Source: Bispira polyomma
Taxonomy: Eukaryota
DNA length: 64,000 nucleotides
Assembly (NCBI GenBank): GCA_965649765.1
Contig: OZ287752.1
Coordinates: forward strand, 53,258,001-53,322,000
Direction: 5' to 3'
In this document: piece by piece, positions 1 through 64,000 of the stretch
Layout of the letters: each line of letters begins with the position of its first letter
Position numbering within the stretch: position 1 is the first letter of the stretch
The notes under the pieces: model-generated
The model's input: only the letters and a program-made list of their open reading frames with translations
Databases searched by the model: none
Told to the model about the DNA's origin: nothing
Translations under genes and position numbers: made by a program

Positions 1-799
1 TTGGTTATTCAGGGCAATGCAGCGCAATCTTTACAAAATTATTTGTCTGCAATCAGGCATTTCTTTGGCATTTATGGCCTTTCACAGAAGTGCTTAGCAC
101 ATAGGAAAATCAACTTATTTCTCAAATCTGTTGCAATGAATGCACCTTACAAACCAGTTATAAAAGGGGCCTTTACCATCAAAGACATAGAAAAAATTTC
201 AGTAGCATGTAACCACGTTCGACATGGATTGGTCTATAGGGCTATATTTTTGATGGCTTTTATATTTTTTTCCCCTATCTAATATGGTGCCTAGTTTTAT
301 GTACGGATTTGACGTTACAAGGCATTTTACAGTCAATGATGTGATATTTGCTCAACCAGGGGCTCACTTGGTGGTCAAGTAGCAAAAGGCCATGCAAGGG
401 TCAAATAAAGTGCAAATTGTTCAAATTCATCAGCTGCATCAATCAGCTTTATGTCCTGTCTTTGCAATCAAACAGCATAATAGAAAAACAAAAATTTCAG
501 GAGATGATCCTTTATTTGTCATATATAAAGGTATAAAGTTGGTACCAGCTACTGCCTATGAAGTCAGAAGAACTTTGGCTTACATTTTAGCACAGCTAAA
601 CATTGATTACAAAAATTATGGATTTCATGCATTTAGGTGCTCAGGCGCCTCATTTGCATTTAACAAAGATTTGCAATTGCAAAGCATTCAGGCACACAGT
701 GGTTGGAAAAGCCAGGCCATTTGGCATTACTTATAATTCACTCCCCAGGCAGGTGCATTAGTGGCTAATACGTTTAAAAAATATGTCACCACAACATGA
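1..799 (+). mobile_element. 3' part of a DIRS-order retrotransposon: tyrosine recombinase (YR) pseudogene, truncated by the window start
   Basis: ORFs 1-282 and 392-736 join by a frameshift near 265-280. Motifs: SAM-like N-part 'SLQNYLSAI', 'YRAIFLMAF', 'LCPV', 'GFHAFRCSGA', 'HSGWKSQAIWHY'. Premature TAA at 734-736, original stop TGA at 797-799. Clearly homologous to the YR at 29528-30499. Confidence 0.9.
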
Positions 800-3703
800 T
801 TGGGTTTGGGATATTTTTTTAATATATATGGACACTAATTTTAGAAATTAACAACTGTAGCTTGATGTTTTAACCCGTATGTGTAATACTAATAAAATGC
901 CCCAAAGTGTTATTATATTGTTGTGTTATCATTAACAATAGCTCAAGCTATGTATCACACCAAAGGTCAAACATAATCTTGCAAGAATATCACTAACTTG
1001 GTTTTGAACTGAAGGACAGAGCCTGCTGGGGTAATTTTGACTTGTAGACTGATATGCATAACACACAGATGTTTTATCTATTCTCAAATATTAGGCTTGA
1101 ACTTGATAAAAAATACTGTAGCACCCTAGCCTAAATGATCTAATAGCATTTCTACATGGTTGTTTCATCACATAAAAAACATTCATGGTTACTGGATTTG
1201 CAAACTCAGTTTTATTTTTCTACTTCATTTATATAATGTACTTTGAATAATTAATTGGTCTGGTGCATACAACATAAACTTTGCCAGAATTTTTTTTATT
1301 TTTTTTAAATTGTGTTATCTTTATTGCAAGCTGATCAAAAATCCATGTATATATTTCAAGCCTTCTATCTGGTGTTTTTAGTGTATCCATCCTTGTTGTT
1401 AATAGTGAGTGTGAAATTCTCAGTATCAACTTTACTGTAACAAGTGGCAATGATGTGGTTGTTCAAAATGTTATTTAAAGTGGTCAAAGACATCAGCTGG
1501 TAATTGAATGTTCAAACGGCATATATTTCAACAGAGAAAATAACATTCATATACAAAATAGACCCCACCAATATGTATTAATACTCACACCACATATTTT
1601 TTGTGACCTTGTCATTAGGATTTTACTCTTGTTTGCAGAAAGTCAAGCTCACTGATAACGACCCAGGTTATGTTGTAGAACTATAAGTTTTAATTATCAA
1701 GCACCTTAGAGGATGATATAGCATGACACAATTGGTATTCAATAATAATAATATTCGTATAAGCGCATTTGAAATGTTATTACTACATATAAATCGCGTT
1801 ATATCAAATATATATGTTATGTTATGTTATTGAGACCATAAAAAGTGCCAGCCAATAAAAATTTCTTTAAAATATCCATCCTCTCTTTAAGCGTGTGTAT
1901 ACGTGTTTGATAATGGTAAATAGTTGTACCTTTTTTATATATCTTATACCCTGGTCCCACCGGCCGTCACGTTAGGAGTCGTGTGAAAATTAATTTGCAT
2001 AGGTTTTGTGTGGTATTTGCGGGAGCTGACGTAATATACATAAGCATACATAACCTGGCGTGAGAGTTGAGATGCAAGAAATTTATAATTTTAAACCGTT
2101 TGAAATTTGGACACGCACGAGATGCAAAAGTATGACGTACTAAAACATGGATATGCATCACAGTGTGTAAATGTGCGTCATTATGACGTCATTTTACATG
2201 TATTGACATACTCATACATGTACTTGGACGTGAACTTTTGCATCCCCTGCGAGACTTTACAGCTTTTGACGTAATAATACATGAATTTAAACATCTGTTG
2301 ACGCCCTCAATGTGGGGAAAATCTTTAAATTCTAGCTTTGCATGACGTTTTGCATCAAATAATTTACAAGGCCATGCGTGACTTACATATCCTAACGTAA
2401 ATCTGGTGGGACCAGCCCATTAAGGTGAAATTTGGCAAGAGCACCAGCACATTATTATACTATAGTGTTTTAAATTAAATATAATTTGTGTTGCTTGTGA
2501 ATATAATGGATAATTTACGGAAGTTGCTATATTTTAAGCATGCGTGTCTTTTATTTCGGTTCATCTAAATGCAAATTAATGAAACAAATAAAGCTATGTT
2601 TGGGCTATTATTGTTATTTGCAGCACAACACTGCAGAGGAATGTAGTGCTGGTAAAGAATGTTATTGTGCTTCAGTGGGAGGCTGTTTTACAAATATTCA
2701 GAAAGTCTGGTTAAACAACTGCTGGTTTGATGGTATTCCAGACTTTGAGAATGGATTTTACAGTGATCAATAAAGTTGGACTGGAAACCACCGATATGTA
2801 TAATGTAGGGCTCTGTTGTCATATGTTACACATTTGAAATGTCATCAAAATAATTTATTAAGTACCTCTTGTAATGCTGCTCAAAAGATGTACACAAAAG
2901 TGTACACATTATAATCAAACATGTATGTGATTTAATATCAGTTCTCCTGGTTAGGAATAGAAGGTCATATAAAGGTCATTAGGTAGTAGCCTACTGTGTT
3001 GCTGAAGGCCAAATGTCCAAGTTATAAGTATTGAAACCATGTTTGAGATATTTTATGTTACATGTTAGTGAGATCTATGTACAGTTTCAGGGTTAAATGT
3101 AAAAAAATTAAATTATTTGCAGATATTTTGAAATACCCATATATAAAATACCATAAATACAATAACAGAGGTTCACAGACCCCATAAATAATCAATAACA
3201 GAGGTTCACAGACCCCATAAAATAATACCCATAATAATTCTTTGGACTAGCCTCTATCAGTTAGCATAATATACAAACATCTTTCATGAACAGTGTAATA
3301 AAGTTTGCACCCCATTCTCTGAGAAGTTTGAGAATAATATCTCCATCCATTTATCAGTAACATTTCTCAATGACCTTAGGTCATGCAATCAAGTAAATTA
3401 ACGTCAAATAATTGGCTGCATCATACAAGCCCTTACAATTGATCACATACTTTCCTATCCTTAAGGAAACCACTGCCATGGTTAGAACCCGGGTCCTATG
3501 GCACCTAGTCGCCTAGCAGTGAAGGTTCCCGGCTGCAGAGCTATTTTAATTTTTTGCATACTTCTGTGTGGATGTTCTTTTAATAGTCTATATTTATACA
3601 CACATACTGAATTGTAACAGTGCCAATGAACCATGATCTAATATTATATTTGTAAGTGATTTTCCAAGTTAAACAATGTTAATTATTTGTTGTGTTTTTT
3701 CAG

Positions 3704-3742
3704 GTGGTCTTGGAATGGGAGCCATTGTTGGCATTGCCATAT
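3704..3742 (+). CDS. Isolated 39-nt exon encoding the start of a transmembrane helix (GLGMGAIVGIAI); gene unresolved
   Basis: Strong acceptor tgtgttttttcag and donor GTAAGT, symmetric phase 1-1. The GAIVGIAI motif is typical of single-pass membrane proteins. A Cys-rich stretch at ~2624-2710 (EECSAGKECYCASVGGC) could be an upstream exon. Confidence 0.4.
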
Positions 3743-4669
3743 GTAAGTAAGCTCAAACCTTTGGCCTAGGATGTAAATATATACCTATATATTGTATATT
3801 TAAAGTATTAGATGTAGGAATGTTTCCTGGTTATGTTATGCTAATATTGGATCAAGGTATTCCCAATCTATTTAGTGATTACCATGATTCTCCTGGACGA
3901 TATGATTGTATTGTTACCATGAGCATATACATTTAATACGCTACATATGATTTCGTAAAGTATTTGATATCCAGATAAAAGAAAAGATGACAAAGATTGT
4001 AGCATGTGTTGTTTTAGTTGCTGGTTTGTTACATCACTGTTGGCATCACAATAATAGGTGTACTGTATTCTTTATTATTTCACAGTTTGGTATAATTTAG
4101 GCCGTATATATACTTATTTGTTTACTTCACCTTTGGATATATTTACTTATTTGTTTGTGTCGCCTTTTGCATCATTGCCATTATATTATTAATGTTTGTT
4201 CACCTCTTTTTATTACCCCACAGTTTTTATTATTATGGATATAATATTAATGTTTGGTTATTTCTTTTTTTTATCATTACTTGTGTTTGTTTACTTCACA
4301 GTTAATGTCATTGTAGGCCTCCCGTAGAGATGGTGGCTGCGAGTGTACACTAGTTCCCATTTGACATACAGTTACATTGATGCTTAAGTCATGGTTTACA
4401 AGAAAACCTGGTTTTAATAATGTTTTGTGTTTATACCTGCGAATTGGAATTATTATGAAAATTATTTATAACGTGAGCAGGCACTAGAGCTTATCAGATG
4501 TTTAATTTTTGTTGAATACAGCTCAGTCATGAAAATATTTTAATTCAATGAAAGCTGAAGTATATTGTATAGTGCATTCACTGATAGAAAGGTAAGGCCC
4601 TACAACAAAATTGTTGTATTTAACAATGTTGTGTTTGCAGCCACATCACAAGCAAAGATTATCATGGCT

Positions 4670-4855
4670 TATGACATGTATACCTTTGTATTATTGATTG
4701 ATTATAAACATTAATATTAAGAATTGTAACAGAAGATTATTACCAATCATGTTTGACATGTATATCTTATCTGTATTTATTACGTCAATTGATTATAAAT
4801 ATTAATATTAAAAGTTGTAACAGAATATGATTATCAATCAGGTTTGATACTGTAT
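4670..4855. repeat. Diverged two-copy tandem duplication (~100-bp unit)
   Basis: attgattataaa(c/t)attaatattaa..ttgtaacagaa...caatca.gtttga appears twice. Confidence 0.7.
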
Positions 4856-7800
4856 AGATAAGATCCTAATCAATTGTCACAAATTTTGGGTTTAGAACAT
4901 TATATGACACTTTAAAGTGATAACAAGTTCAATACATTTGAATTATCATTTAGAGGTCACTTATTATACAAAGCAATTAAAATACTGGCTAAATGTATTG
5001 TCCTTCAAAAGCCTAACATTATTAGCATAATTCTTTTTCTCTTTTTCCTATGAAAAGTGTTTAAAATTAGCAGTTTTTTTATGTTTTCTTTAAAAGTACC
5101 TTATTGGTCATATTTATTTGGTTCAACACAATTTAAGCAGTTATCTAGTATTTCATTGGTGTTAATGGGTAATAAAAATCTAGTTAACATATGTAAAATT
5201 TCAGAAAGCTATTAGCTCATGTATATATATACCATTTTTATTTCAATGCATATTCTCGTTCACATTACATGTAAATGTATATTTTTGTTGGTTTTGAACC
5301 AATCTGCATATCTCCAGCTGTAAATTTGTCACAGACCGTTTAAGTGCCCACCACTTTGTGCATAGACTTCATAAGTAGCCAGACTGTATGATACAGAGTC
5401 TATTAATCCAGTCTCTGGATAAAAAATTGAAGAAAATATTGTCATTTTAAATAAAAATATATATCTATTGAAAAATAGAATAGGAGACTAATACTGTCAA
5501 TTAGGAGAAATATATTTGACAATCAAATTGACTAATATGACATCAAATAATGTCTACTCCAATAATCAAGGCAATGTCAACTCTCATCACTCAAGTAAAA
5601 GAGCCGGGCAGAAATTTTAGAACTTTTCCAGATTATGCCAGTAATTCACTAAACCGCTCTCAACCACATATTAGACCCACCAAAGACCACGAGCAAGAAT
5701 ACTCTGCCATATTAACACCAGCAACAATCCAGTAAACCCTGGTAATGCACAAACTAGTTCCTCCAATATCTATCTAGCCAATCATCCAGACCAAACCCAC
5801 CGTAACTCTCAATTCAAATTATTCAAATTAACCATCAAATACCCAATTGCTTGTCCATACCTGTTCACAGTCCATTACTACAGATTTTTAGCTGTCAACA
5901 TTAATATCCAGTAATCACTAAATTCCAATCACACAACTCACACTAACTGTATATCTGGTAATATCAATCGAGAAACAGTTATTAATAAGTGGTGGGAATG
6001 ACATGTCCAAGCCAGCAAAACCTATCGGATCACAAACCAAATTATTAGCCTTACATCAACAGACTTAAAGAGCAGATCCTCAGCACTTGATCTCTAACAG
6101 TGGTTTGAGAAAGCGTTTCAATTTTATTGGTCAGTTCTAAGTCCAACATGGTTCCATATCTTTAATAATTATATATTAACCAGTTCCCGAGTTAAAACCT
6201 CCTCAGTCTGCACAAACAGGCATTTTCCATGTGTTTTCCTATGTTAGCATTCAATATCGCCAAATGTTAAGCATGTAACATCAAGGATCCCTTTGACATA
6301 CGAGCCAGCAATCCACTGGACTAAATTAGGACATTGGCCTATGTGCAGTGCTCTCCCTTTACCTCAAGGGTATTGGTCGGGATCTTCCCTGACATGAATT
6401 GCTCCATTTGGGAAAGATTCACATATTTGCACCCTTTTTATGCTGTTAGATGTTGCATCGCTCACTTATTTGGGAAACTGCAACTTCTGGCAGAACATTG
6501 CTTAATGTATTAGGCATCTCCAGGTGCTTATCGGATCCAAGCTTTGCATGCTGCATGCTCCAGGAGACATTATTTTGTGCGCTGGACTTCGTGCTGATCT
6601 TGTCAAATCCACAACAGGGCTCAATTTTTACTCCACTCCATTTCACTGGTGGTTATATTTGGCACAGTCACAGGAACAACAGTGTCCTCTCTGTGGTCAA
6701 CATTATTTATGTGGTCAAATGGACGGCCCTCATACTGCATACAATTTTGAATACTAATCTAATCCAAACAGCATTTCTGGGTGCTTCTTCAAATCTTAAT
6801 TTTGGCGTTTCACAATGTACATCCTCCCGGTTCCCTGGTCACGTCCAAATATTATAATGATGCCTGACTTGGTCCTGTGTATTTAGTGATTTTGCTGTAA
6901 CTATAGCGTTATATGCTTTGGCAGTATTAACAGTGGTATGCCTGTAATATTTTAATATGGGTATAATATGGTTTTAATACTTTAATAAAATTTTTGCCAG
7001 CCAAACCAATTTGTTGAAGGTCATAAAATGTATTCTATTATAATTAACATATGTTATTAATTAAAGTGTTGTAATTAATTTGGTCAATCATATTCAACTA
7101 TGTCTTTTGTTAATTAATTTGGTTAGTAAAATTTCAGGTCACTTTCAGGCCACTTAGTGATAAACCATTATGATATACACATATATATATATATATATTG
7201 ATTGGTCTTGAGCCAATGCTATTAAGAATGTGTATCTTGTATTTTGTTTTCATGATTGAATTAATCATAATTATAACAATAAAAAAAAAAGACTATTATC
7301 CACACCCAATGCATTATGTTTTTAGGGTGTGGCTAGTTTAGTAGCACACATGTATTTATAAATCTTTGCTTATTTTCTATATATTCATCTATAAAAATAA
7401 ATGTATAAATATTTTTTTATGAAATCATCCTTTGACATTTGGTGATGTTATTTATATATGTTAATTATTATAATTTGACTTAACAAAAAAAATAAGTCAA
7501 TTAGGTAAAAGTACTTTTTAGGGATATCTTGGTATAAAAAGTTATGGTTTCAAGTGTTAATGCAACAAACCAAACAAAATTATTTCTAGTATTAAAATAG
7601 CACTACAAAGAAAATTTTAAACTCATTAACTCATAATTCTTCTTATGATGAACGTATTTGTAATATGTACTGGTTTGTTTGTTTTTCGACAGATTTATAT
7701 ATTTTTTTAATTTATTCCACTTCTAGGAGGAGCGACCTCTGTTGTTAATCATAAGATTGTGTTAGGATATCATTATTAAATTGTTTCAACAACTGAAAAA

Positions 7801-10269
7801 TATGTAAATTCCAGCCTAATGCCTCATCTGGCCTTTCTTTATTTTAATTTATGAGACCACTAAATTGTTTAAATTAAGTAAAATCTATCTACTAGTAGTA
7901 AGAAATTTGGCTGTGTATTTTATTTATTTTTATGAGGTCGTGAATCTGTGTCTCGGTGGTATGTGATATCAAACTGCCTTTATAAAAACCTAGGCTGCGC
8001 TAAAGCAATACTATACAATATCTTACAATTAAGCAGAGGTTCCCCTGGTAAACATTTTGTGTAAATTCGTATTGGACCAAGAAGCAGCCTATGAGTAAAA
8101 GGGTGTTCCACACAGTTCCAGGGACAGAGCTCCTGGAACTCACTCTAGCTTTGGTTGAGTTTCGAGAAGCAAAATCCTTAATTATAGTGGAACTCTCGGA
8201 AAGGACGGAATTATGTATTATCAAAACTTAGTATCACAGCTTGTCTTTGGATATTCATTTGTAATCAGGAAATAAAGCCTAGAACTGAATATTAGACTTA
8301 TTATTCACCCAACTAACATAAGTTATTATATTTAACAATATGTTAAATGCTTACTTTAAAGAAAGTCACGAAAAAACATCCTCATTTTATTAAGTCATAT
8401 TTATATAATATTAATTTATATAATTGAAAGATTCTTGTCACATTTTCATATTAAAAAAGGGCTTCCCTTTACATATTGCATCACGTGATCTACTGCATCA
8501 TTTGTAACAGTGTAATATAATAAAATTAATCCTTATTTTATATTAGTTTGCAAGTTTTCGTCCCTGTGCCTCATACTGAAGCGAGTAGTAGCGTTCATTT
8601 GCTTTAAACTGTGTTTTTTGACATTGTGATGACTTAAACACGAACAAAACGTGTATTTGTTATGAATGCTGATATTGTTGAAATTGATTACACCTCTACC
8701 CGGCGAGTTCCATGCAAATCAAACTGCAAGACATCTGGTTTACAAAATAATTCAAAACATCAAGGAACAGAAATATCTACAAGGCTTTGGAAGTCTGTTG
8801 TAGCCTGTTCAATATTGGATTTGTATGAATTCAACTTTCCTTCTTGGTAAATTTTTAATGCGCATATATTACAGTCAAAATGCGAAACCAGACATTATGC
8901 GTAATGACTAAAAAGAGTTTGCAGTCATTATGTGTAAAGACTAAAATCAATAGAAGACAAAATTTACATTACTGTCTTAATTTATTATCTTATGATAGAA
9001 TTGAATGGATATAAATTATGTATTACATATATACTATTAGAATTTAATTATACAAAATATTACAATATTAAATGGTACTCTCATTCATATAAATGGTGCA
9101 TAGTGGTTTAACATTATACATACGGTCATAGATTTTAATAACTGACTACACATGTTTTTTGTTTGTTTTTTTCACTCTGCATCCTTGAACGTTTTAGTAT
9201 GTCCCTAGAGAAGCGGTTCCCTGTATTTTGAAATCTGTTGTAAATTTAATACAACGTTCACTGTATTTCAAATGTATTTCATATTAGATTGTACATAGCT
9301 TTGTAACCTGCCATAGTTTATTTTACTTTGTCAGTCCCGGTTTGACTTTTTCTATACCTTCAGGTATTATCGCCCACTTACTGGGTTTTATTGCCAAGCA
9401 TGTCTTTGTGAACCATAAAAGTTAGTATTGTGTTTTACTTAGTTCCCTAAAACATATTGAGTCTACTCTTAATTCCTGTTACTCTGTTTATGCCCCTTTT
9501 CACTTTTCTGTCAGGTCCATCTATCTCTTTTTCAAAGTTACTTTTGAATATCATCTTTTAAGCTACTATCTTCCCCACTTTTCGATGACGCAATATGGTG
9601 CCTTGAAATTGCCCCAAGGATGAAGATTTACCTCAATAGTTCAAGGTATCATCTTATGTGAGTGCCTCCACTAGTGCCTCCACCATCACCCACATCGAAG
9701 TAGGTTGAACTGTGGCATACCCTCCATGAATGGTGCTCTCCTGCAGATCCCTTACTTCTCTTTTATGGTTTAACATATCTGATTATCGCCGATATGAACC
9801 CAAATTAACCATAATTACTTTTCAATATTATATTGGCACTGTACCTGTAGATGTTCCTGTGTTTAATTATTCATACTGGGCTCTTTCACTTTATCAAAAT
9901 AACATTTGCTATCCATATTCTGCTACTGGTTGCCAGTTATTCACTTTCCTTTTACTTGTGGACGATATTGCACTCTGGCCTTACAAAATTCGGTTTTACA
10001 AACTGCAGGTCAATGAGAAAGAAAGGTTCCTTTGCTTGATGACCTACTCCGAAATGGTCTTGTTAGAATCACTGACAAATATACCATTATAATTCCTGAA
10101 ATACTGTTATTTAAAAAATGTCTTTCTTGGAAGCTTTCACTATAAATAATAATTGATAGGTCACTGCAAAACACATATGTTCAAATGTCATCATGTATTG
10201 TATGACGTCAGAATTCATCTTCATATGATGTCAATGTAGCTACCAATACATATATATGTCTGGCATTGC

Positions 10270-11552
10270 TTTAAATGCCATACACCATGACATATGTATT
10301 GCAGCACACAGAAGGATTGTATGGAATAATAAGAAACCAATGGAGTCTTAATATACAACCAGTATGTAGTGACGGGCGAAAAATTGTTTCGTATGCAGTA
10401 AAAACTGAATAAATGATGTGGATGAAAAGATTTATTAATAATATTAATGCCAAGTGGAAAACTATAGCTAAAAATCTATGATTTTTAGAAAGTTATATTT
10501 TGAAACAACCTTTTACAGAAATATGTTATCCATTTGATATGATTTTATTACTATATCAACTATGGATGATTTTCATAATGAAAATTTATTTTACAATGAT
10601 TTTTTTTAGAATTAATAACAAGGCTTATAGCCCATGAACATACTGACTGGGCAAATAGTGGCATATTGGTTGTTTGTGATATTCTACAAGTAGATTGTAC
10701 CTTCGTTAAAACAATTTTAGAAAGAAAACATAACTTAATCATATGTGATATGAAATATAACAAAATAGTAAGTTCAGTAAATTTAGGGTTCAGAAAATTG
10801 CCAAAAATATATACTAGTTTAACTTCTGGTAACAGTGTCCCTCAAAGATGCATTACTGATATCAGTAGTGTTAAGAACAGAGTTGTCTATAATTTTTATG
10901 TTAAATCTGTATATAAAATTCCATGAAAACAAATGGGTAAAATATACCCCTTTTTAGAAGTAATAAATTGGAAAAATACTTACCTACTGCCTACTAAGAT
11001 TGTTCAGGACACATTTTTAATAACATTTCAGTATAAAATATTACATTGAATCTTTGCATGTAATTACAAACTATTTTTGTGGAATATTAGAGATTCACCG
11101 ATGTGCAGCTGTTGTGGGCATATAGATAATTTAGAACATTTGTTACTCTATTGTCATGAAACAAACTGTTTTTGGAGTCGGGTTGAGAGGTGGTTGCTTG
11201 TAAATCTGTCAGTGTCTGTAAACTTTTTTGTTTTAGAAGTATTATTTGGATTAGTACACTGTGACCCAAAACGTTACTACATTGTTAATTATGTACTGCT
11301 CATAGGAAAATATCACATTAAACAATATAAAAAGAATGAGTGAAAAGTTTCCACTTATACTTTTCTACATATAATCAAAGTTAAATTGAAAATAGAAGAA
11401 CTAGTAAAAGTGATGTTTTTGTTGACATTTTGGCAAGTTAATGGTTGCTTTACAATAGTTTTTATTTTGATGTTATAACAATGTTACAACAACGTATTGT
11501 TATTGTGCTCGTAACCTTTTGTATCATGTATCAAAAATAGTAGTAAAAAAAA
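10270..11552 (+). mobile_element. Degraded 3' portion of an L1/Tx1-clade non-LTR retrotransposon (zf-RVT region)
   Basis: Upstream 'FQYKILH*IFACNYKLFLWNIRDSPMCSCCGHIDNLEHLLLYC..FWSRVERWL' is the CCHC zinc knuckle of L1/Tx1 ORF2, followed by 'VLFG' and 'NYVLLIGKYHI'. Several stops and frameshifts. A-run at ~11544-11552. Confidence 0.8.
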
Positions 11553-12734
11553 TGTATATGTAATAATCGTCGACAGACAAGATCAATGGGCATATACAGT
11601 CTATTGGATCAAGTAATGTGGATGGTGAAGACATATGAAAAAGCTATTTCATGCATAATAAAACAACTTTATTTTAAAAGATTCATTTGGGCAAGACACT
11701 AACAATTATTAAGGAACATATACATTAGCACTACTATAACATGTTAATTGTTAGCTGAAAACTTTTTAACATAAAGTTGAGGATTACTAATTAAGGTTAC
11801 CTTATGTTTAACCTATTTAGCTAAGGCTACAATAACCTGAACTTAAAGCTACCTATGACGAACCTGACATTGAGGTGAACTTATCTTAGCCCTCATTTTA
11901 TTGGAGGTTAGCTGTTCCCAAAACTGCATTATGGTGGATAGAGTACTTTTGGATTCATTATAACTTGGACTTAAACCTAAATCTGAAGCCCATCTTAATT
12001 ATTGGACATTACACATATTCAATTGATGCATTTCTTATCCATTTGTCGGGTTGCTTTGAAATATTTATATAAACACATTTATTCTGTGGTTGTCTGCTTG
12101 TCGTGAAACAAGCTAGGCAGCGGGCTAAGAGCCGTGTAAGAACTCATATTTAAACCATGATTCATCTTTTTATTTTCTACAGAATGAAACAGGGTTACAC
12201 ACATAGCTGGTAGATGTGTGTGTTTTAACCATGTAGTTTCACACGGAGAGGCATCAGATTGACCTAAGTTTTCTAACTGCCAGCTAATACAACAGTGTTT
12301 GTTTACATGTAGCAATTGTCTCCTATAGAGAGTGTTTACAGACTGTTTGGACTGTGATTATCTCAAAATAGAAGAGCATAGAAAAAAGTAGATCCTATTT
12401 CTTCAATCAAAAAAAAAAAAAAATAACCTAAATAAGGAACATACGTCTCAATCAAGACACTCTGCACATAAGACATGTGATTATATGCACAGACAATTTA
12501 GTAGTTATATTCCTTAGAATGGAACTGATATCATAATTGACTCACAATACAGTGTAGAATTATACAGCTTGATTTTGTCATCAGGAATAGATGGTTATAA
12601 CTGTCTTAATACTGCCAACATTATATAAGCAATTTTTGGAAACACTATAGCTTCCACACCAGTTACCAGTCTATTCCAGTCTAAACGTTTTTAACGTCAC
12701 ATTTAAAATGATTTACACATAAAAATGACAAAAC

Positions 12735-13045
12735 AAACTTTGAAATAGAAATGTAAATTATTATAAATACATATTTCAGCGCAAGATATTTACTCTTCTA
12801 CACAACTTTTTTAATAGGCTCGAAAGTGGTACACCACCATCATACACTAAAATCCCTCTTCTATTTTACAAACCTTCTATTATCCGAACATGGCAAAAGA
12901 AACTTTGAATCTTTGAAATAAAAATATTAATTAATATAAATACACATTTCAGCACGAGATATGTACTTTTCGAAGAACTTTTTTTATTAGACGCAACACT
13001 AAAATCCCTCTTCTATTTTACGAACCTTTCATTATTTGAACATGT
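12735..13045. repeat. Diverged two-copy tandem duplication (~165-bp unit)
   Basis: tataaatac..atttcagc and acactaaaatccctcttctattttac.aacctt each occur twice. Confidence 0.75.
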
Positions 13046-13363
13046 ATTCAAAATGATAAAAGTTGGGCTAGTAGTCCCCTCTTTTCTGGGATTTTAAGTG
13101 ATAATTAATGTTTTTTCCTCAATGTACAAGTATACCCAACCAGAACCAATAACACTGATTCCTCAACTGAAAACAAAAGTTTGAGGATGACATGATTAAT
13201 TATCACTGACCTTAAAATTCTGTAGCCTGCTAGTAAAGAAAGAACCACAATGACAGAGAATTTAGTGTGTTCATATGGGTCTCTATATATAATTCTACCT
13301 GTATCTGTGCATATGAGTTCTGAGATCACACCTACTTCCTATGTATTCCATAGGTTTGTCACT

Positions 13364-14772
13364 TAATTGGCAGCTGCCAGAGGAGGAGGGGGAGTTCAGG
13401 GGGCTGCAGGGCAAGTGAAGGTGCGTGTGCTGGAGGTCTCTGGCGGTGTGTCAGATGTGGTGGTTGCTTTGGCTGTCGTGGTCGTTTGGCGGTCATCACC
13501 CTCCTTTTATATTGGCGTGTTCAGGCTTGGATAGTCTCCTCCTGTGGTCCCTCCAAAGTACAGAGACCAGGAGAACTAGTTGTGAAGGTCGGAGCCTACT
13601 GATGGGATGTCAGAGAAATGGAAGGGGCTGGCCGCACTCTTCTGTGGAGAAGGTAGGTGTATAAGTGTCCCAGTCGGTGTCTGTTCAACCACTTGAGGTA
13701 TCTGGCTGGGCTGCTGCCTCTGGAAAGACTGGACTTTTGCCTGTGTGTGTGTCGATTGCTGATACTGCTGTGGTGGTGGTCCCTGCTGCTCTTGCTGCTG
13801 GGCGGTGCGCATTTGGTGGCGCTGGTGTCATCCATTGCTGTGGCCATGTCGGGGGTGGTGGTGCTGGCATCTTGTATGAGGTTGAAACGGAAGTGGAAGC
13901 TGCCTAAATCTGCTGCTGCTAAGCTTTTAAATTTGACAACAGGTGGAAGGTCTTGGTCTCGAACTCCATAAAAAATTGTCTGGTAAAATGTCAGTCTGGG
14001 CCTTGATCCAGTTAAAGTAGGCCACCCTCAGCCCTGATGCTTCTGGCTTCGGGGAGGCTTCTTTCATGGAGCCGCTCATAATGACCTCCATATGGTGCAG
14101 GGTACTCCGAAAAGGGTCTTGGTCATCTAAGCTGGCGACGGAGGTATGCTGTCTCTTGGCCCCTGATGATGTTGTGAAACCCACCTCAGACCCCACCAGG
14201 GAGACAACCACATCTAACACATCATTACTTATGCTGTGAGGGGATGGTGAGGAAGTCCTAGGGCTGAATTAAAAGGAAGCCCTGAGGCCCCCGGCGGCAG
14301 CTGCAGGCTTCTTCCCTTTGAAGTTTGACTTTTTTAAGCACTGCTCCTCCAGATCCCTACCCATCTTAGCCCCGATTTCTGCTTCTTTCTTGACAATGTC
14401 CTTATAGTCCTTCTGTTTTTTGTTAAAGTGCAACTCGTGTTCTCTAAGCCAGTCAACCAGGACTTCCTCCTCGAGTACCGCCAGGGAGACACTCTTTGTT
14501 TTCCTACTCTTGTATTTTTTGTCAGTGTCACCTTGCCTGGACTTGTCCTTCGGGCAATATTCCTTCTTCTTCTCCTTTGCAGGGCCTCAGTGCTTGTTCT
14601 TCCAAAATCTCCACCCTCTCGGATGGTAGTGGTGTTTCACGGTCCCCCTGTGGAACCTCCTCTTCCTCCCCCTCCTACTGATGTGAAACTCTCACATGAA
14701 ATCTTGACTCTGCCTCATCAACAGTTTGGGTTATCCTCCTCTTCTTGCCTTTGCCCCCCCCTTGGGTGGCAT
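13364..14772 (-). pseudogene. Decayed MADF/Myb-SANT-like DNA-binding protein gene, probably the accessory gene of a PIF/Harbinger-type transposon
   Basis: GC-richer island starting ATG-CCA-CCC-AAG (14772). Minus-strand 'EEEVLVDWLREHELHFNKKQKDYKDIVKK' (~14390-14475) matches the first half of a MADF domain. A later 'YFNWIKAQTDILPDNF' is BESS-like, and a Q/P-rich tail follows. Multiple frameshifts. TATAAATA on the minus strand at ~14928-14936. Confidence 0.65.
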
Positions 14773-15749
14773 TTTAAAATTATTTAAAAAAAAACAAAGT
14801 CCTAAAAATTTATCTATAAATCTGTGTAATATCTATCGATAAATCTGTGTAATATCTGTAAAAAATGCTAGCACTGATGTTGACTCTTAAAAATGTGAAG
14901 ATCGAATAAGGTAAAAGAGGCCAGCCCCTATTTATACCTCCAGTTAAGCTTTACAAACGTAGTGGACAATCGGGGTGTCAGAGGGATAAATTGGAAAGCC
15001 ACCCCCATCAGTCAGGGTCAATGAGGTTTGCACTTTGATTTGTTTTCGGGACGGGGGGGGGGGGGGGGGGGAGAAATACGCCCTGAGTACTCTGGGTCAA
15101 TATTGATCAATAACTCATCCATGCCATGTCTCAATCTGGTCCATATATTCACATATGTAAACTGGCTTTATTCTATATTGTTCAGGTCCATGAATGAATG
15201 AATGCAGCATCAAATACATTTGAAATAGATATCCAGCCTCCCTACCCATATGATGCATGCATGCACATGATGTTGATTTGCTATGATGCGCAAAATGAAA
15301 TGATTTGTTGATAAGACACCAAAGCAAACAAGTCTGTAACAGCTTTGGGTTTTTTATTTATAAACACACATATATTTAAAACTACTGCGCTCCTGACTGT
15401 CATGTGACCCTAACTAATGCATAACTGCATTAAGTATACTCTTTAAGTTTTACGTCTGCATATATATGTAGTAAGTACACTTTAAAAGTTTTCCTATACT
15501 GAATTTAAGTAAGCTGCACTGAGTACACATTTGAAGTTTTTAAAGTATACACACCTGCATAAGGTACACTTTACGAGTTTCCTCAAACTGCATTTAAGTT
15601 GACTTTAATGTTAATGCACTCTAAAAAAGCACAAGAGCGCAAAAAAATAACATTACTCAGTGTTCCAGTCAAACATCAATTTCCGAGACATAAGTTCATG
15701 ATGCCTTGTGTTGAAAGCACAATAAAATCACTGCCACCCAAGCATTTGA

Positions 15750-17550
15750 GATCATCTTTGTGTGGGCAACTCCATGATAAAAACAAATGTGTATGGTCTA
15801 TGGAGCGTGTAGATGCAAAGCATCCCAAAAGAGCATGTCCAGACTCAACACACATTCAACATTGCGCTCATTCAACCGCCACACAGTCCTCGTAGAAGAT
15901 GAGGATCTGAAGCGTCATCCCACAAGGCTTGTTGAGTTAACATTACCACTGTCAGATCCTTTTGCAGCTGATATCATGTACCACCATCTTTGTTGGCTGA
16001 AGCATATCAACCATACAAATTTGAACCAAGGTGATGCAATGCATCCTCAGAATGTGTGCCTCACAGAGGCGAGGAAATTCTTCTTTAGACATGTGGATAA
16101 TATAATCTTTAGTGAGCATGAGATCGGTTCACTCTTAAGACTACAAACACATTGTTGGTGACTATGGCTATGCACTCGGTGATGGAAACTCATTATATCT
16201 CAAAAACCAGCTGATTAATGAGTATCAAGAAACCATTGGCTTCAAAGAGAGGGATGAACTGAACAAGAGTGAGCACATCTATGTCGATGGAGGAGGTGAT
16301 AACATTCAGGCTGCCATCTCATCCAATGGCATCAGTAATGAACAGCTCCCCCAGAACCTTGCAGCACGGCTCTCTTAAAAGATCAAGAACACATCTACTG
16401 TCCCCTGACCACCTCATATCAATCATCTTGAAGAAGGGGAAGAGGTGTCTGAGGTACTTGTAAAGTTCTTGACTTGGCTAAATCATCCTAAGAGTAAAAC
16501 TGCTTATATCAGCCCCACTACACTCAGCCTTGCCTCCATGATCACCTACTACATAACTGGACAGCGCACTGCCAATGTTTTTAACCTGCGTGTAAATGTC
16601 TATGTTATGACAAGGTATAAAGATCTAGTGGAAACTCTGCACAATATTGGTGTCTGCATCAGTTATGCAGACACATTGCTCCTCTATGATTATTTGGCTC
16701 TGAAGGATGTTAAGGCATCAACAACCTGTCCTCCAGAGATTGCAGAAGACAAGCCAGCAATTGTGATTGTCAATAATAACGACTTCAAGATTGATAATAT
16801 GACAGGCGATGCATCAGGAAGTCATTGAACAAATGTCTTGTTTGTGCAGCCAGAGAGCTATAAAAATAAACCAAATAAAGAGTGTGATGCAAGGTTGATA
16901 AAGAATCAAATATCTGCACAGCTGAAGCAAAAATATGCTGACCTCATACAGGTACACCAGTATGGATCTCCAACTGGCAGCAAGAGTGAGCCACCAGCTC
17001 GTTCCAGGGTAGTCCCACCAGTGAATGGCACAGCTCCACAGGGTGCACGATCTGTGATACACACACTTTCTCATGCAGATAATGATGGCACAAGATCACA
17101 GGACCAACAGGTTCCAGTATACAGTGGTTCCCAGTCCTACTGCCATACATTACCTCACAAGAGTAGGCTCTATTACCATACAACCTATCCTGAACCACAA
17201 AACAAGTCAGCGGTGCATGACAACATGGTTAAATTAGTGGCTGGTATTCGCAAGAAGAATATTCCATTCTCTTTTCTTGTTGGTGACATGCCCACCTACA
17301 AGACGATCATGCAGCTTAAAGCAGAGAACCTTGAACTGTTCAAGGACATCATCCCAAATATTGGTGCATTCCACCAGCACATGTCCGACAACTATGCTAT
17401 CTACAAAAGATTCAAAGGCTCTGGGATTGCAGACTGGTTACTGCAGGGGTAATAGCACAGCGGTATGTTGCCTAAGCACTAGAAGAACAGCATTTCAGGC
17501 TGGATGTGCGCTGTATCCCGCTGTGAGAGGCTCTTATTCAGAAACGACTG
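15750..17550 (+). mobile_element. Fragmented DNA-transposon transposase, Academ-like
   Basis: Collinear ORF pieces carry 'PFAADIMYHHLCWLKH', 'LVETLHNIGVCISY', 'IVNNNDFKIDNMTG...H*TNVLFVQ' (DN-x-D...T..G...H motif), 'GDMPTYK' and 'IGAFHQHM...IYKRFKGSG'. I recognise these motifs from Academ-type transposases. Stops and frameshifts present, 3' truncated. Confidence 0.7.
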
Positions 17551-17901
17551 AGAGATATTTTTGAACATCAGTCTTACTTTATATATTGGGTTTTTGATCA
17601 GAGCTAGTTTTGTTGTCTGGTGCTGAATCTTTCTGTATACTTTTTCTGTATTTGTTTTGTACTATTCCTTTTTTTAATTTTTTTGATGTGTTTTGGAAGA
17701 TGTGCAATAATGCATGTTTAAATTGACAATGATACAATACAAAAAAAATATCTTCAATATATTTAAAATATATAATTAATCTAATTGTCCTGTTTACTTA
17801 TTGATTAATTCCATGCTATGTGGCAAATTAGTTTTTCAAGGTAAAATAAAAACAAAAAAAAATGCAAATAATATTGTGTATTTAATCATTTATTTATTAT
17901 C

Positions 17902-20900
17902 TTAAATATTTTCTATAATAAACTCCATGACCTCTTTGGTCTCTACTAAAACAACTAAATCTCTCCAGAAATTCCACCTCCGGTTGTTGTAGTTTTGTAA
18001 AAACCGGGAGAGATTCTCCGATTTGGACTCCACACGGACAGAGATCTGAACATCGAAATAGACTAAATACATCAGGAGATGACATTTCAGGCGCTGTATG
18101 CTTTTGTAGAGAAGCTTTATCTCATCTTCCAAGGTATCATGGGTCACTTCACCATGCTGTTGTTCATCGACCAAGATCTTTTGGTGCCAGTAAAGTAAGT
18201 CAGATATGCACTGGGCTGAGATGTACAGTAGCTCACTCTGAAATCAGTATAGAAAGCAGCTATGTACAAGTAGAATACACACATATACAATATGCCCTCA
18301 GAACACAACTAAAATATATGACACAAACTGTAGCCGAGAAATCCATGTGTACCGCCTGATGTACTAATGAGGGTTAGACATATGCTGAACATTCGTCACA
18401 CAACATTTTCAGTCACATTTAAAACATTTAGTATTATAATAACCTCAATACTTAGTTTGGAATTCAAGGTTTTACCCAAATCTGTAGTTAACTTGCTCCA
18501 TAAACTCAATTTGACTTTTAAAGTTCTATGTCCTTCTGGCCCCTGGATCATGTTCGCCTGGCTCAAACTTTCTCCTCTTTCAGGAGTAAGCTGAAGGCCT
18601 ATCTTTTTGAATAGGCTTTTCCACCTTCGCAACCATTTACGGTAGTCTCCCTGGTTACGACTTCCATCCGCCCACTATTTTTGATTTTCGATTAACGTTT
18701 TGGGTTTGTTGCGCCTTAGAATTTGTTGTACAAAGATTAAGCGCTATAAAAGTACGACTAGATTAGATTAGATTAGACTTGACCCAATGCTGATAACATC
18801 CCAATCGCAATTGTGAATGGTGATCTTCCATTGGTAAGTACTGGATACTATATTTTTTTAGTTCCAATTCCAGGCCAGAATTTTTACACGGATTATTCAT
18901 AATTGGTCACTCCGAGATTTTCAAGTGTTTTTTAGTGCCAGGCTATTGGGTTTGTGGCTAATTTGTGGTTTTAATTGCAAGCAACCAACCAAAATCGATA
19001 ACTACAAAATACATGTACATTTTACACTTACAGTGTTTGCTGGGGTGAATTCCCCTCTCAACGGGTACAACTGAACGTGCCTAGGGCGGTCTTCCCTTAC
19101 CCTGTATCTCACCTAAAATATATAGAATTCCTGTTAGACTAATAATGGTATATAGCATTGCAAAAAACATTGCAAAGGATAAATTTGATAATTTCTATTT
19201 CTAAATTTCTTTAATACAAACTTACAACCACTTGCACCACTGGGTATCTTACACTAAAACAATTTTCTCAAGCATGCGATTAATACTAAAGTACTTAAAA
19301 CCATGTAAACTTGCGTAGTGTTGCTGTAGGTGGACCACATGAAGCTTAATGCGCTCTGCCTGATCCAAGATGTCCCTCAAGAACCCGTCAGTATTGAACT
19401 GATGGCTGGTACGCATTCGTCTAGAAGGTGCAATAGAATACATTGTAAAATGTGGGAAATATGCAGACAAGAGATCAGATTATAGATATCAAATTATCAT
19501 TTTATATATATAAAAATTAATATTATACAATATTATTCTAACCTCTGCAAATGGAAATTTCAGATAGCTTTTACTTGCTGGCAGAAATGAAATCGGTTAA
19601 ATAGTCCTACAACATAGTATCGGTTGTCATTAGTAAACAATGACATGTTCAGATCTTACCAAAGGATGTTATCTCTCAGTAACCATTATGGTGTTAGTTG
19701 GAGTCAAGCCGGTGACCTTATGATCACTAGACCTCTATAACAACTGGGACACAGAATTCCTTATTTATTATAATATCTTTTAATGAGTGTGTCTTTGTGT
19801 GAAAATTAAGTATTATGGGTGCCATTTGCCTGGGTTATGGATAACTATAACGGCACTCAGTTGAGTGCATACCTCTACCAAGGGACCACAGTGTCAAAAA
19901 GTGAAGAGTTCCTGGATATGCATTTATATTTAAAATGTAATGATCCCTTTATGACACATATCCTGGTCACAGACAAACGAACAGACAATGTAAAGACAAA
20001 TCTTTATTGACCGAGGTAATTACCTTACAAAGATATATATATGTAGTAAAATTATTAATGAACCCAGCTTTTGTTTTGAACTTCTTGCACAATCATTTAA
20101 AATTGTAAATTATTGCATTAGCTTGGTGATAAAGTAAAAGTCCACTGTCTCCCAGGAAGCTCTCAAAAACAACAACGTTGATGCTTGTTCCTATATGAAA
20201 AATTAGGATCCTCAATGTCCTGTTTTATTGCTACCTGGTCGGGTCCTTGCGTAAACTTAGACCTTCTATTTATTCCAGTGTAAAGATAGATGGGGTTGGA
20301 AAAAATTTTTACTCTGATAAGGCAATACCGCTGATTTAGTTAAAAATAGAATTATTGCCTCCTAAATAATATTCATATATTTGGATGTATTATGGTTGTT
20401 TTGGAAATTATTATCTACATTGAAGATAGACTTTGAAGGAATATTTAAACATTTTTTTGGAAGTACCACATTTTAAGGCTGTGAATGAAGGTTAATCAGG
20501 TACTCTGCTCCATAAAATGGGAATTACCTAGCAGGATCACAATCTGTTGGGATCATTAAAACAAATGTGTGAGTTTAGATTAACTATATTTTCCATCATT
20601 ATGCATATTATAAACCACTGTAAATACTGATAGGTCTGATGATCCTGCCTGTTTGAGCGGATCCCAGAAGGTTTGCAGTAAGACAGATGTTCTCGCAGTT
20701 GATTTACGAACGGATCCATCTTGATGGAGATGATGAGGCATAACACGTGGATCCAGAAGAATATAACAACCGGGACCCTAGCTGGAATCAGCAGAAATCA
20801 TATTTAAGTATAATAGTATAAGTATTAAGTATAGTAGAACCTACATCTATCGTGTGTCTAACAACTAAATTTTAATTTCACAATATATTCTGGCAGTGCA

Positions 20901-22347
20901 CCAAAATTCTGGATCTTCCTATAAGCTGTATTATCAGGGCATCCTTTTCTGAACATTCATTTTTAAGAACTAAACTTTGATCTCTTAGATTAATATTTTC
21001 GAATAAAAATGTCTAATATATATATATATATATATAAAGTCTATTTTCCGATATTAGGATAATTACAGGTGGCAATAAGAAATTCACTTTAATACCAGGT
21101 ACAGGTAGATGACCATTTAAACTAACAGTCCTTTGTTACTGGGTGTGGTAATCAAATAATGTATTTTGTTTAATCGTGTGGGCAATATTGCATATTTTTT
21201 CTAATCCTATCCAATCTATCCTTCTACCTAGAACATTCAACTTAATTTTAGCGAAATGAACTGATCCAACAACAACCTGTAAGTTTGCTTCGCTTTGCTG
21301 GTAATACCCAGAACAATTTCTAAAATGTTGATTGGAAGCAAGGGAGTCGTTGTCCTTTTTGCTTAATATAACAGCCATCCTATTCTTTCTCTGTTCTTGG
21401 GTAGCAATATACAATATAAAGTCATCATATTTGGTATGTTCATAATTACAGTCATGTAAGGTCTTTAAGCTCTGTTAAAATCTGAACCAGGCATGCATAC
21501 GCCAAATATGGCAGAAGACTTGCTAAAAATCTGTGGTTTAGAATACAGACATCTTGGCCCAATTACCCAGTACTAGTTTCATCCTGTTGTAAATGGCACC
21601 TCCTTATTTAATGTGAAGATATTGAAAGCAGAGTATAACCCTAACCTCCAACTAAACTAAAGCCAGTCTAAGGTGGTGGTTTACAGTACAACATCATATC
21701 TTGGATTTAATTCTGAGCACAGTACCTGTGTGTGTTGTAGAAGTCACTCAAAACACTAATTGTACAATTACAGTCAACCACTAACAGTTGTTCTCTAAAC
21801 TAATGACAAAGGCTTAATAATGTCCATCTGTCAACGTCGCAGAAGTTGTGTAGTCTACCACTGGGGATAGAACCCAATCACACGGGACTGCCATTTTAAG
21901 TGGTGATGTACGTTTATCTATAATTGGTAGCGACAAGCTGAGTTCGAACCCAGTTCTGATGTGTTCTTAGGCTCGTGGGTTTACCCAGTGGGCTGCAGTC
22001 TGTTTAAATTACTAAAGGTTTATATTACGTGAAATATTTTATAACTTGTTGCCAATATCTTATAAATCTTACTGGAAGCTATAAGTATAAAGTTTGAACA
22101 ATAGCATGAATCTTTTTTTCAAACTTATTTACGATAACAGTTGTGATAATAGAACACCTACCTTTGCATCCTGAAAAGATACATTTCTACAAACCAAACT
22201 ATCTGTATGTCCTTTCTAATTCATCTATATTACTTTTTATAGCATTTAAATTTTAATGTATTTTTTAACATTTATTAATTTAGTCATCTTGTTTGTCACA
22301 GTATGTTAATACGACCAGCAATACAAACTGGAGCAGTACTTACCCAT
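17902..22347 (-). CDS. Gene A: predicted secreted four-helix cytokine-like protein (~226 aa), 5 coding exons
   Basis: Exons on the minus strand: 22347-22344 (ATGG|gtaagt), 20781-20628 (signal-like RVPVVIFFWIHVLCLIISI; donor uncertain, alternative end 20649), 19420-19315 (GC donor, |gcaagt), 19112-19032, 18237-17902 (TAA). Phases 1,2,0,0 give an open frame. Homologous to gene B. Confidence 0.75.
18541..18778 (+). mobile_element. L2-type LINE 3' end within an intron of gene A
   Basis: 'PLDHVRLAQTFSSFRSKLKAYLF' is the ORF2 C-terminus, followed by gcgccttaga...gcgctataaaa and a (TAGAT)n tail. Confidence 0.7.
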
Positions 22348-22399
22348 TACCAACTTTGAAGAAACTTTTAGTAAAAACAAAATCAGGTCACCGTAGCAG

Positions 22400-22581
22400 A
22401 ATATATAGTGGCTTCTCGAGTCAAACTAAGTACCACCTTGCGAGAGAAAATTGCTAGTAACTTAGTAACCAGTCATTTTTAAAGAGTCTACCCACATTCG
22501 TAAGTGAGTAATATTATCATAAGTGGCTTTTCTTGGAAAATAAGGCTATGGTAACATATAATATTATCAAATGGGCGGGCG
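22400..22581 (-). promoter_or_regulatory. Candidate promoter of gene A (TATA-like box, STAT-type palindrome, GC box)
   Basis: TATATA ~55 nt upstream of the ATG (22402-22407), TTCTTGGAA (TTC-N3-GAA) at 22530-22538, and GGGCGGGCG at 22573-22581. Confidence 0.35.
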
Positions 22582-23039
22582 TTTGCTAGCAGGTTAACAA
22601 TTTATATGCATTCTAAAATACTCTTAATCCAAGTTTGCCAGTCAATAACAAAAAGGCTGAACCTCGCAGCTCACCTCTGATGTGACATTACTTTTATGTA
22701 TACGATCACTTTGCTAACACTGCTATTCGTAGACATCAACTCACTGACAAAACTCGTATACACATTTGAGGTCATTAACCACTGTTGTAAGTAACTTCTA
22801 TGATTCTTAGGATTTATTACACTTATTGCTCCAAAAGTTTGGTTTCAAAATTAGTGCTAAAAAGGTGGTAGCCACTAATAACAGAGTAACGTGTTTGGGT
22901 GTTCTTATTGATATTCAATCTTTTAGAGTAGAGATTCCCCGAACAGTTTGTCTCAGATACTGGAGTTTTTTAAAGTATAGGTAAAATAATGTTCGTAATG
23001 TGTAATGCTGCCCAAGATGGGAAACACATTAGGCTAGGA

Positions 23040-23245
23040 TGGCCATTCTTTCACAATTTGAACTGGTTTGTTTAATTCCTTGACAAACTCAATGGCTAGG
23101 CCTTCTTTGACCATAGTCTTGTTACAGATCATATGGAAATGGATGCTTGTTTATCAGGCCTGAAAGGAAAAAGCAATGATTTAATCTTTGTAAACATACT
23201 GGCCTTAGGCTATCTCAATTTCACAATTGTCCATCTAGAGATGTG
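23040..23245 (+). mobile_element. Relic of a DIRS-type RT/RNase H junction
   Basis: Translates as 'LNWFV*FLDKLNG*AFFDH...MEMDACLSGL...FTIVHLEM', matching 'LHLDACLTGL...LTIVHLEM' at 29056-29180. Confidence 0.75.
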
Positions 23246-25532
23246 AAACATACACATATGGCGAAAAGCCGATTGCTCTCAAGGTCAAACATGATTCTAT
23301 CATAGGGAACGAGGCACTGCTTGAGTTAGGACTTGGGTTAAGTTTACCGTAATGTTCGGACAAGGCATATAAAATTAAACCAACCTTAAACTAAGGTGTC
23401 TCACTGACACTATAACTGTAACCTTACCTTAAGTTAAACTAAGTGAAAGGGTGACACCTAAATTAACTTGACCTGAACTTCGCCTATGAGACTGTTGGAT
23501 ACATGAAAATCATAACATGAACACTTCTTTTGATAAGGAAAATCGGTCAGTGACTATATATTGTTTTAGACAGATATTTTAGTGAAAACACAACATTACA
23601 GGACACAGGTCTATAGTTAGACAGATATACAATGAATGCAAACACAATACTAAAATAACAGTCACTACAGGTCACACCCCCATTCACTTTAACCAGATGG
23701 GTATTTGATTTTGTCTGGCAGCTCTGCCTAATGCTAGGACACCCACCAGAAAGATTTTTCATTCAGACAAAGCACTTGTTTGTTCCAGCTGTTATGAGCT
23801 ATATATATATTAGTGTGTCTGGAGAATCTTTGTCACAAAGAAAGAGATTCTCGTGACATACCATTATGAAAAGAGACTCTGTCACCTACACAGGAAATTC
23901 AGAGGACAGTCTGATTACAGACATATAAAATATCTTTGTAAAAAGAAAGTTATGTTGGGGTTTGACACCTTCAAGTGAAGATTCAAATAATATGGTAACT
24001 TAAATAACTGACATCAGATTGTTTCTTTATTTTTAATATCTTTCTCATATCTCAGTCTAGGATACCTATTTACTTCTACCTTAAATTTTTTTCCAAAGAA
24101 GAAAACAGTGCATTCACAAGTTTTTTCCTTTAAAAAATTGAAGATCTGGTAAGTCAGGTATAGAAAGAAATGAGATTTTAAGTTTAGTTTTTAAATATTT
24201 CAAATATTGTATAAATACAGTAATAGAGGAGTACTATGGTTATTAGATGTATACATTTTAGACTAGTCCATTCTTAGTTTTAAATCATTTAACGTATATA
24301 ATTACTATGGTGTTATTTTAAAGTCCTTCTATATGTACAGCGCACTTTGGCTGAGTGCTGTATATTGAAGTGCAAATATTACTCTGCACAATTTTATTGG
24401 ACCCTAAAAGTCTGGGCAATAGCTTCTATCTGGGAAGGTTGGCAGCAGACTTGGCTTGAAGGCCAGTTCCTTGCTGTTCAGAAACCTTGACCAGCTACCA
24501 TGTTCTGCTTTCTTTTGCCAATAAACTACCCTCAGCGATGTATGATGCACTTAGGCAATGTATTAAAAGGCCACTTTAAACCTAAAATAAAAAAAAAATA
24601 AAAATTTCAATAGTTTACCTAACTTCCCATAACCTACCCACATTGTATGGCTCTATCTTCAGCAACATTTTTTTTATCTAATCAACTACTCTAGTTTGTA
24701 TATGATGATATTTGGTCGATTAGAAGCCGTCAATGCATTTTATTCCGAGACATACAATGTGAACTCCTTCCGATGAACATCATGTTGTATCTAACAAACT
24801 ATTTTTTATCAAAACAAATACTCTAGCCCTTATACAATAGTCAATTGACTAGCAGCTGCCAATGTTTCACACTCTTAGATGTTTATTATCAAGCAGTTGA
24901 CACCCCCATACTTACCGGCAATACTATCTTTTTGTAATAGATTAGTACTGGTATAGTTTCAGTTGAAAATTGATATGAGGTCATTATGACTTGTATTTGT
25001 TTTGTGTCAATGTTAGCGAACTGGAGCTATCTATAATCTGTTACTGAGAATGTTCTTCGTTATAGAAAAATTATCATTCTCCAATTATCTCTCTTCTATT
25101 GAGGAAAGAGAGGAAAAAGACTTCTAAAACAACTAAGACGGCTATATCTACAATTTTCTCAATCATTGACCATATGTTGTAGAAGAGTCTCCCAGTTAAG
25201 CTTAGATCAGCAGAAACTGCATAGCAAGTCCACCCCAGGGGACTGCTAGATCAGTCCAACCTCCTCTTTTATCACTCTACTTTAATCCCTAGCGAATGCA
25301 ATGGCATTATCCAACTTTCTGTCCATCTGGGCCTTGTCCAATCACAGCATTAGCTATTAGTGACCCCTAAGCTAGGATAGCTATCCTCCATATTGAATTT
25401 GTGTTTTCACCTGTGAACAGGACATTTAGAAAAACTGAAATTTTAACCACGTATTTACACTGAATTGGTTTTATTTATATTTTATTCTTTTATTAACTGA
25501 TGTGGTACGGGAACTAGTGATTGTTGTGTGAA

Positions 25533-26741
25533 ATGGGGAAAACAAAAACAACTCCCGTGTTAAGCAGCAAGAAACGGACCAACAAGGACAACTTCAACTA
25601 GCACAGCCAAAAAAAGGGGTACTGGTCAGGTAACTACTACAAATAATCACGATCAATCAGAAATACATAGAACAGTCATTGCCGACACCGCGTGTCCTAG
25701 TATTGATTCTCAGTTATTGACCAGTTCAAATGGATCATCTAGCCAAGCCGGGCTGTCATCTCAGGCCGTACCCCAGTCACAAGTCGAGTCACAAAGCATG
25801 TCCGAGGTTCTTTCAATCCTGCGTGGTCTGGAGACCTCCAACGCTAACATAACTCGTAGAGGACAATCAGACAGTTACACCTGCTAATTCTCCATTACAC
25901 ACCATGAGGGATGGTACGGTGGTCCAACAGAGACACAAGGGCTATTCGTTACCTCTTCCCCCTCCCAGGTACAACGGGGTCGCGCAGCCTCTGGCTCAAC
26001 CTATGATGCAACCACCAACAGGTCAGGGTTACAACACAGATGGCATTGTCCCCAGTCTCGATGCGTTAAGATCTTTTCCAAACGTGCAGGCGGCCGTTAC
26101 CAGGCAGCTGGCTGACTACGAAGCCTTAGCCCAGAGGGGTCTAGTCCAGGGAAATCACTCAATCAGGCAGAAGTCTGGTCGTTATAACTCCACAGATATT
26201 ACTTTAGCTGATCCCAAACTCAGATGGTCTAACGAAGGTTGGGGTGGGGGATCGACCCGTCGAAGGCCAGTCTTTGACGACCTCACGTTGCCGCAGTGGG
26301 CGGCTGGCCAGCTGGCCAACTCGCTACAAGTAAGTGATCCGGTAACAATGAAAGCTATGGTGAACCAAGTGGTACACGCATTACGGGATGCAGCCACACT
26401 TCCGTGGCCTGCTGTCAGGACAGCCTGGGCTGTCAGTATGCATGACATTGAGGAAGGCAGGCTGTCCTGGCAGGACAACACTGAATCGCATCAGTGCCTC
26501 CCAGATGACTATGGTAGGCAACAATGGCAGTAACTTGGCTAACGGGGCTTCTTCAGAAAGTAAATCCATCTGTAAGCTGTTTAATAATGGCAAGTGTACT
26601 CACAAGGCGGATCATGGCAATTATCGTCATGTATGTTGGTATTGTAATAAGACATTAGGAAAGGACGCGTCGCACCCAGAATTCAAATGCTTTAAAGCGA
26701 ATGTAAGTAAGCAGCCAGACAGACAACAAGGTAACATCTAG
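25533..26741 (+). pseudogene. gag-like ORF of the DIRS-order element (frameshifted)
   Basis: ATG at 25533. Pieces include ORFs 25904-26533 and 26388-26741: 'KSGR', 'FDDLTLPQWAAG', 'WPAVRTAWA...IEEGRLSWQD' and a C-terminal Cys/His finger 'CKLFNNGKC...HVCWYC...HPEFKC'. Confidence 0.8.
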
Positions 26742-27703
26742 GGCCACGATTCACAACCAGTTGGACGAACATTAGGTAGTGATAAGGGTAATTCAGTGAT
26801 GAATGGTAACAGTATATTTGTAAAAGAGTTTAATATAAAGTACGAAAACAGTGAATTAGGTTGTTGGGACAGATGCATGTCTGCAATTAACACAAATGGG
26901 CAAAGTTCCAATAGTAATGATTGTCAGCATATGGTAATGTCAGATAGTACAAGTTTTGTCAATAATGTATTCAACACTGATGTTAATGTGAACTTTGTTG
27001 ATAATGATGTCTTTAATAATATTGCAGTTTCAGTGGATGCTGGCGACAATTACCAGTATGAAACCAACAATGTAAATGAATGTATTCAATTTCAGAGCAG
27101 GACCCAGTCGGGTCACCATAGATGGGACAGTAGCACTGAGGGCTGCGTTTCAAATGGGAGCAATCACTATGCTAATTTACCAGTTTGTAACAAAGAGACA
27201 CACACGTGTCAGGTATCAGTCACCAATTGGAAAACTTTTTGTGGGGAAATTCAAAACTTGGCCCCAATTGTTTACATTAGGGATAGGGATGCAAAATTCT
27301 CAGGTTATTTCCACATGTTTTATGATGTGACTGCTGCCAGGTGTATATATGCTCGTGTTGAATTTCCACCTAGCCAAAACCTTTGTATTATTCAAACCTT
27401 TCAAACCATAATCCAGGTTCAAGCTGTTTCTTTAAATACTACCAGTTATACTAATGTGGAAACTCATCACCAGGCTGTAGCCAAGCAAGCTGCTGATACA
27501 TTTTATTATTTCGAAAGAGATAATGCCTGTTTGAAGCAGTTGGGGTTTTGATTATACTGAATACATGACCAGGTTAGTAGATGCACTTATTAGTGACAGC
27601 GAAGATGAAACACTTGACAATTGCCATGAGTCAGACAATTGTGCAGACTTGCTAAATCTAAGTACACAAAAACCAAGTAAGGCTGATTTGTGTTCAAATA
27701 TAC
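26742..27703 (+). pseudogene. Unassigned coding region between gag and RT, probably a long N-terminal extension of pol
   Basis: Open from 26742 to 27551 in the gag frame. An overlapping open stretch (WGFDYTEYMTRLVDALISDSEDE...) bridges to the RT ORF. No recognisable domain. Confidence 0.55.
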
Positions 27704-29519
27704 ATGAACTCGTCGAGCAACGAATTCACCCAAATGGTTGATAGTGTTCGAGCAAACAAGGATTTGTACAAAGAAATTAAGGACTTTAATGACCTCGAGA
27801 AAACCATGGGTTTCTTAGCACTTTCCTCAACAGCATTCACATTCACAGGTCTTGACAAACTTTTTAGAAAAATTGAAACAGTAGAAGACATGCTGCAAGT
27901 GGCTTCTGTTATCAGAGACACTGCACTTCCCAATTATAAACAAGCAAGGGTTCCCCTGGTGTCAGGACTTAATCCAGATGCATGGGATGAAGTTTTCCAA
28001 GATTATCCTGACCAGTTGCTGTGTCAGTATATTAGATTCGGTTTTCCTCTTTCTCTCACCAATCCAAAAATGCTTAACATTGCTTCTGTCACCAATCATT
28101 ATTCTGCCCTCCAACACACAAGTAGTGTAAGAGAATATCTGGTTAAAGAAAGTAATAAGGGTGCCATGTTGGGCCCAGTGAAGGAGGTTAGCTCCTCACA
28201 TTATCATTGTTCACCACTTCTCAAACGTCCCAAGGACATTACTAGTCGTAGGGTAATTCTTAACCTCTCATACCCACAAGGCAATTCGCTTAATGAGAAT
28301 GTTGATAAGAATTTATTTGACGGAAAAAAATTTATTTTGAAATTTCCTACAATCGATGATATTACTAGTGCAATCAAAGTCACAGATGATCCAGTATTGT
28401 TTAAAATCGACGTAGCTCGCGCTTTCCGTAACTTGCGTATAGATCCTGTCGACGCTGTAAAATTAGGAATCCAGTTTGAAAAGGGTAGTTACATAGATCC
28501 TGCAGTAGTGTTTGGCTGGATTCATGGCAGCGCTGCGTTCCAACGCTGCTCTGATGCAATAGCGTCATATATGCGCAAAAACGGTTTCAATATGTTCTGT
28601 TACATCGACGATTACATTTGCGTCTCGAATAGAGCAGAGGCTCATAGGGGTTTTCAGATTTTGACCAAACTGCTAGACTATTTAGGTCTCCCCATGAATG
28701 CCAACAAACGCACCCCACCTAGTACTAGTATTACTTGTTTGGGCATTAACATTGATACTGCCGCTGGTACTATTAGCATTCAGCATGAAAAAATAGAAGA
28801 GATTCTTGAATGTGTGTGTGACGTGTTTAACAGGCGCTTTATAACGCGCAGTCGTTTCCAGTCCCTCTTAGGGAAACTTCTGTATGTGCACAAGTGCGTC
28901 AAGCCGGCACGCACTTTTATTAATAGATTGCTTCACACGTTTAGAAACAACGAGGATAAGAAGAAATTTGCTATTTCTCAAGACATGCATGGTTCAAGCG
29001 GTTCTTACAGACATTTAACGGAGTAACTTACATTGACCCTCCTATTATTCAAAACATGAGTGAGTTACATTTAGACGCTTGCCTTACCGGTTTAGGAGGC
29101 GTGTGGAAAGATGAGGTGTATGCTACACCATATTTCAATGTTTTTGGCAGAGAGTTGACAATAGTTCACTTAGAGATGCTGAATATAATTCTCGCGTTGC
29201 GTGTATGGGCGTTAAAGTGGGCGCATCAACGGATTTTGTTTCACTGTGACAACATGGCCGTAGTACTGGTTGTGAATTCACAAAAACTAAGGATGACTTT
29301 CTGGCATCATGTTTGAGGAATATCTGGCTGCTAGCAACCACACATGACATCACAATTGACATACAACACATTCCAGGGAAAAATAATGTGATTGCAGATG
29401 CTCTATCTAGACTATTTTCAGATAAACCTCCTACTGCAGTGCTAACTATTGAATTACAAAATTGTTATAAATGGAATGAGGTCCCTATAAAGTACTTTGA
29501 CCAGGCTTTATCTGTGTAA
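27704..29519 (+). pseudogene. Reverse transcriptase - RNase H of the DIRS-order element
   Basis: RT motifs 'RRVILNLSYP', 'LFKIDVARAFRNL', 'FGWIHGSAAFQR', 'CYIDDY', 'CLGINID'. RNase H motifs 'DACLTG', 'HLEM', 'CDN', 'HIPGKNNVIADALSR'. Frameshifts near 28985 and 29280. Confidence 0.93.
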
Positions 29520-29527
29520 TTTCAGGT

Positions 29528-30499
29528 TCTGCCAGTTCCACTCACACACTTGTTCAATCAGCCTGCAACAGAATAGACTTGGCACTGCGACCAAAGACCA
29601 CTTCGGCTTACAGTAACCAATTTAAGACATTTTTAGCTTTCTTACATGTTGCAGGCATTAAACACATTAATGTTTCATCAGTTCTGGCCTTCTTAGAATA
29701 CTTAGCACAGAATAGCCTTTCACCGGCTGTCATTGCCAATTACCTCTCATCACTTAAATTTATGGCTAACAAATTACAGTGGAGTATAACTCCTTTTACA
29801 CACAACTCTGTTTCTTTATTTACGAGAAGCATTACCATCAACTCTACTTTCAGGCCTAGACCTAAGGGATTGTTTGATATACATCAGTTAACACAGATAT
29901 CTCAAGCTTGTCAGATATTGCAAGATCCAGTACTTTTTAGGGCTATTTTCCTTCTAGCCTTTTTCGGCTTCTTGAGACTTTCCAATCTGGCTTCTCATTC
30001 TAGGGCAGCGTTTGACCCATCTAGGCACTTTCTTAGACAGGATATTATCTTTGCCCCACCTGGGGCCCATGTCATCTTGAAATGGGCTAAGAACCTTCAA
30101 AACAGATCAGACTCCCACATTATACAAATTCCTGTACTTCAAAACCAAATTTTATGTCCAGTAAGGGCTATACAGCAGCTTATCTTGTCTAGGCCTCTCT
30201 CTCCATCTGCACCACTTTTGGCAGTTAACTCACCACCATTTTACCCAGTCATAGAGACTCATGTGAGAGTCGCATTACAGAGAGTTTTAGAACACATAGG
30301 TATTCCATACCATTCACACGGGTTCCATACATTCAGCAGGTCGGGGGCCACATTTGCCTTCAATAGAAATGTATCACTGCAGATTATTATGTCCCATGGC
30401 CTTTGAAGGTCTTCAGCTGTATGGACCTACCTACAGAAGACCTCCCAAGCTGCTTCAGTGGTGCCTCTCACCTTTGCTGTGGCTATCCCCCCTTCTTAG
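29528..30499 (+). pseudogene. Tyrosine recombinase of the DIRS-order element
   Basis: 'FFGFLRLSN' (catalytic R), 'KWAKNLQ', 'LCPV', 'GFHTFSRSGA', 'HGL*RSSAVWTY'. The conserved Trp is mutated to TGA at 30404-30406, and the original stop is TAG at 30497-30499. No ATG start; the ORF is preceded by a splice-acceptor-like tttcag. Confidence 0.92.
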
Positions 30500-32517
30500 T
30501 TGGGCTTGGGGCTTAAAATTCCATCCTGAAATTTTAACTGACCTTGGTTGTCAACCTGTACATAAGCTAACATGTAAATAATAACCTCAAATGGAATCTT
30601 TTACTGTCTTATAATAAATTTACCTATTAACTTATAACTTATCACACCACCATTGGACTGACTTGTGGGTTTAGCAAAAAGATCCAGTATAATGTCAAAA
30701 CCAATGTGACAGTCCTGTTGAATAGACATACAAGCTGCAGGTTTCGACCCATGCACAACTTTGATTTTTTTACAGCCTGAAAAGTCAGATTGAGAGACAA
30801 TGCTTTATGCATAGGGTGTTAATCTTTGTTGGACATATATTCGTCAGTAGGCTTTTCGGTCACATTATTGCAAACTCATAGTGTTGTCGACGGTTTGCAA
30901 GGCTTTTAGGTCAAGCAATGTTATCAATCATTGTCGCAGATCTTCATGGATCTTTGTTGATCCAACAATCGTTTTGATCTTGGCCAGATTTTCCTGTATA
31001 CAAGTGATCCCTTTTTACTACCCTGAAGGTCTTCAGACGTCCTTAATTAATCTTTGACGTCTTCTTTAGGTCTTCTTTAGGTTGTGCCTCCACTACCAAA
31101 CCAAGGTGTTTGCTAGTCTAGCATAAAGTTGTCCTGGCAGAGTGGCAGATTCTCAGGAGACCAATTCAGTCTTAAAGGTGGGGAAATATACTAAGATCCT
31201 CTACATTATTATTTATTTTAACTTTTTTACAACATTGGTGCATTGTACCATGGCAGAGATACATGCATGATAACGGATCGCCGAGAACTAATTTACCCTA
31301 GATGTATGTGGTAAGACCTGTGGTGAAGTAGTTGCATGTAGTCATTGGTGGTCTTTATAGGATCACAACTAGTTCCTGATTGGTTGCAGTAGAGGAGCAG
31401 TAAATAAAAGTCCTTTATCCAATCACTTTATTGGTCAGCGACATATCGTGCAAGTGCTCTAGGGTTGTTTGCAGATTGGATTAAAGATCAGTCGGTGTCC
31501 TATTGTGAAAGCTGCCGCCCGACACCATGCATTTTGGGTCCATTACACTGATTGGTAACAAATGTTATATGGCTTCCTGATGACAAATATTTAACCTATG
31601 GGATCACACGACTGATAAAACCATTGTACATTTTTTCACCACTTCAAACCATGTTGCTGAGTTGCTGAGGCTTTCTGAAAAGGCTTAAGTAGAAAGTCGT
31701 AGAAAGGAATTACTTGCAAACACAAATTTCTAGGATGAAAACAAACAACAAAGAAAACCTGTTTAATGAGTTATTAGGGATTGATAAATATTTCTAGCAA
31801 GCTATTTTGATTTTATGCCCCAGGTTCTCATGAAGTGGCCATATCTGATGTGTGACTGGGGCTTAAAGAGAGAAGTGTATCATTTTCTAGATTTTTCTCG
31901 GGGATACATGAAAATCATAGTCATTAGAAGTAAGTTTTGAAGAACATACTACGCCTAATTAATACCTTTTAATTAGTAATGGTGATTACCATTTGATCAT
32001 CGACCTCTCGACTTCCCTAACTCATGGTTAAAATACATTATGTTAAAGTCATTTCCTGTATTATGAGTATCATTAATAAACAAATCCTCCTTTATTTCAG
32101 CATGTTTTATTTTTATTTGTCATGTCACAGCAAATTAAACTTTCAATTAACACTTTTTTTTAATTAAAATTTTCTGGAAAGTGTATGATCAACTAAATTG
32201 ACAAATGGTAATCATATTCCAGAGTAGTGGTAATTAATATGCTGTAAGAATCACATTCAATTTTCCCAATGTCTTCTGATTGTGTTAGGTGTTTATCTTT
32301 TTCTCCTTCGCATATTAATCCTATTTTGTGTTTTATTTAAAGTTCTAATAAATGTTTTATAATCTCGACGGGGGAGGACTGGAGGGGGTGGAAACCCGGT
32401 ACTAAGAAATATCAGAAGAAAGAAAAATATCTCCTGTTTTACTTAGAGTCCTCCCGGAAATCAACACCCTGTCATGAAACACCATTGCCTGTCTATAAAA
32501 CTTAACACAGTCAGACA

Positions 32518-32657
32518 NNNNNNNNNNNNNNNNNNNNNNNNNNNNNNNNNNNNNNNNNNNNNNNNNNNNNNNNNNNNNNNNNNNNNNNNNNNNNNNNNNN
32601 NNNNNNNNNNNNNNNNNNNNNNNNNNNNNNNNNNNNNNNNNNNNNNNNNNNNNNNNN
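32518..32657. other. Assembly gap (140 N)
   Basis: Run of n characters. Confidence 1.
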
Positions 32658-33818
32658 AATTAGATTCATTATATTTGAATTATTTGCATGGAGCATTAAC
32701 ACACCTAGTCGGGGATTGAGTATATCTTGACTAATCACTGCATCAGGAATTGCAAGGAGTAAATACTGTAGAATCTGTGTAACTTTTTACTTTCGACGAT
32801 GATGTACTTCAGCTCTATGTGCAAAAAATATATAGACTCTTTAACTAGAGATGTAATTGTCATGCTGACAAGAAGTTCAGTTGTAGGTGATAAAAGACGC
32901 CTCGTAGGTTGGTATGCTCAGTAGTTTGTATTGCTGTATCAAAAGCTTTTGTTTTCTATATTCGAAGATGCCGAAACAGCAAAGCCTTTAGATGAAATCA
33001 GACCATACTGTGCTGCAGCCCTACAATCCCCTGATGAATATCTGTACAAACTAGGAAGTTCATCACCCTCGACATTTGTGTTTGTTATCTCAGGACTAGT
33101 CCAAACTAACTTTGACAGCTGCCAAAATGTTGCTTGCTCATACGGGATGTGGGGGTAATAACTGTGGTTGCATGGGGAAAAGGCGTGTTTGTGGTTTGAC
33201 GGTTAACATTCTCTCCTGCAAACGTGGGTTCAGATCTTAGCCCCAATATGCTTATGAGAAAGCGGGGAGTATACATCATTGAAGATCCGTGGTTTTCTGA
33301 CCAACCTGTATTGGTTTCCTCCATCGGTGAACTAGCCATTACAATAGTGTTGAAAGTGATGTGAAACTAGCATGAGAGAACATACCATTAAAAGTAGAGT
33401 TGGCCAAGCCTGTAAGAGATTTTTTTCAATACAACATATTAATTTTGTTGCTGTTAGGTTGTTTGTTTGTTGTTGTTGATTTATTTGGGGGGGGGGGAAT
33501 ACTCATTTCTACATTTCCCTGCATGAGACTTTAGTTCATGTTGTTGATTCACTTTTTATGAAAAGTGAGTTAGTTCGTTTTGTCTCAGAAATGAGACAAT
33601 TTCTTTTGTTTGAGACCCGATCCCAGTGGATATATTGGCTGTACTATATTGGAGTTTATATTTACATATGTAAGGATTTTTATATCGTGCATTAGTCTTG
33701 TTAATTTTAGACACTGGAATATTTAGACTATGCTTTGTCTTTATACAGAACTGATTAATATTTATACATATTTCTATGACTCCATCAGTATATATATATA
33801 TATCATATATATTTTCAG

Positions 33819-36800
33819 GAAGTTTGCAGATAGCTCTCTTAATTACTCATGCAGTGTGTGTCACTATAGCAGAACAGCCTGATGGAACAGCAGAAGTAAG
33901 TTGTGACAACTATCACAATCCGGCTCTTATTGACATGTTACGTCAACCTGAAGCCAATCCTGAAGTCACAGTCAGCTATCTTCATAATATCCGTTCTCTG
34001 GCTTTTCGAATAAAGGCGATAGCCTTGGATTTAAAGATTATTTATGTGAGTATCACAGAAAGTGCAGACAAAATCAAATAGCATCTATGTAAATCTATAT
34101 TACAATTTTCTCTGTTTCTCTCAGTGACTGATCTGCTGATTTGGTATTTTATTTGGTGGCAGTGAAAAACCTAGGTCTCTATCCAATTTAACTGCAAAGC
34201 TTTAAACGTGCTGGTTTGTACAGACTGTCAGTCCAGTTCTTCTGCAGAGGTTAAGTACTACAAAGTCCGATTTGTTTAGAAAAAATCAGAAGGCACGTAA
34301 CTGAACCATAACAAAGATGTATTTGAAACTTTTCTGCATAATATCTGTCCTTAAACCAAGAAAAGATTAACGATTATTATGCATTATATTTTCAAAAATG
34401 CATCTTGCAGATGGCTACAATCAGTGCTATTATAGAATAACTACTACTTATTTAATTTTCAGTTTATTTGATTTTGCTATGCACATTAAAATTCCCTGAG
34501 GGGAACATTTATGTAAGGTAATTCAAATTATATTTTAAGTTAAAATTAGTGGCAGTTAAGTCAAATCCAAACTGTAAGGGCACTCAGAATAGCACATATC
34601 TCCGCCAAGGTGCCACATTGAGAAGAAGTGAAAAAATCCATTGTTCCACTCTGCTGCCTGGATCTGGTCCACAATGCCACTAATTATATGTTTAAGTCTC
34701 CATCAAATTTCGTGTAAATTAGTTCAATAGTACTTATATGTAATACTGGTGATTAGCATATCAACTAATGTACGCAAAGACACAAGCTCCTTATCTGATG
34801 TAATTAGCTTCTAAAATACAATATAAACTTCTTGTAAATTGATACTAGGCAATTATTGTTAATCTATTTATGCGAACATGGTATAATATCTTGTTGTAAC
34901 CTTATATAGTAACTGATGTGAATAATTTATTCTGTATAGGCCTCAAGAAAAAGAGACATTCAATCTAACCCTCTTGATCTTGTCCCTTCCTTTGAGAGTT
35001 GGCCAGAACTGCAGGTAAGCTGAATAAACTACAAATGTTCTTATAATTGTAACAACTGAGCTGATATGCATGCATGAGTGAAGCCCCGACTTTATATTTG
35101 CAAAGTCCTAGCACGTGATATGTAACAACACAGATTGTTCCAAAGCCTGGTGACATGGCATCTGACAAAGCTAAACATTACCTGCTTTAGGGTGTAACAG
35201 TCAAAATTAATACCATCTAAAAGTTTTTTAAAAATGTGGCTAACGACATAATTGTTCTTCTTATGCCAGCAAAAATAGTAGTTCAAATCGTTGTTAGCGA
35301 CAGATATGTTCAACATCCTATTGTATAAAACCTGTCATCTAGCTGATGGCAACACTGGCTTTTTACGCAAGCAAAAGTAATTATTTGTGACATATAATTT
35401 TTGTCAAGTTAGACAGGAATATTGGCAGTTTATCTTTGGTTAAGAAAATGTATAGCATTCCTAGGTATGTAACAATTGATACATTGTGGTTAAGAGGATC
35501 ATTTGAAATTCATCCTTCATCATCGATCATCCTTCTGCAGTTGCAGGCTAAACAGCAGATTTTAGTTACTGGTGGTGACTGGATGTACTTCTGCAGACCC
35601 TAAAAAGTTAATATTGTATAAAAAAGTTCTTGTAACTATACATGTTCCTTTATAAAGGTTAATTGCTGGAACAAAGATGTCTGAAATACCAAACAGGTAT
35701 ATTAAACATTATACATTTAATAAAGACTCTACCAGACTGTTTACTCTCCCATGTACAGAATTCATAATTGTCACACACAAGTGATAAAAATAACTTTTAC
35801 CAAACAACACATATATCCAGAACAGCCGGTGACATCAGAGACTCAGAGATTTGATTGTCATAGTTAGGGTTGGGGATTGGAAGGTAATAATTAATTTGTG
35901 TAAATAAATAGGTTTTGATTAACAAGTATGACTTTCCAAACATTATAAAACTGACACTGTAGTAAGACTATACCAATGAGAAGTGAATGATCTTTGCAGG
36001 CATAAACTCTAATAACTATCACCGTCATTGCTATAACTATCAGCCAACTATCAAGTTGGTGTGTATTTACTTCTGTCCAGTCAAAAGCTGATGTTACAAA
36101 TCAAATTGTTTTATAGTCCTGGAAGTGTGGAAGTACTGGAACCTAAACTAAAACTCTCTTTACTCTTCTTTTTCTTGGTTAATTACTTGAATGATTGTGA
36201 TTGACAGTATAAATCACTTGTGATTCATCAATATATCAGATCTCCTACCCCAAGTCAGTAAAAAAGAGCAACAGCATTTCATATTATATTAGTAATTTTG
36301 CATCCTATAACAAATAAAATTGATAAAATATACGTAGGAAGGTTCTCAACCTTATCTTGATTGAATCACTAAGATATGATACAATTATAAGTCCAGCAAC
36401 AGACCTAAGTTGTCAATAAACAGTTAATTAAAACACACATTGAGGCCAACTGGCATAACCTTTCTATGTTGTAATAACAATACATAACATTAGTTCATGG
36501 AGGCCTAGCCTCTCACCATTACAATAATATAATAAGTTTACTACACTAATGACCATTTTTGGCCATTGTGTCACCAATACATTATACGAGATCATTAGGA
36601 CCCCATCACAAAAGCGTTTCCATACAATTTAAACATGCTTGTCAGTGGAGTCTTCAGAGAGAGTTCCATGACTTTGACCCAAATACACTAAAACTGCGGT
36701 TGGCAAATGTCCTTGCTTTGTAACATAAATAGATAGTTTCTGTTTCTTGGATCGAAATAGCCGCAGAATAGCCGCAGTCTCTTTTCCTTGAATTAGATTC

Positions 36801-38725
36801 TGTATTTATCTCGGTGCTTTCTGATGAATACATTTATGGACTATTGTCAAAATTTTAAACAATATTCTATAGCAAATTGGAAGTCAGTGGAGTGTCTTTT
36901 GGTGTTTGTAAACTACTGCTGTACTTGTTTAAGTTTAGCACAAGCTTTTCTGGCTCATTTTAAAATTTTTGCATCTGACTTATCCCTTTCTCAGGCAACG
37001 CCATGAAAATACCATTGCAATAGTCCAGATGGGATAGAACAAGGCCATGCTTATAATAAAAAAATATGGTACTTCTGTAAAAAAGTAAACAAAACTGCTA
37101 AATTGTATCTCAATTAACTAAAAACTACCTAACAGAGAGAAAGAGCTTGCCAATATGTATCAATTTATTATAGTTTTATCCAACTTTTGCTTACACCAGA
37201 CAGTTTATGAGCCTAAGCTAAAAGCAAACTAACTCCAAGGGCACTCAGTGGAGTGTACACTCAACACACTGCAAGTTGACAGAGTACCAAATATGTAACA
37301 AAAATATCCAGAATCCACACCATGATCCAGATTCACATTAAAATGTAATGTGTACTTCCTTGGTGCATTCCCTACACCTACATTAATATTGTGTAATCCG
37401 GTGACAATCAAATAAGCAAAGTTACAAAATGTAGCTACCATATGTATTTTGAATTGGATCAGAGCTTAAGTGATAGTTATTGGGTTGGTGGAATATAATT
37501 TCTTACATCGAGATGTGCCAGTTTTAATATCCAGAAAATAAATCCCAAATTGATTGCGCTGAGTGCTTCTGACCTGCACATCTTTTCCTACATGTATAAT
37601 CAAATGAATTTAAATTGGTGTAAATCACTCATTCAAATTGGTGCGAATATTATTTTATTATAATAAACACCTACTGCAACATCCGTGAATTTTGTAGGAT
37701 TCATCGGTACCAAAATGCTGTTGCAGTTGCAAATGCCCTAGTGTTAAGTCGACTTGACTACTGCAACTCACTACTATATAGAATTGGACAGGGAAAAAAT
37801 ACAAGCTGCAAAAAATTCAAAACAACCTATGCATAATTGTTTGCCATGCTGGTCCCAGCTACATACAACACCTCTGCCTAAAAAATTGCACTGGCTGCCT
37901 ATTGAGTTCTATATTAAAATGAAGGTAATTGTCCTCATTGTTAAGACTGTCCATGTACAGCATTAACCTGCCAACTTTCAATCTATGCTGACTCTCAGCT
38001 ATTTTATTAGAGAAAATTGTCTCTCCACTACTGGCTTCTTACCCAAAAAGCTGGCTTGTTCAAAATCAAGTTGCCTGTTGAGTGAAATGGTCTCCCTACT
38101 AGTCTTCTCACTGAGACAAGGATCACAGGTTTCAGGAAAAGCTCAAAACACATCTGTTACAACTTGCTTTTCCAAGTTAACATTCGTTTAACATTCGTCA
38201 GCTGGTCATGACCGAACTGTGATCATCAATCTTTTCTCCTATCTGACTATTCTTTTGCATATTGATTATATGTACCGCAGAGGATGCCTGGTCAACGATT
38301 GTGGCACTATAAAAGTAAAAACATTTACATTTTCTGAGAAACCTAAAATGCCTTTCTTCACTTATTGTCTACTTCAGGATCAAACAACTAGTCGAATTTC
38401 AACTGCTGTTTCTGCTCTGTCTTTGCTGCACCAAGCCATGCTACACCAGGAAAGCCGTGAGGGAAAAATTTTAGCAGAAACCCTAGAAACTCAATTGGAG
38501 CAGCTGACCCAATCCATTATGGCCCTGGATTGCCTGCTCCAGCCTCTGGCTCTTTTACCCAGTGGCCTGGATCCAGTCGAACAAGCCTTGCTATTGGATA
38601 CCCATGCATTGGTGAATATGTTCGTTAGAAACCGTCGTGACAGACACAAGTTACAGAGCTATGTGTTGTTAGAGACAGAGGAACTCATGGGTTTTATCAT
38701 AGACAACATTCCAGTATACTCTTGA
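33819..38725 (+). CDS. Gene B: predicted secreted four-helix cytokine-like protein (>=216 aa), paralog of gene A; first coding exon not located
   Basis: Exons 33819-34045 (ttttcag|, phase 1; hydrophobic SLQIALLITHAVCVTIA; |gtgagt), 34940-35014 (tatag| ... |gtaagc) and 38378-38725 (cttcag| ... TGA). All splice sites are canonical and the frame is open. The last exon aligns without gaps to the last exon of gene A. Confidence 0.8.
37720..38175 (+). mobile_element. L2/CR1-type LINE ORF2 C-terminal fragment in the last intron of gene B
   Basis: 'ANALVLSRLDYCNSLLY', 'KLQKIQ' and 'HTTPLPKKLHWLPIEFYIKMKV'. Confidence 0.8.
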
Positions 38726-53100: not shown

Positions 53101-56100
53101 TGTATTGTGGGCTTTGTTATTGCATCTGCAAATAATTCAAAATTGCTCTCTAGACTTGTTCAAGGCCATCCTACAGATACACTGGCCCATATTTTAGTAT
53201 GCTATACCAACACTCGTTCTTAATTTCTGCAGTCGACTTTCTATTCTTTACAGTATACTTAATTTGCTAAATGCCGGAAGTTAGCAGTACCGAAAACCTT
53301 GACCTCATTGCTCCACCAACAAACTGTCCACCTTGACATATAATATGCAGTTGCTCAAAGTGATTATCTGAAAATAATTCGAAATATGTTCAAGGCCCAC
53401 CTATCTAAATAAAATGTTAATACAAGTTATGTTAAACCCCCAAATAAAATAAATACTTGGCCTTAAAAGGTGACACTACTTCCCATGTCCACAAATATGA
53501 TTTTAGGAAACAGTAATCCGACAAATATTTCTCTGAAAGTTGTTTTTTCTTTAAATGCTCTTACTGTATGGAGTTCATTGCCACGTCATTTCTTGGGGGA
53601 GCATTGGTAGTGTAGAGGTAATCCTCTTGCCAACTGTCTCTATAGTTGAACGAGAATCTCTTGGCCCCTGCAAGCATGGGGGAAGGTTCGCAGTAGAGTA
53701 GAGTTGATGTGGGCTGGTGGTTTCAGTTCTATTGAGTGAAAATGGAAGGTCAGTATTGAAGGTCAGATGGCAGTTTTTGGTGGTTATATGTTGAAGACAG
53801 TAAAACCATAGTTTGAGGAATTTATTTAAATCTGTACATGTTAGTTCAGTATGTCTACAGGTAGGGGTAAAATATCATCATAGTTTAAAATACAGAGTAA
53901 TTTTAAAACACCCGTACATAGTACAACATTACAAGCAAAACGCCAGTACAGCAGCAATACAAGAGGATATAAACCTCGAAACAGTACAGCAAGTTGAAAT
54001 TCAACGTCTTAGAGCTAGCATTCGCCTAAATAACATATGCTAGTAATTATTAACGGCCCCCTAAGCCAATACATAACAATTACACATTAATCTTTTATCA
54101 TTGACAAAATCATTATGATTCTACAAATATAAGTACATGAATCTGCGCTAAAGGCCTAGGTGAAGTTTTGGGAACCTGGAACTTGCGGCACTGACTCGCC
54201 TAGCAGTGAGACATCCAACCTCACAGAGCCCACACCAGAGGGTAGGTTATGAGGAAGGATCTAACACCACACAGTTCCGAGTTAAAAACTCCCACAATCC
54301 AAACGAATCAAGTGATTTTCCTAACAATCTCAGCAGGGCCCAGTGGGTCCATAATCAAGTAACCATCTAAACTCGGTATGTGCTTGCATGCCATATTTCT
54401 GCCATAAGCTAGCAGTATAAATATGTGCTAAGAACCATAAATTGGCCATAAGCGAAGAAAAGAAAATTTTTAGAAAAACCCTTAATAATATCTTGTGCTG
54501 TGGTAAGGGGAGGTGGGGGGAAAATGTCCGTGTTAATGCTGCTGAATCTGATTCCAAAATGGAAGATCTTTACAGAAAACGTGGCCACTTTTAAGAGGGA
54601 AAGCTTCTGATTGGCTAGAGTATGTTATTCACGGTTGAATGAGTAACTTGTAGTGATAGAATTAATCCCTAGGGGTTAAGGTAGTCATATAAATTTTCTG
54701 TGGTAGAACTGAAGTAGCAGACCCCTGTTGGGTCATGCTATGCAACAGTGCAGAAATATTATCCTTACGGTTTTACTACAGATGGAGGCATTTCAAAATA
54801 TTGCTTTTGTTTTTTAGAAAGCCCCAGTATTGCTACATCGTCAATGACCATAAAGGAGAGGTATTAGATGTCCAGGGAGAAAAGAGTGCTCCGGGCACTA
54901 AGGTAGGTCAATGGGTATAACCATGGATACTGTATCGTTTTTAACCAAATACTTGTAGTGTAGCTATTTATACAAATGAGTTTGGAGTGTGAAATTCCTG
55001 TGTAAAATTATTGATTACCTCTGCTAAAGAAGTAATGTGTTTTCTTGGTTTCATTGGTTGGTTTGTTTGTCACCGGGAGTAACTAATAAACTACTTAAGC
55101 AAAGGACATACAGTAGAGTGCATACCTCGCCTAAGTGCCAATGTGCCAAAAAGTGAGAAACTGTCTTTCTAACCAAAAAGCTCTACTCTGCTATGACATT
55201 AAATGAATTTTCCCTTGGCCCATATACAATACTCCACCATATCTATTGCAATAGACAAAGACAAGCATAATGTTCTTGGTGGATGTAGAAATATATGACC
55301 AACAAGTCTTTCTAGACAGGTTATTGCTTAAAACAGGTGACCATTTGTACAGAGTTTGATTTGATTCTATGTCATCTATTTTATTTAACGGGTTCCCCCA
55401 TGGAGCGCAAATAAAACAAACTGTTGATGCAGGCGATTGAAATTGTATTTGAGACTTACATGTACAATTTTATTATTTATATTTTATCATGCAAAATTGG
55501 ATTATACATTGGATTTATATCAGTACTGATCAGTACATTAGATTTGAAGTCCAGTTACAACCTTAATTAATTTACGTCATTATTAATTCATTCATTTTCT
55601 TTTGTAAAGTTTGAATCGAGTTCAGAGCCTAAAAATGTTGACATCTTGGTCTCCAAACATGTATTTTAAAAAATTTTCAATATATTGTAACGGCCAGATT
55701 CAATGGTGGAAAAAAAACAGATGGTGGAAGAAACCAGTGCTAAGACATTGTAAACCACTGGCCTACAGCAAGTACCTGACATAGTTTCTCACATTGCTGG
55801 TATGAATGGGAATCAGACCCACATTGGTGGGATGCCAATGATTGTAAAGCAGGCGCTAACCAGTAAGCAACCACGCCCCATACCTCCAAAAAAGGAAGAA
55901 TCCCACGATATAGCCGTCATCATGAAGGCAATCATGTCTTATATCTTGCCCAAAGATGTCATCACTAGTGACCATTGTGCTTTTCACTTGGGTTGGAAAT
56001 AGGGACATTTCGATCAGCGACCATACTCCCTAACCACTAGACCATAGAATATCATATCTAATGCAATCTTGATCTGTGGGAGTATACTCGAAAAATCTCT

Positions 56101-59100
56101 AATTCAACTCTGATTCAAACTTCAATCTATGGTCTTCTTATATTTCCAGTTAGGGTGAAGTTATGCAAAATGGGATTGCATATTCAGTGTTGAGTGCTGC
56201 AAGCTCTATTAAACTGATTGGTTACAAGTATAGGTTATTACCATATACAGAGATTTATAGATAATCAAGTTTGAGCTTCTTTAAAGAATATAGACCCACG
56301 GCCTGCATTCTCCAAAGGAACTTAATCTTAATGTCAGCTGAAGAGAAGGCTGTGTGAAAGTCCCCTTTATGTGGAAATAACCTATACTTTGTGACAATTT
56401 GTTTTAATCGAATTTTCAGCACTGAATGTCAAATATGCAATCAGATTTTAAGTAAGTCCACTCTGTATAATTGATAGACTTGAGCTTGACTTTTTTTTCT
56501 GGTCTAATCTATGCATATATCTGTCCATGTTGTAGATCGTAGTGTTTGAGAAAAATGAAGAAGAAGTGAAGGACAACCAGCTTTGGTGGGAGGACAAATA
56601 TGGGAACATAAGGTCAAAGCTGAATGACTACGTCATGGATGACTCCCGTAAGTAACAAATAGTAGTAAGTAGATAATGTGACTAAAGTGATGCAAGCAAC
56701 TGGTATTACTGATTGTAACTTGTTTAAGCCAGTAACTAGTCGGAGTAAATGTAAGTGAATTTGCTAAAATATCTACCGTACTTAGCACTTAGTTGTAAGC
56801 ACTAAGATTTAGCAATTCATGTAAGTAGCTAGTTTTACTCAATACATAACTAGCAGTAATAAGAACAATTCTTACATGACGAGCTGCGCCATGTTTGTTC
56901 AGCCACACACATTATCTAAGACGATAATGCATTTCGACTGGTATATGAATCTTTTAGTGTTATGAATTTTACTGTTATGTACTTGTTGTGTTATGAATTG
57001 TAGTCATCATAATTAATCGTGTATTCATGATAGAATTGACATAAGCTACTCGTAATAATGCATTGCACTTTCTTACAGAAAAGTTCATGGAGACCGAAAT
57101 GCAATGTCTTATTTTATATTATGGCACTCCTACATTATAGCTTATTCTAACTAATGTTAGTAACTAGTAGTACTAAAGTGTAAGTAACTGGTACATTTAT
57201 ATATCCTAATTATATGTCATATATTTAGGACAACTATCATATTAGGACAACCTATTCTTGTTTCTATGTTGCACACAGGAATTTATGTTGGATAAGTAAA
57301 CTTTAAAGGATTATAGCAAAAGAACATTTGTTTCTAATATTTTTTGCCAGAACTTCACAATGTTTCATAACTATCATTATCACAATTGCACAACTAAAAC
57401 TTGAAATATAGATTTTTTTAATTTGTATGTTTTAAACATGTGGAGGAAAGAGGTCACATATTATTATATAGATAAACACCAAGTGGCACTACATTATGTA
57501 GACCAAATGGTGTGCGAGGGCTTTGAGGCCCGAGTACTCATTAAGTTTACATAATTTAAGTGCCACGAGGTGTTTATCTATTATCAAAACCAACAAAAAC
57601 AACATTTTAAAATGTCTTTAAATATTTACGTTAATACATGGTAGAAAAACTCTACCACTACATTATTTTGTAATGCTACATTATTAGAAAAAATGTTGTG
57701 ATAGTTCAATGGCAATGCATACCGCTTGGGTGTATAACTGATGGATGACTCTCTACATTTGCAACCAGATGACAACAATATGTCATTCATTTTACTTGAA
57801 ATTGGCTACAGTTTATTTTACATATACTTTAGTCACTAGCGTCTGCATGTGTAAATCATTAACAATCCAGTGTGTGTAATCAATTAATACAGAGGATGAC
57901 ATAGAAACACAACCGTATGATGCCGATGTGGAATCAAGGCAATGGGTGAAATACGGCCGAAAGGTTGTCAACAAGAATGACACAGCTAAGTGTTTACAGG
58001 TAAAAAAGAATATGTTATAATCCCTAATTGTAAAACTGTATTATATGTTAAATGTTTTTAATTGGAATCAATAATTACCCTTTTTACCCTTTTTGACCCT
58101 GTTGGTTACATAAAGCTACAAACTGGTGACAGTATATTTTATCTATTTATCTTGTATCATTTATTTTAATTTATGTGTATTGGGAAGTTAAAAATTTCCA
58201 TTAGAATTCAAGTATAAGATGAACTCTAGGAAAACTAAAATAAAAATAAAATAAAATTTTATAGTTAGAATTGTGATAAGTTTTTAGTTTAGTGTTGATA
58301 AAGAAATTTTGGGGGTGAAAAGTAATATTTATATATTAATGGAAATATAATGGAGTACATGTATTTGATCATGAATTAATTTTACCAATTTCCTAAAGAA
58401 ATGAACTACAAGAGAACATATTGCCTTTCTTGTCGACATTGGTTACATGAATGTGTGCATAATGAACCCACATACAAATATACACTATCGCAACCCTTGC
58501 AAGAATCCATTTACTAAACTCAAAAAGTAATAAACTTGTAACAGTTACAAACTATTGTTATTGTTTAAAGCTTGTATTATATAGAGGACAATAAATACTA
58601 TCTAAGGTGCTTATTTTCCAGAAAGAATAAATATAATTTTGCAATATAGTATTGCTTGTCATTAGAGGAAATTATGTTTTCACATCTTGTTCAGATCATA
58701 TGTACCCGAGGACGCTTTTGGCCCAATTACCATTGTGGCTTAAACCTGGATTTGAAAACCGCGAACCTTCAATCATTAATAGGCCATCAGAGTGTAATTA
58801 AGTAACAGTCAAATGGATTAAAATTACTTAAGATGTCTTATATGTCCGAAATATACAAAGATATAGTTCGACTACTGAGCTAGAAGTGCAAACAGTAGAA
58901 AGCATACCTCTTCCAAAGCACCACAGTGACATATATTTGCAATTATTACAGATGACCATGGCCTACTTAAAAAACAATCACCATAGCGACCATCTTGTTT
59001 TCCATCCTTGGTGGCAAAGTTATTGTATTATGCATTGTATCAACATGATAAAGCCCAACATAACATATAACATATAATCATCATATGTCAAACAGTGTGG

Positions 59101-59381
59101 CTATAGTTAGACAAATGTCATAAACAAACTAACAAATATTGGCCTGGACACTTTGGCTTTAAATGACTTTTTGAAAAAGTCACCGTGGCTACCATCTGGC
59201 TTTTGTTGAGATTTGTTGGAAAACTTTGATCATTTAAAAGGCTTTATAAACATAATTCCTTGATTTTGTCCATGTTTAGGTGTCAAAGAAATCCGGATTA
59301 TTTGGCAGAAAGGGCAAAACCCTGGATACAGGAGAATATGAAGGAAAGGAACAACAACTCTGGAACTTTGAGTACTTGTAG
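44125..59381 (+). CDS. Tandem-repeat ricin-B (R-type, beta-trefoil) lectin, 267 aa, no signal peptide; resembles the earthworm EW29-type lectins
   Basis: Exons 44125-44326, 47415-47610, 54818-54902, 56536-56647, 57893-57999 and 59280-59381 (804 nt, all GT-AG, phases 1,2,0,1,0 consistent). QxW-type motifs QIW, QKW, QHW / QLW, RQW, QLW. Also 'GMVLDI', 'GEVLDVQG' and 'IRSKL' twice. Confidence 0.92.
47171..47365 (+). mobile_element. tRNA-derived SINE in a lectin intron
   Basis: Begins GGGGCCGCGGTGGCCTAGTGGTTAG (Pol III A box). The B box appears deleted. The body has ctggttt...tttcctcc core-like motifs. Confidence 0.7.
47590..48720 (+). repeat. Degenerate ~95-bp tandem repeat derived from a lectin exon/intron junction
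   Basis: ctggga(c/t)ttt(g/c)agtacatgt(a/g)agtatatggg...gcaagtatctgggtca.ctgat recurs, with the copies decaying downstream. Confidence 0.85.
49721..52965. repeat. 29-bp minisatellite/satellite array, roughly 110 copies
   Basis: Consensus GGCCAAGTATCTCTCATATAATCTCTAAA, head-to-tail with no spacers. Recurrent variants: ccaata, tttaa, ccctaaa, caaataa. Confidence 0.98.
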
Positions 59382-60559
59382 ATGAACAGAAGAAATGACA
59401 ACAGAAAGGAACGTTGATAGACAGACAGATAGAGAAATAAAAATGTACTGGAAAAAGGGATGTCATTAGGCCACAAAAAAAAAAAACAGAACAAAAAATA
59501 ATTCAAAAATTGTTGTCTTTCTTTTGATATCATATGGATGTATAGATGTATGTGTGTAATAAGCATCGTCAATAAATTTACAGTCAGGTAGGATGCCTAA
59601 CTGAAACAAAGATGTACACAATATTGTCACTGTTGTTTTCTTTATTTTTATATCATACTATTAGTAAAAGTTCTTTACCTATACCAAACTGAAGAGTAGG
59701 CTAGCATTTTGAAGTATTGAGCCATAAAACTAGTTCTATCTGTGTATAAGTTTAACTTTTATCTGCCACTGTGGCCTATTGAATTCTTCCTCAGGGCATG
59801 TAACAGTATATCATCTGCTTTGTTTAGATTTGGTGGAAAACATGTATTGTTTATTGTATGAACATGATAAATCCCCACACTAAATATAGTCATCATATGT
59901 CAAACATTTTGGTACGGAAGCCTATAAGGGTCAGTGAAAAATAAATTATGTCATAGTTATGACTTACTATGTTGTAATTATGACTGACTATGGTCTAATT
60001 ATGACTAACTCTGGTGTAATTATGACATACCTTGTGTCATGAACAAACTAACAAAGAGACATGGCTGAATATTTCAATAGTGGCCTGTATACTTTCTCAA
60101 ATACTTTAATTGATTGTAAAGGACACAAAGACTTTTTTGGAAAAAGTCACAATGGCCATAATTCATTTTTTTAGATTTGGTGGAAAACTTGAATCTTGCA
60201 AAAGGCTGTGACTGCAATTCTTCCTCAGCCAAAACCTAATACTGCTAACAAATTTTTTTATGTAAATCAGTATTTTTTGTGTAATCTGTGTGGTATCAGG
60301 GTGAAAACCTCCTTCGCAGAGGTAACTATCAATTTGGGGACCACAAAAACTACCACATTTAAATTTTATGATGAACATGAATTTTTAATGTGCCCAATCA
60401 ATGCCAGGCATCTTCTAAAGTAGTGAACGTGTGTAGGTATATAGTGTGATATCACCTCTATTGAGGTCTCAGCCGACTTTTACAGTTTACACCCCCAGTC
60501 TTGGTTCTTCCACTTGTCAAACAATTGTTCACTCTCAACTCCCTCAAAAAGCGTACTAG

Positions 60560-60756
60560 CCGTGCTGCCACAGACGGCGCACAAAGTCTAACACCCATTA
60601 GCGGCCAGGTACTAATTTATACACCTAGGTAGAGAGGGACAACTTCATGTAAAGCACCTTGTCCAAGGGTACGATCTCCAGGCCCGCAGTAAAGATCGAA
60701 CCTAGGCTCTCCGATCACTCAGATCCAAAGTCCGACACTCAAATCACTAGGTCACA
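60560..60756 (-). mobile_element. tRNA-derived SINE with a Deu/Nin-like core
   Basis: Minus strand reads TGTGACCTAGTGATTT (A-box-like) ... GGTTCGATC (B box) ... cccttggacaaggtgctttac ... ctctctacctaggtgtataaattagtacc. Confidence 0.65.
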
Positions 60757-60859
60757 GAGATCACTCAACTACAACATCATTGACCGTCAGGCGATAGAAC
60801 ATTGACCGAATACATAGCTAGATTGTGATTAGGAGAAAATACTATGTCGGTAGTCCAGG

Positions 60860-61060
60860 TTTTAAATATTTAGGTTCTTAGTTTTGTTACGGAAACCTCA
60901 AAGACAGCATTGTGAATCTAATATCTGTAAATAAAAAATTCCAGAGCATGGGCGGCAGCCACAGAAAAGGCACAAAATCCAGTCTTCTAGAAATTGTATT
61001 TTCCCCCAGTGAGCCGAAATTGATGAGAACATCCTCTAAGGTGTTAATATCCAAAATGGG
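60860..61060 (-). mobile_element. L2-type LINE ORF2 3' fragment
   Basis: With one frameshift it reads 'AFSVAA/PMLWN...DIR...FRNK', the typical L2 C-terminal AFSVAAP-LWN motif. Confidence 0.55.
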
Positions 61061-62099
61061 ACAGTCCAGGGGCGAGAAGAAGGTTGTCACCACAAAGCAT
61101 AATAATGACGAAAGAAAATAATAAGCACACTGCCCTGTAGTTTGTCGGACAAGTGTTGTTAAGAACATCTACATTTCAGTCTCTTCATGATAACACCTCG
61201 AATGTCAGAATGACATTATCTGTTGTAACAAAAAATAGATCACGCCTGTAGAACTAAGATTAGAGATATCAGATCTTTTTTTTTTTTTGCCAAAATCAAA
61301 GATCAACTTAAAAGTTATGCTCGACTCTAAAGTTTGCCTATACCAGAAAATATCGAGTGAACTTAGTAATATCTGACAGCATATTTGAATCCAGTGTTGA
61401 AAGCTCTCTTCAAATGAATGGTTATAAGTGTACTATGTATTGTGTGGGGTGATACATCATGTTTTAATCAGGTACTCAGTGCTAAAATAGGATTTGACTA
61501 AAACAGTCATGCTTTGAAAAAACGAGCTTGGTAACTTTAACATTCATTTTGGATCACTCATCCATTTTTTACAAGAAATGTGCACAAGAAATGTGCACAA
61601 GCAAACATGAATTCCATCAGTGACATTTTTACAAAAGTTTCCTGATAAGATCATAAGCAAGATTTGAATGCCTGAATGGGTATATCGTCAGCTTCCTTCT
61701 CCTCGATGACCTTATCAACCCAGTTTGATGTTTAACCTTACCACTAAGGTTGTCGAGTTATACAAAAATACCCTAATCAGTTTAATGGCATTTTACAACT
61801 AATACTGTTTAAGATATGACATAAAATACTGGAATTTCACCTTTATGACCCAAAATTGACCTTGAATCCAAGCTCAGAGATAAAATATGACCAGTGCATT
61901 AAATTTTGTAACCCTAGCTTCGCATATGCTCACAATACATTCCATGTCTCTAAAGCCAATAGTAAAGTCAAGCATTCAGTGACCGATGAATCGGTCGTGC
62001 ACTCGGTTCGTAGGTTTAAAGTCATTTTTATAGTGAGTTAGCTGTAAGAGTTGGTGATGAAAGAAGAATAGTGAGTGTGTTGGTATGATGTCTGGTGTT

Positions 62100-64000
62100 T
62101 TTGCTGACAGTCATTTACTTATTCCTATGGGTGTGCGTGGTGTGCATCAAAAGCTTCTCCGAAACTACAAGTGCAGCAGACTTCCTGATTTTATTACAGA
62201 GTACCTTGGGAGCCCCCGATGATAAAAAAATGTTCATGGAAGCCAAATTAGGTTATCACCTGGGTGGACAAAAAGTTTGCATTTTTCCTATCTTTCCTGT
62301 ATAAACAGTTTAGTTTTTAGGCTATGAATTTTTTAAACTTTTGAATTTGTGTATTGATTTCTAACGAAAACAGAAGCGTCCATTATCTCGCAAATTGTGT
62401 GAAATTTCAACCTCATTTTTAGCCCAAAGGGCATCTTGTTCAGGGTCTTATTATTTTGGCGGCCAATCTTGTATTTTTTTGAAACGTCCATTATCTCGGA
62501 AACAGTGCGAGATAGAGCAATTTCGACCTGATTTTCAACCTACAGGACACCTTGTTCAGGGTCTATGACAACTTTTCAGTTTCCGATTTTGGCAACCATC
62601 TTCCTTAAAAATAATACCCCCCACCTGAAAGTTTCCCCCATCCCCATCTAGATGTCGTATTTTGTAGAAAGTTCCAATTTGTAATTTTGTTTTGATTTCT
62701 ACATTCTGATTTCCAATTAAAAATATTAAATCAATTGCCTTGCAATAGCTTTGATTATTTAAATTTCTCAAGTCACTCACTTTAACTTTCTCAGCTATTA
62801 TATAACATTTTTTTTTGTAAAAAGTACCAGAAAGCATATTTATCTGGCTTCACAAATATATTAAATGAATTTCTGTATCCCCTTATCCTCTACTGACATA
62901 CGAGTATTTTATCAATAACTTCCGCTCTACAACTGGCATTTTTAACAATTTTGGATATAGAGTCCAGCTCCAACTGACAATGGGTATGGTTATTATCATT
63001 CTATTTGATTTAAATTAATGAAACCTATCATAAGATACATAATAACATTTTACTAGTGACAACAAAGCAAACATTTAATGCAAAGTATTAATATAGAAAC
63101 ATCCATTTCATTAATGAAACTTGTCCCGAAAACTAAAAAAAATAAAAGATGTTTTTGTAACCGCAGCCCTGTAATCTGTCTATAATTTTTGTAAATATCT
63201 CTATATACTCCAGTTAAAAGAGTGATTGACCTAGCAATAATTGCAACAGAAATTATTTTATATGACCCAATAATATCATATTGAAAATATAGGAAAATAT
63301 AATGGATAGAAATCACTATATTTACATGCTTTAAGAGGCTCATATTTTTACACAATGTACAACTGTGATGTAAACGCAACTTCAAAGTGATGTCGTTATG
63401 ACCTCTTCTGACATTACAGCCTTCTATCTTACCCTTTATTGTTCTCTCTGAACTAAATTATTCAGCGATTATTAACCATAATTTAACTACTGTGGGATAT
63501 TACTTACACAGTTTCTCAACTTTAAATGTATGGTCTCTTTTGGTATAAAAGGGTGTATGGAGTTGCTGAAATATACTTCCTACCTTGATTTTTCTCCCTC
63601 TTCTGACCTTAGAGCTTTCTCTCTTACCCTTTCTCTTCCACTTAACCCCTCTCTCACTTACCCCTCTCTCACTTCCCCCTCTTTCCCCTGTCTCTCACTT
63701 CCCCCTCAAATATTGGTCAAATCTGACTACTGAATTAGATTGCATGACCCTGGTATCCTATAGGCTAACAATACATTCCAAGATAACAGACGTTTCAGAA
63801 TAACATTAAAGTTCAAGATGGCCGCCAAAATCAGAAAATTCATTAAAAGTTGTCACAGACTATGAATAAGATGGCTTGTGGGTCAAAAATAAAGTCAAAA
63901 TCGCTCTAGATCTTGTACTGTTTCTCAGATAACAACCGTTTTAAAAAAAGACGCAGAAGTTTCAGAAAAATTCTGAAATATTGTCAAGATTACTGCCAAA
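62100..64000. repeat. Fragments of non-autonomous interspersed repeats
   Basis: Internal repeats cgtccattatctcg (62377 and 62485) and cttgttcagggtct (x2), plus atctcggaaacagtgcgagat and ttcaagatggccgccaaaat motifs common in invertebrate non-autonomous DNA elements. Confidence 0.4.

What the first reader, a model, noticed from the sequence alone, without database searches (positions are those of the whole stretch)
17902..38725. Divergent pair of spliced paralogs encoding candidate invertebrate four-helix cytokines (Unpaired/IL-6-like JAK-STAT ligands)
Seen in sequence: two genes point away from each other, and their exons splice into ~220-aa proteins with a hydrophobic N-terminus and no other TM segment. 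The putative helix A aligns without gaps (FLRDILDQAERIKLHVVHLQQHY vs YLHNIRSLAFRIKAIALDLKIIY, 8/23 identical) and ends at the same phase-0 intron in both genes. A short Pro-containing loop exon (27 vs 25 aa) follows. The last exons align without gaps over 111 aa (16/54 identical at the start; NRRWNFWRDLVVLVETKEVMEFIIENI vs NRRDRHKLQSYVLLETEELMGFIIDNI at the end). Both keep one N-terminal Cys and one Cys in LxCxL. Established knowledge: long-chain class I cytokines are ~200 aa with helix A, long AB loop, helices B-C, long CD loop and helix D, and their genes often have a tiny first exon with a phase-1 intron followed by phase-0 introns. Inference: the pattern also recalls arthropod Unpaired-like proteins (N-terminal Cys, LC in helix C, R..RD before the last helix). 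These ligands diverge quickly and are poorly characterised in spiralians, so this could be an undescribed cytokine cluster.
Basis: partly seen in the sequence, partly recalled or inferred. Interest (0 to 1): 0.92.

Follow-up and report, generated by a model that had tools for sequence, protein, structure and literature searches.

The report
Paired candidate cytokine genes in annelid
An annelid worm carries two neighbouring, conserved genes for small secreted proteins that look like distant relatives of our IL-6/LIF family of immune and growth signals, and they are candidates for the missing signal of the JAK-STAT pathway in worms and molluscs.

Summary
The genes are real. Gene A (minus strand, 219 aa, five coding exons) and gene B (plus strand, about 225 aa) are paralogs. 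A second species has orthologs of both, head-to-head on one contig, with matching exon boundaries, 52-60% amino-acid identity and near-saturated synonymous sites. That supports the gene order across the N gap without filling it.

Corrections: gene A needs two GC-AG donors (one conserved, one GT in the ortholog) and has an extra phase-2 intron. Gene B's start exon is unconfirmed. No RNA data were available.

The cytokine reading is likely but unproven. A third relative (E 2e-7) gets only long-chain class I cytokines as top language-model hits (cardiotrophin-2-like 0.91, IL-11, IL-6, CNTF, LIF/OSM, leptin). Size, hydrophobic N-terminus, helix layout and a conserved Cys pair 123-125 residues apart (oncostatin M: 121) fit. 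The genome has JAK, STAT and gp130-like receptor exons. However, Pfam and PDB sequence searches are blank, B's own exon gave no atlas hit, and folds of the last exons were low-confidence and inconclusive. Unpaired membership is not supported. My look-ups found no earlier scan note of this. Cytokine fold: about 75%.

The parts
22338..22469 (-). Gene A proximal promoter and exon 1. The coding part is 4 nt (ATG plus one base, 22347-22344) with a phase-1 GT donor; a TATA-like box lies near 22402-22407.
   Evidence: 135-nt block, 66% identical to the ortholog, E 4e-5, ending in the same ATG-G/GTAAG junction; control score 90.5 vs background mean 34
20649..20781 (-). Gene A exon 2 (133 nt): hydrophobic signal peptide and N-terminal Cys (C37); phase-1 acceptor, phase-2 GC donor
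   Evidence: Ortholog exon is also 133 nt with the same AG/GCA donor; 15/37 aa identical
19315..19420 (-). Gene A exon 3: putative helix A; ends at a phase-0 GC donor (GT in the ortholog)
   Evidence: 19/35 aa identical to the ortholog; amphipathic at 100 degrees, p 0.04 (ortholog p 0.002); GC confirmed in contigs of 2 samples
19032..19112 (-). Gene A exon 4 (27 aa): putative AB loop, phase 0/0
   Evidence: Ortholog exon has the same 81-nt length and boundaries
17902..18237 (-). Gene A exon 5 (111 aa plus stop): putative helices B, C, CD loop with short helix, helix D; C118 and C160
   Evidence: 65/110 identical to the ortholog, pS 0.87; AF2 helices 2-28, 33-60, 74-81, 86-110 at low confidence
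25218..30660 (+). Ngaro-type (DIRS group) tyrosine-recombinase retrotransposon inserted between the two genes; not part of either gene
   Evidence: RT and integrase-SAM Pfam hits; at least 17 other near-full copies at 93-96% identity with split direct repeats
31527..31554 (+). Candidate gene B exon 1 (9 codons plus 1 base, phase-1 GT donor), left of the N gap; unconfirmed
   Evidence: Kozak-like context and CCAAT motifs upstream, but no conserved counterpart in the ortholog region (score 36, background 34)
32518..32657 (.). Assembly gap (N), inside the modelled intron 1 of gene B; left unfilled
   Evidence: gene order across it recurs on one contig of a second species
33819..34045 (+). Gene B exon 2: signal-peptide core, N-terminal Cys (C38), putative helix A; phase-1 acceptor, phase-0 GT donor
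   Evidence: 44/75 identical to the ortholog, same boundaries
34940..35014 (+). Gene B exon 3 (25 aa): putative AB loop with a conserved basic RKR motif
   Evidence: 20/25 identical to the ortholog
38378..38725 (+). Gene B exon 4 (115 aa plus stop): putative helices B, C, D; C162
   Evidence: 66/115 identical to the ortholog, pS 0.72

Best explanation
A and B are an old tandem duplication of a secreted long-chain class I (four-helix, gp130-type) cytokine gene in an annelid, kept head-to-head. SHOWN: exon models, paralogy, orthology, purifying selection, hydrophobic N-termini, a conserved Cys pair, and JAK, STAT and gp130-like receptor exons in the same genome. INFERRED: after signal-peptide removal each protein folds as helix A, AB loop, helix B, short turn, helix C, long CD loop with a mini-helix, helix D. 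The N-terminal Cys bonds to the Cys at the end of helix C, as in oncostatin M. The protein binds the gp130/Domeless-like receptor and activates JAK and STAT in immune, wound or growth responses. B has diverged at the start of helix D and in the CD loop, so it may have a different receptor affinity.
For: ESM Atlas features for the relative P0003: first hit cardiotrophin-2-like (0.91, 209 of 256 features shared); listed hits with a Pfam family are IL-11, IL-6/G-CSF, CNTF, LIF/OSM, CT-1, IL-27a and leptin clusters; 10 of 10 share a family or clan. P0003 is tied to A and B by HMMER (E 1.8e-7), 27% identity to A's last exon, 13 invariant columns and the same phase-0 exon start. AF2 secondary structure of A's last exon gives B, 4-residue turn, C, loop, short helix, D; IL-6 has such a CD-loop helix (PMC7378365). 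Cys spacing is 123 (A), 124 (B and its ortholog) and 125 (A ortholog); OSM has Cys6-Cys127 (PMC8355150). Length and signal peptide meet the first two criteria used to find lamprey IL-6 (150-280 aa; 10.64898/2026.04.02.716188), and there is an intron in the signal peptide as in IL-6 genes. Receptor exons: Ig-like plus IL6Ra-bind (E 6e-5), best PDB match gp130 (E 5e-5); JAK FERM_F1; STAT.
Confidence: 0.72

Rival explanations
1. Secreted helical proteins of an annelid-restricted family unrelated to class I cytokines (for example a coelomic, mucus or gamete-surface protein); the cytokine-like pattern would be convergent amphipathic helices.
For: No family or PDB sequence hit; only three relatives among 1.8 billion representatives; fold searches topped by unrelated bundles; B gave no atlas hit.
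Against: All Pfam-named atlas neighbours of P0003 are class I cytokines. Helix order, CD mini-helix, OSM-like Cys spacing and size agree independently. Cytokines are known to escape BLAST even between lamprey and jawed fish.
Confidence: 0.17
2. A helical cytokine of another class (class II interferon/IL-10-like, or prolactin/leptin-like hormone) acting through a different receptor.
Against: No Hormone_1 match at the locus. The Cys pattern lacks the C-terminal disulfide loop of prolactin/GH and the CD-loop-to-C-terminus bond of leptin (own knowledge). Four long helices fit class I better than the five or six of class II.
Confidence: 0.07
3. Gene B is a prohormone cut at its conserved RKR site, and gene A is decaying in this species because of the new GC donor, so no intact cytokine pair is made.
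For: The RKR motif in B's loop exon is conserved. A's exon-3 donor changed from GT to GC with a weak exonic context; read-through stops after 21 more codons.
Against: Conservation covers the whole length of both proteins rather than short peptides; A's downstream exons are intact; A already uses a conserved GC donor at exon 2; the intronic +3 to +6 positions of the new GC donor match the consensus.
Confidence: 0.04

Closest known systems
LIF / oncostatin M / cardiotrophin branch of the IL-6 (gp130) family
   Same: About 200-aa secreted helical protein; N-terminal Cys and end-of-helix-C Cys about 121-125 apart (OSM Cys6-Cys127, PMC8355150); top atlas hit of the relative is cardiotrophin-2-like; helices B to D in one last exon (LIF/OSM/CT gene structure from own knowledge).
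   Different: No sequence or Pfam hit; the second OSM disulfide (Cys49-Cys167) is absent; there is an extra AB-loop exon; annelid rather than vertebrate; no activity shown.
IL-6 / IL-11
   Different: Lacks the IL-6 Cys configuration (own knowledge: two disulfides in the AB loop and helix B region) and has no intron inside the B-to-D region.
Drosophila Unpaired (Upd1-3) and mosquito Upd-like
   Same: Secreted, fast-evolving protostome candidate ligand for a Domeless/gp130-like receptor; clustered paralogs.
   Different: No match to any Pfam family, the Unpaired model included; no Upd cluster among the listed atlas hits; fly Upds are much longer (about 400 aa, own knowledge).

Membership tests
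Long-chain class I helical cytokines (gp130/IL-6 family) | Secreted, 150-280 aa, N-terminal signal peptide, no other TM segment | tested here: met
   219 and about 225 aa; one strong hydrophobic segment, at the N-terminus; SignalP itself was not available
Long-chain class I helical cytokines (gp130/IL-6 family) | Four long helices in the order A, long loop, B, short loop, C, long loop, D | tested here: inconclusive
   B, C, mini-helix and D predicted in A's last exon at pLDDT 55; B's model merges the CD loop and helix D; helix A inferred from amphipathy and conservation
Long-chain class I helical cytokines (gp130/IL-6 family) | Up-up-down-down topology, structural match to solved cytokines | tested here: inconclusive
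Long-chain class I helical cytokines (gp130/IL-6 family) | Sequence-profile match (IL6, IL11, CNTF, LIF_OSM, PRF, Hormone_1, Leptin) | tested here: not met
   No Pfam hit for exons or alignment members. Low power: BLAST also missed lamprey IL-6.
Long-chain class I helical cytokines (gp130/IL-6 family) | Language-model similarity to family members | tested here: inconclusive
   Met for the relative P0003 (0.91, 209/256, 10/10 same clan); no usable hit for gene B's exon; gene A not run
Long-chain class I helical cytokines (gp130/IL-6 family) | Signals through a gp130-type receptor, JAK and STAT | not testable with these tools
   Exons of all three components are in the genome; binding and signalling untested
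LIF/OSM subgroup | Disulfide from the N-terminal segment to the end of helix C | tested here: inconclusive
   Both Cys conserved in four proteins at spacing 123-125 vs 121 in OSM; the bond itself is not shown
LIF/OSM subgroup | Second disulfide, AB loop to helix D | tested here: not met
   No Cys in the loop exons or in helix D
IL-6 proper | [quoted passage not shown] | tested here: not met
   A has five coding exons but its second intron is phase 2 and helices B-D are uninterrupted; B has four; the Cys pattern differs (for IL-6)
Unpaired (Upd) family | Match to the Unpaired profile | tested here: not met
   No Pfam hit in full-library scans; none among the listed atlas hits

The most novel reading that the evidence does not exclude
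These are the first described spiralian ligands of the gp130/Domeless-JAK-STAT pathway, and they keep an OSM/LIF-type disulfide. That would place a LIF/OSM/cardiotrophin-like long-chain cytokine in the last common ancestor of protostomes and deuterostomes and make insect Unpaired a derived branch of the same family.
Probability: 0.4. Interest if true: 0.85.

Novelty: new member of a known kind. Interest (0 to 1): 0.7.

Why it matters
A 2026 survey found IL-6-family ligands only in vertebrates and Upd only in insects, although molluscs have receptor, JAK and STAT (PMC13203501). A review of annelid and bivalve mediators notes JAK-STAT transcripts in earthworms with no known ligand (PMC9756803). 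These two genes and their orthologs give concrete candidates that can be expressed and tested against a gp130-like receptor from the same genome. They also give seed profiles for finding the family in other spiralians. Caveat: automatic fold annotations of four-helix cytokine cores may already exist for unnamed lophotrochozoan proteins; I could not check this.

Tried and rejected
Word-index protein searches found nothing or only the same relatives. Pfam and PDB sequence searches were blank. Own-genome searches found no third paralog. Hormone_1 and CNTF models did not hit the locus. No RNA run holds the locus; the three runs laid are DNA-like contigs, useful only for the GC donor. The GT alternative for A's exon-2 donor (20628) was rejected because the ortholog has the same 133-nt exon with a GC donor. 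Two STAT-type TTCnnnGAA sites upstream of A (22530, 22935) were not counted as evidence: 17 such sites occur in the window and they are not positionally conserved. No candidate first exon of B on either side of the gap matched the ortholog. An assembly artefact for the head-to-head layout was rejected. Fold searches on last-exon models were uninformative.

Full report
Setting. The window lies on contig C5 of a 1.04-Gb genome. The animal is an annelid: the genome has erythrocruorin linker genes (PF16915, E 3.5e-11), and the gene downstream of B best matches the 29-kDa galactose-binding lectin in the PDB (E 6e-7), which I know as the earthworm lectin EW29.

Observation. Gene B (plus strand) models as 31527-31554, 33819-34045, 34940-35014 and 38378-38725, giving 225 aa with GT-AG introns of phase 1, 0, 0. 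Gene A (minus strand) models as 22347-22344, 20781-20649, 19420-19315, 19112-19032 and 18237-17902, giving 219 aa with introns of phase 1, 2, 0, 0. The proteins are paralogs: local score 117 against a shuffle mean of 32 and maximum of 57; last exons 34% identical over 106 aa, E 5e-11. No third copy was found in the genome.

The genes are real. A full HMMER search with the two last exons found three proteins among 1.8 billion. P0002 and P0001 come from one assembly of a second species and are orthologs of A and B. All of A's exons 2-5 are found there in order with matching boundaries: 108/209 aa identical, pN 0.30, pS 0.83. B's exons 2-4 are 130/215 identical, pN 0.23, pS 0.72. Near-saturated synonymous sites with 52-60% protein identity mean purifying selection. 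A's 4-nt first coding exon and about 130 nt upstream, including a TATA-like box, are conserved too (66%, E 4e-5). P0003, from a third sample of unknown taxon, is a lone last exon that starts at the same phase-0 position and is 21-27% identical to the other four.

Splice oddities. Gene A needs two GC donors. The first (exon 2) is shared with the ortholog. The second (exon 3) is GT in the ortholog and GC here; contigs from two samples agree with the assembly, so it is not a sequencing slip. Whether it is used is unknown; read-through would stop after 21 more codons. No RNA run holds the locus. B's first exon is unresolved: the 31527 candidate looks plausible but has no counterpart in the ortholog region, and neither does any other candidate beside the gap.

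The N gap. It lies in B's modelled first intron and touches no confirmed exon. Walking along the second species' 845-kb contig, B's exons 2 and 3 appear on the opposite strand about 10.5 kb upstream of A's start codon, and the lectin gene follows B in both species. So the head-to-head order is conserved and is not created by the scaffold join. Continuity of the letters themselves, and whether B's true first exon lies in the gap, remain unknown. Between the genes sits a 5.4-kb Ngaro-type retroelement, one of many young copies; the ortholog region shows no match to it at the thresholds used.

Pathway. The genome has a STAT, a JAK-type FERM F1 exon (E 1e-6) and a receptor with an Ig-like exon followed by an IL6Ra-bind exon whose best PDB match is gp130. 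The rest of that receptor gene was not assembled.

Mechanism. Shown: two conserved secreted-type helical paralogs and a candidate receptor pathway. Inferred (about 0.72): each is a long-chain class I cytokine, stapled by an OSM-like disulfide, that engages the gp130/Domeless-like receptor and activates JAK-STAT. Rivals are an unrelated secreted helical family (0.17), another cytokine or hormone class (0.07), and a processed or decaying pair (0.04).

Comparison and novelty. It works most plausibly like a gp130 cytokine and most resembles the LIF/OSM/cardiotrophin branch. It fails the specific tests for IL-6 (Cys and intron pattern) and for Unpaired (no profile hit), and it lacks OSM's second disulfide, so I do not file it under any of these. 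In the papers I could search, IL-6-family ligands are reported only in vertebrates and Upd only in insects (PMC13203501), and no annelid ligand is listed (PMC9756803). Structure-guided searches recently found such cytokines in lampreys (10.64898/2026.04.02.716188), and a mosquito Upd-like was recently validated (10.1101/2025.09.21.677592). The finding is therefore a probable new member of a known kind, in a lineage where the ligand is an open question. Interest 0.70.

Noticed in passing
window:25218-30660: Ngaro-type tyrosine-recombinase retrotransposon with at least 17 other near-full copies at 93-96% identity. The other copies carry a second pair of terminal repeats after this point; the window copy lacks that tail, which fits truncation or recombination between the B repeats.
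   Followed up: partly
L040:8400-9270 (minus) and L012:1-602: In the second species, the 3' half of gene B's loop exon with its splice donor is repeated about nine times in tandem in the next intron. This resembles the donor amplification noted by the first stage in the lectin gene at window 47590-48050.
   Followed up: partly
window:44047-54917: Ricin-B/EW29-like galactose lectin exons downstream of gene B; syntenic and about 81-83% identical at DNA level in the second species.
   Followed up: partly
G000:C4:39914000-39924400 and C4:40129000-40139000: The gp130-like receptor exons occur twice, 99.8% identical over about 10 kb and 215 kb apart: a very recent duplication or an assembly duplication.
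   Followed up: no
window:49721-52965: Tandem satellite of about 29-nt period with a strong C-rich skew.
   Followed up: no
window:18546-18777: Very high-copy short repeat in the last intron of gene A; also matched in the second species' loci.
   Followed up: no
window:1-733: End of a second tyrosine-recombinase element at the left edge of the window (by translation).
   Followed up: no
L015:11997-18568: A LINE (endonuclease, RT, zf-RVT) sits in intron 1 of the gene A ortholog, lengthening it to about 10.7 kb against 1.6 kb in the window.
   Followed up: no
window:34946-34954: Conserved basic RKR motif in gene B's AB-loop exon; cleavage there would leave two chains held by the conserved Cys pair.
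   Followed up: no

Follow-up and report, generated by a model that had tools for sequence, protein, structure and literature searches.

A predicted half-Gag–recombinase splice and a candidate long-range readthrough helix in a Ngaro-like retrotransposon family represented in Bispira polyomma

The window analyzed here, a 64-kb stretch of Bispira polyomma DNA (OZ287752.1), holds a defunct copy of a Ngaro-like retrotransposon of the tyrosine-recombinase (YR) type, all of whose features lie on the plus strand. The copy starts with A1 (25218..25440), a 5′ split direct repeat of 223 nt, the second copy of which (A2, 95-98%) stands directly behind B1 in full copies. A1 is followed by a gag-like ORF1 (25533..26741; 410 codons when unbroken), which has no Pfam match and shows a C-terminal Cys/His knuckle in translation. 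Behind it come pol (26742..29519), with a long variable N-terminus, RT and RNase H (Pfam RVT_1 and RVT_3), and the YR exon (29526..30499), which has 323 codons behind the junction codon when unbroken and matches Phage_int_SAM_1 above cut-off. The copy terminates at B1 (30507..30660, 154 nt), and thus has A1 and B1 only, without A2, spacer or B2. Because gag is in three pieces (indels after 25580, 25850 and 26481), pol is frameshifted after 27541, 27682, 28986 and 29281, and YR has a nonsense codon at 30404-30406, the window copy itself makes no fusion protein.

Most of the 39 family copies, which are 94-98% alike, and many diverged copies have split direct repeats arranged as A1-ORFs-B1-A2-B2, A2 and B2 being separated by a spacer. 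ORF2 encodes RT and RNase H, and ORF3 the tyrosine recombinase, on the same strand (RVT_1, RVT_3 and Phage_int_SAM_1 above cut-off); the match to the catalytic Phage_integrase domain in Pfam is weak (E 0.056). The PAT-like label, our first choice, was dropped because no methyltransferase was found by Pfam in three long pol frames, pol ending about 35 residues past the RVT_3 match. Pfam likewise gave no env, protease or DDE integrase match in the element, and four copies checked had no SGNH hydrolase ORF. When ten family copies were each compared with themselves on both strands, direct repeats alone appeared, with no DIRS1-like inverted terminal repeats or internal complementary region. By these sequence features the family is Ngaro-like, in the order DIRS. 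The available portions of four Ngaro descriptions (PMC4157794, PMC9210276, PMC3783388, PMC8547959) report the same arrangement of split direct repeats, the same order of gag, RT-RNase H and YR, no methyltransferase, and a YR overlapping pol slightly in the -1 frame; splicing or readthrough is unmentioned in those portions. The element differs in having about 870 nt between A2 and B2, in a gag and pol that form one frame across a TAG, whereas they overlap in Xenopus DIRS-53/54_XT, and in the source of YR, which is predicted to be splicing here and frameshifting for Ngaro. PAT-like retrotransposons, in the part of PMC4157794 that treats them, share the split direct repeats and the Cys/His knuckle in Gag, but carry behind RNase H the methyltransferase domain that was not found in the element.

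The pol stop is followed by a phase-1 acceptor of the form TTNYAG|G (29517..29527), conserved across copies and families. The window reads TTTCAG|G with the boundary at 29525|29526, as the initial annotation had described, and the 17 codons that it reported open behind the junction (29528 to 29578) are indeed open. A YAG in phase 1 is present in 39/40 own-family copies and 33/34 diverged families, and YAG is found in 57/60 diverged copies (one deleted, two mutated) and in 39/40 copies of a held-out set. The codon over the acceptor varies among Ser, Ala, Thr, Val and Leu, yet the third base of this codon is constantly A, which argues for a constraint on the RNA or DNA and not on the protein. 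The predicted acceptor is strongly supported, far beyond chance. Among YR matches from other genomes that are long enough to show the position, 23/25 carry the corresponding mark [IL][SPL][GD]. That YR lacks its own start also stands: the frame in the window begins only 8 codons upstream of the acceptor and has its first ATG 79 codons downstream of it, and in 23/33 families the first ATG is at least 56 codons behind, inside or behind the N-terminal SAM-like domain. Neither an ATG nor a slippery site for YR is conserved across families.

The donor that the family keeps lies in mid-gag (26148..26156; exon end 26150). It is mutated in the window copy, which reads GA there, and was for this reason hidden from the initial annotation. 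The site falls at 26150|26151 in Gln-Gly|Lys, in phase 1. GT is retained in 33/35 family copies holding the site and in 36/37 mapped copies of the held-out set of 40, and GGT in 47/47 mapped diverged copies and 19/19 families. The Lys codon after the donor Gly is AAG in 17/17 families, while at six other conserved Gly columns the commonest codon accounts for 32-59% and at seven other Lys columns the codons are split about evenly. Donor and acceptor are both in phase 1 throughout, and both keep their consensus beyond coding need, as is characteristic of a spliceosomal GT-AG intron. The mark [QLE]G[KR] recurs in 8/9 Gag matches from other genomes. In a structure prediction for Gag, the donor coincides with the end of a helix (187-209) that is followed by a loop; this is a weak hint, the mean pLDDT of 44.7 having been insufficient for a fold search.

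We assign a probability of about 0.8 to the reading in which a mid-gag splice joins the front half of Gag to YR, and the occurrence of the splice as such we regard as very likely on the strength of the two conserved phase-1 sites. The predicted intron (26151..29525, 3375 nt in the window) comprises the 3′ half of gag and the whole of pol. The spliced RNA would link the first 210 gag codons to the start-less YR exon, and its likely product is Gag(1-210)-YR, a protein of about 534 residues that differs from the published frameshift proposal. A single transcription unit would then yield three proteins, namely Gag (from the full RNA), Gag-Pol and the recombinase. With the Gag half, the recombinase would gain a basic N-terminal end and a predicted coiled helix, which might target it to the Gag particle or the nucleus, a suggestion that we make tentatively. 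The conserved sites predict a single RNA junction and a 534-residue Gag(N)-YR, the form that would be needed for recombinase biochemistry. No intron-less copy was found among 189 (partly redundant) loci with a YR N-terminus, the best 40 of 82-474 candidates being scored per DNA search, and no gag-YR joint was present among the joints listed from the DNA-like contigs of one study, with at most two samples. Among 134 and 150 YR matches, no open frame near 530 codons was explained by a joined form; one 517-codon frame was a frameshifted pol end. A search of a gene-caller collection for longer proteins containing YR gave no scoring match, which is weak evidence.

The gag stop is TAG followed by G (26739..26742), in frame with pol, in 35/35 family copies and in 82/91 diverged copies for which a gag end was called; of the nine exceptions, three are mis-calls. 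The first Met of pol has no fixed place, lying anywhere from codon 11 to codon 142. Comparison of pairing across families identified a predicted helix between a near arm at +7 to +20 behind the stop (26748..26761) and a far arm in RNase H codons behind the DN motif (29264..29277). The arms are about 2,500 bases apart and can pair, with compensatory changes. Across 19 families, 233/266 cells are paired, compared with a mean of 200.5 and a maximum of 221 in 20,000 sets of shuffled partners, although the shuffles ignore family kinship; slid registers of the arms give 60-137 paired cells. The helix is also the best of 8,559,453 window pairs (0.949 vs 0.861 for the next). The families' own far arms outperform the partners of other families (-25.2 vs -19.1 kcal/mol), as they do in 9 held-out families (-28.3 vs -19.2 kcal/mol). 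Pairing in the fixed register drops to 5/14 cells in family d10 and 10/14 in d17, and it is weak in new11, in which 12/220 windows beat the family's own pair. A TMV-like CARYYA motif was considered for the bases behind the stop and discarded, because their complementarity to the far arm accounts for them. Use of TAG|G as an acceptor for pol was also rejected, the site being in phase 0 with 19-56% pyrimidine upstream.

The compensatory changes make it highly probable that the helix forms in the RNA. The in-frame stop, its conserved context and a conserved 3′ structure beginning 7-12 nt downstream are the features of structure-stimulated readthrough, and we somewhat favor this as the purpose of the helix: Gag-Pol would arise when ribosomes read through the gag UAG with the aid of the predicted long-range pairing. 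A role in splicing fits too, because both arms lie inside the predicted intron. The helix could bring the ends of the 3.4-kb intron together or set the spliced share, the far arm being 250 nt before the acceptor, or it could serve reverse transcription, with pol made by another route such as the same donor joined to an acceptor behind the gag stop. About half the families (18/34 labels) have a phase-1 AG at +18/+19 behind the stop. However, the base at +19 changes together with the far arm, being A in many families, which makes this AG look like a pairing by-product. The near arm moreover stays within a few bases of +7 though some 300 variable codons follow, and the stop is TAG-G throughout, both of which count against this alternative; we consider it less likely than not.

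Returning to the predicted mid-gag splice, the published alternative for YR is -1 ribosomal frameshifting from the end of pol, which Poulter and Butler (2015), as quoted in the part of PMC13003380 that deals with it, considered probable for Ngaro. YR does overlap pol briefly in the -1 frame in 32/33 families, but a fixed distance of 6 nt between pol stop and acceptor also produces this relation. In 8 families the overlap shrinks to 4 nt in most or all copies, and family d9 has none, its pol and YR being continuous in frame through the stop. A slippery heptamer is present in 3/33 families, and frameshifting leaves the invariant AG and the mid-gag GGT AAG unexplained. We therefore consider frameshifting very unlikely.

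The initial annotation had instead placed the donor 11 nt from the 3′ end of the gag ORF (26728..26736, CAAG|GTAACA, GT at 26731), which would fuse almost all of Gag to YR. The sequence there reads as it was given, and the nearby AAT|GTAAGT (GT at 26703) is in phase 0 and thus out of frame, as had been stated. The site is in phase 1, like the acceptor, and is kept in the nearest family and in 35/35 own-family copies holding it, which says little as these copies are so alike. The phase fit does not exceed chance: the last 40 nt of gag contain three GTs, of which one in three would fit by chance, and a second phase-1 GT stands at 26707. A GT occurs at the 26731 place in 3/32 other families and is donor-like (CAG|GTAAC) in one; no family has a phase-1 donor of at least 4 bits in the last 25 gag codons. 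The universally kept mid-gag donor upstream is also stronger, the family site scoring 5.3 bits against 2.4 for 26731 in a generic donor matrix. The sites at 26703, 26707 and 26731 were rejected as not conserved, and 26731 as the YR-fusion donor is probably wrong; we hold it highly improbable that Gag is joined there, though it could act as a minor, family-specific second donor. Of the earlier proposal, a spliced RNA that drops all of pol remains likely, but since the conserved donor is 580 nt upstream, the fusion would include only the N-terminal half of Gag and lack the zinc knuckle. Translation of YR by reinitiation or by internal initiation, at the pol stop or close to it, is scarcely plausible: an ATG 9 codons behind the acceptor in 10/33 families, an ATG overlapping a pol TGA preceded by A (family new3 and two single copies), and the many gene-caller products of other genomes that begin near the pol stop would suit it, but most families have ATA, GTA, TTA, CTA or GTG there and no ATG for at least 56 codons, and a gene caller reveals only cases with a start codon.

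Moloney murine leukemia virus makes its third protein, env, from a spliced RNA, whose donor lies before gag, and is not known to form a half-Gag fusion. Its gag UAG is followed by G with pol in frame and a structure about 7-8 nt behind the stop, as in the element, but that structure is a compact local pseudoknot, whereas the partner of the predicted helix is 2.5 kb away (PMC3159437, PMC13517186 and PMC5009743, in the portions available). Another comparison is the PRTE-DRTE pairing of the tombusvirus CIRV, a plant RNA virus in which a UAG-G and an RNA-RNA interaction over about 3.5 kb are needed for polymerase readthrough (excerpts of PMC3234231 and PMC13517186). The far element of CIRV is in the genome 3′ end and pairs with the bulge of a local stem-loop, whereas the predicted far arm here is located within the RNase H codons and would pair with +7 to +20 without such an intermediate. 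The alphavirus 3′ readthrough stem, in what is available of PMC3159437, resembles the helix in its 11-12 bp, in its spacer of 8-12 nt and in having been discovered via synonymous-site conservation and compensatory changes, but it follows UGA-C and has a loop of 100-150 nt, compared with TAG-G and about 2,500 nt.

Taken together, a spliced half-Gag–recombinase and a helix-switched gag-pol amber readthrough would mean that a clade of YR retrotransposons runs a complete retrovirus-like expression program without being a retrovirus, for which we see the odds as roughly even. If so, only full-length unspliced RNA with an intact pol could make reverse transcriptase, which amounts to a built-in quality check; such a check is known from plant RNA viruses but from no retroelement in the literature searched. 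Short reporter inserts would miss a readthrough signal of this kind, since half of it is 2.5 kb away. In Candida Tca2, which has an in-frame gag stop and a predicted pseudoknot, local sequence gave no readthrough (PMC2194720, in the portion available), a result that weighs against the readthrough reading. It is speculation, but a distant half-signal may bear on Tca2 and other retroelements of this kind.

In the retrotransposon at 25218-30660 (+ strand; 5.4 kb), Pfam matches were obtained to RT, to an RNase H-like domain and to the SAM-like domain found at the N-terminus of tyrosine recombinases. Most of the 39 other copies of its family have the layout A1-gag-pol-YR-B1-A2-spacer-B2, where YR is the tyrosine recombinase ORF and A1, B1, A2 and B2 are split direct repeats, which PMC4157794 and PMC9210276 describe as a trait of Ngaro and PAT elements. 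These repeats, and the fact that a Pfam search of the element detected no methyltransferase, are the sequence features by which we class it as Ngaro-like. In unbroken copies a gag of 410 codons ends in TAG and is followed in the same frame by a pol of about 930 codons, and the YR frame has 332 codons. The copy in the window is dead because it carries indels after 25580, 25850, 26481, 27541, 27682, 28986 and 29281 (relative to one natural copy) and one nonsense codon in YR, and lacks A2 and B2.

The copies compared here came from a search of the 1.04-Gb genome, in which the best 40 of 474 candidates were scored (96-98% identity) and 39 other copies were fetched. Since close family copies cannot show selection, we also fetched 60 diverged copies with 61-85% YR identity, which group into 20 families with a DNA cutoff of 85%, and a held-out set of 40 further copies, of which 38 make up 14 new families and 2 belong to families already sampled. 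The initial annotation had proposed that a donor at 26731, near the end of gag, is spliced to an acceptor at 29525|29526 to give a Gag-YR fusion, and the letters and phases at both sites proved on rechecking to be as it described. Its acceptor is strongly supported. The AG is present in 39/40 copies of the element's own family, and YAG|G occupies this position, with the phase unchanged, in 57 of the 60 diverged copies, or 19/20 families (the exceptions being L146, where it is deleted, and L150 and L172, where it is mutated), as well as in 39/40 held-out copies. The codon over the acceptor is Ser, Ala, Thr, Val or Leu in the YR frame and always ends in A; position -4 varies freely, a pyrimidine is kept at -3 and the AG is invariant, a constraint that reads as an acceptor pattern and not as a protein need. 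The pol stop lies 6 nt upstream of the YR exon in nearly all copies.

The donor is probably a different one. One strong phase-1 donor, about 600 nt upstream of the gag stop at Gln-Gly|Lys, is common to all 17 long natural gag frames examined. It maps to 26150|26151 in the window, for a predicted intron of 26151..29525 (+). GGT is found there in 47/47 mapped diverged copies (13 were unmapped), and GT in 36/37 mapped held-out copies and in 33 of the 35 family copies that hold the site. The window copy reads GA, and the dominant contigs of three sequencing runs match the family, not the window copy, at this donor. With one copy taken per family, the donor Gly codon is GGT in 19/19 families and the next Lys codon AAG in 17/17, whereas the commonest codon reaches only 32-59% at six other conserved Gly columns of gag, and both codons are about equally common at seven other Lys columns. 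A phase-0 donor-like site near gag codon 32 was also seen in several families. We put the probability that YR is made by a splice from the mid-gag donor at roughly 0.8.

Other routes to YR have to be weighed. Ribosomal frameshifting from pol was held probable by Poulter and Butler 2015, as quoted in a passage of PMC13003380, and YR does lie in the -1 frame of pol in 32/33 families; however, the pol-YR overlap is only 4 nt in 8 families and zero in the diverged family d9, and a slippery heptamer occurs in just 3/33 (in this survey no site matched the pattern in L146, L147 and L269, and a wrong one was picked in L182). A YR that begins at its own ATG, which by the initial annotation would speak against a fusion, does not occur in the element's own family, and elsewhere the objection applies only in part: an ATG is present 9 codons in for 10/33 families, but none precedes codon 56 in the remaining 23. 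The junction first proposed, of nearly full Gag to YR, is very improbable: the 26731 donor is kept in all 35 own-family copies that hold the place, but GT occurs there in only 3/32 diverged families and resembles a donor in just the closest of them, and a generic donor matrix finds no good phase-1 donor within the final 25 gag codons of any family. The idea of a Gag-YR fusion made by splicing thus probably stands, with its donor moved to mid-gag.

Splicing from the mid-gag donor to the YR acceptor would yield a protein of about 534 residues, composed of Gag residues 1-210, one Gly at the junction and the product of 323 YR codons. The product would hold the basic N-terminus of Gag and a predicted long helix (residues 88-115, low-confidence model), without the zinc knuckle. 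The gag start (25533-25640) encodes Met-Gly and then a basic stretch in most families, which might serve for myristoylation or as a nuclear signal and which YR would acquire through the fusion. No intron-less copies were found among the fetched loci or the listed contig joints. We found no published description of the element's expression scheme in those parts of the literature consulted, which included PMC6681497, bioRxiv 2021.04.08.439009, PMC3266345, PMC8547959, PMC3783388, PMC5009743 and PMC2194720, and the introns in the part of PMC7192593 consulted are reporter introns only. The scheme, as proposed from these DNA sequences, offers exact, testable predictions and includes a covarying long-range helix.

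That helix is predicted to form behind the gag stop, which reads TAG-G in 35/35 own copies and 82/91 diverged copies (three of the nine misses are mis-calls for d9, the others broken copies). In 15/33 diverged families at least one copy is open from the TAG into RT, and the first Met of pol falls anywhere from codon 11 to 142, which argues against pol having a start of its own. The inverted repeat I15 would pair a near arm at 26748-26761 (+), at +7 to +20 behind the stop, with a far arm at 29264-29277 (+) in the RNase H codons, and the pairing is found again in families whose bases differ there. When only the protein motif was used to place the far arm, in copies that have both this motif and a called TAG-G, 233/266 cells are paired in 19 families, against a mean of 200.5 for shuffled partners (maximum 221 in 20,000 shuffles) and 60-137 for slid registers. 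Two-sided changes occur at +8 to +11, +14, +17, +19 and +20, and at least 10/14 cells are paired in 46/47 copies. When 18 aligned copies are scanned without regard to position, the helix ranks first of 8,559,453 window pairs. Predicted pairing of a near arm is stronger with the far arm of its own family than with those of other families (permutation p ~1e-5, not corrected for kinship), a preference also seen in the held-out set, of whose 14 families 9 passed the motif filter; in several held-out families the helix is bulged and extended toward the stop.

The place of the near arm matches that of known readthrough stimulators: MuLV combines UAG-G with a pseudoknot 8 nt downstream and alphaviruses have stems 8-12 nt past the stop (PMC3159437), and a 3.5-kb pairing is described for a tombusvirus (PMC3234231). 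UAG-GG contexts are said in PMC13517186 to require such a structure. The helix probably stimulates readthrough of the gag TAG into pol; that it instead serves splicing, in favor of which both arms lie inside the predicted intron, is a less likely but serious alternative.

Several further observations concern the element and its surroundings. Pol opens with about 300 poorly conserved Asn/Ser-rich codons ahead of RT (26742-27700), for which Pfam returned no family match. Like the window copy, 7/39 other family copies (L035, L037, L043, L052, L053, L060 and L062) stop exactly at B1, without A2-spacer-B2, and look as if excised at an internal B-A junction. The first third of the A2-B2 spacer is G+C-rich (for example, in the 870 nt 3' of A2 in L039), and no frame longer than 85 codons was found in the spacer in four copies examined. 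At L188:5973-8367 a B1-A2-spacer block is tandemly repeated with 100% identity. The YR query gave 12,918 first-look candidates in this one genome, which holds at least 35 families of this kind of element; L045, L067, L136, L152, L173 and L186 each have fragments of related elements no more than a few kb away, which may point to clustering or to insertions close to one another. Elsewhere in the window, the strong GC skew at 49724-52965 is caused by a tandem repeat of a 29-nt unit, about 110 of which follow one another at 89-91% similarity.
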